From Planctomycetota bacterium (lineage in GTDB: Bacteria; Planctomycetota; Planctomycetia; Planctomycetales; Planctomycetaceae), in NCBI GenBank assembly GCA_027624335.1, contig JAQBWV010000002.1:18541-82540 (forward strand): a stretch of 64,000 bases of DNA, given 5' to 3'. Positions 1 through 64,000 of this stretch are shown piece after piece. The first letter of the stretch is position 1; the number at the start of each line of letters is the position of its first letter. Both the position numbers and the translations under genes were made by a program. A model generated the notes under the pieces. The model saw nothing but the letters and a program-made list of their open reading frames with translations, was not told the origin of the DNA and did no database searches.

Positions 1-1785
1 AACGGTCAGAACAAGGCCAGCAAAGCGATTCTCGCGACGAAACTTCCAACGCTGAAATCAACCACATGGGCGGCCTGGGTTCGCATCAATAGTCCGCAAA
101 AGCTGGGAGCGGTCATCTCAGCAACTTACGCAGGGGCGGATCAAGGGCACAGTCTGGGATTCGATCAAGGTAGCACTCCCCGAGTTGTCTGGAATCACGG
201 CTCTGGTTCTCACACGATCATTGCGGCGGCCCAGCCAGTCCTGTTCGAGGAATGGCATCACCTCGCTGTCACGTTCGACGCGGCTTCCACACGACTGCGG
301 CTGTTTGTCGACGGTGGTGAAGCGGCGACGGCTTCAAACGTAGCGACCTCGCACTTCAGCACAATCAGCGTTGGCCGGCGGGAAGCGTCCCAGGAGTGGC
401 AGTTCACCGGCGATGTCGACGAGGTGCAAATCTTTGATACTGCGCTGCGGCAGTCGGAGATTGAACTTCTATTGAAGAAACGCTCGCCACGACAGACCCC
501 TCTGATTCACTGGAATTTCGATCAAACCGCCGACGGCGCGGTTGTGGGGAAGGAGCAGGGCGGTGTAGTCGGTCGATTGGTCGGAGTCTCAACCAGGACA
601 GGGATCGTCAAGGACGGTGCGGCAGGAGCAGCATTCTCGTTCAGTGATGCTGTTGAGGTTTCAAAACCGGACGCTGAGCGAACTCGGAGGATCGCCAGCC
701 TTAAGACGCAAATCACGCAACTCGAAGCCAGGACGCCAGTACCCAGTCTCGTGATGTGCATCGGTGAGTTGCCTCCGGTCGATCTGGCGGTACATCTTCG
801 AGGAAGCCATCTGAAACTTGCGAGTACGGTGACCGCTCGCAGTACTCCGAAGGTGTTTGCGTCCGCGCTGATGCCGGTTACGGTGCCGCCGAATGAGAAC
901 GGTCGGCTTCAACTGGCGAACTGGATCGCCAGTTCGAAGAACCCGCTCACTGCGCGCGTGATGGTGAATCGAATCTGGCAACATCACTTTGGTGCTGGGC
1001 TGGTTCTTACCTCGTCCAATTTCGGAATCCGAGGCGAACAGCCATCGCATCCGGAACTACTTGATTTTCTGGCGAGTGAGTTTGTCGAGAGTGGGTGGTC
1101 GATCGGGCACATGCATCGCCTGATGATGAATTCGGCGACTTACCGGCAGAGCAGTCGCTTCAACGCGGACACCGCAGAGCGTGATCCAGAAAATCGACTG
1201 CTCGGACGTTACCCGGTTCGACGGATTGAAGCAGAAGCCGTGCGTGACTCGTTGCTGGCCGTTACGGGCGAACTGGATCGAACGGTCGGAGGTAGTCTGT
1301 TCAAGGCCGCAAACAAGAAACGCGTAACGATGTTGCCGGGCGACGTGGCGTACGACAGCTTTCGACGATCGGTCTATTTGCCGTCGGTTCGAGTCCGGGG
1401 CTACCAGCTCTTTTCGGTTTTCGATGTATCCGACAGCGGCCAGCATGTCGCTCGGCGACCACAGACGATGGTGGCTCAGCAGGCTTTATTTCTGATGAAC
1501 AACCCGCTGGTGACTGACCGGGCGAAGGAGTTGGCGAGACAGGTCGCCAATCAGTCGGCACGTCTTGAGCAACAAGTGGACTGGCTGCACCGGGTTCTTT
1601 ACGGTCGTCCCGCGTCCGCTCGCGAGAAGTCGACGATGGCGGCGGCCTTCTCGGAACTGGTAGCGTCCGAACTACTGGAAGTAGAGGCAACTGACGAAAA
1701 AGACCACGCAGCCGTCTCGTTGCTGGCCTGGCAACACATTACCCACACGATGCTCTGCTCCAACGAGTTCATCCACCTCCGGTAG
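1..1785 (+). CDS. LamG (laminin-G-like) + DUF1553 (PSD1) domain protein; 5' end lies outside the window
   Basis: Frame 1 is open from base 1; track ORF 424..1785 is only the part after the first Met. The upstream translation NGQNKASK...WHHLAVTFDAASTRLRLFVDGG...GDVDEVQIFDTAL looks like a LamG/concanavalin jelly roll. The C-terminal blocks NRIWQHHFG..SNFGIRGEQPSHPELLDFLA and LCSNEFIHLR are the conserved DUF1553 signatures. Confidence 0.85.
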   Translation, partial: NGQNKASKAILATKLPTLKSTTWAAWVRINSPQKLGAVISATYAGADQGHSLGFDQGSTPRVVWNHGSGSHTIIAAAQPVLFEEWHHLAVTFDAASTRLRLFVDGGEAATASNVATSHFSTISVGRREASQEWQFTGDVDEVQIFDTALRQSEIELLLKKRSPRQTPLIHWNFDQTADGAVVGKEQGGVVGRLVGVSTRTGIVKDGAAGAAFSFSDAVEVSKPDAERTRRIASLKTQITQLEARTPVPSLVMCIGELPPVDLAVHLRGSHLKLASTVTARSTPKVFASALMPVTVPPNENGRLQLANWIASSKNPLTARVMVNRIWQHHFGAGLVLTSSNFGIRGEQPSHPELLDFLASEFVESGWSIGHMHRLMMNSATYRQSSRFNADTAERDPENRLLGRYPVRRIEAEAVRDSLLAVTGELDRTVGGSLFKAANKKRVTMLPGDVAYDSFRRSVYLPSVRVRGYQLFSVFDVSDSGQHVARRPQTMVAQQALFLMNNPLVTDRAKELARQVANQSARLEQQVDWLHRVLYGRPASAREKSTMAAAFSELVASELLEVEATDEKDHAAVSLLAWQHITHTMLCSNEFIHLR

Positions 1786-1793
1786 AATGTTCC

Positions 1794-3164
1794 ATGAATG
1801 CGTCCAGAAGACAGATGCTGCAGAATGCCGCCGCAGGTTTCGCCATGCCGGCTCTGGCTGGTTTGTTGTCGGAGCAGGCGGTGGCTGGTTCGCCTGTTGG
1901 ATTGCCACGAGTCGCCCCGAAGATCAAGCGGGTAATCTTCCTGTTCATGTATGGTGGACCTTCGTCGATTGACACGTTCGACCATAAGCCGCAACTCGAC
2001 CGTGACCATGGCAAGCCGCTGCCGTTTGACAAACCGCGCGTTCAGTTTCGCGGCACGAAAAACCTGTTCGGCAGCCCGTGGAAGTTTCGTCAATACGGAG
2101 AGTCGGGCTCGGCAGTCAGTGAGCTGTTTCCGCACGTGGCGCAGCACGTTGACAAACTGACGTTCGTGCATTCGCTGCATGGCTCGAATGCAGCTCACGG
2201 CGGAGCGCTGCTGAAGATTCACACGGGATCGGACACGTTTGTCCGCCCGAGCATGGGTGCGTGGATCAGTTATGGGCTGAGCACAGAGAACAGCAACCTG
2301 CCGGCATTCGTGACGATCGATCCAACCTTGAACCACGGGGGCGTGCAGAATTACGGCGGTTCGTTCCTGCCGGCTCAACATCAGGGCGTGCGGATTCACG
2401 GCCAGGCGGCCACGATCAACGACCTGCAGGCGTCGGCGCCTGCAGCACTGCAGCGCCGAAAGCTGGACCTGCTCCAGTCGTTGAATCAACTTCAGTTCTC
2501 GGATGTTGGCCCGACTGCCGGACTCGATGCGCGTATCCGGACGTTCGAACTGGCGTTCCGGATGCAGCGGCAAGCGCCCGAAGCTCTTGATCTCAGCCAG
2601 GAGTCAAAAGAGTCTCACCAGCTTTACGGGACTGACGACAAGGCGACGTCGGCCTTCGGGCGGCAGTGTTTACTGGCAAGACGACTGGCGGAACGCGGCG
2701 TCCGCTTCATCCAGTGCACGCACCGCGAAGGCGAGAGTATCACCTGGGACGACCATTCGAATCTCGTGAAGCATCATCCGAAGCTTGCACACGCCGTCGA
2801 TAAACCAATCGCAGGATTGCTGACCGATCTGCATCAACGGGGCCTTCTGGAGGACACGCTGGTGATGTGGGGCGGAGAGTTCGGTCGCACACCGACAGCC
2901 GAAGGCAATGACGGCCGCGATCACAATCCGCACGGATTTACCTGGTGGCTGGCTGGCGGCGGTCTGAAGCCGGGTTTCCATTTCGGAGCCACTGACGAGT
3001 ACGGCTACTACGCTGTTCAGGATCGAGTACACATTCACGATCTGCATGCGACGCTGCTTCACCTGATGGGCCTTGACCATGAGCGACTGACCTATCGTTA
3101 CAACGGTCGTGACTTTCGCCTGACTGATGTCCACGGTCGAGTCGTCAGCGAGATCCTGGCGTGA
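1794..3164 (+). CDS. DUF1501 domain protein (sulfatase/alkaline-phosphatase-like), Tat-exported
   Basis: 456 aa. Twin-arginine signal MNASRRQMLQNAAAGFAMPALA. DUF1501 blocks FLFMYGGPSSIDTFDHKP, GGEFGRTP..GRDHNPHGF and YRYNGRDFRLTDVHG. It starts 8 nt after the DUF1553 gene stop, the usual DUF1553/DUF1501 pairing. Confidence 0.9.
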   Translation: MNASRRQMLQNAAAGFAMPALAGLLSEQAVAGSPVGLPRVAPKIKRVIFLFMYGGPSSIDTFDHKPQLDRDHGKPLPFDKPRVQFRGTKNLFGSPWKFRQYGESGSAVSELFPHVAQHVDKLTFVHSLHGSNAAHGGALLKIHTGSDTFVRPSMGAWISYGLSTENSNLPAFVTIDPTLNHGGVQNYGGSFLPAQHQGVRIHGQAATINDLQASAPAALQRRKLDLLQSLNQLQFSDVGPTAGLDARIRTFELAFRMQRQAPEALDLSQESKESHQLYGTDDKATSAFGRQCLLARRLAERGVRFIQCTHREGESITWDDHSNLVKHHPKLAHAVDKPIAGLLTDLHQRGLLEDTLVMWGGEFGRTPTAEGNDGRDHNPHGFTWWLAGGGLKPGFHFGATDEYGYYAVQDRVHIHDLHATLLHLMGLDHERLTYRYNGRDFRLTDVHGRVVSEILA

Positions 3165-3351
3165 GTGCCCGCTAGTTCGTATTACACGGTCAGTAGCTGT
3201 TGCCGGTAGTCGCCTTCACAATTCTCACTGCCGAAGCCGGACGACGCATCCGCAGCGTGAAGGGGACACGGTGTTAGCGCGACAACTGAGAACAGAAGTA
3301 AGAAAAAAGTGACTTGCGGAATCGAACTGTGAATCCTTCAATCGAGACAGA

Positions 3352-4734
3352 ATGAGCAGAGAATTCACTCAGCACCACGGTCATCAGTCGCCGTGTCGCG
3401 TCACAAGGCGACGTTTGCTGGAGGTTGGTTCCTCGGCTGCGTTCGGCGTGACGTTGACGGACCTGCTGGCGGCCGCTGAGGTTCAAACGGGGTTATCAGG
3501 CGAGGCTCGGTTCGGTCAAGCGAAGTCGGTTGTTGTCATCTTCTTGTGGGGAGGTCCGGGTCAGCAGGACCTATGGGATCCAAAGCCTGCAGCGCCGTCC
3601 ATTCTGCGTGGCGAGTTTCAGCCGATCTCAACCAGCGTCGCCGGAACTCAGATCAGCGAGCAGCTTCCGAAGCTCGCCGAACAGGCTCATCGATACACGC
3701 TCGTGCGGTCAGTGACTCATCGTGATTTCGAGCATGGCTCGGCGGCTTACACGGCGTTGACTGGCTATCCGCATCCATTTCCCGGCACGAACACAACCGC
3801 GCAACCCGATGATTTTCCGACGTATGGTTCGATGGTGAGCAGGCTGGCTCCAGCGACTCGACCGGTGCCGGATTTTGTCGTGCTGGGTCCGGTGATGCAC
3901 CAGGGGGCGCGGCCGCCACTGGCTGGTCAGAACGCAGGATTTCTCGGCCCCGGATTCGACGCACTACGAGTTCCGGACGATCCCGGAGAGAGGTCATTTC
4001 GAGTCGACGGGGTCACGCTCCCGGAAGATGTTGAACAAAGCCGCCTGACCGGTCGCCGGCAATTGCTTGCGTCGATTGAGTCGGCGGAGCGGACCGGGAT
4101 GCATCGCCAGCTATCGGGATTTGGCGATCTGTACGACCGGGTATTCGGATTACTCGGTTCGTCCGACACTCGGCAAGCATTCGACCTGGCTGGTGAGTCT
4201 CAGCCTCTGCGAGACTCGTACACTCGCACGCGGTTTGGACAAACTCTGCTGATGGCACGTCGGCTTGTGGAAGCTCACATTCCACTGATCACAGTCAACT
4301 GGTCGAAACTCAATGCCGACCAGTGGGACACTCATAGCAGGAATTATTCGCGTCTGCGAAAGATGTTGCCGCCGTTTGACCAGGCTCTGGCGACGTTTCT
4401 TGAAGACCTCGACACGCGCGGACTACTGGATTCCACGCTCGTTGTTTGTCTCGGAGAATTCGGACGCACGCCGAAAATCAACAAGGACGCCGGGCGGGAT
4501 CACTGGCCGGATTGCTATTCGATGCTGCTGGCTGGCGGCGGCATTTCGCGTGGGAAGACGTATGGAGAATCGAATCGAAGCGCCGCCTACCCGATTGCCA
4601 ACGATGTCGCTCCGTGGGATATCGCGGCCACGATGTTCCATCTGAAAGGGATCGACCCACGCACCCACATCAATAATCGTCAGGGACAACCGCTGCCAAT
4701 CTCACGCGGCGAAGTTGTTCGGGGTCTGTTGTAA
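3352..4734 (+). CDS. DUF1501 domain protein, second tandem copy
   Basis: 460 aa. Tat-like TRRRLLEVGSSAAFG. Blocks IFLWGGPGQQDLWDPKP and LGEFGRTPKINKDAGRDHWP. Confidence 0.9.
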   Translation: MSREFTQHHGHQSPCRVTRRRLLEVGSSAAFGVTLTDLLAAAEVQTGLSGEARFGQAKSVVVIFLWGGPGQQDLWDPKPAAPSILRGEFQPISTSVAGTQISEQLPKLAEQAHRYTLVRSVTHRDFEHGSAAYTALTGYPHPFPGTNTTAQPDDFPTYGSMVSRLAPATRPVPDFVVLGPVMHQGARPPLAGQNAGFLGPGFDALRVPDDPGERSFRVDGVTLPEDVEQSRLTGRRQLLASIESAERTGMHRQLSGFGDLYDRVFGLLGSSDTRQAFDLAGESQPLRDSYTRTRFGQTLLMARRLVEAHIPLITVNWSKLNADQWDTHSRNYSRLRKMLPPFDQALATFLEDLDTRGLLDSTLVVCLGEFGRTPKINKDAGRDHWPDCYSMLLAGGGISRGKTYGESNRSAAYPIANDVAPWDIAATMFHLKGIDPRTHINNRQGQPLPISRGEVVRGLL

Positions 4735-4778
4735 GCAGTCAGCGGACAACGTAAATCGATTTTCTCTCAGGCGAAGAC

Positions 4779-7178
4779 GTGGCTTCTCACGCAACGCAAA
4801 GTATGACACCGGGACAGCAACTAATCGCGCGATGCGATGCTCACGGAAAAAGTGACATGCGGGACAGCAACTCCATTTTCTTTGACTGGAGATCCTCGAT
4901 CGTCTTACTCGCGGCGACGACCGCGAGTGCCTTGGCGCGGGCGGATGACTGGCCCTGCTGGCGAGGTTCGAATCGCAACGCCGTCTCAAATGAAACCGGC
5001 CTGATTGATTCCTGGCCAGTCGAGGGTCCGGCGCTCCAATGGCGAGCGTCAGGAATCGGCAAGGGGTATTCCAGCGTTGTCGTGTCAAAAGGACTTATCT
5101 TCACGACGGGTCGGATCGCGGACGATGTGTATTGTGTTGCTCTGGAACTCCGTACTGGCCAGCAGAGATGGGCAAGGAAAATCGGGACGACGGCACGCAA
5201 TGTCATGGCAACGCCGACTGTTCATGACGATTTCGTTTACGCAGTTGATCCCGATGGTGAACTTGTCTGCCTGAACGTGCCAGATGGCAGAATCGTGTGG
5301 CAGCGCAGTTTTGTGAAGGAGTTTGGTGGTCGGTTGATGTCGGGTCGCGGCTATGGCGAGTCGCCACTGATCGACGGAGACCGGCTGATCTGCACTCCTG
5401 GCGGAGCCGACGCGATGGTCGTTGCGCTCGATCGGCGGACTGGCGACGCGATCTGGAAATCAACAATGCCGGACATCGGTACGAAAGGAAGGGACGGCGC
5501 GGCGTTTTCGTCGATTGTCATTTCGCACGCCGCAGGTGTTCGACAGTACGTTCAGCTGGTTGGACGCGGGCTGATTGGCGTTGATGCAATGACCGGCCGA
5601 TTCCTGTGGGGTTACAACGACATTTCGAACCAGACGGCGAATATCCCAACTCCCCTCGGTCGGGGTGACTTTGTGTTTTCCGCAAACGGATATCACGCCG
5701 GCGGCGTGCTGCTGAAAATTGAACGTGACGAATCTCAGACGGGAGTAACGGCACGCGAAGTGTACCGATTGACTGGCAACCGTTTTCAGAATCACCACGG
5801 CGGGTTCGTTCTGATTGGCGATCATGTTTATGGAGGCCACGGCAGCAACAACGGTCTGCCGACGTGCCTCGAATTCTCGACCGGAAAAGTTGCCTGGAAA
5901 CAAAGAGGACCAGGCACCGGGTCCGCCTCGATCGTCGCGGCTGACGGTCATCTCTACTTTCATTATCAGGATGGAGTCGTCGCGCTGATCGAAGCGAATG
6001 CGGAAGATTATCGCCTCAAGGGAACATTCAAACTGCCAGTTGCCGGTGGCGACAGCTGGTCGCATCCGGTAATTGCCGACGGCAAACTCTTTGTTCGTGA
6101 GCAGGGCGATTTATTTGCCTACGACCTTCGGAGCGAGGTGCCGACTGTGCCGCAGCCGACTCCACTAACCGTCTCTCCGGAGTTTGCGGAACTGGTCCGA
6201 CTGGGTGCCGCTGTTGAATTCGTCGCCGCGAAGGCACAGGAGAGTCGGCGAGGAATGTACCAGTTTGCGGTCAACGACGGGCAAGGGCCGCTTGCCGTCA
6301 TCGCCCTGTCGGATCGGCATATCGGTGTCGACGGAGCGTTGAGCGAGACCGTCGTCAAAGAACTACGGCAGCTGAAGTCGGCGTTTATCCTCGACGTCGC
6401 CGGATCTCGCATCAGTGGAGCGGGCATCCGCCAGGTGGCAGTCGTGAAGCGGCTTGTCGGGCTAAACCTTGGGGTTTGCAGAGGTGTCGATGATGTAGCG
6501 TTCGAGCCTCTGAAAGACGCGAACGGCCTGCGAGTTCTCATCGCGACTGGAACGAGCATTGGTCCATCAGGCCTTGAACATTTCGCTGAGTTGTCAGACC
6601 TCGTCGCTCTCGATCTGGAAATCTGTGACAACGTGACTGATGCGTGCTGCGATGTGCTGTCTCGGATGAAACAACTGCAGGCACTCAATCTGAAGAAGAC
6701 GGCTTTTGAACCGGACCGTATTTCGGCGGCCGGATTACAGAAGCTGGTTGCTCTACAGGGACTCGAAGTCCTGAATCTATACGGGGACGCGATCAACGAT
6801 GAGACACTCAAAGATTTGAAGCCGTTTTCGAATCTGCGAGAGCTTGATCTCAGTCTGACATCAGTAACCGACGCGGGGCTGATCCAGCTGGCGTCCTTGA
6901 AGAAACTTGCCAGTCTGACGCTGCTTTACTCGGAAGGCTTTGCCGGTCCGAAGATCACGAATGCCGGATTGAAACCACTTTCGCAGATGACTCAACTAAG
7001 CAGCTTGAATCTCGTCGGGGCTAAGGTTGATGATGCCGGTATCGACGAATTGATACAGCTTCAGAATCTCAAGCAGCTGACACTGGTCGGTTCGAGACTC
7101 TCAGCGGATGGGTTGAAGCAGCTTCGAATGGCACTGCCGAACTGCGAAGTGGATTCTGGTGAAGGCGTCTCGGAATAG
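4779..7178 (+). CDS. Secreted PQQ-like (BamB-type) beta-propeller fused to a C-terminal leucine-rich-repeat domain
   Basis: 799-aa ORF with a GTG at 4779. The likelier start is ATG 4857 (MRDSNSIFFDWRSSIVLLAATTASALARADDW, a signal peptide). DWPCWRG..NRNAVS and repeated G.v.a.d..tG...W motifs are typical of PQQ/BamB propellers. The last ~300 aa are regular LxxLxLxx(T/C) repeats ending LKQLRMALPNCEV. Confidence 0.8.
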   Translation: MASHATQSMTPGQQLIARCDAHGKSDMRDSNSIFFDWRSSIVLLAATTASALARADDWPCWRGSNRNAVSNETGLIDSWPVEGPALQWRASGIGKGYSSVVVSKGLIFTTGRIADDVYCVALELRTGQQRWARKIGTTARNVMATPTVHDDFVYAVDPDGELVCLNVPDGRIVWQRSFVKEFGGRLMSGRGYGESPLIDGDRLICTPGGADAMVVALDRRTGDAIWKSTMPDIGTKGRDGAAFSSIVISHAAGVRQYVQLVGRGLIGVDAMTGRFLWGYNDISNQTANIPTPLGRGDFVFSANGYHAGGVLLKIERDESQTGVTAREVYRLTGNRFQNHHGGFVLIGDHVYGGHGSNNGLPTCLEFSTGKVAWKQRGPGTGSASIVAADGHLYFHYQDGVVALIEANAEDYRLKGTFKLPVAGGDSWSHPVIADGKLFVREQGDLFAYDLRSEVPTVPQPTPLTVSPEFAELVRLGAAVEFVAAKAQESRRGMYQFAVNDGQGPLAVIALSDRHIGVDGALSETVVKELRQLKSAFILDVAGSRISGAGIRQVAVVKRLVGLNLGVCRGVDDVAFEPLKDANGLRVLIATGTSIGPSGLEHFAELSDLVALDLEICDNVTDACCDVLSRMKQLQALNLKKTAFEPDRISAAGLQKLVALQGLEVLNLYGDAINDETLKDLKPFSNLRELDLSLTSVTDAGLIQLASLKKLASLTLLYSEGFAGPKITNAGLKPLSQMTQLSSLNLVGAKVDDAGIDELIQLQNLKQLTLVGSRLSADGLKQLRMALPNCEVDSGEGVSE

Positions 7179-7230
7179 CATCTGCTTGTTTCGCACTGGA
7201 ATTGAGGTTTCACAACATCGCCCCAGTTAC

Positions 7231-8202
7231 TCAATTGGATATCAGCGATTGAGTTTTCTGATCGATCTGATCTTTCAGTTTTCCAGTCGCCCGCTCTGCC
7301 GCCATGCGGAACAGGAACGCAGCTGTTGTGGTATCACCCTGGCTCTCGGCAGTGAGACCTCGCTCGAAATACACTTCCGCGATGCGTTGAGAAGCCGAGA
7401 CCTCGCGCGATGACGCGGAGGCGACCCGTGGCTTGCCGGCGTCCGTCAGCTCATCGGTCGTCAGCGCATTGGTCGTTTGATGTTTCGGTGGTAGATCAGG
7501 CTGCAAATTGGTTACCGGCACTGCTGGATGCTGATTCGCTACGGAAATGTGCCGTTGGGAGTTGTCCTGAAACCATGAAAAGGCGGCATTGGTTCGCGCG
7601 ACTGTTGGATCGGCGGGAGCAGCGGTGCCTGGCGGATTGCCGGAACCGGCGACAGGATGAGGTGCCGAATGAGATTTCGGCAGAAGAATGTCGCCTCGAA
7701 GAACTCGTTCCGCGATCGTCGCCGGTTGTTGGAGTTGTTGGTGAAAGGCTGGGTCTGGAGCGGTAAAAAACGCACCACCAGGAGGAACGACTGGGACGAG
7801 CGAATAGACAAACGGCGTACGAACTCCGCTGAAGAAATATCCAGGTTGCCCGTTGGTTGTCATTACCGACGGGGTAGTCGTTGTGCTGAACCGCTCGAAA
7901 CCCTGCGAGAAATTAAATCGGAAGTCGCCCGAAAACTTACCCGAGTTGAATGCCCAGCCGGATGAGAGACCAGCGTTCGGGTTGTAGCTGCCGAAGCGCG
8001 GGACGCCGATATTCGGGCCGCCGAAGGTCGCAAAGGAATTCGAGCCACGCAACGACCAGCTCATGTTTGTCGATTCGAAGAAGCGGTCGCCGTTCGTCTG
8101 CAGCGGAGTTGTCGTGTAGACCATCGGCTGAGCGATGGCGAATGAATTCAGCAACAGACTCTGCACAGGCAAGAGCATGCAGGCGAGAAGAAGACTTTTC
8201 AT
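7231..8202 (-). CDS. Hypothetical secreted protein
   Basis: Long ORF. The start is placed at ATG 8202, giving the signal peptide MKSLLLACMLLPVQSLLLNSFAIAQP. The body is Gly/Phe/Pro-rich and the tail is helical. I recognise no family. Confidence 0.55.
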   Translation of the reverse strand: MKSLLLACMLLPVQSLLLNSFAIAQPMVYTTTPLQTNGDRFFESTNMSWSLRGSNSFATFGGPNIGVPRFGSYNPNAGLSSGWAFNSGKFSGDFRFNFSQGFERFSTTTTPSVMTTNGQPGYFFSGVRTPFVYSLVPVVPPGGAFFTAPDPAFHQQLQQPATIAERVLRGDILLPKSHSAPHPVAGSGNPPGTAAPADPTVARTNAAFSWFQDNSQRHISVANQHPAVPVTNLQPDLPPKHQTTNALTTDELTDAGKPRVASASSREVSASQRIAEVYFERGLTAESQGDTTTAAFLFRMAAERATGKLKDQIDQKTQSLISN

Positions 8203-8285
8203 GGCACGAACCCCGACTGGCGAGTTGGCAGGGGATGAGTATGCGTGGCCCAGAGCGCTTTCGCAAGATCGCTGATCGTCAGGAA

Positions 8286-9281
8286 TCATCCACCGATTGA
8301 GTGCATCGGTCGATCGGGTTGAATGAACCTGGCGGTGTTGATCTCGTGCCCTTCTTTCTTGGCGGTAATCGATTCACGGACTGCCTGAATGATGGCCGCG
8401 TCGTCGGCACCGTCACGGAGCATCGTCTTGAGATCAGTCTCTTCCAGACTGAACAGACAGTTGCGAAGTTTGCCGTCCGCCGTGATTCGAAAACGATTGC
8501 AGTTCATGCAGAACGGCTGGCTGACAGAAGCGATGAACCCAACTCGACCGATTCCATCTTCGAACTGAAACTCGGTAGCCGGTGCGCTGGGGTCGAATTC
8601 GCCGACCGGGACCAGCGGCATGATTTCGCGAGTCAGGCATTCAATGATTTCAGAAGCGAACAAGACTTTGTCGCGTTCCCAGGCGTTGTCAGCGTCGAGC
8701 GGCATGAATTCGATGAAGCGGACGTCAACATCGGTGTCTCGTGCGAATTGTCCGAAGGGAACAATCTGATCTTCCGTCATGCCGCGGATCGACACCGCGT
8801 TAACCTTGACCGGATCGAAACCGACTGCTTTGGCGATGTGAATGCTTTCGACAACTTTTTCGTAACCTTCTCGTCGAGTGATCTCTTTGAACCGTCCAGC
8901 ATCCAACGCGTCCAGGCTGATGTTTACTCGGCTGAGGCCCGCTTCGAACAGTTGTTGAGCCTGTTCACCGAAAAGGATGCCATTTGTCGTCAGGCCGATG
9001 TCGGATATCCCATCGATGGTCATCAGTTTTCGGATAAGCTGATGCAAATCTCTCCGAACGAGCGGCTCGCCGCCGGTTAGTCGTATTTTGTTAACGCCGA
9101 GCGGTGCCACAATACGGACGAACCGTTCCATTTCTTCGAAGCTGAGCAGCTCCTTACGGTTCATGAATTCGACATTGTCAGCGGGCATACAGTAGAAGCA
9201 GCGGATGTTACAGCGATCGGTCACGCTGATCCGCAGGTTGTTATGAACTCTGCCGAAGCTGTCGATGAGTTTGTCGGACAT
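8286..9281 (-). CDS. moaA: GTP 3',8-cyclase MoaA (radical SAM, molybdenum cofactor biosynthesis)
   Basis: CNIRCFYCMP (CxxxCxxC), LTGGEPL, and the C-terminal second-cluster motif FCMNCNRFRITADGKLRNCLF. The start is set at ATG 9281 (MSDKLIDSFGR) rather than the longest ORF (9359). Confidence 0.9.
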   Translation of the reverse strand: MSDKLIDSFGRVHNNLRISVTDRCNIRCFYCMPADNVEFMNRKELLSFEEMERFVRIVAPLGVNKIRLTGGEPLVRRDLHQLIRKLMTIDGISDIGLTTNGILFGEQAQQLFEAGLSRVNISLDALDAGRFKEITRREGYEKVVESIHIAKAVGFDPVKVNAVSIRGMTEDQIVPFGQFARDTDVDVRFIEFMPLDADNAWERDKVLFASEIIECLTREIMPLVPVGEFDPSAPATEFQFEDGIGRVGFIASVSQPFCMNCNRFRITADGKLRNCLFSLEETDLKTMLRDGADDAAIIQAVRESITAKKEGHEINTARFIQPDRPMHSIGG

Positions 9282-9395
9282 GGGGTATGGCAGATGAGTC
9301 AGAGACAAGTGGCAGGAGAAGGGAACTGATTGTATCCCGAAACACGAAACGGCACACAAAGTTACCGGGAATTTGTTGTTTGGTTTTCCATGATC

Positions 9396-9845
9396 TCAGG
9401 AAAAGGACGGGGGCGATTCGGTCATCGCCTCACCAGTTCCTGGGTGAACCCACTCGGTGGTGCCATCTGACCAGTTTTCTTTCTTCCAGACAGGAACGGT
9501 CACCTTCAGTGTATCAATCAGGTGCTTTCCGGCTTCGAATGCCAGTTCGCGGTGTGGGCTGCTAACGGCGACGGCGACGCTGATTTCGCCGAGTTCCAGA
9601 TGGCCGAGGCGATGAACGATTCCCACATTGGTGACCGGCCAGCGTTCGCGAACTTCAGCTTCAAGTTCTTCCATCTTGGCGACGGCCATTTCGGGAAACG
9701 CGTCGTAATCGAGAGCCAGCGTCTGTCGCCCACTGGTCATCTCACGAACCGTGCCTAGAAACAAGACGACCGCACCTGCCTGATGCGATCGCATCTGCTC
9801 CGTCAGTAACTGATAGTCAATGATTTCGTGAGTCAGCTTAACCAT
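9396..9845 (-). CDS. moaE: Molybdopterin synthase catalytic subunit MoaE
   Basis: 149 aa. GAVVLFLGTVRE..., IVHRLGHLELGEISVAVAVSSPHR and PVWKKE match MoaE family blocks. It lies directly upstream of moaA on the same strand. Confidence 0.85.
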   Translation of the reverse strand: MVKLTHEIIDYQLLTEQMRSHQAGAVVLFLGTVREMTSGRQTLALDYDAFPEMAVAKMEELEAEVRERWPVTNVGIVHRLGHLELGEISVAVAVSSPHRELAFEAGKHLIDTLKVTVPVWKKENWSDGTTEWVHPGTGEAMTESPPSFS

Positions 9846-10016
9846 TCAGGAAGCTTTCCGATCCGATCAAAGTCCGTAGCTGCTCACCGTTTACTCGAGC
9901 GCAGAAGAAATGGCCTGCCGGAAATATCTCCGACAGGCCATTATAAAATCCACGATCGCTACAGTGCCAACCAGTGTCGACATTTCAGCAGTCACAATTT
10001 CCGTGGTCGCAGTTGC

Positions 10017-11348
10017 TTAGACAGTCTTAGAGACACCAGGAATCGCGATCGGATAGGCACCGTCGTCGCCTGGCGTGACCTTCGGAATCGTGTCCCACGT
10101 GTAGGATTCAGGCATGAGATCGATCTGAGAATTCAGAGCGTCTTCCCACTTGACCGGCTTACCACCGTAAACGGCCATGCGACCCATGATCGCGGTCAGA
10201 GTGCTGTTGGCACCGTACTCGCCTTCGTTGTAAGGGGTCCCGTTGCGGATCGCTGCGAACAGGTCGTCGTGCTCCGTCTGGTAAGGGTTGTTTTTCTTGC
10301 CGTCAAATCGCCAGCTATCACTTCCAGTGGCATCGATCCGGCCACCGAGATCGGCTGTACCTTTTGAACCGTGAGCGTGTTCGCTGACGCTATTCCAGCA
10401 GTTACGGACGTGTCGGCACTGGCTGAACATCTTTGTGCCGTCGTCGTAGGTGTATTCAACGGCGAAGTGGTCGAAAATTTCTCCGTACTTCTTGTCGGTA
10501 CGAACCTGTCGGCCGCCCATGCCATGACATTCAACGGGATGACTGTTGCCTTTAAGCCAGTTACACGCGTCGAGGTTGTGGATGTGCTGCTCACAAATGT
10601 GGTCGCCACACAGCCACGTGTAGTAGTACCAGTTGCGCATCTGGTATTCCATTTCGCCGCTGACCTGATCCCGGGTCCGGCGAGGATCCCAGACGCCGCC
10701 ACCGTTCCAGTAGCACCGCATTGTGATCACATCGCCAATCGCTCCGTCCTCAATGCGCTTCAGTGTTTCCAGATAGGTATTCTGATGATGCCGTTGCAGA
10801 CCGACGCCGATCTTGAGGTCTTTCTCTTTGGCAACCTTGACCGCTTCAAGAACCTTGCGGACGCCAGGCGCGTCAGTCGCAACAGGCTTCTCCATGAAGA
10901 CGTGCTTGCCAGCAGCTACAGCGGCTTCGACATGAATCGGACGAAAACCAGGAGGCGTTGCCAGAATGACCAGATCAACATCCGACGCCATCACCTTCTG
11001 GTACGCATCAAGACCAACGAACTTGTTTTCTTCAGCGACAGCAACTCGCTCTTCGGCCTGCTTACCCAAGGCTCCTTTGATCTGCTTCAGGCTGTTTTCC
11101 AGCTGATCCGGGAACGCGTCGGCCATGACGACGAGCTTGACTCGCCCAGCAGTGCTCAACGCTTGAGTTGCCGCACCTGTCCCACGTCCGCCACATCCGA
11201 TCAACGCAACCTTGATAACGTCGTCATTGCCGGCAAACGCTCCTGTTGGCAATGCAAGGCTGGCGAAAGCACTTGCTCCAGCGGCGGCAACGGTTGTTGA
11301 CTTGATGAAGTCACGACGTGAGCTGGCACTCGGTGTTTTGTCAGACAT
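10017..11348 (-). CDS. Gfo/Idh/MocA family oxidoreductase, Tat-exported
   Basis: 443 aa. Tat signal SSRRDFIKSTTVAAAGASAFA. Rossmann motif KVALIGCGGRGTGA. The remainder is typical of the planctomycete periplasmic Gfo/Idh/MocA family. Confidence 0.88.
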   Translation of the reverse strand: MSDKTPSASSRRDFIKSTTVAAAGASAFASLALPTGAFAGNDDVIKVALIGCGGRGTGAATQALSTAGRVKLVVMADAFPDQLENSLKQIKGALGKQAEERVAVAEENKFVGLDAYQKVMASDVDLVILATPPGFRPIHVEAAVAAGKHVFMEKPVATDAPGVRKVLEAVKVAKEKDLKIGVGLQRHHQNTYLETLKRIEDGAIGDVITMRCYWNGGGVWDPRRTRDQVSGEMEYQMRNWYYYTWLCGDHICEQHIHNLDACNWLKGNSHPVECHGMGGRQVRTDKKYGEIFDHFAVEYTYDDGTKMFSQCRHVRNCWNSVSEHAHGSKGTADLGGRIDATGSDSWRFDGKKNNPYQTEHDDLFAAIRNGTPYNEGEYGANSTLTAIMGRMAVYGGKPVKWEDALNSQIDLMPESYTWDTIPKVTPGDDGAYPIAIPGVSKTV

Positions 11349-11432
11349 GGTTTTCTCCAGAACCGGATTAACGCGGGAAAGTTAAAATATTGTTCAGGCA
11401 CATTCAGCGGCGATGCGTCGCCGAATGACACA

Positions 11433-12488
11433 CTAGCCGGCGCGTCCTTGCTTTGCGATTTCTTGCTCGGGATCGAGCTTAAGCTTCACTCGTTCTTCTG
11501 GTGTCGGTGGTTTCAGTGGGCGAACTATGCGGAAGCCAACGTGAAGTGCGTCCGTGTGATACCAGATGCTCTTTGGGATTTGCGGATCCTGAAATTTCCA
11601 TTCAGGATCGGAAGCGTAACGCGAGGCACTACGCAAACCGTCCGCATCGTCGTCCCATGATCCACCTCGCACGATTCGCGGATACATATCCGTCGGAACG
11701 TTGAGTGGCGATTTCGCGGCACCCCTTGATGCAATGTCGCTGTACCACTCAGGATCGTACCGGTCGAGAACCCATTCGGACACGTTCCCGTGCATGTCGT
11801 AGAGCCCCCACGGATTCGGCTTTTTCAAGCCAGTTTTGTGGTACTGCTCGTCGCTGTTGTCGTAATACCAGCCGAAATCACCGAGGTCGTCAGGGCTATC
11901 GCCAAATGAATAGGCGGTGGTCTTCCCTGCGCGGCACGCGTATTCCCACTCGGCTTCAGTCGGGAGGCGGTAAAAGTGCCCAGTCTTTTCGCTGAGCCAA
12001 CGGCAATACATTTTGGCGGCGTGCTGTGTCATGCAAATTGCTGGATAGCCGTCATGTCCCATGCCGAATGTCATGTCCGTGTACGGTGGAGTCGGGCGAG
12101 TCACTGCGTCAGCGACCGCGTCGAGCTTGGTTGGTTCTGCCCCGGCAATATTGCGTCGCTGGATGTCCAGGCGAAAGCTCCAGATGTCATACTCATCCCA
12201 GGTAACTTCGTACTTACCCATCCAGAACGGTTCGATCTTGACCTTCACCTGAGGGCCTTCGTCATCCTTGCGGTTGGCTTCCGTGGATGGACTGCCCAGC
12301 ATGAACTCGCCACCCGGAATTGGCACCATGTCGAACGACACATCCACTCCCGAGAGTGTTTCCACGTACGGCTTCATCGCTGGTTTTTCAGCAACACTAT
12401 CCGCCGCAGTCGACGGTTGCACCGATCCGAAGAACAGCACGACGAGCAGGCGGCATATCGAAGCTGCAAGGTTGGCATGAACTGTCAT
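11433..12488 (-). CDS. Formylglycine-generating-enzyme (SUMF1/FGE-sulfatase) domain protein, secreted
   Basis: 351 aa with an N-terminal signal. [61 protein letters not shown] and RGGSW are FGE-fold blocks. Confidence 0.85.
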
Positions 12489-12608
12489 GGAAAGTTAGTT
12501 TCCGGTGAAAGTGACTTTGATTGATCAGTTTCGGATACTGGAAGCGCAGACAGAATTAGTGAAGAATCTTCAACGTATCAGACCTGAACTCAAACAGGCT
12601 TCCTCAAA

Positions 12609-13682
12609 ATGTCGACTCGACTAGTTCTCATCTTGTACTGTGTTGTGACCGTCTCAAGTGCCGCCCCAACATCAGCGGAAGAGCAAGTTGACGGACTTCG
12701 TCGGTTCATCTTCGAACGCGTCGAAATGGGTGTTCAAGTCAGGATGTCAGTGTACGCCTCGGAATCTGGCGTTGCAAACAAGGCCATTGAAGCAGCATAC
12801 GCACGAGTTCACGAGCTCAACGGGATATTTTCTGATTACGACAGCTCGAGTGAAGTACGGCGATTGTGCGAGACCTCACGGCCCGGTCGTCCGGTTCGAG
12901 TGAGCAGAGAACTATTCCAGGTTTTGAAGTCGAGTCTGCAGCTTTCTCGTGATTCAGATGGCGCGTTCGATGTGACTGTTGGACCGTTGACAAAGCTCTG
13001 GCGGCGAGCGAGCAGACGCGAATTGTTGCCTGATCCAGTTCTACTGGCGGAAGCGAAGAATCTCGTCAACTATCGGCTGATCCGTCTTAACGCCGAGTCG
13101 GAAACTGTCGAGTTATTGCTCAGTGGAATGCGAATAGACCTCGGAGGAATCGCTAAGGGATTCGCAGCAGATGAGGCAATTAGCACTCTTGCCAAGCATG
13201 GAATTACCAGGGCACTTGTCGATGCCAGTGGCGACATCGTCGCCAGCGATCCACCTCCGGGGGCGGATCACTGGGTTATAGCTATCGAGTCGCTGAGCCA
13301 GCGAACGGCTGACAAGAACAAAGTTGACCTCGATAATCCGAACGATATTGTGAAGCTCAAAATCCGAAACCAGGCTGTTGCGACTTCAGGAGACGCCTAT
13401 CAAAGCGTCGTAATTGCTGGGCGACGATACTCACACATCGTGGATCCCAGGACGGGTCTCGGCCTTGGACAGCGAAGCAGCGTGACTGTGATCGCGCCTT
13501 CGGGAATGCTTGCCGATAGTCTTGCGTCTGCCGTCTGTGTTTCAGGTCCGGATGCTGGGACCCTGCTGATCGAGCAATCGGATCGACCTGATACTGAGTC
13601 ATACATCATGTCCGCCAGGGAAGAATCTGGTCAGGTGAGCGTCATGCGATCGTCAGGCTTTGAGAAGTTTTTGCTGAAGTAG
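12609..13682 (+). CDS. apbE: FAD:protein FMN transferase (ApbE family)
   Basis: 357 aa with a signal peptide. FDVTVGPL, IDLGGIAKGFAADEA, ATSGDAYQ and SHIVDPRTG match ApbE motifs. Confidence 0.85.
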   Translation: MSTRLVLILYCVVTVSSAAPTSAEEQVDGLRRFIFERVEMGVQVRMSVYASESGVANKAIEAAYARVHELNGIFSDYDSSSEVRRLCETSRPGRPVRVSRELFQVLKSSLQLSRDSDGAFDVTVGPLTKLWRRASRRELLPDPVLLAEAKNLVNYRLIRLNAESETVELLLSGMRIDLGGIAKGFAADEAISTLAKHGITRALVDASGDIVASDPPPGADHWVIAIESLSQRTADKNKVDLDNPNDIVKLKIRNQAVATSGDAYQSVVIAGRRYSHIVDPRTGLGLGQRSSVTVIAPSGMLADSLASAVCVSGPDAGTLLIEQSDRPDTESYIMSAREESGQVSVMRSSGFEKFLLK

Positions 13683-13771
13683 CGGCAAGATTGCCGACAG
13701 ACTTCACTCCAATCACCAATGTGGCATGCGACAACAGGTTTTGAACACGAAAGACGACAACCGCGCAGACA

Positions 13772-13797
13772 AGCAGCCCGCCAATTGGCAGGCTGCT
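13772..13797. terminator. Hairpin between convergent apbE and csrA (possible bidirectional terminator)
   Basis: AGCAGCCCGCC-AATT-GGCAGGCTGCT gives an 11-bp stem with one mismatch and a 4-nt loop. There is no clean U-tract on either side. Confidence 0.4.
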
Positions 13798-13820
13798 CTC
13801 AATTGAAATTCACAGTGCGA

Positions 13821-14021
13821 CTACCTCGGGGCTGTCGGGCGATGAGACACTAGTTCGGCCTCACCGCTTTGCTCAACACAAAGTTCTTCTCGCACGATGT
13901 TCATGTCACGTGGGGCATCAATCCCTAGACGAACGGTGTTTGGACCGATTCGCACAATGGTGATCGCTACCTTGTCACCGATCAGGATTCGTTCGCCTGG
14001 CTTCCTTGACAGTACCAACAT
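13821..14021 (-). CDS. csrA: Carbon storage regulator CsrA
   Basis: 66 aa. MLVLSRKPGERILIGDKVAITIVRIGPNTVRLGIDAPRDMNIVREEL is a near-consensus CsrA sequence. Confidence 0.92.
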   Translation of the reverse strand: MLVLSRKPGERILIGDKVAITIVRIGPNTVRLGIDAPRDMNIVREELCVEQSGEAELVSHRPTAPR

Positions 14022-14028
14022 TCTGTTG

Positions 14029-14033
14029 CCTCC
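14029..14033 (-). promoter_or_regulatory. Shine-Dalgarno (GGAGG) of csrA, containing a GGA core
   Basis: The minus strand reads CCAGTGAGGAGGCAACAGA-ATG, with a 7-nt spacer to the start codon. Confidence 0.55.
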
Positions 14034-14791
14034 TCACTGGAGTTCCACCTTTGCTTCCATGCTCTCTTGATATCGTCCGGCTTTCTTCCAAACGAGAAAG
14101 AGGCCACGACTTCGCCCGCATGCGCCTCGAGGTACCACCCAAAGAAGACGCCGGACTGCGCACGACGCGCCGTCTGATATCGAGCAAACTGGGCGTCAGC
14201 ATAACGTGACACATCGGGATGTCCATTCATTTCCCGACATTCTGCCAAAATCGGTGTTGGAAACGAAGTGGTGAAGTGAACGTGTAAGTCTAAGTAAACA
14301 AGTGGTTTACAAGTACGACTGCTTAGTCTGCGCAGAATTGCCAACTGAGTCAGCATGACGACACCCGGGGTGGACCAGGTGAACCCTTAGGCTGATGGTT
14401 TTCGAGGTGGCAATCGCACGGAGTCAAAACCACGGTGGGTGATCACCTTGATTTCTTGTTCAGGCGCTGCCGCGGAATTTGTCATCGCGCATAAAGTGGA
14501 AGGTTGATCGTGTGGGATGAAATGCAGGCGAGGGGAGTGCCGCTCCGTGTTGCCAAAAATTCCTCCCTGGCTGTTGTGGCGCGATGATTACGACCTTCCG
14601 GTTATCCTGAAAAGTGACTGCCGTCGCAATGGGTTGAGTCCGACCGCCTTCTTGCACGCCGGGTAATTTGGCCGATCTGGTGCCTTGAAGCACGGACTGC
14701 CTTCTGTTGAACTTCGTGGCAATGGTCGCCGAAGGGGTGCCACTCACTTCATATCACTTTGTCAGACCGTTGGGTACCAGGAGAGAATTGG

Positions 14792-15892
14792 ATGGTCAGG
14801 ATCGGAATTATCGGGATTGGTTTCATGGGAATGACGCACTTTGAAGGTGCTAACCGATTCAAGGACGATCCGAGTTCAGGTCGACGTTGCATCGTCGGAT
14901 CAAAGCTGAAGAATGGTAAAGTCACCGCGATTGCAACTCGTAACCCGAAGAAGCTCGACGGTGACTGGCGATCGATACAAGGAAATTTTGGTCCTCCCGG
15001 GGCGTTGAACGACCTGTCGTCAATCAAGACTTATGTGGATTATCACGACCTTCTGGCTGACCCGGATATCGATCTCGTCGACGTCTGTCTGCCCGTCGAG
15101 CAGCACGAGCGGGTTGCTCTGGAAGCCATCAAGGCTGGCAAAAACGTGATCGTCGAGAAGCCAATTTCCGTAGACATCAAAGCGGCCAACAGAATGGTCA
15201 TGGCTGCCGGGAAAGCCAGGGTGCAGCTGATGGTCGCTCACGTGCTGCCATTCTTCCCGGAGTTCGCGTTCGCTTTGTCCGCTGTGTCCAGCGGTCGGTA
15301 TGGAAAGCTGCAGGCCGCTCACTTTCGACGCGTGATCGCTCCTCCGGCCTGGTCAGCAAGTCTGTCTGATTTTCGTAATGCTGGGGGCTGGGGTGTCGAC
15401 CTGCACATTCACGACAACCATTTCATCAGCACGCTGTGTGGTGTGCCGAAGCAGGTGTTTTCGCGCGGGACGCTGGTTGAAGGTTTTGTGAACCACGTTC
15501 ATTCCAACTACGTCTACGATGATCCAGGACTGGCTGTCTCGTGTGTCAGTGGTGGCATCGCTGCTCAAGGGCTCGCCTTTGCTCACGGCTTCGAATTGTA
15601 CCTTGAGGAAGCAACGATCGTCTTCAGCGCTGGCACTTATGGTGGCGAATGGTCGGTCGATCGCGGACTCACACTCATCACAAACAAAGGCCGGAAGGTG
15701 ACGACGCCAGAACTGAAAGGCGGCACTGAGTGGTGCTCGGCATTCACTGCCGAGTTGCAGGCTGCGGTTGACGGTGTCCTTGCAGGAGAGACACCTCAGA
15801 TGCTGTCGGGAGCGCTGGCTCGCGACGCTCTGAAACTCTGTTATGCCGAAGCAAAGAGCATCACGTCAGGCCGCGCTGTTAAGGTCAGCTAG
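14792..15892 (+). CDS. Gfo/Idh/MocA family oxidoreductase (cytoplasmic type)
   Basis: The start is set at ATG 14792, preceded by GGAGAG. MVRIGIIGIGFMGMTHF is a Rossmann motif, followed by VDVCLPVEQHERVALEAIKAGKNVIVEKP. Confidence 0.85.
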   Translation: MVRIGIIGIGFMGMTHFEGANRFKDDPSSGRRCIVGSKLKNGKVTAIATRNPKKLDGDWRSIQGNFGPPGALNDLSSIKTYVDYHDLLADPDIDLVDVCLPVEQHERVALEAIKAGKNVIVEKPISVDIKAANRMVMAAGKARVQLMVAHVLPFFPEFAFALSAVSSGRYGKLQAAHFRRVIAPPAWSASLSDFRNAGGWGVDLHIHDNHFISTLCGVPKQVFSRGTLVEGFVNHVHSNYVYDDPGLAVSCVSGGIAAQGLAFAHGFELYLEEATIVFSAGTYGGEWSVDRGLTLITNKGRKVTTPELKGGTEWCSAFTAELQAAVDGVLAGETPQMLSGALARDALKLCYAEAKSITSGRAVKVS

Positions 15893-16107
15893 CAGTCTGA
15901 CCAACAAAGCGCCACAGGCGGCATGCTCAGGACGGCCTGTCGATCAGCCTTTACAGTCCCTGCACACTTTCATCAGCAAGGTAATCCGTAACAATGGGGC
16001 TGCCGACTGTCGGAGCGTCGCGTTGTACGTTTTCGGCCTTCGCGAGTTTTTCGCGAGAGCAGCGAGAGTGCGGCACCAGAAAGTGCGGAACGGTCATAGC
16101 AAGTCAC

Positions 16108-16947
16108 ATGGTTGAAAATCTGCCTGTCAAGACTCACGAATTCAACGGGTTGACGATCGAGGGGTACTCGCGCGCGGCAGTGCAGAGTTACTGGCGCATT
16201 CCCGAGTTGAAGGTAGGGTTCGATCTTGGCGGCAGCCCATGGAGTTTCACGGGGACGCCGACATTTTTCATTACGCACGGTCATCTCGATCACATGGCGG
16301 CGTTGCCAGTGTTCGTGGCGAGACGACGGATGATGAAGATGGAGCCTCCGACGATCTATCTTCCGGCAGAAATTGTCGAGCCCACCGAGCGACTGCTGAA
16401 AGCGTGGCAGAGTCTCGATCGCGGTCGCATGGTTTGCGAACTGAATGGTGTCAGTCCGGGGGACGAGTTCGAACTTTCTCGCGAGCACGTCGTCACCGTC
16501 TTCAAGACAAAGCACACCGTGCCGTCAATCGGGTATCAAATCTGGGATCGGCGACGTAAGTTGAAGCCGGAACTTGTCGGACTGCCTCAAGATGTGATTC
16601 GTGATCGCAAACTGGCGGGCGAGGACGTCACTCAGGAAGTGCGAGTGCCTCTTGTGTGCTACACCGGTGATACTGCTCCCGCAGGGCTCGACGACTACCA
16701 ACCGTGTTTTGAGTCTCAACTCCTGATTACCGAATTGACGTTCTTTCGGCCAGAACATCGCAAGGAAAAGATCCACAAGTTCGGCCACATGCACCTCGAC
16801 GATTTCATCGACCGGATGGATAAGTTCCGCAACGAGCTGATCATCGTCGGGCATTTCAGCACTCGCTATCACGAGCATCAGTTGGAAAAGGCGATTGCAA
16901 AGCGTGTGCCGCCGGAACTCCGCGAACGGCTGTTGATCTGGGTGTGA
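16108..16947 (+). CDS. MBL-fold metallo-hydrolase (RNase Z / beta-lactamase-like)
   Basis: [14 protein letters not shown] (HxHxDH motif) and HFSTRYH near the C-terminus. The start is set at ATG 16108; the longest ORF begins at 15994. Confidence 0.75.
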
Positions 16948-16965
16948 GGAGACGCTGACCCCGTA

Positions 16966-19197
16966 TTACCGGAAGCGGAATGAGCGCTGGAAGAATCGGA
17001 GCAGACGTCGACCGGCGGATTGTGGTGACGTGTGAATCTTCGCCAGGCCGGTTCCTCGGACGCTCAATTTCGAAGTAGCCGGATCGAGTCGGACTCGCGC
17101 CTGGTAAGCCGTTGTCACGGGCCGCGGAATTCCGTCGGAATCCAGGCGTGTGGGAAATTCGTCGTGTTCGACCAGCTCTCGCGGAGCGACATCGAGATCG
17201 ATTTCTGCGATGTCGACAATCTGGCCGGTCAGGATTTCTCCCGGTACGTGATCGATCCGCAGTTCAACGCTCTGCCCATCAGTAATGAACTCGACATCGC
17301 TCTGGTCGATGGCGATGACCGCTTCGAAACGGTTGGAAGCAGCGATCTGGCAAAACTCGGTGCCGACGTCGAGCCACGTTCCCCTGTTCGACTCGTCAAG
17401 TGGAGTGCCACTCCAGCGGGGCAATTCGCCAGTGGACGAGAGTTGTTCGACCGGGCGTGGCCGTGCGGGGGGGTGAATGACAAGTCCGGCAGCGGGAGCT
17501 CGCAGCGTCAGTCGATCCCGGTCGGCGTGACGGTGTTGCAGTTCATCTTTCCTTTCCTGCAGTCGCTCCTGTGTTCCTGGAATGAGTGGGGCAACCTCGT
17601 CTCCGTCACGCAGGCGGCGGCTGGCCAGGTTGTCGAGCTGTTGTTGCAGTAGCGCCACTTCACCTTCGAGTCGGACGATCGTTCGTGCGAGCAGCGGATT
17701 CTCAAGCTGTGCAAGTTTCTGGCCCGCTTCGACGACAGTGTCTGGCGTGACAGCCGAGCACAATGTTCCGCTGTAGTGGACGTAGACGCTACGTGCGTTC
17801 TCGGGGCGGACCACGGCAGGAGCGCGAACTGAGAACGGTATCGGAATCAGCAGCCCCGCCGTGAGCAGCCCGAGCGTTAGAATTGTTCGCAGTCGGAATC
17901 GGGACCAGTTCACTGTTCGACTCCATAAGGGACTGCTCAGTAGGTTTATCAGCTGGGCCAATGGTGAGAGCAACATGCCGGCGACAGTCAGAATGGCCAT
18001 CACGATAACGAATGGCTCGAGACCATAAGGGGCGAGCAGGTGATGGACAAACCACAGAATTCCCCAGACGACGAGCACTCGGTACAGCACTGACGAGACG
18101 TACCACGCTGCCAGAAACAGTTTGCGGCGTTGAGGCAACAGCCGGCGACTGGCAAGTTCTGTGTCGAGGAACCAGATACTCAACCAGTTGCGGCACAGCG
18201 TCCCGGCCTGTTGACGAAGGTTCGGGATCTCGACCAGGTCGGCGAGGATGTAATATCCGTCATAACGCAGCAGCGGATTGCCGTTAAACAGTACCGTGCT
18301 CACCGAGCAGACGAAGACCACGTTCAGGCAGAGCGAGTTGAACGGTCCCGGAATGGAGAACCACCACAGAAACAGGCAGCCTGCAGAGAGAAGCAACTCG
18401 ACATAAATCCCCGCAGCACTGATGACGATTCGCTGCCAGCGGCTGGGCAGTATCCACGCGTCGGAAACATTGCAATACAGACAGGGAGTCATTACGAGCA
18501 GCATGACGCCCATTTCGTGACACTCGCCGCCAAAGTGGCGACATGAGACCGCATGGCCGAGTTCGTGCAGCACCTTGGTCGTCGCCAGCGTCAGAGCCAG
18601 CAACAGCAGATTCGACGCGCCGAAGAACTCGTGAAAGCGAGGAAGCCTCGCCTGCAGGGTATCAATACGAACTGCGGCAAGGAGCACGGCGGTAAGCATC
18701 AGGCCGACGCAAATCGTCACGCACCACGGCGCGAACAGAAAACGAGTGCGCGGCACCAGCCAGTTGAGAAAGCGATGCGGATCGAAACCTCGGAACCTGA
18801 TCGCCAGGATATTGGAAAGTTGTTTGAGATGCCGCTGGCCTCGCTCGGTACGAGTTCGAGAGACCAGGATGTGCGACTGCCCAGGCGAGTCGGAGATGAT
18901 CAAACCGGAACCGTGCAGCGTCGCAAGGAACGACTGAACCTGAGGCAGTGACAGTCGCTGTGGAGCGAACTTCAGCTCGAACTGGCGACGAATGTCTCGC
19001 AGCGAGACGGTCCCGTCGAGCATCATCAGCACGGCATGTTCTTCCGGGCTGAGTTGGTAGTAACGCAACGAAACGGGGTCTTTCACGTGCCAGTAGCGAC
19101 TGCCGCCGATGTGTTGTTCGTGACATAGCAGGTCCGCGCGCCGACGGAGCGGCAGTGTTCGAGTCTCTGCGGTTTGAGCAGGCGCCGCGACGGACAT
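16966..19197 (-). CDS. Polytopic M50 (site-2-protease-like) metallopeptidase core fused to a HlyD-type periplasmic adaptor domain
   Basis: 743 aa. The HExxH motif LHELGHAV is at aa 210-217 inside a TM segment. The second M50 motif is NGNPLLRYDGYY (aa 305-316), with many TM helices up to about aa 455. The C-terminal 270 aa show a lipoyl-like segment, a coiled coil (EGEVALLQQQLDNLASRRL..) and a beta-barrel (GQSVELRIDHVPGEILTGQIVDIA), as in HlyD/MFP adaptors. Confidence 0.8.
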   Translation of the reverse strand: MSVAAPAQTAETRTLPLRRRADLLCHEQHIGGSRYWHVKDPVSLRYYQLSPEEHAVLMMLDGTVSLRDIRRQFELKFAPQRLSLPQVQSFLATLHGSGLIISDSPGQSHILVSRTRTERGQRHLKQLSNILAIRFRGFDPHRFLNWLVPRTRFLFAPWCVTICVGLMLTAVLLAAVRIDTLQARLPRFHEFFGASNLLLLALTLATTKVLHELGHAVSCRHFGGECHEMGVMLLVMTPCLYCNVSDAWILPSRWQRIVISAAGIYVELLLSAGCLFLWWFSIPGPFNSLCLNVVFVCSVSTVLFNGNPLLRYDGYYILADLVEIPNLRQQAGTLCRNWLSIWFLDTELASRRLLPQRRKLFLAAWYVSSVLYRVLVVWGILWFVHHLLAPYGLEPFVIVMAILTVAGMLLSPLAQLINLLSSPLWSRTVNWSRFRLRTILTLGLLTAGLLIPIPFSVRAPAVVRPENARSVYVHYSGTLCSAVTPDTVVEAGQKLAQLENPLLARTIVRLEGEVALLQQQLDNLASRRLRDGDEVAPLIPGTQERLQERKDELQHRHADRDRLTLRAPAAGLVIHPPARPRPVEQLSSTGELPRWSGTPLDESNRGTWLDVGTEFCQIAASNRFEAVIAIDQSDVEFITDGQSVELRIDHVPGEILTGQIVDIAEIDLDVAPRELVEHDEFPTRLDSDGIPRPVTTAYQARVRLDPATSKLSVRGTGLAKIHTSPQSAGRRLLRFFQRSFRFR

Positions 19198-19258
19198 GGG
19201 GACTCAATTCCCGATCTGAAGATCCAAACGTCTAAATGAAGCGACAATCGCGGCAGGA

Positions 19259-19483
19259 TTAATCGGTCTCAACATAGATGACGGCCGCTTCCTCTCCCCG
19301 GAAGCTGATGCGGTGATTGTCCAGCGCGATGATACAGGGACTGCCCGATTGAACCATCTTGATTTCTACGCCGTCGCTCAGCCCCATTTCGTTCAGCCGG
19401 TGAACGAGCGATGGCTCCCCTTCAATTTCGACGATGCGGGCACGCTCGCCGGCGGAAAGCAATTCCAGAGGGATGATCGGCAC
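19259..19483 (-). CDS. FeoA-domain (SH3-like) small protein
   Basis: 74 aa with a GTG start. LSAGERARIVEIEG...LVHRLNEMGLSDGVEIKMVQSGSPCIIALDNHRISFRGEEAAVIYV matches the FeoA/DtxR C-terminal SH3 fold pattern. No feoB is present in the window. Confidence 0.75.
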   Translation of the reverse strand: MPIIPLELLSAGERARIVEIEGEPSLVHRLNEMGLSDGVEIKMVQSGSPCIIALDNHRISFRGEEAAVIYVETD

Positions 19484-19594
19484 TTAGGTCGGTCCTCAAG
19501 GCACACACTGGATGGCCGTTTCGACGCCACTTTCCGTCGCGACATCCTGCACTGACGCTCCGAGGAATAACGACTTCTGTGCGGTGTCGGGAAG

Positions 19595-20557
19595 TTATGG
19601 GCGGTCGGGATTTGAGTCGCCGGAGGGGGACGTCTGATCGGGTTCGGTTGCTTTCGACGGATTGACGGTCGCGCCGCCGTTCGTGTCAGGAGATCTGTCG
19701 CGATCTGGATTCGATTTTCCACTGGCGTTTGTCCCGCCGTTCTTCGAACTGATCGTCGTCAGGATCTCGGACAGGTCGACGATCATGCGTCGACCTCCGT
19801 CGTACGAGACCAGCACTTTCTTCGCCAGAATTTCCTGGGCGACGACTTTTCCCTGTCCCTGTTTCGTGACGACGATTGTGCCATTCGAAGGAAGCTCGCG
19901 ACGGTACTCTTCGTAGGTGTCGAATTCGTAACGCAGGCAGCACTTCAGACGCCCACATCGCCCTGAGATTTTATTGGGATCAAGCGTTGCTTTCTGCATT
20001 TTCGCCATCTTCATCGAGACCGGCGGCATTTCCTGCAGATGGCTCCCGCAGCAGACTGGTCTTCCACAGTCGCCAAAGTCGGCGAGCAACCTGGCTTCAT
20101 CCCGCACTCCGATCTGACGCATTTCAATGCGTGTCTGAAATGACCGAGCGAGAGTTTTGACCAGCTCCCGAAAGTCGATCCGCTGCTCGGACAGGTAGTA
20201 AAAGACAACTCGTTCGCCGCCGAAAATGCACTCGACGTCGACCAGGTTCATGTTCAGCTTCTGGTCTCGAATGATCTGTCGAGCCTGTGCGAAGACGTCC
20301 TGCTCCCGAGTCAGCATCTCGTCACGTTTGGTCCACGCTTCGTCGTCGGCCCGTCGGAGAATTCGTCCGACTTGTTCTTCGCTCCCGATATATTTTCGCG
20401 TGGTGTCCGTGGCGGGGCATAGCACTTCACCCCACTCGACACCTCGAGTGCTGCGAATGAGCACGGAGTCCGATCGCTTCAGATCCTGCGGACCCTTGAA
20501 CGTGAATTCCGCGACGGTTCTGGTTGAACCGAAGCGCACGATATATGCATCTGGCAT
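19595..20557 (-). CDS. PSP1 domain protein (RicT/YaaT-like)
   Basis: Cys-rich PSP1 block GDCGRPVCCGSHLQEMPPVSMKMAKMQKATLDPNKISGRCGRLKCCLRYE. The start is ambiguous: ATG 20557, ATG 20575 or TTG 20647. The C-terminal tail is low-complexity. Confidence 0.85.
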   Translation of the reverse strand: MPDAYIVRFGSTRTVAEFTFKGPQDLKRSDSVLIRSTRGVEWGEVLCPATDTTRKYIGSEEQVGRILRRADDEAWTKRDEMLTREQDVFAQARQIIRDQKLNMNLVDVECIFGGERVVFYYLSEQRIDFRELVKTLARSFQTRIEMRQIGVRDEARLLADFGDCGRPVCCGSHLQEMPPVSMKMAKMQKATLDPNKISGRCGRLKCCLRYEFDTYEEYRRELPSNGTIVVTKQGQGKVVAQEILAKKVLVSYDGGRRMIVDLSEILTTISSKNGGTNASGKSNPDRDRSPDTNGGATVNPSKATEPDQTSPSGDSNPDRP

Positions 20558-20688
20558 GGTGGCCTTTTCTGTCATCAGCGGACGAAAACTTCGCCACAGA
20601 GTGCTGCTGTCCAGAACCGAATACCGGGCAGCAGCTGGAGTGGTCAAGCAGCGGAATGTTCAAATGGCGTCATGAGAAAGTGTCGTTG

Positions 20689-21987
20689 TCAGGCATCAGA
20701 TTCTGGAATGGAATCTGAAAGTTCGCCGGCCTGGCGGATGAGTTCGAGTGCCGATTGAATCAGCGCCTCAGACTTCCGTACTTGACCAGCGTTGGCGTTG
20801 GTATCGGAAATGGTCTGCAGGCAACTGGACAGGAAGAACGCCGCTCCTGCCAGTAATTCCGGAGAGGAACAATCAGAGATCAGATCTTCGGCGAACAGGC
20901 CTTCGTCGGCCATTGTCTCCGGCGTTTCCGGTGGAGTAGTGAAGTCTTTCTGCCGGGCGACCACTCTCGCGTTTTCCGCCTGCTGAGTCAGGATCGACGT
21001 ATCGACGGTTCTGGAGTTGCGAGTTCTGCGGTGCTCGGCGATTTGCTTCAAGTCCCGTTGTTCCTGATCGGCAGCCTTCTGCTTCGTCTTCCTTGTCGAA
21101 GAACTTACGGTGCTTTTGATTGCCTGAAACACTTTGGAATCCCTCAGGCCATTGAATCGCCGGGTCAGCTGTTTGAAGTCGGCGTTGAACAGTCGCGGCA
21201 TCGCCACCGGCATGAACATGAACCGTCGAGCGGTCAGGTACGGCATGTCGGTCTGCTCTTCGATAATGTGTGCCAGCATCGCTGCCGAACGAGCGTGCAG
21301 AAACAGCCCGGTGCCGTGCTCAACCTGAAAACCCAGATGGAGCAGAATCGCTCCGGTCATACCGTCGACATTGGGGACGACACTCCTGGATTCCAGCATG
21401 CAGCGCACGACTCCGTCGTAAATGTCTATAAAAATGCCCTGAGCATTCATCTCGCACATCAGACGCCGTATATGTGTTGGTCGGGGATCCTTCCGAAGCA
21501 GGGGGTGTCCGTAACCGCCGAGAATCTCCCCAGCCGCGAGTCTTCGAGCAGCAGCGTCAAAAGCGAATTGCTCGACATCAGCAGCCGTAGGATTCTCCTT
21601 GCCCTGAGCCAGGAACTCGTCGGCAATTGCCTTGTACAGCTTCATGCCATGCTCGATCGCCCCGACATGGTAGGGACCGCTCGCCAGAAAGCCGGCGGCC
21701 ATGGCCTGTGCCGTGTTGACCCCGGTTCCGGCCACCAGTCGGGGAACAAGGGTTGTTGGAGGCAGCAGTCCGAACCCACCGTGAAACGCGACAAGGACAA
21801 TATCGAACAGACGCCGCTCGTCAGCAGCGGGGAGTCGTCCCAGCAGGATGTGGAATAAAGCGTCGGTATAACTGGCAGAACCGATAAGATCGTTTAGGTC
21901 TGTTGACCTCACATTGAGTTGCTCCGCGTTCAGATGGACACCGTCGATTCGCGTGCCCAGGTAGAAGTCGGGTGGATTCTTCGACAT
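20689..21987 (-). CDS. Citrate synthase / citryl-CoA lyase superfamily protein with a long C-terminal extension
   Basis: 432 aa. FHILLGRLP, ASGPYHVGAIEHG, GYGHPLLRKDPR, VPNVDGMTGAILLHLGF and LFLHARSAAMLAHIIEE align to citrate-synthase small-form blocks. The last ~150 aa (KQKAADQEQRDLKQI...ELSDSIPESDA) have no counterpart in the family. Confidence 0.65.
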   Translation of the reverse strand: MSKNPPDFYLGTRIDGVHLNAEQLNVRSTDLNDLIGSASYTDALFHILLGRLPAADERRLFDIVLVAFHGGFGLLPPTTLVPRLVAGTGVNTAQAMAAGFLASGPYHVGAIEHGMKLYKAIADEFLAQGKENPTAADVEQFAFDAAARRLAAGEILGGYGHPLLRKDPRPTHIRRLMCEMNAQGIFIDIYDGVVRCMLESRSVVPNVDGMTGAILLHLGFQVEHGTGLFLHARSAAMLAHIIEEQTDMPYLTARRFMFMPVAMPRLFNADFKQLTRRFNGLRDSKVFQAIKSTVSSSTRKTKQKAADQEQRDLKQIAEHRRTRNSRTVDTSILTQQAENARVVARQKDFTTPPETPETMADEGLFAEDLISDCSSPELLAGAAFFLSSCLQTISDTNANAGQVRKSEALIQSALELIRQAGELSDSIPESDA

Positions 21988-22415
21988 GACAGATTGGCCT
22001 GGCCGGCGAATTGCTCCCGGCGGAACGTGTTGAATGACAGGACTTTATGGGCGAGGCGACGTCTCGACTGGTGCTTCAGCCAAACTCGCAGCGTCCTATG
22101 AAACGGTTTCAGTCGCTGGCCGACGAGCGAGACGGGAATGACTTTAGCAGTCTCAGTCGAGGTGTCAATTTGCCTGATTCCGCTGAAGCGAGCGCGACGA
22201 TACTTAAACGAAGGGCCATGCTGCTCCAGGATTGGATGCTCTGTAATGGAGTTTCCCACGCGACGGTCGGGATAAGCCAGCCGGCGCACTCGATGATTCA
22301 GCAGAGTTCACGTCAGATATTTGATTCCGACACGGTCTCTCAACACATTCGCGTTGTTGGAAATGGCAGCCTTCGCAACTCGTCGCCGTGAGCTTCGTGA
22401 CAGAATGAGAATCCA

Positions 22416-23171
22416 ATGTCTGACTCTGCTTTCACTGGCTCGACACCAATAACGTTCGGCAAACCGCCATCACGTCAGGATCCTGCCCCGACAGGTATTG
22501 AGACGGCAGTCATGCCTGCTCGGCGCGACAACCAGTTGAGGCGAGAGTCCGCTCCGATGTTTGGGCGTATAACCGGGACGGAATGTCGTCGTCGGCTGCT
22601 GCACATCCTGCCTGGATTTCTTCCGACAGTTCTGTGGTGGATTCCTCACAAAGATCCGCTGTCCTGGGATTGCCGGGCGTGGCTCGGCCTGGTTATTTGT
22701 GGGATCGGTGTCGCGACGGCGATCAAGTATCGACAGATTGCCAGACGCGGTGAAACCAGCAATCCCGCCTGCATTCTTGGATACACCGTGCCGGTGTTTC
22801 TGTTGCTGATGCTGATTCCAGCGCATGCTCAACTCGGGCTGGCGACGCTGGCGATTATTTCGATGGGCGATGGCTTTGCCACGGTTGGAGGACTGCTGCT
22901 CCCCGGACCAAAGCTCCCCTGGAACCGTCAGAAGAGCTGGGCAGGATTTCTGTGCTTTGTGACGTTCGCCGCTCCATGGTCCGCCATGATCTACTGGGGT
23001 GAGTCTCGACCAGCGGTTTCGTTTCCGCTGGCTTTGTTGGTCGCCGGATCGGCAACGCTGCTGGCCGCGATCGGCGAGTCCATCAGGTCTCGCATCGATG
23101 ACAACATCCGAGTCGGCGTCGCCGCCGCGATCGGCATCGTCTGTGCTCATTACGCTGCGACCGCATGGTGA
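22416..23171 (+). CDS. Integral membrane protein, CTP-transferase/polyprenol-kinase-like (CTP_transf_1-type motif)
   Basis: 251 aa with about 6 TM segments. ISMGDGFATVGGLLLPGPKLPWNRQKSWAGFL resembles the GDxxA...K...P.KSxEG motif of the dolichol/phytol kinase and CdsA family. The start is uncertain. Confidence 0.5.
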   Translation: MSDSAFTGSTPITFGKPPSRQDPAPTGIETAVMPARRDNQLRRESAPMFGRITGTECRRRLLHILPGFLPTVLWWIPHKDPLSWDCRAWLGLVICGIGVATAIKYRQIARRGETSNPACILGYTVPVFLLLMLIPAHAQLGLATLAIISMGDGFATVGGLLLPGPKLPWNRQKSWAGFLCFVTFAAPWSAMIYWGESRPAVSFPLALLVAGSATLLAAIGESIRSRIDDNIRVGVAAAIGIVCAHYAATAW

Positions 23172-23659
23172 TGGCTGAATCGCCAGCGTGAGACTCGCCC
23201 AATAGACCCTTCGTGTCTACGGGTAGGGAATGTGTATTCAGCGCATAAAGAATCGCCGTCACCGTTCCGAGGGGACAGAACAATGACGGCGATTGCAGGA
23301 ACATGACCGGTGAGGAATGCTGGACTCCAGTAGGGTCAATCTGAGATGTGAATCAGCGTTGGTGGGCGTGTCCTGACGATCTGACCGGACTTCAGAGCAT
23401 TCGCATCAGTGATGCGTAAGCTGTTCGGTCATTCGGCGATCGTGATATCTCACCTGCCATGTGGGCTTCCCATTGTATCGGCCTGTCACCAACGATGAAT
23501 CAACGACTTCCCGCCGATCGAGTATTGAAGCGGTTGTATCCAGAGATGCGTCTGGTATTGCCACTCTGGCTGTGAGGATTGTTGCGACGGGAGGCGAGTG
23601 CGGTGATTGAAGATTCAAGCGTCACGGACTACTCAGCTCTCGGAAGCGAGGGACGATTC

Positions 23660-24253
23660 ATGCTGTTGAAGATGGCCAGTGGAGCTTTTCTCTGCTGCGT
23701 CGTGGCAACGTTGCTCGGGCAGGCGATTACCGGAGTCCAGGCAACCAATGGGAGGATGGCTGCCAATCTTGCAGCACCTCAGACCTGGCTATATGGAGCG
23801 ATTCTGACGCTGCCGATGTTCGGGCTGTTGGTCCTGGAACGGAAATCGCGTTGGCGATGGCTGCGGGAGCTCTGGGACTTGTCGGGTGACATTCTGGGGC
23901 CGTTAGTTGTTCGCGTAACGTTCGCTGAACTTGTCGTCGTTGCGGCGATGGCCGGTGTCGGTGAGGAACTGTTCTTCAGGGGCTTCCTGCAGAGCTGGCT
24001 GGCAAGTCACGAACTACTCGCTGCGCTGATCCTGCCGAATGTTCTGTTCGGAATTCTGCACTGGATCTCTCGTGGTTACGCCGTCTGTACGTTTTGCATC
24101 GGTCTTTACTTCAGTTGCCTGCTCTACTTTGTCACCTCGGTCAACCTTGCCACGCTGATGGTCACGCATTCGCTCTATGATCTGGTAGCGCTGATGTGTC
24201 TGGTGCGGGAAGTTCGCCGACGTAACGCGGACAATTCAAATGTAGATTGGTGA
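23660..24253 (+). CDS. CPBP family intramembrane glutamic endopeptidase (CAAX protease/Abi)
   Basis: GVGEELFFRGF (EExxxR), FGILHW and THSLYD motifs. The start is set at ATG 23660, preceded by GAGGGA; the longest ORF has a TTG at 23579. Confidence 0.8.
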   Translation: MLLKMASGAFLCCVVATLLGQAITGVQATNGRMAANLAAPQTWLYGAILTLPMFGLLVLERKSRWRWLRELWDLSGDILGPLVVRVTFAELVVVAAMAGVGEELFFRGFLQSWLASHELLAALILPNVLFGILHWISRGYAVCTFCIGLYFSCLLYFVTSVNLATLMVTHSLYDLVALMCLVREVRRRNADNSNVDW

Positions 24254-24507
24254 CGACTCGAACTGACCGTTGAAGGGTGTTGTGTGTTTTTGTTCAGACC
24301 TTATGGACATGCACTATCTTCGTGGCGGTCAGCGGTTCTTGTTGACGATTCAATCCTGCGCGAAGTAGGATCGTCTAGGTTTGCAAACGAAATATCGTGA
24401 CACGCGAAGTGGTGCATTTATCCCTTACCAATTCATTGTCCGACTGAGTGATTAGTCTTTGTCCGACCGGGATTGAATCAACTAAACCGTTTCCTGGAGT
24501 TTCTGCC

Positions 24508-25620
24508 ATGTGTCGTCGAGCCATTCGTCGCGGATTCACATTGATCGAACTACTGGTCGTGATAGCGATTATTGCGATCCTGGTCGCCATCCTGTTGCCG
24601 GCGGTGCAGCAGGCTCGTGAGGCCGCTCGCCGCAGCCAGTGCCAGAACAATCTGAAGCAGATCGGTCTGGCACTGCACAACTACCATTCGGCTCATGGCG
24701 TGTTCCCTCCAGGGATGATTGCAGCACGACTGCTCAACAGTGTCACTCCGGCTTCTCAACAGACGAACGATCCGCTGGAAGCGATCAACACGACGATCAA
24801 CACCTTCGATCATGGTGACAGCTGGATGCTGCATATTCTGCCGTACCTGGACCAGGCAGACATTTACACATCGTATTTCGAGTGTACTGGAAACGTCCAC
24901 CTGCACGGCACAGTGACAACGATCTGTCCGACATCAGTCATTGCCGGACCAACGGTTCAGAATGACATTCCTGCGTTCTATTGCCCCACTCGACGAGGCA
25001 ACATGAAGGGGACAACGTACAACAACACTTACCGCATCGACGCTGGGTTCACGAAGGGCGGAAACGACTACGCTGGCTGTGCTGGCTCGGGAATTATCGT
25101 CAATGACAGTGCGGAGACGGCTGGTGGTAATGGTTCCATTCTTCGTCCTGTGTATGACCTGACTCCCGCGCAGTCAGCCATTCCGGCCAACATTATCTAT
25201 GCGTCGACGTCACAGAACATGGGCATCATGAGTATCAACTCATCCAAAAGCGTGCGGGACGTTACCGATGGCACGAGCAACGTTCTCATGGTCGGTGAAG
25301 TACCACGTCTAAACGGAGTGCGTACTGTTGACCCGAAACGTGTGAGTGCCGATGGTTGGGCCTGGGGAGGAGCGGCGACGCTCTTTACGACAGCAATCAG
25401 CCCATCCACACAGGCGCCGACCGTTACCAATCGAGGCCAGGGCGGAATCAACAAGGGCGATCACTACACCTCGCCGGGCAGTGACCACGAAGGAATTGCT
25501 CAGTTCTGCCTGGCTGATGGTTCTGTCCGGGTCTTGAGCGAGAACATGGACTCACTCATTCTTGCAAATCTTGGCAATATCTCGTCAGGCGTTCCTGTTG
25601 GGCAGTTCGGCACCCGGTAG
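24508..25620 (+). CDS. DUF1559 protein with a prepilin-type N-terminal cleavage/methylation signal and an H-X9-DG motif
   Basis: [54 protein letters not shown], and C-terminal [20 protein letters not shown] (H, nine residues, then DG). ATG 24508 is preceded by GGAG. Confidence 0.9.
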
Positions 25621-25742
25621 TCCCTGTTTCGTCCATCGTTGCCAGCAACAATTCCTGAAAGAATCATGGCTGGAAACGGCTTTGAAGGTCAGTGTCAGTA
25701 GAGTCTTCGGAGACTTCGTTGCAGTGCGGGTTGAGGGGCAGC

Positions 25743-26651
25743 ATGACGATTCAATGCCAATGCAGTCATTGCGGAGCCTCTCTGAAGGTCAAGGATAAGC
25801 TCGCCGGCACCGAAGGTAAGTGCCCAAAGTGTCGTAAGACCATTCACATCCCGGAGGCGTTTTCAGACGATTCTGAAGACGCCGTCCTGGGAGTTGAACA
25901 AAAGCCCGCCCGCCCTGCTGCTCCTCAAAAATCTGCACAGGACGAGGAAGAGGCCGCCATCTTTGGCGACGATTTCTTCAGCACCGATGAAAAGCCTGCG
26001 CGTCCGCGTTATGTAGCGCCGGTGGCGGGTCCGGATGTCGGCGCCGCTGCACCGAAAGAAAAGAAGCCTCGATCAACCGAGAGTGAAACTGGCACTTCCA
26101 TCGACTCCGGTTCTGGAGACAACGCTGCGTCTGTTGCCAGCAGCCTCTTATCAAAAACCGGAAAAAGGAACAGGCCCGACGAGTTCAAAGACCCGGGCAA
26201 ACCAGAAAATGAGGGGTACGACTATTCGGAAGTCAATTATCTCCTGCTGAATCGGATTCTCCCGGCAGTCAGTGCTGCGGTGGTGCTGTTCTCGTTCTTC
26301 TACTGGATGTTTTCCGGAATGATGGGCTCCGGGGAAGAGTTGCCTGAACTGGCCGGAGTGACAGGGTATGTGACGCAGAACGGGGCGGGTATTGCGGCGC
26401 AGGTTATGTTTCTGCCCAAGCCCGGATCAGGGCGCGATGGCACTTCGGGCAGCTCGTCGGTGGGAGTGTCTGCTCCTCCGGATGGGGCGTACGAAGCCTA
26501 TTACAAGGATGACATTCGCGGCGTTGTACTGGGTGAGCACGAGGTACAGATCAATGCCGGGGTCATCAGAGTGACTCGTGACGTCACGATCGTAGCAGGT
26601 AGCCAGGAGATCAATTTCGAAGTCGAAGATCAGCCTGCAGGTGGCAGCTGA
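25743..26651 (+). CDS. Zinc-ribbon / single-TM protein with a carboxypeptidase-regulatory-like C-terminal beta-sandwich
   Basis: MTIQCQCSHCGASLKVKDKLAGTEGKCPKCRKTIHIP carries two CxxC pairs. It is followed by an acidic disordered stretch and the TM segment ILPAVSAAVVLFSFFYWMF. The C-terminal GVTGYVTQNG...EVQINAGVIRVTRDVTIVAGSQEINFEV is beta-rich. Confidence 0.6.
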   Translation: MTIQCQCSHCGASLKVKDKLAGTEGKCPKCRKTIHIPEAFSDDSEDAVLGVEQKPARPAAPQKSAQDEEEAAIFGDDFFSTDEKPARPRYVAPVAGPDVGAAAPKEKKPRSTESETGTSIDSGSGDNAASVASSLLSKTGKRNRPDEFKDPGKPENEGYDYSEVNYLLLNRILPAVSAAVVLFSFFYWMFSGMMGSGEELPELAGVTGYVTQNGAGIAAQVMFLPKPGSGRDGTSGSSSVGVSAPPDGAYEAYYKDDIRGVVLGEHEVQINAGVIRVTRDVTIVAGSQEINFEVEDQPAGGS

Positions 26652-27619
26652 TGCTGGAGTCCCCTTCGGTCAGAACCGGTCGTTATGCATCCCGAACTCT
26701 GGCAGTCGTCCTACCGATGATGTTCGCAGTAGCTACCGGAGTTTTCGGTTGCGGCGACGACAAGACCAGCGTCCTGGAGCTCACTGGTGATCAGATCGAG
26801 CTCAGAGAACGCGAGGCCATCGAGCGGTTGAAGGAAACTGGCTGCAAGGTCACGGAAGCCGACGACCCGCTGATGGGGACGCCCGGCATCATGGTGACAC
26901 TGTTTGCGGAACATATCACAGGCAACGGGTTGATCCGCAGCGAGGTGATGTCTCAGTTTCGTTATCTGAGTAAGCTGTTTCTGGTCGTAGATTCAACGCC
27001 GATCTCTGCTGATGGGCTGACCCAGCTGCGTGATCTCGACAAGCTGTTGCTGCTGAGTGCACAGTGGACGGCGACGGATAACGAAGGTCTCGCCAGGATT
27101 GAGGGGATCGTCAGCCTGCGACTACTGCGGCTGAACTGGACCCCCATTACTGACGATGGTCTGCGCCACATCGAGCGATTGCCGGAACTCGCGATGCTCT
27201 ATTTGAGCGGTACTCGAGTCACCGACGAAGTCGTGCCGCATATCAAAGGTTTGAAAAGTCTGAGGGCGCTGCAACTCTCGCATACCGGGATCAGCGACAT
27301 GGGACTCGCTGCTCTGCAAGGCTTTGCAGATCTCACGCATCTTGGCCTGGACGGAACCGGTGTGAGCGACGAAATCATTCCCGTACTCGCGAGTTTCAGA
27401 TCACTTCAGTACTTGAACCTTGCCGACGCGAAGCTGACAACTGACGGAAAAGCACGACTGCGAGAGTTGCTCCCGCAGTGCCAGGTGGTCACGGTCGCCA
27501 AATCAAAAGTCTCGCCATCGGGAATTGGGTCGAGGGAAGAGCCATCACCCCCGCAGGAACCGCCACAAGCTGAACCGGCCAGCGAGCCAACGTCCGCTGA
27601 TCCACCGCCCACTGAGTGA
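26651..27619 (+). CDS. Leucine-rich-repeat lipoprotein
   Basis: The start ATG overlaps the upstream stop (TGATG). The lipobox-like sequence is ATGVFGCGDD. Regular LRRs (LxxLxLxxTxITDxGLxxL) end with KARLRELLPQCQVV, followed by a Pro-rich tail. Confidence 0.72.
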   Translation: MLESPSVRTGRYASRTLAVVLPMMFAVATGVFGCGDDKTSVLELTGDQIELREREAIERLKETGCKVTEADDPLMGTPGIMVTLFAEHITGNGLIRSEVMSQFRYLSKLFLVVDSTPISADGLTQLRDLDKLLLLSAQWTATDNEGLARIEGIVSLRLLRLNWTPITDDGLRHIERLPELAMLYLSGTRVTDEVVPHIKGLKSLRALQLSHTGISDMGLAALQGFADLTHLGLDGTGVSDEIIPVLASFRSLQYLNLADAKLTTDGKARLRELLPQCQVVTVAKSKVSPSGIGSREEPSPPQEPPQAEPASEPTSADPPPTE

Positions 27620-27784
27620 CGGTGTCGGGTTCCCGCGATTGGCTCACAGTACTTGTGACCTGACAAACCGTCACTTTGAGTTGCTGGTCGTTGCGCTTAC
27701 GGCACCAGCACGTAGCTGTCCTCGTAGTAAGCGGCTCGCGAGTGCTGTAGCATCGAGGTCTGCAACTCCTGATGTTGGCGACTC

Positions 27785-30700
27785 ATGCACTACTGTCCCG
27801 AATCCTGCCGCGAGTTTCTTCAAGAAACTCCGATTGGTGGCTCTGCAGCCGATGCCGGACGCGGATTTCACTATCGTTCCGCGCCGATCTACCTGCTGAC
27901 CGTCGCTGTTGGTGTCCTGTTTGCAGTCGATCTTGGTATCGGCTTTATGGAAGACACCGGCGTTTCGACGTGGAGCGCGTATCGCTCCATAGGCGGCTTC
28001 CGACTGGCTCTGCTGGCAGCGGTGCTCGGTGGTGCGAGGATCCTGTACCAGACGCTCGAGAATCTTTTTGACGGCAAAGTTGGAGCCGACCTCGCGCTCA
28101 CGATCGCGTGCCTGGCGGCGATCGTTCTCGGCGAACATTCGACTGCGGCGCTCGTTGTGTTTATTGCGCTGTGCGGTGAGAGCATCGAGGGCTACACCGT
28201 CGACCGCGCGCAACGAGCGATTCGTGGAGTATTCAATCTGTGTCCACCGACGGCTCGCGTCGTTTCAGGCGGTCGCGAAGAAGAAGTGGCCGCTGCGGAT
28301 GTCGCTGTCGGCCAGACGGTACTTGTTCGACCGGGTGAACGAATCCCGGTTGACGGAGTGGTACGGGACGGAGCTTCGACGGTTGATCAAAGCGCGCTGA
28401 CTGGCGAAAGCCTGCCCGTTGAAAAAGTCGTCGGTGACGAAGCATTCGCCGGAACGCTGAACCAGTTCGGTGCTCTGGAAATTGAAGCGACCCGGATTGC
28501 ATCAGACTCCACGGCTTCCCGGGTCGTTCAACTTGTCGCCGAAGCGACCGAGCGGAAGGCACCTCTGGAGCGCGCTGCGGATCGTTATGCGCGAATGTTC
28601 CTGCCGGTTGTCCTGGGGATCGCGACTCTCACGTTGATTGGCTGGCGGATTTCCACGGGTGAGTGGCGTCCCGGCTTTCTGCCTGCGCTAAGCGTGTTAG
28701 TCGTCGCCTGTCCGTGTCCTCTGATCCTGGCGACGCCGAGCGCCGTGATGGCAGCAATGGCCTGGCTCGCTCGTTCGGGAGTCGTCGTCAAAGGTTCCAT
28801 CGCGCTCGAAAGACTGGCTTCTGTTGACACGATCGCGTTCGACAAGACGGGAACGCTGACGCGCGGCGAGCTTCAAACCGGGACAGTCGTTTCGCTTTTG
28901 GATGACCTCGACGAGACCGAACTGTTGAGAACTGCGGCGATTGCCGAACGTCGCAGTGAGCACCCGATCGCTCGACTGGTCTGTCGTGAAGCTGCTGCAC
29001 GCGAGTGTGTTGTTCCGGGCGTGTACGATTTTGAAATACATCCGGGTTCTGGCGTGACGGCACAGGTCGCACGTGCCGACCTCGGAAGCTGGGCTGCCCA
29101 GTGCGACTCGCGTTCTGAAGGGCGATTGCGACTGACGGTCGGAAACCAGCGCTTGATCGAGAAGGTCGGGATTCCGGTTTCCGATGAGTTGACCGAGTTG
29201 CTGATCGATCTGGATTCACAGGGCGAGTCGTCTCTGATCATTGCCGTCGGCGAACGAGTGATTGGCGTGATCGGAGTCTGCGACAGCGTTCGCGATTCGG
29301 CACGCGACGTTATGCAGCAGCTGCGCCGTTGTGGAATTACCTCGTTCGCCATGTTGACAGGAGATCGTGAAGCGGCCGCACGGGAGTTGCAGAAGTCACT
29401 GCCGGAATTTGATTCAATCAAAGCCGGGTTGTTGCCGGTCGATAAGGCGGAGTGGATTCAGAACGCCACTTCTGCAGGCCGCAATGTGGCGATGGTCGGA
29501 GATGGAGTGAACGACGGTCCGGCACTGGCGACAGCGACCGTCGGGATTGCTCTCGGAGGAGTCGGCAGCGGAATCGCAGCGGACGCCGGAGATCTGATTC
29601 TAATGGGCGATCCGCTCAATCCGTTGCCCGGTCTGTTGCGGCTTTCTCGAAGACTGGTCCAGACGGTCCGGCAGAGCATCTACCTCTTTGCATTCGGCAT
29701 GAACGGTTGCGGCATGGTCCTCGGTGCGACGGGTGTGCTGTCGCCAGCAGCCGCTGCTGTGTTTCACGAGGCCGCGTCGCTGGCAGTCATGTTGAACGCG
29801 CTGCGGTTGCTATGGTTTGAACGCTGGGAGGAAACACCGCTGGGGCGGATGTCACAGTCGTTGACGGGAGTGGTAGAGTGGATTGTTGAGCTGCTCTCGC
29901 CGAGCCGCCTTGTTTTTCAGCTGATTGAAAATGCCAGCATGCTTGTCCGGCTCGGCTGTGCAGTTGCGGCGCTGCTGTGGTTTGCTTCCGGGTTGCGGCT
30001 CGTCGAAGAAGATCAGCAGGCTGTTGTGACGCGTTTTGGAAAGTTCGAGACGACGATGAGTTCGGGTCTGCACTGGCGCTGGCCGGCTCCCTTTGAAAGG
30101 GTACGCGTCGAACGTGTCGGCCAAATGCGAGTCGTGCAGATTGGTTTTCGCTCGACGGGTCACTCTCAGGATGAAGATACTTCCGAGCTGATCGAATGGA
30201 CCAGCGATCACGCCGGGCAGGAGAACGAAGTTCTGGCTGCCGAAACCATGACACTGACTGGCGACGAAGTTCCCGTTGAGCTGACGGCGGAAGTCGCCTA
30301 CCGGATTCGTGACCTGCAGATGTTTGTGTTTTCGTGCAGCGATCCGGAGTCGGTGATCCGATCGGTTGCGGAAAGCGCGATTCGCAAGGTCGTCGCGAGT
30401 GTCTCGCTGGACACCGTCATGACGGAATCAAGACCGACGGTTGAACAACGCGTGCTGGCTGATGTTGTTGGTGCTCTGGAACGTTATGGCCTTGGGGTCG
30501 AGGTTTCGGGGGTCAGCCTGCTGGACGTTCACCCTCCGCGGCCGGTGGTTACTTCGTATCGTCAGGTGGCGGACGCGATCGAACTTCACGAACAGCTCGT
30601 CAACGAGGCTGAGGCCTATTATGCGCAGACCGTGCTCAGTGCCGCTGGCGAGAAAGCGATTCGAAGGTTGAGCAGCTCTGTCGAATTTGAAGGACGTGCC

Positions 30701-31108
30701 CGTGAGTCGACGACGGGCGAGATGGCAGACTGGAGTCTGACCGATGAACTCTGGGCGGAGATCATTCACGAGAGTGATAAACAGCCGATGGAATTGTCCG
30801 GCGAGGCTGCGGCGAGAATTCACCGTGCTCAGGAGCAGCGAACCAGACGCGTCACAGCAGCGGTGGCATCCGTGGCCCGCTTCAACAGTCTGGTAACTCA
30901 GCACGTCAGATATCCGTTCCTCACCAGCACGACACTCTATTTCCAGGCGGTGTCTGATGCGTTGTCCGGTCGTTCGTTAACAATCATCGATCCGGCAGTA
31001 ACCGGAACACAGCGTCTACTTCTGATCGATCCCAACGACTTCGCGGCTCCGGCTTTTCTTCAGCCAATAATGACTTCCGATGAAGCTGCTGAAGAACCGC
31101 CTCCTTGA
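27785..31108 (+). CDS. P1B-type heavy-metal-translocating ATPase fused in frame to a C-terminal TM segment and an HflK-like SPFH (band 7) domain
   Basis: 1107 aa with no stop. ATPase motifs: TGES (aa 205-208), CPC (309-311), DKTGT (353-357), SEHP (391-394), [10 protein letters not shown] (572-581). The module ends ..LNALRLL at about aa 677. A hydrophobic segment follows at about aa 720-737. The SPFH block is [35 protein letters not shown]..., continuing through [12 protein letters not shown] and a coiled-coil tail. Confidence 0.85.
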
Positions 31109-31194
31109 GCTGAGTGGGCACCGCCCACCACGCGTGCTGTGATCTGGTGAGCATTGCCCACCCCGCATCAGTTGTCTGAAAACCCGGTCAATCC

Positions 31195-32394
31195 ATGAGT
31201 AACTCTGAAACGCCAAATCCTGATTCGGCTTCCCGGCCTGTGCCGCGGGCGGTTCTGCGGGTCGTGGCGGCAATCGCGGGAATCGGTCTCGCCGCCTGGC
31301 TGTCGACGTGCCTGGTGTTTGTCGATGAAACCGAAGTCGTTCTAATCGAGCGACTCGGGACCGTCGTCGCCGTGTTGGACCATGCGGATGACCGGGGGCT
31401 CAATGTCAAGCTGCCATGGCCGATCGGCATGGCGCGTCGATTCGATCGTCGGACACACCTCTTTGATCCACTGGGGCGAGAAGCCTTCACGCGGGATCGT
31501 AAGAACGTCACCGTCGATGCGTATGTTTGCTGGAAGATTGCCGACCCACAGGCGAATACAGGGCTTCTCGATCGTCCTGCAGTGCGATTTTTTCGGTCAC
31601 TGGGCACGACAGAAACGGCTCAGGCCCGACTGGAGACGCGCGTCCGCTCCGCGTTGGCGACCCGCATCGCGATGGTCGAACTTGGTGAGTTGTTGAGCGT
31701 TTCGGATCCGGAAAGTCAGCCGGTTGAATCGACGGAGATGTCGATGGACTCAATCTCGCGTCAGCTGCTGGACGATGTTCGCCGCCGGCCTGATGAGGAA
31801 TCGTCCGTGCTCGACCGCCTTGGGGTCGATATCGTTGACGTTCGTATCAAACGGATCAATTTTCCGCGAGGAAACCAACAGGCAGTCTTCGAGCGTATGA
31901 AAAGCGAACGGCAAAAAATCGCCGGTCGATATCGCAGTGCAGGACTTGCACAGAACGCCGTGATCCGCAGCCAGGCGGATCGACAGTACAGTGAGATCAT
32001 CTCCAGAGCCGAGGCCGAAGCTGAGCGAATTCGAGGGACGGCAGAGGCAGAGGCATTGGCCGTTCTGAACGAGGCCCACGCACGCGATCCCGAGTTCTAC
32101 CGCACTCTCCGCACGCTGGATTCGTACAAAACAATCATCAACGAGAAGACGACGCTGGTCCTTTCAGCGTCGAGCAGTCTGCTCAAACTGCTGGTTGAAG
32201 GAGTTCCGGACGCCGCGACGGTGCAGACGCCTGGTTCGATAAATAGCGGTGAAGATCCCGATCGCGCCGCCGAGACAGCGAAGGCAGACACTGGTCCTGG
32301 TAACGCCTCAGGCGAGACATCACCGGGAAGCGACACGCCAGCGTCGGATGACCCGCCTGCTGATCAGCCTTCAACGCCGGAGGCCATTGAATGA
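31195..32394 (+). CDS. SPFH/band-7 protein, HflC-like
   Basis: 399 aa with an N-terminal TM segment. VFVDETEVVLIERLG...GLNVKLPWPIGMARRFDRR, VDAYVCWKIADP, and the C-terminal DPEFYRTLRTLDSYKTII..TTLVLS are typical of HflC. Confidence 0.8.
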   Translation: MSNSETPNPDSASRPVPRAVLRVVAAIAGIGLAAWLSTCLVFVDETEVVLIERLGTVVAVLDHADDRGLNVKLPWPIGMARRFDRRTHLFDPLGREAFTRDRKNVTVDAYVCWKIADPQANTGLLDRPAVRFFRSLGTTETAQARLETRVRSALATRIAMVELGELLSVSDPESQPVESTEMSMDSISRQLLDDVRRRPDEESSVLDRLGVDIVDVRIKRINFPRGNQQAVFERMKSERQKIAGRYRSAGLAQNAVIRSQADRQYSEIISRAEAEAERIRGTAEAEALAVLNEAHARDPEFYRTLRTLDSYKTIINEKTTLVLSASSSLLKLLVEGVPDAATVQTPGSINSGEDPDRAAETAKADTGPGNASGETSPGSDTPASDDPPADQPSTPEAIE

Positions 32395-33497
32395 GCGGTT
32401 TTACCGACGCGCCGAAACCTCTGGACGACACTGTCCAGCGCCGCGAGGCGACCTCTGGCGGGACGTCGCCGTTCGATCCTGCCGCGCCGCAGCCGTCTCG
32501 CTGGCTGGTTCCGTGTGGCCTGGCTGTGGCCATCGCGATTGCCTGGGCGTGTTCGGGAATCTTCGTCGTCGGTGCCGATGAGGCAGCCGTCGTGCAAGTC
32601 TTTGGTCGAGCGGAAAGGACCGTTGATGGAGTGATCCTGCTGCGTAACAGTGGCTTGTACTTTCACCTGCCGTGGCCGATGACGCGGGTCGAACGTGTTC
32701 GTATGAACGAGGTGAGAACGGTCACTGTCGGAAGTTCAGAATTGGAGAATCTCGATGCAGCAGGGCAGTTTTTGCAGGCGATTGACCCGTCTCAGCAATC
32801 TCAGTTGCTCAGCGGCGACAAGAACATTCTGCATGTGCAGTTGAACGTGAGCTATCGGATTGCCAACGACCGGATAGACGACTGGCTGTTCGGATCGACG
32901 GTCGGTGAGCAGCAGTTGCAGTTGCTGGCGAGTTCGGTGCTGGCTGACGTTGTGCTGCGTAGCGGCGTCGACTTCGTTCATACGCTCGGGCATAACGAAA
33001 TTCGTCAGGCCGTGCTTGAGCGACTGGAAGAACTCGTCGAACAGAACTCGCTGGGTGTCGAAGTTGAGGACGTCACTCTCGCCAGTGTCGCGCCGCCTGT
33101 TCGAGTGAAGGCCGATTTCGTAGACGTTATGAACGCTCGCGCGGATCGCGAAACTTACGTCAATCGCGCGCGAGCTTACGAATCGCAACGTCTGTCAGAC
33201 GCGCAGGCCGAGTCTGCGAGACTGAAGAACGAAGCTCGATCGTACGCGCGTCGAAAAGTTGACCTGGGACGAGCAGAAGCCGAGAGCTTCAATCTCCTGA
33301 TCGATCAGCTGGTCGAGGCGTCGTCAAGTAGTTCGACATCCTACGCTGAGGTGAGGCAACTCGCTCTGCGGCGTCAGTTTATCGACACGCTGGAAGACGT
33401 CTTTCGCAAAGTCGATGCAAAAGTGCTGCTGGATTCCGGACAGCAGGTCGATATCACTTTGCATCGAAACCCGAACGGCCAGAATCCGGGCAGGTGA
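32391..33497 (+). CDS. SPFH/band-7 protein, HflK-like
   Basis: 368 aa. The ATG overlaps the upstream stop (ATGA at 32391..32394). It has a TM segment, then VVGADEAAVVQVFGR...GLYFHLPWPMTRVERV, VEDVTLASVAPP and a coiled-coil tail. Confidence 0.8.
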   Translation: MSGFTDAPKPLDDTVQRREATSGGTSPFDPAAPQPSRWLVPCGLAVAIAIAWACSGIFVVGADEAAVVQVFGRAERTVDGVILLRNSGLYFHLPWPMTRVERVRMNEVRTVTVGSSELENLDAAGQFLQAIDPSQQSQLLSGDKNILHVQLNVSYRIANDRIDDWLFGSTVGEQQLQLLASSVLADVVLRSGVDFVHTLGHNEIRQAVLERLEELVEQNSLGVEVEDVTLASVAPPVRVKADFVDVMNARADRETYVNRARAYESQRLSDAQAESARLKNEARSYARRKVDLGRAEAESFNLLIDQLVEASSSSSTSYAEVRQLALRRQFIDTLEDVFRKVDAKVLLDSGQQVDITLHRNPNGQNPGR

Positions 33498-33592
33498 AAG
33501 TTGATTCCGTTGTGGGCGAAGTCGGCATGCTTCGTTAAGCTGACGTCGCCGATTTTCGGACACCGTTAAGTGAATACCTGAAGGACGCTTCC

Positions 33593-34951
33593 ATGCTGAC
33601 TATTCAAGGATCCGGACTTGAGTTATGCGATGGCGTTTCGCGGCGATCGTTTCTGAAGATCGGCGGGCTGGCGATGGGGGGGCTGAGCCTGCCGCAACTA
33701 CTGCAGGCCGAAGCAAACAACGGTAAGGGTTCGTCGCACAAGTCCGTAATCATGGTCTTTCTGGCTGGCGGACCACCTCATCAGGACATGGTCGATCTGA
33801 AGCCGGAAGCGCCTGTTGAGTACCGCGGCGAATTTTCTCCGATCCGATCAAACGTGCCAGGGATCGACGTTTGCGAGCACATGCCGCTGCTGTCGCAACG
33901 AATGGACAAGCTGGCCGTCGTGCGAACGCTGGTCGGTTCGGAGGGCAGACACTCGGCGTATCAGTGTCTGCACGCTCATCCGACGCTGAACCAGCCACCC
34001 GGTGGCTGGCCGTGTTTCGGGTCTGCGATTTCGAAGCTCTCCGGGCCTGTTAACAACGAGATTCCCGCAGCCGTCAGTCTGCAACCAAAGATTGGAGGAC
34101 TCGCCTGGTCAGATCCGGGGCAGCCGGGGTTTGCCGGGATGAGTCATGCTCCCTTCGCTCCCAATGCTTCCGGCACGAAGGATCTGGTTCTGGACGGCAT
34201 GAATCTGAAGATGCTGCGTGACCGGCAAACACTGCTGTCCCGGATTGACGTCCTTCGTAAACGACTGGAAAAGTCGGACGCCATTGGTGGCATGGATACG
34301 TACTACCGTCAGGCGTTTGACATTCTGATGTCCGGACGACTGGCCGACGCGCTCGATGTTGAGAAAGAGGATGCGGTCACTCGTGAACGCTACGGTCGCG
34401 GGGCGAAGGATCCTGCCGGCTACGGTGATGCCGGCTGGCTTCGCAATGAGGACATGCTGGTGGCTCGTCGGCTGGTCGAGGCGGGCGCGCGAGTTGTCAC
34501 GCTTTCGTTCGGTCGGTGGGACTGGCATGGTCAGCCTCACGGAACGAATTTCGACAACGCCCGCGATCACATTCCGGCGCTGGATCAGGCACTGTCAGCG
34601 TTGCTTGACGACCTGCACGAACGCGGCCTGGAGCAGGACGTTTCGGTTGTTGTGTGGGGCGAGTTCGGTCGCACGCCACTGATCAACAAGAAGGGCGGTC
34701 GCGATCACTGGCCTCAAGTGGGATGTGCCCTGCTGGCAGGAGGCGGTATGCGAACGGGTCAGATTATCGGAGCCACCAGTGCCCGGGCCGAGCGTCCGAT
34801 CGAACGCCCCGTCCATTTTCAGGAAGTGTTTGCGACGCTCTATCACTGTCTTGGACTGGACGTTGATCACACGACGATCAACGACCTCACCGGTCGTCCG
34901 CAATACCTGGTTGACCATTCCAAATATCAACCGTTGCCGGAGGTCGTGTGA
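33593..34951 (+). CDS. DUF1501 domain protein, Tat-exported
   Basis: 452 aa. SRRSFLKIGGLAMGG, VFLAGGPPHQDMVDLKP and WGEFGRTPLINKKGGRDHWP. Confidence 0.9.
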   Translation: MLTIQGSGLELCDGVSRRSFLKIGGLAMGGLSLPQLLQAEANNGKGSSHKSVIMVFLAGGPPHQDMVDLKPEAPVEYRGEFSPIRSNVPGIDVCEHMPLLSQRMDKLAVVRTLVGSEGRHSAYQCLHAHPTLNQPPGGWPCFGSAISKLSGPVNNEIPAAVSLQPKIGGLAWSDPGQPGFAGMSHAPFAPNASGTKDLVLDGMNLKMLRDRQTLLSRIDVLRKRLEKSDAIGGMDTYYRQAFDILMSGRLADALDVEKEDAVTRERYGRGAKDPAGYGDAGWLRNEDMLVARRLVEAGARVVTLSFGRWDWHGQPHGTNFDNARDHIPALDQALSALLDDLHERGLEQDVSVVVWGEFGRTPLINKKGGRDHWPQVGCALLAGGGMRTGQIIGATSARAERPIERPVHFQEVFATLYHCLGLDVDHTTINDLTGRPQYLVDHSKYQPLPEVV

Positions 34952-35829
34952 CCTACGAATCTGTACTCACCGTCCGGCATAACAACGCGGTGTATTCAGT
35001 CGCGTTTTCCGATGATGGAAACACGCTGGCCACAGGCAGTCTGGACAAGTCGATCAAACTCTGGGATTTGCCGTCGGGAAACGAACGCGCTCGATTGCAG
35101 GGGCACGGAGAAGCCGTCTGCTCGCTTGTCTTTCTTGACGCCGGGAAGACGCTGCTGTCGGCAAGTCTCGACAAAACGCTACGAACCTGGGATCTCGAAA
35201 CGGGCAAGCTCAAGACGACGATGCCCGGCCATCAGGCCTACCTGACGTGCATGGCCGTTTCGCCCGATGCCTCGCGAGCGGTGTCAGGGGCTCACGACAA
35301 GGATGTGATTCTGTGGGATGTTGCTGCCGGCCGCTCGCTGGCGACGCTCAAGGGACACACTGATCTGGTGACTTGCGTCGCGTATTCGCCGGACGGTGGC
35401 TTTGTTGTTTCCGGCGGTTACGACATGCTGATTCGCGTCTGGGATGTGACGTCGCAGCAGCAGATTCGGGAAATTGGTCCGCACCCGAAGCCGCTGCAGA
35501 GCCTGGCATTTTCTCCTGACGGCAGGACGCTCGCTGCGAGCGAGGAATCCGCTGTCGTCCGACTCTGGAATTTCGAATCAGGCCAGCTGGACCGTACCTT
35601 TGAAAATCACACGGCCTCGGTGAAGACGCTGGAGTACTCACCGAACGGAAGCCAACTGGCTTCCGGCGGCAGCGACTCTCTGGTGCTGATCCAGCATGCG
35701 ACGACAGGCCAGGTCACGCACACCCTGCAAGGTCATCGTAACACCATCTACGACCTGGCCTGGTCAGTGGATGGCAAGCAGCTCGCCTCAGCCGCTTTCG
35801 ACCGCACCGCGCAAGTCTGGAATTTGTAG
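34948..35829 (+). CDS. WD40-repeat protein (7-bladed propeller)
   Basis: 293 aa. The GTG start overlaps the DUF1501 stop (GTGA). It carries seven repeats of the H...V.S.AFSPDG..LASGS.D..I.LWD type. Confidence 0.85.
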   Translation: MTYESVLTVRHNNAVYSVAFSDDGNTLATGSLDKSIKLWDLPSGNERARLQGHGEAVCSLVFLDAGKTLLSASLDKTLRTWDLETGKLKTTMPGHQAYLTCMAVSPDASRAVSGAHDKDVILWDVAAGRSLATLKGHTDLVTCVAYSPDGGFVVSGGYDMLIRVWDVTSQQQIREIGPHPKPLQSLAFSPDGRTLAASEESAVVRLWNFESGQLDRTFENHTASVKTLEYSPNGSQLASGGSDSLVLIQHATTGQVTHTLQGHRNTIYDLAWSVDGKQLASAAFDRTAQVWNL

Positions 35830-35903
35830 GCGCAGTTCTGGCGGCTGAGCATCGAGTCATCACGAAGCGGAATCCTTTTCAGATGTCACAGGTCAATTAG
35901 CCC

Positions 35904-36143
35904 ATGGGCATTCTGCTGGAGATTGCAGTGGTGATGTGCGGGCTCTTTGTGTGGGGCCTGTATGACTACAAGCGAGCGCCGCGGAAACTCTCCGCTGAAC
36001 AGAGGAAGAAGTTGAAATCGATCGCAAAAGCGTGGAGCGTCACGCCAGACCATCTTCAGAACAAAGTAATCCCACAGGTGACCATGGTCGCGTCAGGCCT
36101 CGTCGGCTCCATCTGTGCAATTCTCTGGACTGCTCTGCGTTGA
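35904..36143 (+). CDS. Small hypothetical two-TM protein
   Basis: 79-aa ORF with hydrophobic N- and C-terminal segments and a basic loop. No family recognised. Confidence 0.35.
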   Translation: MGILLEIAVVMCGLFVWGLYDYKRAPRKLSAEQRKKLKSIAKAWSVTPDHLQNKVIPQVTMVASGLVGSICAILWTALR

Positions 36144-36192
36144 ACCAGCGGTAGCCGTGTCCCGGTTCGTACGGATTTCCGTTTAGGCAATT

Positions 36193-39100
36193 TCAGTCAG
36201 GCAGGAGAGTCTCGAAGAGTGTGGTGACTGTGTTTGTTATCGACTGAATATCCTCCTCCAGTTGGCGGGTTCGGTGGGCGTAGTTGAGGCGGCGAGCCAG
36301 GTAGGCGAATTCTTCGGTTTCGGGATTGGGAACAGCAAGGTCACGGGCGTCACCTCGGACCATGCGAAGGGCGTCGATCAACAGACGCAGGAAAACGTAA
36401 CTCCCGTGAAGAGAGTTGAATTGCTCAACGGTCAGCAGCCCTTGTTTGCGCAACGCAGTCAATGCGTCCGAGGTTCCTGGTTGACGTAGGGCCGGATGCG
36501 CGTGGCCGTGTGTGATCTGCAGAGCCTGCACCAGGTATTCGCAATCGACCAGCCCGCCGGAACTCAGTTTGGCGTTCCACACGCCCGGCTTAACGAGCTG
36601 ACGTAGTTGGCGTTCCCGCATCGCACGTAGCGAGTGCATGTCGAAGGGTGCCTCTGTGTAAACCAGTCGGTCCCGCAGTTCTATGACTCGCTGACCAAGT
36701 ATGACATCGCCAGCAATAGGTCTCATCCTGACCAGTGACTGACGCTCGTATGGCCAGGCCGGTCCGCTGGAATCGAAGTAAGATTCGAAGGCATCGAGTG
36801 AAACGGCGAGTGGTCCGGCACTGCCATATGGTCGCAGCCGTAAATCGATTTCGAAGATGCCTTTGCGCCGGGACTGGATCGTCTTTGTGAAATCCTCAAC
36901 CAGGTGAATGTAAAATTCGGACGCCGTGAATGAGTGGGGACCGGTTGTGTGTCCTTCGTCTTCGTAGAGAAACATCAGTTCGATGTCAGAAGCAAAGCCG
37001 AGTTCGCGACCGCCGGCTTTGCCGAGCGCCAGGACCGCGAGCTGATTCGGCGTATTCGCATGGGAATCGTCGTCAGTTCTGGTGATGCAGGGTTCGCCGT
37101 GGCGATTCACCAGACGTTCGTAGCATATTTTCAGAGCACCTGAAGTGATCGCTTCGGCGACGTCAGTCAGTTCTTCGGAGAATCGGCCGAACTCGCCGAT
37201 GTGGCCGACGATGTGCCGCATGTCGACGCGAAACATCTCGCGGTCTTTGAATTCGTTGAGGCAACGGCGTCGCTCATCCTTCGTCGTAAGTTGAACAAGT
37301 CGCGCTTCGAGATCCGCTTCCAGCTGGTCTCGGCCGCGTGGCTCGGCCAGGCCCTCAACGTCACGAAGAACCGGAAACAGGTTGTCGTGCTGCAATCGCA
37401 GGAAGTCTTCCCACAGGAAGTCGCTGACACCCAGCAGCTTTGCCAGCGTCTCCAGAACTTCACGGCGATCCAGTGACGCCAGTTCGTCGCTCCAGTCTGG
37501 TCGTTCGAAGAGTCGTTCCAGCAGTTGTCCGAAGTGGAGCAGGGCGTTCTGCGGATTCGGTGATCGAGGCAACAGGTGGGTGAAGTGCTTGACGAGGACG
37601 ATCGCCGCTCGCAGACGCGACTGCATTTCCGGACGAATGACCTTCGTGCCATCCTCTCGCGCGATCAACAGCGTGTCGACGGCTCGGTCGCCAATCGAAG
37701 TCAGAGTGACTCGATGGATGTCATAACCCAGCAGCGTCAGTGAATTCGTCAGCTCGTAAATGAAACCTCGTGTATCTTCTGCGTCGATTCGCAGCAGTGT
37801 GAAGCGATCGGATTGGTCGTTGTCGATTTCGATTTCGATGGGAAGCAACATGCCCTCAGCTGCGGGCAACGCATCGTTGAATGCCGCAGCAACCTTTTCC
37901 GCCAGTCGAGCCTGAGCCTTTCGCAGTTGTCCGTTTCGGGCGAGCGTGACGAGCGACAGTAAGTCGTCCTGGTATTGTTGCCAGACATCCGGAGGCACTT
38001 TCCCCGGCGGCGGGTTGAGCAGAAACACATCGACGAATCTCGCGGCTGATCCGGCAGATAATGTCTCTTTTGAGTCAGACGTTGAGCTTTCCAGAATGTG
38101 GTCAGTCGTGAAGGCGTTGCCGCTGACGATGTCAAACCCGTATGCGAAGAGAAGTCCGCATACCATTGCCAGATCACCAGTCTGATCGTAACCGCAGACA
38201 GTCAGTTGAATGCGATTATCAGGCGTTGAGGCTGCTTCGACGAGAATGGGAGTGTCGGGGCCAAGTGAATCCAGAATGTGCGAGTGACGGATAATCTCTG
38301 CTTCCGAAAACACATTGAAGTACGACGACTCCATTGCTCGGGAGTGACTCATCTGTGTCGGGTGGCTTGATGCCGATTTGCCAGATGTTGACTCATTCAG
38401 CGATGAATTCAGTGACGCTTCAGGAGTGATATTCTCAATGTAGCGAGCGTAGATTGCGCGGACTTCAAGGCAATGCTGGTTGTAGCTGGACAGAAACGCG
38501 TCGGTACCAGGGAAGTCGAGTCGCCTCGCCAGATAGGCCAGTTCCCGTTCGTCTTTGGGAAGCGAGTGAACCTGTTTGTAGTGCAGTAATTGCAGTGTGT
38601 GCTCGATCTTTCGCAGCAGGATGTACGCCGTCGTCAGTTGACGGAATTCGTCGGCTCGGATGAAGTTCAGATCGACCAGGCGGATCAGGCCGTCCAACGT
38701 ACCGATGCTTCGCGCGTGGCGGTTGTCCCGACCGTGTCGGAGTTGCAGAAACTGTGTGACAAACTCAATGTCCCGGATTGAACCCTGGCCGGATTTGACT
38801 TCGCCGAATTCGCGGCCTTTTCGTTTCAGGCCAGCCTCAATTCTGTTCTTCATGACGCGGACGTTTTCTCGAACGTCGTCAACCGAGGCTTCGAACAGCA
38901 GCGGATCAGCCTGCCTGAGAAAGTCGAAGCCGGCTTCGAGTTGTCCCGCGATCGGTCGGGCTTTGAGCAGTGCCTGCTTCTCCCATAGTTGAGCGTCGTT
39001 GGCGAGGTACTTGATATAGCTGTCGAGCGTCGTCACCAGCGGGCCAGAATTTCCCCACGGTCGCAGTCTCATGTCGACCCGATAAAGAAAACTGCCGGAC

Positions 39101-39888
39101 ACCGAGTCGGCCAGTCCTCGGATCAGTCGCTGCGCAACTTCCCAGTAACGAGCGGCATCGTCCAGCGAGACGAAGACCAGGTCGATGTCGGAACTGTAGT
39201 TCAGCTCCTCACCACCAAGCTTTCCGAAAGCCAGCACAACGAAGTCATCGATGTTGATGTTCAAGTCATCCCGCACGATCGAGAGAGCGGTCTGAACGAT
39301 GGCGTCGGCCAGCAGTGACAGCTGAATCGTAACCGACTTCAAATCGAGCAACCCGAAGTTGTCGCAGGCACTGATGCGTAGAAGTTCCCAGTGCTGAAAC
39401 GTCCGAAGCATCTCAAACTTCTGCTGCGACGTTGTTGATTCGGTGAGTGCCTGTTCGGCTTCGTGTCGAAAGTCTTCCCGGCTTTTGAACTCGGCGATGC
39501 GTTTATGCTGCGTCAATTGCTCAAGGTACTCAGGGTTTCGCAGCAGGATTTCCGTAAGGAACTGGCTGTTCACAAACAGCTTGACGAGGATCTCGACGGC
39601 TCGCGGATTGGCTGCGAGAAACTGTAGTGTCGCCGTTGCATCGGGAACCGTGTGGATGAAACGTTCGAGATTGAGAACCGAACTGTCGGGGCTGGCGGAA
39701 TCAGCCAGCGCAGCAAGCAGCATCGGCAGGGCAGCGGTCAGCGCTTCTCGCCGCAGTGAGTCCGTGCAGAGTTCGAGCAATCTCGCATGTGCAGTCCGCC
39801 AGTCTGCAAAGCCGATCGGCACAAGCAGACGTTCGACGTCCGATTCGGACACGTTTGCCTGAAGTAATTGTTCCGTCTTACGAATCAT
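36193..39888 (-). CDS. glnE: Glutamine synthetase adenylyltransferase/adenylyl-removing enzyme (GlnE) with two inserted ACT-like domains
   Basis: 1231 aa. There are two nucleotidyltransferase halves: FGKLGGEELNYSSDIDLVFV + YRVDMRLRPWG, and LGKAGGRELGFASDIELMFLYE + FEIDLRLRPYG. Between them, at about aa 520-770, are two ACT-like units: LTVCGYDQTGDLAMVCGLLFAYGFDIVSGNAFT and FTLLRIDAEDTRGFIYELTNSLTLLGYDIHRVTLTSIGDRAVDTLLI. Confidence 0.85.
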   Translation of the reverse strand: MIRKTEQLLQANVSESDVERLLVPIGFADWRTAHARLLELCTDSLRREALTAALPMLLAALADSASPDSSVLNLERFIHTVPDATATLQFLAANPRAVEILVKLFVNSQFLTEILLRNPEYLEQLTQHKRIAEFKSREDFRHEAEQALTESTTSQQKFEMLRTFQHWELLRISACDNFGLLDLKSVTIQLSLLADAIVQTALSIVRDDLNINIDDFVVLAFGKLGGEELNYSSDIDLVFVSLDDAARYWEVAQRLIRGLADSVSGSFLYRVDMRLRPWGNSGPLVTTLDSYIKYLANDAQLWEKQALLKARPIAGQLEAGFDFLRQADPLLFEASVDDVRENVRVMKNRIEAGLKRKGREFGEVKSGQGSIRDIEFVTQFLQLRHGRDNRHARSIGTLDGLIRLVDLNFIRADEFRQLTTAYILLRKIEHTLQLLHYKQVHSLPKDERELAYLARRLDFPGTDAFLSSYNQHCLEVRAIYARYIENITPEASLNSSLNESTSGKSASSHPTQMSHSRAMESSYFNVFSEAEIIRHSHILDSLGPDTPILVEAASTPDNRIQLTVCGYDQTGDLAMVCGLLFAYGFDIVSGNAFTTDHILESSTSDSKETLSAGSAARFVDVFLLNPPPGKVPPDVWQQYQDDLLSLVTLARNGQLRKAQARLAEKVAAAFNDALPAAEGMLLPIEIEIDNDQSDRFTLLRIDAEDTRGFIYELTNSLTLLGYDIHRVTLTSIGDRAVDTLLIAREDGTKVIRPEMQSRLRAAIVLVKHFTHLLPRSPNPQNALLHFGQLLERLFERPDWSDELASLDRREVLETLAKLLGVSDFLWEDFLRLQHDNLFPVLRDVEGLAEPRGRDQLEADLEARLVQLTTKDERRRCLNEFKDREMFRVDMRHIVGHIGEFGRFSEELTDVAEAITSGALKICYERLVNRHGEPCITRTDDDSHANTPNQLAVLALGKAGGRELGFASDIELMFLYEDEGHTTGPHSFTASEFYIHLVEDFTKTIQSRRKGIFEIDLRLRPYGSAGPLAVSLDAFESYFDSSGPAWPYERQSLVRMRPIAGDVILGQRVIELRDRLVYTEAPFDMHSLRAMRERQLRQLVKPGVWNAKLSSGGLVDCEYLVQALQITHGHAHPALRQPGTSDALTALRKQGLLTVEQFNSLHGSYVFLRLLIDALRMVRGDARDLAVPNPETEEFAYLARRLNYAHRTRQLEEDIQSITNTVTTLFETLLPD

Positions 39889-40516
39889 TGGTTTGCGAAA
39901 CTGTGAGTTGAGAAAACGGTATCCGAAAATCGCAAAGAATCGCTGGCTCGAAGTCTCGCAGATCGGGTAGGCCCAACCGCTTTAATGAATCATTGAATTC
40001 GCAGAAATGACACAACAGAAGTGTTTTCCCTTCCGCGTAATTCCGTGTATGTCGTGGTTTCATCCCGTTTCGTTCAGAAAAACAGACCGCGTTGCTGGCG
40101 GGTAACGCAGACGGGTGGCGAGCATCCCCGTCTTACCGTCTTTGAAACGCTGACGACAGTCTGAATTCGATGAATGACTCAGCAGGTTACTTCAGTCGTG
40201 ACGGTGGCCTCCAGCATTTACGGAACACTGATCGACGCTACTCTTCCCAATTCTGGACGTGGTCCGACCTGGGGTCAGTCCCGTCGTTCGACCTCATTAG
40301 CGTCAATCAGCCGAGACAAGTTTTCAGCTTCAGGAACTGTCGATTGGTCGCCGTTGATGAATTCGACATTCGATTCCAAATTGTCAGCCCGGCGTGATTG
40401 GTTGGCCTCAACCAAAGAGGGCGGGGAGACTGCCTCGAATGATTCGCGCACGGCTCGATATTCTGCCTCTGTAAGAGTCTAACCGCTCTCATGTTCCCTT
40501 ATCACTTGAATGAGTC

Positions 40517-42880
40517 ATGGTCTTGTCGTCAGCGGTCATACTTGCCTTTGGGTTTTCCAGTCCGCTGTTGCTCGGTGGGCTGTTGCTCGCGGGGATTCCG
40601 ATTCTCATTCACCTGCTGCACAAGCGGCGATACGTGCAGGTCGATTTTGCAGCGATGAGGTTTCTGCTCGAAGCAACCAGGAAGCGTGCGCGGCAGACTC
40701 GGATTGAGAATCTGATCCTGCTTCTGCTGAGAACGCTGGTGCTGGCTCTGCTGGTGCTGGCGCTGTCTCGGCCTCATTTCGAGACAGGCGGAAGCCTGCT
40801 CAAGGGCGACCAACCGACACATCGGATTGTCGTAGTTGATACGTCGTTCAGTATGCAATTGGCGGAAGAGGCGACCGATTTGCAGACGGGGCTGGATGCG
40901 GATGGTGACTCGGGGACGGGGATCGAACGAGCCAGAAACGCGGTGCGACGTCTTGTCGAAAACGGCCGCAGAGGTGATGCGTGGAATCTTGTCCGAATCG
41001 CCGGCCGCGAGCCGTTCGGCATCATCACCCAGGCAGCGTTTAATTCTGAATCCGTTCTGGAAGAAGTCTCGATGCTCAGAGCAACGGATTCTGCGGGCGA
41101 TCTCGCCGGTGCATTTCAGACGGTGCTTGGAATGTTGCAGCAGGCTCCTGAGATTCTGCGCAAGGAAGTTGTTTTTGTAGGTGATCTGCAAGAGTCGATG
41201 TGGGATCCGGAATCTGTCGCTGAAAAGCGACGTCTGCAGACACTGGCTGAGAATTTGAGATCGCTCGCAACAGTTTCGGTGATTAATACCTCCAGCAATG
41301 GCTTCAGAAACCTTGCCGTGACAGGTCTAACGATGGAGAACGGCGTGGCGGCGACTGGACAGGTCGTGTCATTTCGCTCTGCGGTTCGAAACTTCGGTGA
41401 ATCGACGCTGCGGGCTCAGGTGGTCGAACTGCTCGTTGATGGACGACTGGTCGACACTAAGCGAGTCGATCTGCCTCCAGGAACTGACGTGCCCGTGGCC
41501 TGGACCCACACATTTCGAGAAGCTGGAGAATTTCGAGTTGAAGTGCATCTTCAGGATGACTCGTTGCCGGTAGACAATCGACGCTGGCTGGCCGTCCCTG
41601 TTCGCGAAGAATTGACCGTTTTACTGGTCGATGGCACGTCTGCGGGTCGTGCCCGGGAATCGGCGACGTATTACGTGTCTCGGGCACTGGATCCATCGAC
41701 GCTTGAGGAATCGGCCGGCGCGTTCGTACGTCCTCAGATTATCGCGGAAGCGGAATTAGCGTCGGTCAATCCTGCACGGTATGACGTGATCGTGTTGTGC
41801 AACGTCGGACTGCTGACCGAGCCCGAAGCAACGATGCTGGAGTCCTTTGTTCGAAGCGGCGGTGGCCTGGTGATTCTTCCCGGTGATCAGGTCAGCGCGG
41901 ACAGCTACAACGAAAGGCTGTACCGGAACGGTAAAGGAGTTCTACCAGCTCGACTGGGAACTGTGAGAGTCGTGGAGAATCGTGACGACGTGGTAACGTT
42001 TGACGCGCGAGGTTTCGAGCATCCGCTTGTTCGAGCTTTTCGCGGGAACCCGGGGGCTGGTCTCGAATCGACGATGACTCAGCAGTACGTGTTGCTGGAA
42101 CCGGCATTGAATTCCACCGTTGGTCTATGGTTCAGCGACGGGTCGCCGGCTCTTGTCGAGTCATCATTCGGGACAGGTCAAGTCATTCTAGCCGCCACCA
42201 GTGCTGACGATCGGTGGGGAACCTGGGCGATCTGGGCGCCGAGCTTCGTTCCGATCATGAACGAATTGGTGGTCCACTCCGTTTCCGGTCGCTGGAAGAA
42301 TCGGCAGTTGACTGTCGGTGAGCCAATCATGATGACATGGTCGTCACGTGTCTTCGACATGACAGTTTCTGTGCGGTCTCCTGGCGGCCCGGAAGTTCCG
42401 GTGAATTTGCGGGACAACGACAGCCTCCTTGCGGCAGCCTTCGACCAGACAGATCAGGCTGGGGTGTATGAGCTGGCACTTGGTTCGCCGTTGAACCGCA
42501 AAGAGCTCTACGCGGTCAACGTTGATACCACCGAAAGTGATCTCTCTCCAGCTGAATGGCAAAGGCTTCAGTCTGAATTGTTTCCTGACGCCGATGTTCA
42601 GGTTTGGAATGTCGAGGCACCCGGAATTCAAACCGCAAGATCAGAACTCAGATCGGGATTGTCGCTGCTGACTCGTAGCCTGGCATGGACCGTATTCGTA
42701 TTACTCATGATCGAGCCGCTGCTCGCCTGGCGATTTGCTCCCGGAATCATGGTACTGGGCCTTGCTGCGCTGCTTGCCTTGATGATTCCGGCGCTAGGGG
42801 CCAAGGTGGTGCTTGTCATCATGATCGGAGTTGGTGGCGCCACCGTTCTGTTTCGACGGAATCGGTCTGTTATCAGTTAG
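40517..42880 (+). CDS. BatA-type N-terminal double-TM domain membrane protein (large extracytoplasmic region)
   Basis: 787 aa. N-terminal LLLGGLLLAGIPILIHLLHKRR..FAAMRFL and a second TM segment match the Aerotolerance-regulator N-terminal motif. The C-terminus also has TM helices. Confidence 0.7.
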   Translation: MVLSSAVILAFGFSSPLLLGGLLLAGIPILIHLLHKRRYVQVDFAAMRFLLEATRKRARQTRIENLILLLLRTLVLALLVLALSRPHFETGGSLLKGDQPTHRIVVVDTSFSMQLAEEATDLQTGLDADGDSGTGIERARNAVRRLVENGRRGDAWNLVRIAGREPFGIITQAAFNSESVLEEVSMLRATDSAGDLAGAFQTVLGMLQQAPEILRKEVVFVGDLQESMWDPESVAEKRRLQTLAENLRSLATVSVINTSSNGFRNLAVTGLTMENGVAATGQVVSFRSAVRNFGESTLRAQVVELLVDGRLVDTKRVDLPPGTDVPVAWTHTFREAGEFRVEVHLQDDSLPVDNRRWLAVPVREELTVLLVDGTSAGRARESATYYVSRALDPSTLEESAGAFVRPQIIAEAELASVNPARYDVIVLCNVGLLTEPEATMLESFVRSGGGLVILPGDQVSADSYNERLYRNGKGVLPARLGTVRVVENRDDVVTFDARGFEHPLVRAFRGNPGAGLESTMTQQYVLLEPALNSTVGLWFSDGSPALVESSFGTGQVILAATSADDRWGTWAIWAPSFVPIMNELVVHSVSGRWKNRQLTVGEPIMMTWSSRVFDMTVSVRSPGGPEVPVNLRDNDSLLAAAFDQTDQAGVYELALGSPLNRKELYAVNVDTTESDLSPAEWQRLQSELFPDADVQVWNVEAPGIQTARSELRSGLSLLTRSLAWTVFVLLMIEPLLAWRFAPGIMVLGLAALLALMIPALGAKVVLVIMIGVGGATVLFRRNRSVIS

Positions 42881-43109
42881 GCTGCGTGTCCGATCATGGT
42901 GCTAAGGCATGGCAGTGGCCGTTTCCGATGGATCGTCGAAAGTCATTCGCCGCCAATCGGTTGAAGATCGTCGAAGCCGCCGGTATCTTCCCCGCTTCTC
43001 TGGCCCCGAACTCATCAGGACACCAGCAGGAATTTCTGCGTCGAATGTGCATTGGAAGCACTCGACAGATTACATAAGTGCTTAACTGCTAAGATGATCG
43101 AGCAACAAT

Positions 43110-43733
43110 ATGGCAACCGAAGGCAAGCTCGTCGCTGAAAAACGAACCCAACTGGGATCGTCACATTCGCGGCGTCTCCGCGTTGACGGCAAAGTTCCAT
43201 CGAATCTGTATGGACTCGGCATTGAGTGTATTTCGTTGACTGTTTCTGGCGAAGTCATCAAGCCGATCGTGGTCTCCGGAATACAAGTGTGTGACATCGA
43301 AATCGATGGCACGGAACAGAAAGCCATTATTCGCGAAGTGCAGTGGGACACGTTCCTGCAACACATCCTGCACATCGATTTTCAGCGGGTTGATCCGCAG
43401 GCTCGGGTTGATGTTGAGATTCCAGTTGAGATTCGCGGGATCGTCAACGAAGGGGTTCTTGAACACGTTCTTCACTCGGTTCAAGTAAACTGTCCGGTGT
43501 TCAAGATTCCTGACAAGTGTGAGGTGCGTGTTGGGACTCTCAAGATTGGTGCAGAAGTGACAATCGCCGATCTGTCCTTTGACCCGGACGTTCGAACAGA
43601 TCTTCCAGCCGACACTGTTGTTGTGCGAGTCGTGGAGCACCAGGAGTTTGAAATTGAACTGGAAGATGTTCGGTCGCCTGTCGAACCAGAAGTCATTGGC
43701 CGTAAGGAAGACGACGGGGAAGACGGCGAGTGA
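43110..43733 (+). CDS. rplY: 50S ribosomal protein L25 / general stress protein Ctc
   Basis: 207 aa. LVAEKRTQLGSSHSRRLRVDGKVPSNLYG and VQWDTFLQHILHIDFQRV, with an acidic C-terminal tail. Confidence 0.9.
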   Translation: MATEGKLVAEKRTQLGSSHSRRLRVDGKVPSNLYGLGIECISLTVSGEVIKPIVVSGIQVCDIEIDGTEQKAIIREVQWDTFLQHILHIDFQRVDPQARVDVEIPVEIRGIVNEGVLEHVLHSVQVNCPVFKIPDKCEVRVGTLKIGAEVTIADLSFDPDVRTDLPADTVVVRVVEHQEFEIELEDVRSPVEPEVIGRKEDDGEDGE

Positions 43734-43761
43734 TGTTCGCGCTGTTGCAGTGGGATAGATT

Positions 43762-44457
43762 ATGAAACTGATCGTAGGGCTTGGTAATCCGGGTCCTCGA
43801 TATGACAGAACTCGGCATAATATCGGGTTCGACATACTGAACGCTTTTGCGGACCGACATCGATTTCCTGTCGCCAGAGTAAGGTTCGATAGTCTGGTCA
43901 CTGACTACCAGGTTGGCGGTGAGAAGGTAGTTCTGCTTGCCCCTCAGACGTATATGAATGCAAGTGGGCAGGGCGTCAGGCAATGTGTTGATTTCTACAA
44001 GGTCGACCACGACGACGTGATTGTTGTGGTTGACGATATGAACCTGGATGTTGGAAGGATGCGCATTCGTGAGTCTGGATCTGCAGGCGGCCAGAAGGGG
44101 CTGGCTGACACGATTCGGCATCTGGGAACTGAGCGAATTTCACGATTGAGAGTGGGAATTGGGCGTCCTCCGGGGCGAATGGCTGCGAGCGATTTTGTCC
44201 TGCAGCGGTTTTCGGATGCGGATCGACAGCTCGTCGATGTCTGTGTCCAGGAAGCCGTTGAAGGACTTGAGCTTTGGGTTAAGGATGGAATTGGCAGGGC
44301 GATGAACCTGATCAATCCGTCTAAGGAACCAAAGTTAAAGAAACAACGAAACAACACAGGGAACGCTCAGCAGAGTGGCCCGGACGATTCGTCAATGGAA
44401 GACGATTCGACCACTTCCCCATCCGGGCGGGAATCTGCTGGTGGAAATTCGAACTGA
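43762..44457 (+). CDS. pth: Peptidyl-tRNA hydrolase
   Basis: MKLIVGLGNPGPRYDRTRHNIGF, YMNASGQ, DDMNLDVGRMRIR..GSAGGQKG and RLRVGIGRP. It has a C-terminal low-complexity extension. Confidence 0.92.
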   Translation: MKLIVGLGNPGPRYDRTRHNIGFDILNAFADRHRFPVARVRFDSLVTDYQVGGEKVVLLAPQTYMNASGQGVRQCVDFYKVDHDDVIVVVDDMNLDVGRMRIRESGSAGGQKGLADTIRHLGTERISRLRVGIGRPPGRMAASDFVLQRFSDADRQLVDVCVQEAVEGLELWVKDGIGRAMNLINPSKEPKLKKQRNNTGNAQQSGPDDSSMEDDSTTSPSGRESAGGNSN

Positions 44458-44458
44458 C

Positions 44459-44917
44459 ATGAACCAGCGATTGCTGGCGTGTCGCATTGACAGGGGTGGA
44501 GTCTTGGCGATCAATCACTACGAAGGAATGTTCATCCTCGACAGTGGCCGATTCGGTGCCAATCCGGAAGCGGCGGCGACTGAAGTGGCTGGCATTATAG
44601 AAAAAGTTGGCGGAACGATGGTCGCTCATCGACCATGGCAGGATTCAAAGCTGGCCTATCCGATCAATGGTCATCGCAAAGGACTGTACTATCTAACGTT
44701 CTTTACAGCAGAGAGTCGTGCTGTGAATGAGATTAACAGCATCGTTAAACTCAATGAGAATGTTCTGCGGCATCTGGTCCTGAGCCACGATAAAGGACTC
44801 TTTGATCAGATGGTTGATATGGTGGGTGGAGAGGCCTTTCGGGCGGTTGAGTCAGAAGCAGTAGCGGTTGGAGTTGTTGATTCTGATGACGACGCTGATT
44901 CGGATGATGACGATTAG
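44459..44917 (+). CDS. rpsF: 30S ribosomal protein S6
   Basis: HYEGMFIL...IEKVGGTMVAHRPWQDSKLAYPINGHRKGLYYLTFF..VLRHLV, with an acidic tail. The ATG at 44459 follows the pth stop by 1 nt; a later TTG start near 44504 is possible. Confidence 0.85.
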   Translation: MNQRLLACRIDRGGVLAINHYEGMFILDSGRFGANPEAAATEVAGIIEKVGGTMVAHRPWQDSKLAYPINGHRKGLYYLTFFTAESRAVNEINSIVKLNENVLRHLVLSHDKGLFDQMVDMVGGEAFRAVESEAVAVGVVDSDDDADSDDDD

Positions 44918-45045
44918 AGAAGCGCCTGCTGGATGACTGGGACGCCTGGCTGGAAATTATCAGACGTTTTCTGTAGTCCAAGGTGATCTGCGGCGGATGT
45001 TTGCCGGGGAAGTGAGCTTCCAGAACTGTTGGAGGATCGATCGGA

Positions 45046-45546
45046 ATGGCCAGCTTCAACAAAGTCATTCTCATGGGTAATTTGACTCGTGATCCGGAGG
45101 TTCGTTACACCCCGTCGGGGACGGCTGTATCGGAAGTCGGTCTGGCTGTGAATCGGACATGGTTTGACAAACAGTCAAATCAGCGAAAGGAAGAAGTGAC
45201 GTTTGTCGATGTCACGCTTTGGGGGCGGCAGGCTGAAGTTGCCGGGGAGTACCTTACTAAGGGCCGTGGCGTGTTGATCGAAGGGCGATTGCAGCTCGAC
45301 CAGTGGGACGACAAGGATACCGGCCAGAAGCGCAGTAAGTTACGAGTGGTCGGAGAAAATATGACCATGCTGCCGGGCCGTGGAGATAGTGGCTCGCAGC
45401 GTGGAGGCGGTTCGGATGTGAATAGTGCCAGCACAGGTGGTGGGGCGTCTGCTGACGGTCTTGCACCAGGCTCGCCCAGTTCATTCGGGGGAGATTTCGA
45501 GACAGGTGGCGGTGGAGCTCCTCCCGACGATGACGTACCATTCTGA
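45046..45546 (+). CDS. ssb: Single-stranded DNA-binding protein
   Basis: MASFNKVILMGNLTRDPEVRYTPSGTAV, a Gly-rich linker, and the C-terminal acidic tip DDDVPF. Confidence 0.92.
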   Translation: MASFNKVILMGNLTRDPEVRYTPSGTAVSEVGLAVNRTWFDKQSNQRKEEVTFVDVTLWGRQAEVAGEYLTKGRGVLIEGRLQLDQWDDKDTGQKRSKLRVVGENMTMLPGRGDSGSQRGGGSDVNSASTGGGASADGLAPGSPSSFGGDFETGGGGAPPDDDVPF

Positions 45547-45667
45547 CGTGTGCTGACTGAGTCGGCCAATGGAAGGCCGCGCTCCTGAACGCGACCTGCT
45601 GAGCAGGAATTTTGTTTCGCTTCAGACTAAACAGAGACATCTCATTCAGATTAGAAGTGTAAGAGAC

Positions 45668-46177
45668 ATGCACAGGCAGAATCGAATCAAAGCTATCCCC
45701 GGAAGTCGACGACGAATGGCGGAGTTGCTTCTTGCTGAGAGCGTTCCGAACGTTGGCGCACAGGGTGATATTGTCCGAGTTCGAGCTGGATTTGCTCGGA
45801 ACTACCTTGTTCCACAAGGGTTGGCGACTGTCGCCACCGACGAGAACAAGGCTGCGGTGGAAGAACACAAGAAGAATCAGGCGACAGCTCGGGTAGAAGC
45901 CATTAAGAGCCTTCGGGACCTTGGTGAGAGCGTCAGCAAGTACAGCGTCACTCTGGAAGCTCACGCCAACGAGGATGGGCATCTTTACGGCTCGATCCTT
46001 GCTGCCGACATCAGTGCTCAGCTAAAGGCCGCCAATTTTCCTGTCGAGCCTGGACACGTTCGCCTGGAAGGTCCGCTGAAAGAAACAGGTATGTACACCG
46101 TGAAGGTGCAACTTGATCCCGAAGTGGAGACTGAAGTTAAGGTCTGGGTCGTTCCGAAATCTGGTACGACTGAGTAG
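45668..46177 (+). CDS. rplI: 50S ribosomal protein L9
   Basis: ELLLAESVPNVGAQGDIVRVRAGFARNYLVPQGLA matches the L9 N-domain. The start is ATG 45668 or ATG 45716. Confidence 0.88.
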   Translation: MHRQNRIKAIPGSRRRMAELLLAESVPNVGAQGDIVRVRAGFARNYLVPQGLATVATDENKAAVEEHKKNQATARVEAIKSLRDLGESVSKYSVTLEAHANEDGHLYGSILAADISAQLKAANFPVEPGHVRLEGPLKETGMYTVKVQLDPEVETEVKVWVVPKSGTTE

Positions 46178-46231
46178 TTTCGGTCGTAGTATTACGGATC
46201 GTGTGAAGCTGTTTTGACTGGTAAAGAATCT

Positions 46232-46266
46232 CAGCCCGATCGCCCTGCGGTCGGGCTGTTTTTGTT
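46232..46266 (+). terminator. Rho-independent terminator after rplI
   Basis: CAGCCCGATCG-CCCTG-CGGTCGGGCTG forms an 11-bp stem (one G-U pair) with a 5-nt loop, followed by TTTTTGTT. Confidence 0.7.
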
Positions 46267-46555
46267 CGATCGATTGATGTCGCATTTTTGAAACGCCGCG
46301 TTTGTCGAGCTCTCTGACATCACACGACCGGGTCGCGACTCGCTCCGGGTAAGTTCGAAATCAGCGGAATCGAAATAAACTTCCCGAAATCCAGTAGCCA
46401 CGTTCGGCGGGCCGTGAGAAGCTCACTGACTGGTGATTGTGTCTGCGGGCGAGGTGTTTTCGAGCCGTTGCCTAAGGGGTGTTGTGCGCCCCGGAAATAC
46501 TGATGCGAACGTTCTGGCGTTAATGTCAACTGGTTCTCTTTGGAAACGGATTGCC

Positions 46556-47923
46556 ATGAAAAAGGGACGAACACCTCGCGAATCGTTTGCCGGAAAACTT
46601 CCGCCTCAAAATCTCGAGGCAGAGCAGGGCGTGCTTGGAAGCATTTTGCTTTCACATGAGGCTCTCGACGACGTTGTCGAAGTTTTGCGACCGGATCACT
46701 TCTACAGTGAGGCGAATCAACGAATCTTTGAAGCAGTGATGCGCCTGCATGAGCGGGGTGTGCGTGGCGATGCGGTCACTTTGCACGAAGAACTCGAACG
46801 TAATGGTGATCTGGAGGTGGTAGGCGGCGATGAATACCTGATTCAGGTGCTGGAAGCAGTACCGAACGCGGCTCACGCCCGGTACTACGCGGACATTGTT
46901 CGCGACCGATGGATTCAGCGATCGCTGGCTTATTCATGTAACGAGATCCTCGCCGAGGTCTACGACGGCAGCCGCGATACGGAAGACGTTCTGGCAAGCG
47001 CCGAGCAGAGGATCTTCTCGATTCTTGAACAGCAGGAACACGTCGAAAAGATGAACCTGCACGACATCCTGATCGATACTTTCGATCGGATTAATGCCCG
47101 GCTTGAGCAGGAAGGCACCGTCAGCGGAGTGACCACAGGGTTTGCTGATCTCGACAAGCAGATGAACGGTTTGCAGCCGACAGAACTCATCATTCTGGCG
47201 GCTCGCCCTAGTATGGGAAAAACGGCACTCGTCTGTAACATGGCTGAGGGTGCCGCAGAGTCGGGTGTCCCCGTTCTACTGTTCAGCCTTGAACAATCAA
47301 AACTTGAACTGGCCGAGCGTTTGCTCTGTATCCGCGCGAGAGTTAACGGTCACCGTCTGCGGGCGGGTGAACTCGATGAAGTCGAGCGGGATCAGTTAAT
47401 GGTTGCGTCTCAGGAGCTCAGCGAACTCAAGATCTTTATTGATGACGTTCCGGGACGGACGATGGCTCAGATCGGCGCAATTTCCCGCCGTATCAAGCGT
47501 CGCTGGGGACTGGGAGTCATCATCATCGACTATCTTCAGCTGATCGAACCGGAAGACAAATCCGCTCCCCGTGAGCAGCAGATTGCGTTGATCAGTCGTC
47601 GCCTGAAATTTCTATGCAAAGAAGTGGAAGCTCCGGTCATCGCCCTGGCTCAGCTCAACCGTGGCGTCGAGCTGCGAGAAGACAAACGACCACGACTGGC
47701 TGACCTCCGGGAAAGTGGATCCATCGAACAGGATGCTGACGTCGTTATGTTTCTGCATCGCCCTGCAGCCTACGATCCCGAAGACAGACCGGGCGAAGCT
47801 GATATCATCATTGCTAAGAATCGAAATGGACCGACTGGTCAGGTCACGCTGGCATGGATCAGTGAGTCGATGAAGTTCGGCGACCTGACTCGCGTGCCGG
47901 ATGAGATTGCCAATTCATTCTGA
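46556..47923 (+). CDS. dnaB: Replicative DNA helicase DnaB
   Basis: PPQNLEAEQGVLGSILL, Walker A ARPSMGKTAL, IIIDYLQLI, ALAQLNRGVE and SGSIEQDADVVMFLHR. The start is set at ATG 46556. Confidence 0.92.
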   Translation: MKKGRTPRESFAGKLPPQNLEAEQGVLGSILLSHEALDDVVEVLRPDHFYSEANQRIFEAVMRLHERGVRGDAVTLHEELERNGDLEVVGGDEYLIQVLEAVPNAAHARYYADIVRDRWIQRSLAYSCNEILAEVYDGSRDTEDVLASAEQRIFSILEQQEHVEKMNLHDILIDTFDRINARLEQEGTVSGVTTGFADLDKQMNGLQPTELIILAARPSMGKTALVCNMAEGAAESGVPVLLFSLEQSKLELAERLLCIRARVNGHRLRAGELDEVERDQLMVASQELSELKIFIDDVPGRTMAQIGAISRRIKRRWGLGVIIIDYLQLIEPEDKSAPREQQIALISRRLKFLCKEVEAPVIALAQLNRGVELREDKRPRLADLRESGSIEQDADVVMFLHRPAAYDPEDRPGEADIIIAKNRNGPTGQVTLAWISESMKFGDLTRVPDEIANSF

Positions 47924-48093
47924 CCGCTTGCAAATTCGGCATTCGTCGTTTGAACTCGATCGATGAGCGTGGCGAATGTGAGTTCGTTCGGGCAGGCTGA
48001 CGATTTAATCGCGGAGGACGCTGAGGGGAATCACGCTGAGAACGTAGAGAGTTGTATTAGCGTCTGCAGGTTCTCAGAGATCTCCGAGCCGCC

Positions 48094-49218
48094 ATGCCGG
48101 ATATTTTCGGTCGAGATTCCGAGTTTTCTAAACAGGAGCTACCAGACGTGTTGCGAGGAATACTCTCTCTCTCCCACCAGGAAGTGGAAGACTGGTGCCA
48201 GGAGAATGGTGAGAAGAGGTTTCGCGCCGACCAGATTCGCCGATGGTTGTTCGAGAACCGGGCGCAGTCGTTTGATGAGATGCTGGATCTTCCAGTGGCG
48301 TTTCGTCAGGCCCTGCGTAGTTCGTTTTCTCTATTCACGTCGCAAGTTGTCACGCATCAGATCGCCAGTGATCTGACGGAAAAGCTGCTGCTTAAGATGG
48401 TGGGCGGCGATACCGTCGAGTGTGTGCTGATGCGCGAACCGGATCGTCGAACCGTATGCATCAGCACGCAGGTGGGCTGTGCGATGGGATGCGTTTTCTG
48501 TGCCAGCGGAATGCTCGGACTGAAGCGGAATCTTGAGCGCGAGGAAATCCTCGAACAGATTCTTCGACTCGACCGGTTGCTCGATGACGACGAACGGATC
48601 ACCAACGTCGTTGTGATGGGAATCGGTGAGCCGTTGCAGAACCTGCCAATTCTGCTGCCAGTGCTCGATGACGTGACAGATGCGAATGGGCTCGGTTTAA
48701 GTCCTCGTCGCATCACCCTTTCGACGGTCGGGTTGCCAGCAAAGATCCGAGAGCTCGCGGCAGTCGGCAAGCCGTACAACCTGGCGGTCTCGCTGCATGC
48801 GGCGACTGATCAGCTTCGCAATGAGCTCGTGCCGGTCAACGATAAAATCGGCATTGAGGCCATTCTTGAGGCGACGGATGAGTATTTCGCAACCAGCGGT
48901 CGGCGGGTGACGTTTGAGTATGTTCTGTTGGGCGGCTTGAATGACCAGCCGCAGCATGCTCATCAGTTGGCTGGGTTGTTGAGATCGCGAAACGCGCACG
49001 TGAATCTAATTCCGATGAACCGAGTCGAGACGCTGGAGTTCGACGAGCCTTCACAGTCCCGTACTGCAGAGTTCGTCGAGATCCTTGAAACCAGCGGCGT
49101 GGCAGCGACAGTTCGAAAACGGAAGGGCGCGGATATCGACGCAGCTTGTGGGCAGCTTCGGTTAAAGGATGCTGTCGGGGAGCAGACGTCGTCAGGCGGA
49201 GCCAGTACGTGTGAATGA
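48094..49218 (+). CDS. rlmN: 23S rRNA/tRNA (adenine-C2)-methyltransferase RlmN (radical SAM)
   Basis: FRADQIRRWLF, CISTQVGCAMGCVFCASG, MGIGEPL, VSLHA and the C-terminal DIDAACGQL. Confidence 0.9.
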   Translation: MPDIFGRDSEFSKQELPDVLRGILSLSHQEVEDWCQENGEKRFRADQIRRWLFENRAQSFDEMLDLPVAFRQALRSSFSLFTSQVVTHQIASDLTEKLLLKMVGGDTVECVLMREPDRRTVCISTQVGCAMGCVFCASGMLGLKRNLEREEILEQILRLDRLLDDDERITNVVVMGIGEPLQNLPILLPVLDDVTDANGLGLSPRRITLSTVGLPAKIRELAAVGKPYNLAVSLHAATDQLRNELVPVNDKIGIEAILEATDEYFATSGRRVTFEYVLLGGLNDQPQHAHQLAGLLRSRNAHVNLIPMNRVETLEFDEPSQSRTAEFVEILETSGVAATVRKRKGADIDAACGQLRLKDAVGEQTSSGGASTCE

Positions 49219-49689
49219 AGCCGACCAACCGTGTACGCCTCAAATCGAATGACTATTTCGACAGTCGGCAGGCGTGCGTTGTGGATTAATTGAGCATCAG
49301 CTTCAGCCGATGCATCATGACCTTCATCACTGCATGGCCTCGACGGTCGTTCCACGACGACTGATCACAACGTCATCGCCGTCGTTCACGATGTTTGGCA
49401 TTGAGACGCTTCTTGTGCCCTGCCCCTGCCCTGTACTTTTCTGCCGGGCACAGAATGTCGCATGTAGGGGGTCAGCAACGGTGAAATCGGAACTCCGTGG
49501 GAAGTTGCGTATCCAGTGCACCAGATGACGATTCCGCAAACGATCCTACTTGAACAGTGACGAACGCCCGAACTTTGCAGCCTGTGCAATTCCTTATGTG
49601 ACACGTATTTCTCAATGTCAGGCAAGGCGGCGAAAGTTGTGATAACCAAACTGTAGCAGGCTGTACTGCAGAAACGGTCGCGAGTGACC

Positions 49690-50770
49690 ATGGTAGCGGT
49701 CACACTTCTGCAGCGGGCGCAAATCATCGTCCTCGCGTTTGAGGGAAAACTGAATCAGGAGATCGACGCGATCGTCGGGCTGAGACACGATCAGGTCGGC
49801 ATCTGAAGACGACGCTGGCAGGAGGCCTTTGCGAAGCTCACCCTGATTGAATGCATGGAAGAACCGCCCAGTCCTGCCAGGGCGAGCGAGGATGTGTCCG
49901 GCGACAAGCCGCGTAGCGGGGCTCCGCCGAAGTTCATCGACGATGACACAAGCGCGACATTATTGTTTCGATGTCGACCAGTCGCATCAGTATGCTGCTG
50001 AACGATGCTGAGTTGAAGACGCACAAGTCAAGGTACTTGCGGAACACATGAGAGAAGGATTCGGAAGTGTTCGAGCAGCAGTCCTGAGCCACCTGCGATG
50101 CGTAGCAGGCGGCGCCCGATCAGCAGGAACATCACAACCACGAATCGCCTGCGTGGATGAAATGTCAAGCTTCCAGTCTCTGAGAGGAAGGCTTCCCAGA
50201 AATAATGTGGTCGGGCCAGTGAGAACGCATCGAGTTCCAATGCGTCCGGCACGTGACGCGTTGCCTGGTTGGCAGCTTTGATGTGGTTATTGGCCAGTCC
50301 GCCTCACCGACCATCGGCGAAACAAGAACGGAAGAGGATCTCCTCAAGCACATCAATCGGGCGGCGCAGTTGTCGCCGGATTCGCGGTGGCGTTTCATTC
50401 TGGACCAGCTCAACACGCATCAGTCGGAGAGTCTGGTGATGCAGGTGATCGCAATGGATCGGCTGAACATCCCGAGTGAAGAATTCGGCTGAAAGGCAAG
50501 TCTGGCATTCTGAAGTCCCAGGCCACGCGACGGGTCTTTCCGTCGACAGCCGACCGGAAGATCCGATTCCCCTACGCGCCGAAACACAGGTCGTGGCTGA
50601 ACCAGATCGAAATCGGGTTCCGCGTTGTCGTACGTCGCGTTCTTCAGTGAGGAGTTTTTCCATCACAGGAAGCAATGCGTCAGCGTCTGCTGGATTTCAT
50701 CGACGACTTCAACCGCATCATGGTCAAACCGTACGGCTGGACTTACACGGGCAAGCCCCTCGCCGCATGA
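49690..50770 (+). mobile_element. IS630-family transposase pseudogene (decayed)
   Basis: Pieces lie in three frames. The HTH part is RAQIIVLAFEGKLNQEIDAIVGL..GDKPRSGAPPKF. Further fragments are LKTHKSRY, CVDEMSSFQSL and the DDE region RWRFILDQLNTHQS. The C-terminus reads IRFPYAPKHRSWLNQIEIGF...FIDDFNRIMVKPYGWTYTGKPL. There are in-frame stops at 49804 and 50648 and at least two frameshifts. I could not identify terminal inverted repeats. Confidence 0.8.
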
Positions 50771-50988
50771 CAAACAGACCCTGGCACATCGAACCAGAGA
50801 AAATACAACGGACACGACGGACGACATCCTCGTCAGATACAATTTGCAGGATCGTCATCTAGTCCGTGCGAATCTCCGGATACGGGATGCTCGCTGTAAT
50901 TGTATAAACCAACGATCCAGCGCATGTTTCGGGAGTCTGCTGGGCGTTGATGTTGCATCGATGATGCCGAGCGGATTTGCTGCAGGAC

Positions 50989-53900
50989 ATGAGGAATTCA
51001 GTGATTAAATCAAAACGATGCTCACCGAGGACAGGCCGCCGGTACAGATGGCTGGCCAGCTTACTCCTGTGTTTGTTTCCAGGGATTTCATCGGTAAGTA
51101 TTGCTCAGCCGAGCAACCCACCACATCCGACATCGAGCACGCCAGCGTCGCCGGTGCGTGCAGAAACGCTACCGACGCTTGATCAGATCGAAGCGGCGAG
51201 AAAAGAAGCCGAGGCCAGTACCACGCTCGACGACTCGACGAAGAAAGCGATCGCCGATCTGGCGATCAAGTCGGTTGAGTCGATTCGTTCGGCTGCTCGA
51301 AGTCGCGGGACGCTTCAGGCATTACAGCAGGACGCTGCAAATGCTGCCGACGACGTGACACAAGTCCTGGAAGAATTGAAGCGACCGATCGGGCAGTTTT
51401 TCCCATCAGTCGCCCCCGGCGCGACGCCCGAAGAAGTTCAGAGTGAAGTCACACGCGCGGAAGCGGAACTGGTCGAAGCCCGCAAGCGATTGGCGGGGAT
51501 GGAAGAAGTTCTTGGCCAGCGCGCCGCAAGGCGGCCGAAGTTGCCTGACCTGATCACTCAGTCTCAGAAGGAACTTGCTGAATTTGAGAAACAGTTAGCG
51601 GTCAGTCGTCCGGAAGGCGAAGCGGCCGAGCTGACCAGAGCACGTGAAGCGTTCGTAATGCTACATCGTGAAGAACTCAGGTCATCAATAGCGTTACTGG
51701 GACAGGAAGGGCCGCTCTACGACGCCACGGCTCGGCTGTTGACTGTGCGGCGTGACCTTGCTCAACGAACGGTCACGGATGCTGAACGTCGCCTTGAGGA
51801 GTGGCAGAAGGCCCGGTCTGAAGCACTGAAAGAGCAGGCACGGAAACAGGCGCAGGAAGCGCTGGAGACATTAAAGACTGCGCATCCGGAAGTCGGAGAA
51901 ATCGCCCGCCGGAATCAGGAATTGACCGAGATCAATCAGGACATCGTTGCTCAGCTTGAGACCGCGACTCGCGATCGTGATGAAATTCGCAAACGCGTCG
52001 AGCAGCTTGATTCCGAATTCACCGATCTGCAGACTCGCGCCGAGGCTGCTCATTTCACCGAAGCGATCGGCCATCTGCTCCGCAGTCACTACAGTCGCCT
52101 GCCGGGAGTTGCTCGTTACCAGGATGGCATTGCAGAACGGGATGGTGTCATTACCGAGCTGAATCTTGATCTGATTCAGTACGAACGTGAACGCCGCAAT
52201 CTCGTCGATCTGGAGAATGCTACAAATGAAAGCCTGAAGCAGATTCGCGTGGGAACCGGCACTGAAGCGGGCGAAATTCGCCGTCAGGTTGAAGAGCTTC
52301 TGTCGGCACAGAGCGTGAATTTGAGCACGCTGACGCTAAATGCCGCAAGCTGTTTGAACATGCTGGTGTCGCTGGACAGCGCTGAGCGGAATTTAATTGA
52401 GCAGGTTCATCTTCAACACGATTACATCGCCGAGCATGTCCTGTGGGTGCAGTCGGCAACCGAGATGTACCGTACTCCTGCAAGTGCCTGGCTGACGTCG
52501 GCAAGGCAACTCATGCATCCAGAAAGCTGGTATTCCGTGGGCCGTCTCCTGCGGATCGACATCGGACTGCACTCAGTCACGTGGCTGGCGGGGGCGATCA
52601 GCTGGATTCTGCTCATCACCATCCGCGGACGCTGGCGACGGGCATTGATAGCAATTGGCATGCAAGCTCGAAAAAGCACTGTGACCGAGTTTCGGCCAAC
52701 GGCGAGTGCGGCAGTCCTTACGGCGGCGATCGCATTGCCCTGGCCGGTCATGTTTCTGCTGCTGGGTTGGAGGCTGGATGTAATTCGCGGAGGGACTGGT
52801 TCATTCACTCCGCCGCGCCAGCGCTGTCGACGGTTGGTCTACTGTATCTGGTACTTGAAGTTCTGAGGCAGACGTTTCGGCAGTATGGTTTGGCGGAGTC
52901 TCACTTCGGCTGGTCAGAGGATGTTGTAAAGGACGTGCGTCGCGCCCTGCGCAGGTCGATTCTGGCCGGTCTGCCATTAGCGCTGGTCGTCTCATTCTGC
53001 CGTGCTTCCGGCGACATCGTGCTGCACGCTTCGATTGGTCGACTGGCTTTCGTTCTGGCCTGCCTGCAGCATTCGGCACTGTTTTATCTGCTGGTGCGTC
53101 CCAGCGGTTCATTGATGCTGGAACTCCTTTCGCAATCGACTCACCCGCTGGCGTACCGGTTCCATTCGGTATGGGTCGCCATCACGGTTGGTGGTCCGCT
53201 GGCTCTCGGAATCGCAGCATTCGGCGGCTACTACTACACAACTCTGGAACTTGCCTGGCGAACGATTGCAACACTGGGTATCGCCGTCGGTTTGTTGCTG
53301 CTGCGTTCGGTTCTGTATCGCTGGCTGCTGGTGAGTTATCGTGCGCTGGCGATTCGCAAGAACCGTCAACGCCGGGAAGCCATGCAGAGGGAGTCTGCCG
53401 AGAAGGGCGAAGTCTCGGACGTGATCGAAGCCGAACGAGTGCCAGAGATACAGCTCTCCACGCTGAACGACCAGACTCAGCGACTGTTTCGGCTGGTCAG
53501 CAGTGTCGCGCTGCTGACGGGAATCTGGATCATCTGGGGAGACGTGCTGCCCGCGCTCGCCGTATTCAAACGCCTTGAGCTATGGGATCTCTACACTCCG
53601 GGAGTCGGCATTACTGGAGTCGTGACGCTGGCCGATCTGGCAATCGCTTTGCTGGTACTGGTCGTGACCGTTGCTGCCAGTCGTAACCTGCCGGGTCTGC
53701 TGGAGATCGGCGTCCTGCAGAGATTACCTCTCGATCCGGGTGCTCGCTACGCCGCGACGACGATCATACGTTATCTGATTGTCGTCGCTGGAGTCGTTAC
53801 CGCGTTCAGTCTGATTGGAGTTGACTGGGGCAGTGTGCAGTGGCTGGTGGCTGCCATGTCGGTTGGCCTTGGCTTCGGGTTGCAGGAGATCTTTGCGAAT

Positions 53901-54464
53901 TTTGTCTCTGGTATGATTCTGCTCTTCGAACGTCCGATCCGCGTCGGCGACACTGTGACCGTAAACGACGTGACGGGCACAGTGAGTCGAATTCGCATCA
54001 GAGCGACAACAATTGTTGACTGGAATAATAAAGAACTGGTGGTTCCTAATCGCGATTTTGTGACAGGCAATCTGGTTAACTGGACGCTGTCCAATTCACA
54101 TTTGCGAATCATCATTACGGTTGGCATCGCCTATGGTTCAGATACTGAACTGGCCACGCAGTTGCTGTACCAGGTAGCTCGGGAGTGTCCTGACGTTCTC
54201 AAGGAACCAGAACCGATTGTCGTGTTCACTTTGTTCGGAGACAGTACGTTGAACTTTGATCTGCGTTGCTTCGTGCCGACGCCGCAGGTCTATCGCCTTA
54301 TTTCACATGAGCTGAATATGGCCATTGACAAGACGTTTCGAGCACATGGTGTTGAAATAGCGTTCCCGCAACGGGATCTGCATCTGCGATCAATCGATGC
54401 CCGCCTGCTGAAATCCCTGGGCCGTGATCGTGATCCTGTCGACTCCGCAAGGCGTGAAGACTGA
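50989..54464 (+). pseudogene. MscK/KefA-type mechanosensitive channel with a broken reading frame (apparent 1-nt deletion near 52786..52796)
   Basis: ORF 50977..52866 carries the signal peptide, a long periplasmic coiled coil and the first TM helices. ORF 52443..54464, in the -1 frame, carries the remaining TM helices and the MscS core VGLGFGLQEIFANFVSGMILLFERPIRVGDTV..GTVSRIRIRATTIVDWNNKELVVPN. Sensible sequence switches from ..LLGWRLDVIRG to DWFIHSAAPALSTVGLL.. around the run GGAGGG. A sequencing error cannot be excluded. Confidence 0.7.
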
Positions 54465-54701
54465 CTTTACACCTGCGCCATTCGTTACTGTGAGTCTTTC
54501 ATTGAGACATCCTCGCAGAGGCGTCTTTCCATTTTCTTTGCGATCAACATCGTGACGCATAAGTCTTGAGAAATATTGGCCGCAAATGTCTCATTCGTGA
54601 CCGCGCGCCGCGCAAATCGACAGTCCTTTGACCGCGAGGAGCGTGGTAATGCTCAACGTCGTCGGAGCGGACTGCGGGTCGCTGTCAGGCTGACTCGTCG
54701 G

Positions 54702-56159
54702 TCACGACAGAATGTCTCGAATGATTTCGCCCTCAACGTCGGTCAGTCGGAAATCCCGCCCGTTGAAACGGTAGGTCAGCTTCGTGTGGTCAATTCCCAT
54801 CTGATGCAGAATCGTTGCGTGGATGTCGTGGGCGTTGACGCGATTCTCAATGGACTTGTAACCGAACTCGTCCGAAGCGCCGTACTGCGTGCCTCCTTTG
54901 AAGCCGCCGCCAGCGAACCAGGTCGTAAACGCGTTGGGGTTATGATCGCGGCCACCCTCTCCCTGCGAATCGGACGTCCGCCCGAATTCTCCACCGTAGA
55001 TGACGATCGTATCGTCGAACAAACCTCGCTGCTTCAAGTCGCTCAGCAGTGCAGCGGTCGGCTGATCCACCGTCGAGGCGCACGCCCGGTGATTTCCATT
55101 AATGTCGCTGTGCGCGTCCCATGGCACATCACTGACAGCGCCGCCTGGAGTGTTAGGACAGGCCGCAAAAATCTGAACGAACCGAACGCCTCGTTCAATC
55201 ATGCGCCGAGCGATCAAACACTGTCGGCCGTAGTCCTTCGACTCGTTTCGATTCAAACCGTACATCTCTTGAATGTGGTCGGGCTCCTGAGCGAGATCGA
55301 ACGCTTCCGGAGCGGATGTCTGCATTCGATAGGCAAGTTCGAAGGATTCAAGACGAGCATTCAGATCGCGGTCGAACGGTCGCTGCTGCGCGTGTTTCGC
55401 ATTGGCAGCGTTGAGAACGTCAAGCAGCGATCGCTGTTGATCACCGGTCAGTTCCGCAGGGCGGGCTAAATTATCGATCGGCTTCGCGCCTCGGGGATCA
55501 AGCGCCGTCGCCTGGTAAACAGAAGGCAGAAAACCTGATGACCAGATGGGGTCCGCGCCTCGAGGCTTCGTTCCATGCATGACAACGTAAGCCGGGAGAT
55601 TGGAATTTTCGCTACCAAGGCCGTACGTCAACCATGAGCCCATGCTTGGGAAACCCTGACGAATCATGCCGGAATTCAGTTCCAGCATCGCGGGCGTGTG
55701 ATTGTTCGATTGCGAATAGCACGAATACACGAACGCGATGTCATCCACATGCTTTGAGATGTTTGGAAAGATCTCAGATGTCCACGCACCGGATTCACCG
55801 TGCTGCGCCCATTTGAAGGGTGACTTCAGGCACTTGCCACTTGTCGTGAAGAAGCCGGTCTTCGGGTCAGCACCTGCGAGTTGTGTCCCATTCCGTTTCT
55901 GAAGTTCAGGCTTGTAATCGAACGTGTCGACCTGCGATGGACTTCCGGTTTGAAAGAGCCAGATGACCGCTTTTGCTTTCGGAGCAAACGGCGACGGGCG
56001 TTCCGCCAGCGGATTGTTCGACGATGGCGATGCCGCCACGACACCCTCCTGGTGAAGCAGACTCGTCAGTGCGAGCGAACCGCAGCCAAGACCGGCACGC
56101 TGTAGAAAGTCACGTCGCGTTGTGGGATTCGTGATCAAATGGTGCTGCATGGAATGCAC
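54702..56159 (-). CDS. DUF1501 domain protein, Tat-exported
   Basis: 485 aa. TRRDFLQRAGLGCGSLAL, WLFQTGSPSQVDTFDYKP, GGEFGRTSDSQGEGGRDHNPNAF and YRFNGRDFRLTDVEG. It lies directly downstream of the PSCyt/DUF1553 gene. Confidence 0.9.
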   Translation of the reverse strand: MHSMQHHLITNPTTRRDFLQRAGLGCGSLALTSLLHQEGVVAASPSSNNPLAERPSPFAPKAKAVIWLFQTGSPSQVDTFDYKPELQKRNGTQLAGADPKTGFFTTSGKCLKSPFKWAQHGESGAWTSEIFPNISKHVDDIAFVYSCYSQSNNHTPAMLELNSGMIRQGFPSMGSWLTYGLGSENSNLPAYVVMHGTKPRGADPIWSSGFLPSVYQATALDPRGAKPIDNLARPAELTGDQQRSLLDVLNAANAKHAQQRPFDRDLNARLESFELAYRMQTSAPEAFDLAQEPDHIQEMYGLNRNESKDYGRQCLIARRMIERGVRFVQIFAACPNTPGGAVSDVPWDAHSDINGNHRACASTVDQPTAALLSDLKQRGLFDDTIVIYGGEFGRTSDSQGEGGRDHNPNAFTTWFAGGGFKGGTQYGASDEFGYKSIENRVNAHDIHATILHQMGIDHTKLTYRFNGRDFRLTDVEGEIIRDILS

Positions 56160-56241
56160 TTTTCTGTTGGGTTGTCGGTGTCTTTGTTTATCACGAGCAC
56201 GTTGACTCGTCTGTCATCAGTGCAAGGGGCACGTTGATACT

Positions 56242-59200
56242 TCAGTCGATGTAGACAAACTCGTTCATGCACAGGATCAAATGGCAGAAGTCGCTAACGG
56301 CCAGAGCTTCCGCGTTGGCATCGGTCCCTCGCGATTCCTTCTGGCGTCGAATGAAATCGGCCATTCCCAGGCGTTCGGCTTCTGTGGCCGGACGGGAGAC
56401 AGCAACCTGGTACGCGCGATCAATGGCCTGTTCGACTGATGTCTCGGCGTTGGGTGTGACTCGAGCAGCGAACTTTGTTGCCAGGGATCGAATGATCGGC
56501 GAATTCAGAAGTGCCAGAGCCTGCGGCGCGACCGTGCTTTCTTCGCGAGTGGCGATGCCCTGCATAGTGTCCGGGGCGTCAAACAGTTTCAGCAGTGGAA
56601 TCAGCCGACTTCGTTTCACCGTGAAATAGATGCTTCGACGAGTGCTGTTCTCGTCCAGCGTCCCTTTGCCGAATTTGGTGCCGTCCAGCGTCCCACTCAC
56701 CGCCAGCAGCGAATCCCGAATGATCTCTGCTTCCAGCCGACGTGAATTGCGTCTCCAGAACAGCAGATTCTCTGGATCGAGTTTGCTCCCGCTTCTGGAA
56801 ACGTCACCGGACTCCATGTAAACGGCACTGCTCATGATCAGTTTGTGAATCGGCTTCAATTTCCATTGATGTCGGATCAGCTCTGAGGCCAGCCAGTCCA
56901 GTAATTCAGGATGCGACGGTCGTTCACCGCGAGTGCCAAAGTCGCTGGGCGTTGCCACAATGCCTCGACCGAAATGCTGATACCAGAGCCGGTTGACGAT
57001 GACTCGTGCCAGCAGGTGCCCTCCGCCCCGTTCGACATCCGTCAGCCAGTCAGCCAGGCCGAGCCGGCCAGGTCGCGGCTTGTCAGCGGCTGCAGGATCG
57101 GTCAGCCACTGCTTCTCTTCCTGATCCGTCCGCATGAGCACTCGCAGAAACCCTGGACTTGCCTCGTCTTCCTTATTATCGACGTTGCCTCGACGCAACT
57201 GGTAGACCTTGTAGGTGTCTGCTCCGAACTGATACGTCGATCCGTTCACGCGTGCAGCGAACACGCTGGTCAGTTCTGGCTGTGGATTGCTGGTCTCGTG
57301 TCTCGACACGATCTGATTGAGGTTCAGCCAATCGAGATCGAAGCCCTTGTGCCAGTCTTTCAGTTTTGCCTTCTGCGCGTCATCCCGTTTTTCGGCCTCG
57401 ATTGCGAGAATCGCCGCGATATCCGTTGGTGCTTGAGCCACGCTGGCCGCGAAGAAGAAGCCGGTCGCTCCGCCAGCGTTGGCGATCTTCATCAGCAATT
57501 CGTTACGCCCGGCGGCAAGCTGGATCGCGACAGTTTCCTGACCAGCTGCGGCAACGTTGCGGCCAACTTTCTTCGCCAGCACCGATCGACCATTGACCCA
57601 CAACTTGATTCCGTCATCACTTCCCAGCGACAGCGACAATACTTGAGGCTTGCCGACCTCGATCACCCGGAACAGATAGTTGGCGCTGTTGGGTCCTGTC
57701 AGTTTGTCGTTGTGAGCCTCACCATCTTTCCACGCCGGTTGCTCTGTCCATTTGAGTTTTCCCTCTTCGAACGAGCGACCTGGGTCTGTGTCAAGTTCCG
57801 GTGGGAAGACCTTATCGAACGCGACATTAAAGTCGCTCGCGGCAAACGGCCCGACATGCCACCAGTTGCCGATGCCGGGCACTGAAGCCGTCGTCATCGA
57901 AGTGACGCTGAAGTAGAAGCCCGACGGGCCTCCACCGTTGACGATCTTCATCAGGAGTTCGTTGCGGCCCTTTCTTAGAGAGACCTGAACGACGTCCTGC
58001 CCTGCAGCAACGCCCCCGGAGACGAGCTTCGACAGCACCTGTTCGCCGTTGACCCAGACTTTGATGGCATCGTCTCTGCCGAGAGATAATGAAACCGTTT
58101 GCTCCTGCGGCGACTCGATGACTCGGAAGAGGTAGTTGGCTGAGCTGTCACCGGCCAGCGTGTTGTGAATCTCGCCGTCCTTCCAGTCAGGTTGCGCCGT
58201 CCACTTTACCTTTCCCTCGAGATAGGTCGCCGCCAGGCTGACTGTCTTCTCCGGTTCAAACGCCTGCTCGAATGCAGTTTCAAAACTCGCTGCTGGAAAC
58301 GGCCCGGCGTGGTGCCAGGGGTCCAGCTTCAGAGATGCCGTTTCCGCCACCCGCACTTCGGCCGCCGCCGTTTCCTCGAGCGTCGCCAGCCAGTTTTCGA
58401 GTCGACCGGGCAGTTGTTCTTTCTCATATTTCGTACGAGCACCGACGAGCGGAGCCAATGCCGCATCGTATTCGCCCTTCGCCTTGCGAAACGCTTCCGG
58501 CCGCATGTTGATGCCCGTGTCCGAGAAACCAACGTCGGCGAAACATGATGTCAACCGGTAGTAATCAAACTGCGGCAGCGGATCGAACTTGTGACTGTGG
58601 CAACGACTGCAACCAACCGTGAGCCCAAGCAGCGACGTGCCCAGCGTGCTCACGATATCGTCGAGCTGTTCATAGCGACTGCGTTCCCGTTCCTTCTGGG
58701 TCTGCTGTGTCGTATACGGTCCTGCGACGAGAAAACCGGTTGCAGCCGTCGTGTTGACCGCTTCCTTCGCTTCTTCTGTCGTCTGCACATTGATGTTGGT
58801 CAGCAGGTCACCCGCAATCTGCAATCGCACGAATTCGTCGTAGGGCATGTCCGAATTCAACGCCTGGATAACGAAGTCGCGATAGTGCCAGGCGTTCGGT
58901 CGGTCGCCATCAAAGGCGTACCCATTGCTTTCCGCAAAACGAGTAATGTCGAGCCAGTGTCGTGCCCAGCGTTCGCCGTAGTGTTCGCTGGCGAGCAACT
59001 CGTCAATCAACAGCCCGTACGCGGCAGTCGGATCGTGCTCAAACTCCGCCACGAATTTCGCGACCGCTTCAGGCTCTGGTGGCAATCCGATCAAATCGAA
59101 ATACGCCCGACGAATCAACGTTCGCGAGTCTGCGGTGTGGTTGGGTGTCACTCCTGCCGCTTCCAGTCTGGCTCGGATGAACCGATCGACAGACGTACGA

Positions 59201-59691
59201 CCCCAGTTCGCATCTGTAACTTCAGGTGGTGGCGGTAGGGCCAGCGGCTGAAAGGCCCAGTGTTTGCGACCGGCTTCGAGGTCTATCTCCGACGCCGCCA
59301 CAACAGCAATTCCATCACGTGGATCGGGTGCTCCCATTTCGATCCACTTGACGAAATGCGCTATCAACTCATCAGGCAACTTGCCCTTGGGTGGCATCTT
59401 GAAAGAATCGTGTTTGAGTGCGCTGATCAGCAGACTCTCGCCCGGTTTGCCAGGCACGACCGCAGGACCGCTTTCGCCTCCCTTGCGACAGCCGTCTCGA
59501 GAATCCAGCAGCAAGGCTCCCTTCAGATTCTTCTTTGCCGCCGCCCCCATCGAATGGCACTCGTAACAATGTGTTACGAGCATGGGTCGAATCTTCGCTT
59601 CGAAGAAATCCAACCCTTTGCGATCAGGCTCTGCGCTCTCAACTCGGAATGTGCCAGCCAGAAAAACGATCAAGAGAGTCACAAATCTCAT
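56242..59691 (-). CDS. PSCyt1 (CxxCH) + DUF1549 + two tandem beta-sandwich domains + DUF1553 protein
   Basis: 1149 aa with a signal peptide. Heme-like motif HCYECH with KMPPKGKLP. DUF1549 blocks DRFIRARLEAAGV and YGERWARHWLDITRFAESNGY, plus CSRCHSHKFDP. DUF1553 blocks NRLWYQHFGRGIV.TPSDFGTRGERPSHPELLDWLA and LCMNEFVYID. Confidence 0.9.
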   Translation of the reverse strand: MRFVTLLIVFLAGTFRVESAEPDRKGLDFFEAKIRPMLVTHCYECHSMGAAAKKNLKGALLLDSRDGCRKGGESGPAVVPGKPGESLLISALKHDSFKMPPKGKLPDELIAHFVKWIEMGAPDPRDGIAVVAASEIDLEAGRKHWAFQPLALPPPPEVTDANWGRTSVDRFIRARLEAAGVTPNHTADSRTLIRRAYFDLIGLPPEPEAVAKFVAEFEHDPTAAYGLLIDELLASEHYGERWARHWLDITRFAESNGYAFDGDRPNAWHYRDFVIQALNSDMPYDEFVRLQIAGDLLTNINVQTTEEAKEAVNTTAATGFLVAGPYTTQQTQKERERSRYEQLDDIVSTLGTSLLGLTVGCSRCHSHKFDPLPQFDYYRLTSCFADVGFSDTGINMRPEAFRKAKGEYDAALAPLVGARTKYEKEQLPGRLENWLATLEETAAAEVRVAETASLKLDPWHHAGPFPAASFETAFEQAFEPEKTVSLAATYLEGKVKWTAQPDWKDGEIHNTLAGDSSANYLFRVIESPQEQTVSLSLGRDDAIKVWVNGEQVLSKLVSGGVAAGQDVVQVSLRKGRNELLMKIVNGGGPSGFYFSVTSMTTASVPGIGNWWHVGPFAASDFNVAFDKVFPPELDTDPGRSFEEGKLKWTEQPAWKDGEAHNDKLTGPNSANYLFRVIEVGKPQVLSLSLGSDDGIKLWVNGRSVLAKKVGRNVAAAGQETVAIQLAAGRNELLMKIANAGGATGFFFAASVAQAPTDIAAILAIEAEKRDDAQKAKLKDWHKGFDLDWLNLNQIVSRHETSNPQPELTSVFAARVNGSTYQFGADTYKVYQLRRGNVDNKEDEASPGFLRVLMRTDQEEKQWLTDPAAADKPRPGRLGLADWLTDVERGGGHLLARVIVNRLWYQHFGRGIVATPSDFGTRGERPSHPELLDWLASELIRHQWKLKPIHKLIMSSAVYMESGDVSRSGSKLDPENLLFWRRNSRRLEAEIIRDSLLAVSGTLDGTKFGKGTLDENSTRRSIYFTVKRSRLIPLLKLFDAPDTMQGIATREESTVAPQALALLNSPIIRSLATKFAARVTPNAETSVEQAIDRAYQVAVSRPATEAERLGMADFIRRQKESRGTDANAEALAVSDFCHLILCMNEFVYID
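57439..58326 (-). repeat. Tandem duplication of a ~145-aa beta-sandwich domain inside the PSCyt/DUF1553 gene (protein-level repeat)
   Basis: Copy A (aa ~456-598) reads WHHAGPF..KVKWTAQPDWKDGEIHN..SANYLFRVIESPQEQTVSLSLGRDDAIKVWVNGEQV..GRNELLMKIVNGGGPSGFYF. Copy B (aa ~607-751) reads WWHVGPF..KLKWTEQPAWKDGEAHN..SANYLFRVIEVGKPQVLSLSLGSDDGIKLWVNGRSV..GRNELLMKIANAGGATGFFF. Confidence 0.85.
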
Positions 59692-59949
59692 CGTGTTGTC
59701 CTGTTATTTCGATGGGCGGTCGCGGCGTGTGTGCTTCGAGTAACGCTTCTCTGGTTACCTGATATTCAAGCAGACGATTAGAACTCGAGTGCCAGAAAAA
59801 CACAAGAAGCCATGCGGCGTTATCGGGTGTTGCGACCAGGGCGGGATCAGGGGCAGGAGTTCATCAGCAGCGGATGAGCAGTCTACCACAATCGCCGACG
59901 ACAGAAAGCTGTTCCAGCAGTTCTCGCCTGACACTCAGCTGATTGACGA

Positions 59950-62900
59950 CTACTTGGATCGGAACGGCTCGGATGTCGCGATGAAGCTGATCAGAGTGCG
60001 AAGTGTTTGATCGTTCTTCCGTACATGATCAACTGCAGCTTTGACATGCAATGTGTCGGCCACGCCGAGTTCGCGACCCAGTGCGTACGTGTAGAGTTTT
60101 CCGGCGAGGCAGTTCAGGAAGAGTTCCTGTTTCTGCTCCAGTACGCGCTGCAGACCGTCGACGCCGACGAATTCAGTCCCATCGAGCATCTTCGCGGATG
60201 CGTCGATTACCGGATCATTCCTGCCGATGCGTCCCTTGTAGCCGAAGCCTTCCTGATCGCGCCATTCGCCAGCGGCATTGAAATTCTCCAGCGAGAATCC
60301 CAGCGGATCGATCTTGTTGTGACAGCGAGCGCACTGTGGCAGCGATCGGTGAATTTCGAGCCGTTTTCGTACCGTCGCTTTGTCGATCCCCGGCACTTTG
60401 GGAGCGATGTCTCCCGCATTGGCAACCGGCAGTCCAGGGTCGATGCCGAGCAGATTCTTCATCACCCAGGTGCCACGTTTCACCGGCGAGGTTCGTGTAC
60501 CGTTGGAAGTTACCGACAGCACGGAAGCCTGTGTCACAATCCCTCCGCGATGAACACCGGTTGGAACTTCAACTCGTCGGAAGTGGTCGCCACGAACTCC
60601 TGGAATGCCATAAAAGCGACCCAGTCGCTCGTTGATCACCACAAAATCGGATCGCACAAAGTTCATGAGGTCCAGATCGCTGCGCAGGATCTCTCCGAAG
60701 AACGCCTTGGACTCTTCGATGATTGACACTTCCAGATGACGATCGTATCTCGGGTAAAGATCGCCAGCCGGCGGATTGGCACCGACTTCGCGCAGACTTA
60801 ACCACTGTCCAGCGAAGTTGTTGACAAACGCTTCCGATCGAGAATCACGGATCATTCGATCAACCTGCTGAGCAATGATCGTCGGCTCGGTCAAGCGCCC
60901 GGATTCAGCGAGGTCGAACAGTTCGTCATCGGGCATTGTGCTCCAGAGAAAGTACGACAATCGACTCGCCAGTTCGAATGCACCAAGACGCCGTCCCGTC
61001 CGTATCGAATCCTCGGTTGTATTTTCCGAGCCTCGTAGCGGAGCGGTCGTTTCGGTTCGAGCCGGCACGCTGCCAGATGGCGTGTTCGCTGTCGGGGTCG
61101 AACGGGAAGGCGTGCTGGCAGCAGGAGCAGGCGTCGATTTCGGACCTTCCTTCGTTACTGCGGGCGGTTCGAGACTTCGGACGATCGCACGGATCATTTC
61201 GCGGTCGCGAGCGGAAAAATCGACCAGTGGAACGAGGAACGTACTGCCGTTCGTGCGTTCCAGTTTGACCTTCAATCCGTCCATGCCGGCAACCCGTCCT
61301 CTGATCTTTCGGCCTCGCGTATCAACGAACTGCCGAAACACTTTCGCGGCCGTTTGCGCGGAATTCGCATCCGTTGCCGACGAACTGCGAACCTGAGCCA
61401 GCACCGGATGACCGAGACTCTGAACCCGCTCGTAGGCATCGAGTAGCGCTCGACCAGGGTAGGGTTCGCTGTTCGAAGCGACAGACTGGTTCTGACCTCC
61501 CGGCTCAGCCAGGTACAGGAAATGTGGGGACACCAGCACGGCGCTCAACGGAGTCTTGATCGCTTCCTCGAACGACGAAACATCGCTTCGCACGAGGTCA
61601 AACAAATCCAGCTTTCCGTCAACTTCGTCATCACTGACCGGTCGCCGGTAGGCCCGCTTCATGAAGCGGGCCAGCACGGCTCGCGCGTATCCACGTTCGT
61701 CGCTGCCCGACAGAGGCGAGTCGAACAGAAGTTTGCGGTGGCTCTCTGGTGGCCATGATTCGTAAATCGGACCTTCGAGCTCGAACCAGTCGACCCACAA
61801 CTCTGGTCGAGCGAAATTATCGTGCCCCTGCATCCAGAAGTTTTCGAGCTCCTTCGGCACGCTGTAGGCATAGTCGACGGTGATGCCCGCCTTCCACGTC
61901 GTCATTCGCGTTCGCATCTCGTACAGCTTCGGGTTCTCGACCGACGCGTCGACGTCGATCTCCCCCACAACGATCGGCTGTCCTGCGAGATTGACGATCA
62001 GTTTCAGTCGCGGTGGCCCGTAGTCGTACATGCGGTCCGTGCGGAAATGATTGAGGTTCTCTTCAAACTGCTCGTCGAGCCATTTCTTACCAGCGGGATT
62101 CTTTGCCATCTGTTCGTCGCGACGATGATTCAGAAAACCACGAGCGGCTTCGACAACGTCGGTTCGGGAAGGAACCTTTCCTCCCGCTCGGATTCGGATG
62201 AAGTATTCGCCATCGTACGGCAACGCAAAATCCCGAGCGTTGAGATTTCGGTCCCAGCTGTTGTGGTGCATGACTCGAAAGCCGTTCTCAGCTCGATTCT
62301 TCCCGCCATTCACGATCAAACGCTGTCCGTCGTAAGTGACTCGGTTCGAGTCGGAATCTCCGGACTCAGGCTCGAATCTCCACTTCAGCATCGAAGGTTG
62401 AGGTCCTTCAACCAGTGCCAGATCGAAAATGTCCCGAGCGGACTGGTAGTACAGCTCCAGGTGCAACGGAGACAGTGTCAACGCTCCACCGTTGTTGTCG
62501 AACCCGCCCGTCGGCGGATCCTGCGGAAAACGTGCCGGATCAAAATCGACACCCACGAGGTCACGAATTGTGTTGCGATACTCCGCTCGATTCATTCGTC
62601 TCAGCACGATCGCCGAGTCGCGCCGGTACAGCTCGACGCGTGCCACCTGCTGAGTGATCCAGTCGACAACTTTCGCGACGGTGTCGACCGCCGGCTGAGG
62701 CTCATCTTCGGGCGGCATTTCGTGGCTGTTGAGGACGTTGATGACTTCGCCCCAGCGTGCCTTGATGACGACATCCTGAAAGTCGCTACTCAATTGGGTG
62801 TCGACACGAAATTCGCCTTCCGCTTCCTTTACACCATGACACCGTACGCAGTGCTGCCTGAAGAACGGCTGAATGATTTCCTGAAACCCGGCGTCATCGG

Positions 62901-63024
62901 CCACGAATGCCGACTCTTCAGCCAAGGTTGTTAACACGGTGGCACCGTTTACGGCGAGGATCAGCACACTCAGCGCGAGCCGTCTCGCAGTTACGAATCC
63001 GCTCCGCTCAGACAGGTGTTGCAT
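59950..63024 (-). CDS. DUF1592/DUF1595/DUF1587/DUF1588/DUF1585-family protein (PSCyt3-type cytochrome-like N-terminus) with an internal insertion
   Basis: FFRQHCVRCHG, LNSHEMPP and RRMNRAEYRNTIRDLVGVDF (DUF1587). PHFLY and ELASRLSYFLWSTMPDDEL (DUF1592). GGIVTQASVLSVTSNGTRTSPVKRGTWV (DUF1588). CARCHNKIDPLGFSLENF (DUF1585). The start is ATG 63024 or GTG 63051. Confidence 0.88.
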   Translation of the reverse strand: MQHLSERSGFVTARRLALSVLILAVNGATVLTTLAEESAFVADDAGFQEIIQPFFRQHCVRCHGVKEAEGEFRVDTQLSSDFQDVVIKARWGEVINVLNSHEMPPEDEPQPAVDTVAKVVDWITQQVARVELYRRDSAIVLRRMNRAEYRNTIRDLVGVDFDPARFPQDPPTGGFDNNGGALTLSPLHLELYYQSARDIFDLALVEGPQPSMLKWRFEPESGDSDSNRVTYDGQRLIVNGGKNRAENGFRVMHHNSWDRNLNARDFALPYDGEYFIRIRAGGKVPSRTDVVEAARGFLNHRRDEQMAKNPAGKKWLDEQFEENLNHFRTDRMYDYGPPRLKLIVNLAGQPIVVGEIDVDASVENPKLYEMRTRMTTWKAGITVDYAYSVPKELENFWMQGHDNFARPELWVDWFELEGPIYESWPPESHRKLLFDSPLSGSDERGYARAVLARFMKRAYRRPVSDDEVDGKLDLFDLVRSDVSSFEEAIKTPLSAVLVSPHFLYLAEPGGQNQSVASNSEPYPGRALLDAYERVQSLGHPVLAQVRSSSATDANSAQTAAKVFRQFVDTRGRKIRGRVAGMDGLKVKLERTNGSTFLVPLVDFSARDREMIRAIVRSLEPPAVTKEGPKSTPAPAASTPSRSTPTANTPSGSVPARTETTAPLRGSENTTEDSIRTGRRLGAFELASRLSYFLWSTMPDDELFDLAESGRLTEPTIIAQQVDRMIRDSRSEAFVNNFAGQWLSLREVGANPPAGDLYPRYDRHLEVSIIEESKAFFGEILRSDLDLMNFVRSDFVVINERLGRFYGIPGVRGDHFRRVEVPTGVHRGGIVTQASVLSVTSNGTRTSPVKRGTWVMKNLLGIDPGLPVANAGDIAPKVPGIDKATVRKRLEIHRSLPQCARCHNKIDPLGFSLENFNAAGEWRDQEGFGYKGRIGRNDPVIDASAKMLDGTEFVGVDGLQRVLEQKQELFLNCLAGKLYTYALGRELGVADTLHVKAAVDHVRKNDQTLRTLISFIATSEPFRSK

Positions 63025-63188
63025 GATTCCACACTCCGGATGACTGACCACAGGTATGAGGATACGAACTCAGAGACATCCTTCAATGCACCGGATGGGT
63101 GACTCCGCCCGAACCGCCGCGCTATACTTTCCGGCTGACAGACTTTCCGATCGGGTTGTTCGGAAGCAGCCTCAACAGGAGACACCAC

Positions 63189-64000
63189 ATGAAGCTTCGA
63201 ATCTTCAGCCTCGTTTTAAGTGTGATCGTCGTTTCTCAGACCGCGACATTTGCCGCAGATTCCATCAAGGCTCTGATAATCGACGGCCAGAATAATCATG
63301 GAGCGTGGCCAAAAACCACGTTCATGATGAAGAAGTATCTCGAAGAGACAAAGCTGTTCACTGTCGACATCGCACGGACGGCGTTCACAACGAACGGTGA
63401 GGGGCTGCTAAAGGAGTACCCTCTCGAAGGCTTCGATTCGACACCGACAAAACAGGCACAGACTGACCCCAATTTCAAACCGGAATTCTCAAAGTACGAC
63501 GTTGTCATCTCTAACTTCGGACACGGAGCGGCTCCCTGGCCCACAGAGACACAGACCGCTTTCGAATCCTACATGAAGAACGGAGGGGGCTTCGTCGTGA
63601 TTCATGCCGCAAACAATTCGTTTGGCGACTGGCCAGCGTACAACGAGATGATCGGCATCGGTGGCTGGGGCGGTCGGAACGAAAAGAGCGGCCCCTACGT
63701 CTACTTCAATGACGATGGAAAACTGATCCGCGACGAATCGCCCGGTGGCGGCGGACACCACGGACCTCAGCACCCATTTACAATTCGGACACGCGACGAC
63801 TCGCACCCGATTACGCAGGGCATGCCAGCTGAGTGGCTGCACTCGAAAGATGAATTGTACGACAAGCTCCGCGGGCCGGCCGTCAACATGCAGATACTTG
63901 CAACGGCATATGCCGACCCCGCAGCTGGAGGCAGCGGTCGTCACGAACCGATGCTCGTCGCACTCTCCTACGGGAGGGGGCGAATCTTTCACACGCCCAT
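63189..64000 (+). CDS. ThuA-domain (trehalose-utilisation-like) secreted protein; 3' end lies outside the window
   Basis: This gene is not in the ORF track because no stop is reached. I read it directly: ATG 63189 gives MKLRIFSLVLSVIVVSQTATFAADSIKALIIDGQNNHGAWPKTT...YDVVISNFGHGAAPWP..GGGFVVIHAANNSF..GIGGWGGRN..HPITQGMP..WLHSKDELY..., open to base 64000. Confidence 0.8.
   Translation, partial: MKLRIFSLVLSVIVVSQTATFAADSIKALIIDGQNNHGAWPKTTFMMKKYLEETKLFTVDIARTAFTTNGEGLLKEYPLEGFDSTPTKQAQTDPNFKPEFSKYDVVISNFGHGAAPWPTETQTAFESYMKNGGGFVVIHAANNSFGDWPAYNEMIGIGGWGGRNEKSGPYVYFNDDGKLIRDESPGGGGHHGPQHPFTIRTRDDSHPITQGMPAEWLHSKDELYDKLRGPAVNMQILATAYADPAAGGSGRHEPMLVALSYGRGRIFHTP

Follow-up and report, generated by a model that had tools for sequence, protein, structure and literature searches.

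A P1B-type ATPase fused to an HflK paralogue, encoded with HflC- and HflK-like genes in a three-gene set conserved in Planctomycetota and Acidobacteriota

The 64-kb stretch of planctomycetal DNA analysed here (the window) carries three consecutive forward-strand genes that combine a heavy-metal pump with SPFH proteins. The first is a single uninterrupted 1107-aa ORF encoding a P1B-type ATPase continued into a full-length HflK paralogue (K′). An HflC-like gene follows after a gap of 86 nt; its stop overlaps (ATGA) with the start of a further HflK-like gene that is unfused (K″). The initial annotation had described this layout, and its ORF coordinates and lengths, gap, overlap and quoted motif positions were all reproduced exactly. 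From spacing and synteny we infer a three-gene operon. The features are as follows.

27656..27780, forward strand: two conserved upstream blocks (alignment of 8 relatives)
27785..31108, forward strand: fusion gene, P1B-type ATPase, linker, ninth TM helix and full-length HflK paralogue K′ (1107-aa ORF)
27785..29815, forward strand: ATPase module, aa 1–677, helices MA, MB and M1–M6 with A, P and N domains (TIGR01525, 7qbz match, AF2)
29816..29929, forward strand: putative cytoplasmic linker, aa 678–715, WFERW..., invariant S705-P706, two predicted helices (conservation, AF2)
29930..29995, forward strand: ninth TM helix, aa 716–737, equivalent to the HflK membrane anchor (hydropathy, AF2, alignment)
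29996..30616, forward strand: predicted periplasmic SPFH/Band_7 domain of K′, aa 738–944 (Pfam, hflK model, Foldseek)
30149..30271, forward strand: K′-specific loop within the SPFH domain, aa 789–829, with W805 and H809 (E-W-x-S-x-H) (conservation)
30530–30532, forward strand: H916, second K′-specific His (conservation)
30617..31105, forward strand: coiled-coil wall and C-terminal region of K′, aa 945–1107 (phmmer, AF2)
31195..32394, forward strand: HflC-like gene, 399 aa, one N-terminal TM helix (ORF; TIGR01932)
32391..33497, forward strand: second, free HflK-like gene (K″), 368 aa, one N-terminal TM helix (ORF; TIGR01933)

The upstream blocks, candidates for a promoter or operator, are TGACCTGNCAAACYGTYA at 27656–27673 and CTGTAGCATCGARGTYTGC...CCTGAYGTTGG at about 27745–27780, both drawn from the alignment of eight relatives. 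Block TGACCTGNCAAACYGTYA occurs once in the window against 0.04 occurrences expected by chance.

A Pfam search of the 1107-aa product found E1-E2_ATPase (152–330; 1.7e-54), Hydrolase (347–584; 5.9e-23) and Band_7 (740–944; 9.5e-26) in one chain, as had been anticipated, and no HMA domain. Judged by its motifs, the N-terminal module is a catalytically intact P1B-type ATPase with eight TM helices and without an N-terminal metal-binding domain. It scores 527.2 bits with the NCBIfam heavy-metal P-type ATPase model TIGR01525 (cutoff 346.25); the fusion chain also scores 437.8 with TIGR01512, a broad model, above its cutoff. The phosphorylation site DKTGT (353–357), TGES (206–209), the HP motif (SEHP, 391–394) and the GDGxNDxP hinge (572–581) are all present and invariant across the fusion family, and LNALRLL (670–676) closes the pump. 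Its core in the AF2 model consists of eight helices (33–57, 74–95, 101–115, 118–150, 260–291, 295–330, 615–648 and 654–674). Cysteines near the N-terminus were considered as a metal-binding motif and rejected, since they are not conserved.

The closest PDB match of the pump is sCoaT (7qbz; 6.5e-100 over aa 44–679), which aligns end to end, including counterparts of its residues S325/C327, H657/E658 and E120 (residues from PMC8880997). By sequence, the membrane metal site is intact and comprises C309-P-C311 in M4, N640 in M5 and H661-E662-x-x-S665 in M6, with E135 on the exit path. TGES, the CPC triplet, DKTGT, N640, H661, E135 and the G82-G83 kink are invariant or near-invariant; catalytic and metal-site residues were invariant in 40 sequences and reached at least 95% conservation among 62 representatives (50% identity).

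Assignment of the pump to a subclass was attempted through these membrane motifs, M4 carrying CPC (309–311) and M6 an H-E/Q-x-x-S motif (H661-E-A-A-S665 here, HQxxS in many relatives). Like sCoaT and other P1B-4 ATPases (PDB 7QBZ; PMC8880997), the pump has eight TM helices, no classical metal-binding domain and, in MB, a GG kink (here the invariant G82-G83); its M6 motif likewise begins with H-E, and M2 carries a Glu on the exit path. However, the SPC that defines P1B-4 (CoaT, CzcP, CtpD type) is replaced by CPC here and in all fused relatives, and the M6 motif of P1B-4 is HEGxT rather than HEAAS or HQxxS. P1B-2 pumps (ZntA, CadA; CPC, Lys in M5 and DxG in M6) have the CPC, but M6 here reads HEAAS without DxG, and DxG pumps form a separate, distant group from the fused pumps in a neighbour-joining tree of P1B ATPases. 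A P1B-6-like assignment (CtpC type; CPC with HN in M6; PMC9374683, PMC13460109) was likewise rejected, as M6 has H-E or H-Q and no H-N. The nearest unfused pumps are of the CPC/HN and CPC/HQ types, in a tree that carries no support values and does not include the CtpC sequence itself; in the same tree the fused pumps form essentially one clade. The combination of CPC with H-E/Q-x-x-S matches none of the defined P1B subclasses. What the pump exports probably belongs to the divalent or soft transition metals (Zn/Co/Cd/Ni/Fe class).

In unfused pump relatives the chain ends just past LRLL. Here it continues into the linker, modelled by AF2 as helices 685–704 and 706–715, and then into a ninth TM helix, placed at 716–737 by hydropathy and at 717–734 in AF2 models, where the initial annotation had noted an extra hydrophobic helix at about aa 720–737. 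This helix aligns with the TM helix of E. coli HflK (phmmer domain 1). Counting eight pump helices and one more, the SPFH part of K′ would lie in the periplasm, in agreement with the earlier proposal that the fused domain is oriented as in HflK.

The earlier assignment of this domain to the HflK type also held. On aa 738–957 K′ scores 158.9 bits with the NCBIfam hflK model (cutoff 159.4), the top five Foldseek matches are all HflK chains (E = 2e-19), and E. coli HflK chains are its closest matches in both sequence and fold. The motif QQAVVTRFG... lies at 744–778 and a further quoted HflK-type motif at 911–921. Two features set K′ apart from E. coli HflK: an insert of about 50 aa in the coiled coil (954–1003; from phmmer domains 2 and 3), and the loop with its Trp and His residues. 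W805, H809 and H916 are invariant in 36 sequences from both phyla and are kept in 59, 57 and 58 of 62 representatives (50% identity), respectively; sequence comparison did not find them in K″, HflC or E. coli HflK. AF2 confidence was moderate (pLDDT 70–73), and the loop has low pLDDT.

In the two partner proteins Band_7 is the sole domain found by Pfam and NCBIfam. The HflC-like protein reaches 171.8 bits with TIGR01932 (cutoff 134.4) and aligns with residues 17–324 of the 334 of E. coli HflC; its orthologues score 149–217 bits, and every lineage tested exceeds the curated cutoff. K″ aligns to E. coli HflK and obtains 141.3 bits with TIGR01933 (cutoff 159.4), its score varying by lineage from 140–141 bits in the window and in Tautonia to 216–217 bits in two Acidobacteriota cassettes. 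HflK and HflC scores at the equivalog level are equally compatible with an FtsH-linked role. In a neighbour-joining tree without support values, K′, HflC and K″ form three orthologous clades, each spanning both phyla. They are three ancient orthologous groups that accompany the pump in Planctomycetota and Acidobacteriota.

An ORF of this kind could stem from a chimeric assembly, from a stop or frameshift that was missed, or from adjacent genes merged only in this metagenome-assembled genome. The two halves are indeed split or in different frames in 2 of 53 related loci and in one long-read contig. The comparative data refute such an artefact, whose probability we regard as negligible: in the other 51 loci, from independent assemblies, the ORF is unbroken across the junction, and the fusion occurs in the cultured isolates Symmachiella dynata (closed genome CP036270.1) and Tautonia sociabilis (draft assembly). 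Conservation extends to the residues of the junction and linker, GC content does not shift at the junction, and an identical fusion protein is on record. Each of the best 120 listed clusters at 90% identity has all three Pfam domains, and at 50% identity at least 62 clusters from Planctomycetota and Acidobacteriota carry the fusion. None of the outcomes that the initial annotation had listed as refuting it came up.

The neighbourhood is conserved as well. Among the 40 loci with enough downstream sequence, hflC adjoins the fusion in 37 and both partners are present in 35; the flanking genes vary, but the order fusion–HflC–HflK is the same in both phyla. The three SPFH paralogues beside a metal pump that had been seen in the window recur in the closed S. 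dynata genome, in T. sociabilis, in Isosphaeraceae and in further divergent Planctomycetota, and a restriction to Planctomycetota proved too narrow, the cassette being found in Acidobacteriota too. Some lineages have the fusion alone (3 loci) or with HflC only (2 loci), so K″, and perhaps HflC, are not strictly needed in cis. In one lineage the pump is truncated and lacks the SPFH part, so it can exist alone. We found no description of a P-type ATPase–SPFH architecture in the searchable literature, in keeping with the initial annotation, and a 2009 survey of prokaryotic SPFH operons does not mention ATPases at all (PMC2636767). The architecture is widespread yet uncharacterised in that literature, and its three-gene set is conserved across two phyla.

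The natural reference is the E. coli HflK/HflC–FtsH complex (PDB 7VHP, 7WI3, 9CZ2, 9PAW). K′ and the third gene product are HflK-type and the second HflC-type by profile, sequence and fold; both systems have one N-terminal anchor helix followed by a periplasmic SPFH domain and coiled coil, and adjacent HflK and HflC genes. They differ in that a whole P1B pump occupies the cytoplasmic N-terminus of one HflK here, that there are two HflK paralogues per HflC, and that K′ has the Trp/His loop and the coiled-coil insert.

The main rival explanation is FtsH-coupled quality control. K′, HflC and K″ would then be the FtsH modulators of the organism, with ftsH elsewhere in the genome, and the fusion would expose the pump to FtsH proteolysis, shield it from this, or tie FtsH activity to metal status. 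The equivalog models "FtsH protease activity modulator HflK" and "protease modulator HflC" score at or near cutoff, and NCBI gives several of the fusions exactly such a name. The initial annotation had pointed out that no ftsH lies nearby. This absence was confirmed in the 64-kb window (no Walker-A/HEAGH motif in six frames, no FtsH domains in large ORFs), but as an argument that the pump is enclosed "instead of a protease" it is uninformative, since hflKC lies apart from ftsH in E. coli as well. HflK is moreover the FtsH-contacting subunit (PMC13220708). On the other side, the SPFH genes always co-travel with the pump and never with ftsH in the loci examined, none of the nine lineages inspected having ftsH within 8–10 kb of the cassette. 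One of the two HflK paralogues bears pump-specific periplasmic signature residues, and the cassette resembles an accessory module more than a housekeeping pair. We consider the FtsH link rather unlikely, while treating it as the most serious competitor.

We lean slightly towards another interpretation, in which the locus encodes a metal exporter tethered to an HflK/C-type scaffold. P1B pumps move metal out of the cytoplasm into the periplasm, and HflK and HflC co-assemble obligately into alternating rings facing the periplasm. For these reasons K′, HflC and K″ would probably form an HflK/C-type dome or arc in which HflK positions bear a pump on the cytoplasmic side of the anchor helix. Such an assembly would hold the pump within a small, defined area of membrane at the point of metal release, stabilising and clustering it there, and the Trp/His loop (W805, H809, H916) may make contacts or handle metal on the periplasmic side. 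HflK/C is a 24-mer with 12 HflK subunits (PMC13220708). Since a single ring would hardly have room for 12 pump headpieces, the free K″ may provide pump-less HflK positions and thereby set the pump-to-scaffold ratio.

The invariant loop unique to K′ and the genomes in which the fusion has no adjacent partners could alternatively point to regulation in cis without any cage, the periplasmic SPFH domain sensing metal in the periplasm, inhibiting the pump to which it is fused or acting as a chaperone at that pump's exit site, with HflC and K″ auxiliary. However, K′ retains the whole HflK architecture, including the parts for oligomerisation (coiled-coil wall and C-terminal region), and HflC stays next to the fusion in nearly all loci of a cassette present in both phyla. 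To our knowledge, no HflK protein acts as a monomer. We therefore rate cis-regulation as very improbable.

Scaffolding of a P1B exporter has a precedent in M. tuberculosis, where PacL scaffolds serve CPC-type pumps; in the PacL–CtpC/G/V "effluxosomes" the pumps depend for their stability, clustering and activity on the scaffold encoded in the same operon (PMC9374683, PMC13460109). By analogy, the PacL1–3/CtpC, CtpG, CtpV effluxosome would be the closest functional counterpart of the tethered exporter proposed here, the likeness being functional only. In both cases a membrane scaffold shares an operon with a P1B metal exporter, and the PacL-served pumps include a CPC type with a His-containing M6 (CtpC: CPC and HN). 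PacL is a small, unfused DUF1490 protein without SPFH, whose cytoplasmic Glu/Ala repeats bind the pump N-terminal metal-binding domain, whereas the scaffold here is of the periplasmic HflK/C type, covalently attached at the C-terminus of a pump that has no such domain. The cassette is not a PacL–Ctp effluxosome proper, as the partner genes show only Band_7 and no DUF1490.

Among SPFH systems, stomatin, prohibitin/m-AAA and erlin complexes also hold particular membrane proteins, transporters among them, within a delimited patch, the stomatin dome enclosing AQP1 and UT-B (PMC12407830). Their clients are recruited non-covalently, whereas here one scaffold subunit is itself the client. SPFH–NfeD operons (such as QmcA–YbbJ, PDB 8Z5G; PMC2636767) similarly pair an SPFH gene with the gene of a dedicated membrane partner, in an operon that is conserved; in our case the partner is a fused P-type pump and NfeD is absent.

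A bolder version of the scaffold-tethered exporter, which we consider improbable, is a closed periplasm-facing dome of the three SPFH paralogues, fed by its own covalently tethered pumps. This would create a nanometre-scale compartment actively loaded with transition metal, its lumen lined by the Trp/His loop of K′ as a metal-receiving surface. Such a compartment might sequester the metal, metallate a client held inside it in a controlled manner, or act as a chamber in which metal is buffered. In a variant of this scheme, the E1/E2 cycle of the pump could be transmitted mechanically via M6, the linker and the ninth TM helix, opening and closing the SPFH ring. The pump–HflK fusion offers a natural test case for the effects of a scaffold on a membrane protein.

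The window carries a cassette of three co-oriented genes, the first of which encodes a P1B-type heavy-metal ATPase continuous with an HflK-type SPFH domain:

27785–31108, + strand: fusion gene, 1107 aa (ORF)
31195–32394, + strand: gene 2, HflC-like, 399 aa (ORF and NCBIfam)
32391–33497, + strand: gene 3, HflK-like, 368 aa (ORF and NCBIfam)

The first two genes are spaced by 86 nt, and genes 2 and 3 share an ATGA overlap. An ORF and motif check reproduced exactly the positions, motifs, gap and overlap reported in the initial annotation, and Pfam found in the single 1107-aa chain all three domains expected there: E1-E2_ATPase (aa 152–330; 1.7e-54), the HAD hydrolase (Hydrolase; aa 347–584) and Band_7 (aa 740–944; 9.5e-26). 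Among NCBIfam models, the fusion protein scores 527 bits with heavy-metal P-type ATPase, and its residues 738–957 score 158.9 bits with HflK versus a cutoff of 159.4. Gene 2 encodes HflC (171.8 bits versus a cutoff of 134.4), and the HflK-like product of gene 3 scores 141.3 bits. The extra hydrophobic helix (TM9) previously noted after the ATPase lies at aa 716–737, and both AF2 models show a helix there. Hereafter, K′ denotes the HflK paralogue fused to the pump and K″ the free, pump-less one encoded by gene 3.

A fusion created artificially by an assembly chimera or a missed stop codon, a concern raised in the initial annotation, is excluded: both parts share an unbroken frame at 51 of the 53 loci holding both halves, the three Pfam domains occur in every one of the 120 best-matching 90%-identity clusters, and the fusion is also present in the closed genome of cultured Symmachiella dynata. 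GC content is even across the ATPase/SPFH junction, and a Planctomycetota MAG holds an identical protein record. A one-genome-per-species scan gave 65 loci, every one labelled Planctomycetota, these labels being record titles, some of them implausible for MAGs ('Candidatus Kuenenia stuttgartiensis' sits on loci otherwise resembling other Planctomycetota loci). An exhaustive representative search yielded at least 62 full-length fused representatives of clusters at 50% identity, reaching down to 34% identity. With one distant member as a query, the same architecture was found in Acidobacteriota (Bryobacterales, Acidobacteriaceae) and in Isosphaeraceae, e.g., Tautonia sociabilis. A eukaryotic proteome set includes a 1331-aa copy of the fusion (P0089; eukprot g8285.t1), most likely through bacterial contamination.

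The closest solved structure to the pump is the P1B-4 ATPase sCoaT (7QBZ; 6.5e-100, aligned over aa 44–679), with CopA and ZntA close behind. Functional positions of sCoaT, with roles as described in PMC8880997, are conserved as follows:

S325 and C327 of sCoaT (helix M4): C309 and C311
H657 and E658 of sCoaT (helix M6): H661 and E662
E120 of sCoaT (M2, exit path): E135
GG kink of sCoaT in helix MB: G82-G83

The motif set consists of CPC in M4 and H-E-x-x-S in M6, with H-Q-x-x-S in many relatives. The subclasses defined in PMC13460109 are P1B-4 (SPC/HEGxT), P1B-2 (CPC/K/DxG) and the 'P1B-6-like' CtpC (CPC/HN), none of which fits CPC with H-E/Q-x-x-S. An N-terminal 'CPESC' was considered as a metal-binding motif and rejected, as Cys4 and Cys8 are substituted in relatives, MHYxPES itself being kept, and Pfam detects no HMA domain in the 1107-aa protein. 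In a neighbor-joining (NJ) tree of 121 ATPase domains, computed without support values, the fused pumps group into what is essentially a single assemblage, and the apparently unfused sequences within it are mostly fragments. Among unfused pumps, the CPC/HN and CPC/HQ types lie nearest to this assemblage, and the SPC/HEGST and CPC/DxG types lie farther off.

A small divergent group of fusions (P0195 and its relatives P0384–P0387) carries the pump motifs VCPC and HEVAT. By its pump domain the group stands closer to unfused Cd/Zn-type pumps that bear an HMA domain than to the main clade of fusions, and relatives of P0195 still have Band_7 partner genes. The odd placement of the group in the NJ tree and its unfused HMA-bearing relatives at 45% identity suggest that it may represent a second, independent fusion event.

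The SPFH part is of HflK type. A PDB sequence search with aa 701–1107 retrieved only E. coli HflK (2.6e-24), with the membrane anchor helix inside the alignment, plus a weak match to QmcA. Foldseek with the full-length model returned P-type ATPases only; with a separate AF2 model of aa 701–1107 (pLDDT 73, a moderate confidence), the five best structural matches were HflK chains (E = 2e-19), followed by HflC, QmcA, stomatin, prohibitin, erlin and flotillin. The product of gene 2 aligns to residues 17–324 of the 334 of E. coli HflC, and that of gene 3 aligns to HflK. Since a pump of the sCoaT type has eight helices (MA, MB and M1–M6) and both ends in the cytoplasm (PMC8880997), the one additional helix would put the SPFH domain on the periplasmic side. 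This placement by helix counting corresponds to HflK topology and agrees with the earlier proposal.

K′ possesses features of its own. An inserted loop specific to K′ (aa 789–829; window 30149–30271) contains W805 and H809 in an E-W-x-S-x-H motif, and H916 lies in a DVHPP motif (window 30530–30538). All three are invariant across 36 sequences drawn from the two phyla and are found in 57–59 of the 62 representatives; K″, HflC and E. coli HflK lack them. The coiled-coil wall of K′ also contains an insert of about 50 aa relative to ordinary HflK. The Trp/His loop may serve as a periplasmic metal site or as a contact, perhaps with the pump exit.

The three-gene neighborhood, whose conservation had been put forward as a check on the system, recurs widely. 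Counting the 40 loci with at least 2.6 kb of downstream sequence, HflC is the next gene after the fusion in 37, and HflC followed by HflK in 35. The same order, frequently with stop/start overlaps, is found in S. dynata, two Acidobacteriota contigs, T. sociabilis and a divergent Planctomycetota contig (L074). In the distant cassettes gene 2 again exceeds the HflC cutoff; gene 3 exceeds the HflK cutoff in the two Acidobacteriota cassettes, and in the window and in Tautonia it falls slightly short of that value. An NJ tree of the SPFH parts (without support values) separates fused K′, free K″ and HflC into three clades, and Planctomycetaceae, Isosphaeraceae and Acidobacteriota have members in each. 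As each clade spans both phyla, the triplication appears older than the spread of the cassette. Flanking genes are kept only among close relatives; with flanks varying between lineages, no conserved metal-sensor regulator adjoins the cassette.

Exceptions include three loci with the fusion alone (L028, L043, L034) and two with the fusion and HflC only (L005, L013). In the divergent Planctomycetota locus L073 a single Band_7 gene follows the fusion, and a HEPN/nucleotidyltransferase toxin–antitoxin pair (11233–12097) lies between the two. On contigs L070 and L071 (8001–10309), a close relative of the Acidobacteriota fusions (64% identity) ends just past the pump and has neither an SPFH part nor SPFH neighbors, with an IS110 element near one copy; this is a natural loss of the scaffold. 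On the Acidobacteriota-like long-read contig L072 (4397–10096) a break in the fusion falls precisely between its ATPase and SPFH parts, with an 8-nt gap, and an inserted Y1 transposase is followed by a 582-aa protein with two Band_7 domains, possibly an HflC–HflK fusion. Another ORF, of 150–156 aa, follows the cassette in Acidobacteriota (L067 13026–13496; L068 12885–13337; L072 10103–10567); its match to the Rv0361 membrane-protein family is weak and below cutoff, and its product is a possible fourth component there.

Two blocks upstream of the fusion gene are more conserved among eight relatives than the surrounding non-coding DNA:

27656–27673: block 1, TGACCTGNCAAACYGTYA, with TGAC/GTCA inverted outer ends, occurring once in the window
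about 27745–27780: block 2, conserved among the eight relatives

They are candidate promoter or operator elements. No sigma-70 promoter-like site was found, and no regulatory RNA or riboswitch upstream of or inside the cassette matched Rfam at E ≤ 1. Terminator-like matches occur at chance level, with no intrinsic terminator between the genes.

Elsewhere in the window, an MscK/KefA-like mechanosensitive channel is divided between overlapping + strand ORFs, the first (50977–52866) with MscS_porin and the start of MscS_TM and the second (52443–54464) with the rest of MscS_TM and the channel domains, which looks like a frameshift reflecting either a pseudogene or an assembly error. A 743-aa ORF (16966–19197, − strand) has weak Peptidase_M50 and HlyD-family matches in one chain, an unusual pairing.

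In the fusion a complete HflK carries an intact exporter, covalently joined at its cytoplasmic N-terminus; HflC as a rule accompanies it, and a pump-less HflK usually does. Given the established direction of P1B transport, its metal is released on the periplasmic side. In known 24-subunit assemblies HflK alternates with HflC and takes up 12 positions (PMC13220708). A dome or arc of this HflK/C type is probably what K′, HflC and K″ build, and it would tether the pumps to a delimited membrane patch where metal is released. By our own size estimate, not a computed one, a single ring probably lacks room for twelve pump headpieces, so K″ may set the pump-to-scaffold ratio. That an SPFH assembly can corral transporters is shown by stomatin domes, which enclose AQP1 and UT-B (PMC12407830). 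In function, the nearest precedent is the PacL–CtpC/G/V effluxosome of M. tuberculosis, whose scaffold is also operon-encoded but unrelated to SPFH; P1B pumps, the CPC-type CtpC among them, depend on PacL for their stability, clustering and activity (PMC9374683, PMC13460109).

The main alternative is that K′, HflC and K″ are modulators of FtsH, with the pump as a tethered FtsH client or regulator. The initial annotation saw no ftsH nearby, and indeed none was found in the 64-kb window (motif scan; Pfam on large ORFs) or seen within 8–10 kb of the cassette at any locus examined. However, hflKC is not linked to ftsH in E. coli either, so this absence carries little weight for or against an FtsH role. 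A cage-free function of K′ as a sensor or regulatory domain is less likely, as its oligomerization architecture is complete and its partner genes are conserved.

Both modules are already known, and so is the concept of membrane proteins surrounded by an SPFH assembly. Their combination was unfamiliar to the initial annotation, and full-text literature searches found no description of a P-type ATPase–SPFH fusion; a 2009 survey of prokaryotic SPFH operons does not mention ATPases once. The architecture is widespread, uncharacterized and experimentally tractable. Current protein names for the fusions disagree ('FtsH protease activity modulator HflK', 'cation-translocating P-type ATPase family protein', 'Cu+-exporting ATPase', 'P-type Cu+ transporter'), and CPC with H-E/Q-x-x-S flags an unclassified P1B subgroup.

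The system bears on how SPFH cages (HflK/C, prohibitins, stomatin, flotillins, erlins) act on the membrane proteins that they enclose and on how they select clients. Here the client is fixed by a covalent bond, and the pump-less HflK paralogue may offer a built-in stoichiometry control. The system is conserved across deep divergence (about 34% identity, two phyla) and exists in cultured strains (S. dynata, T. sociabilis), making the SPFH–client question directly testable. For metal homeostasis, it would carry the recently proposed 'effluxosome' principle past Actinobacteria via an unrelated scaffold.
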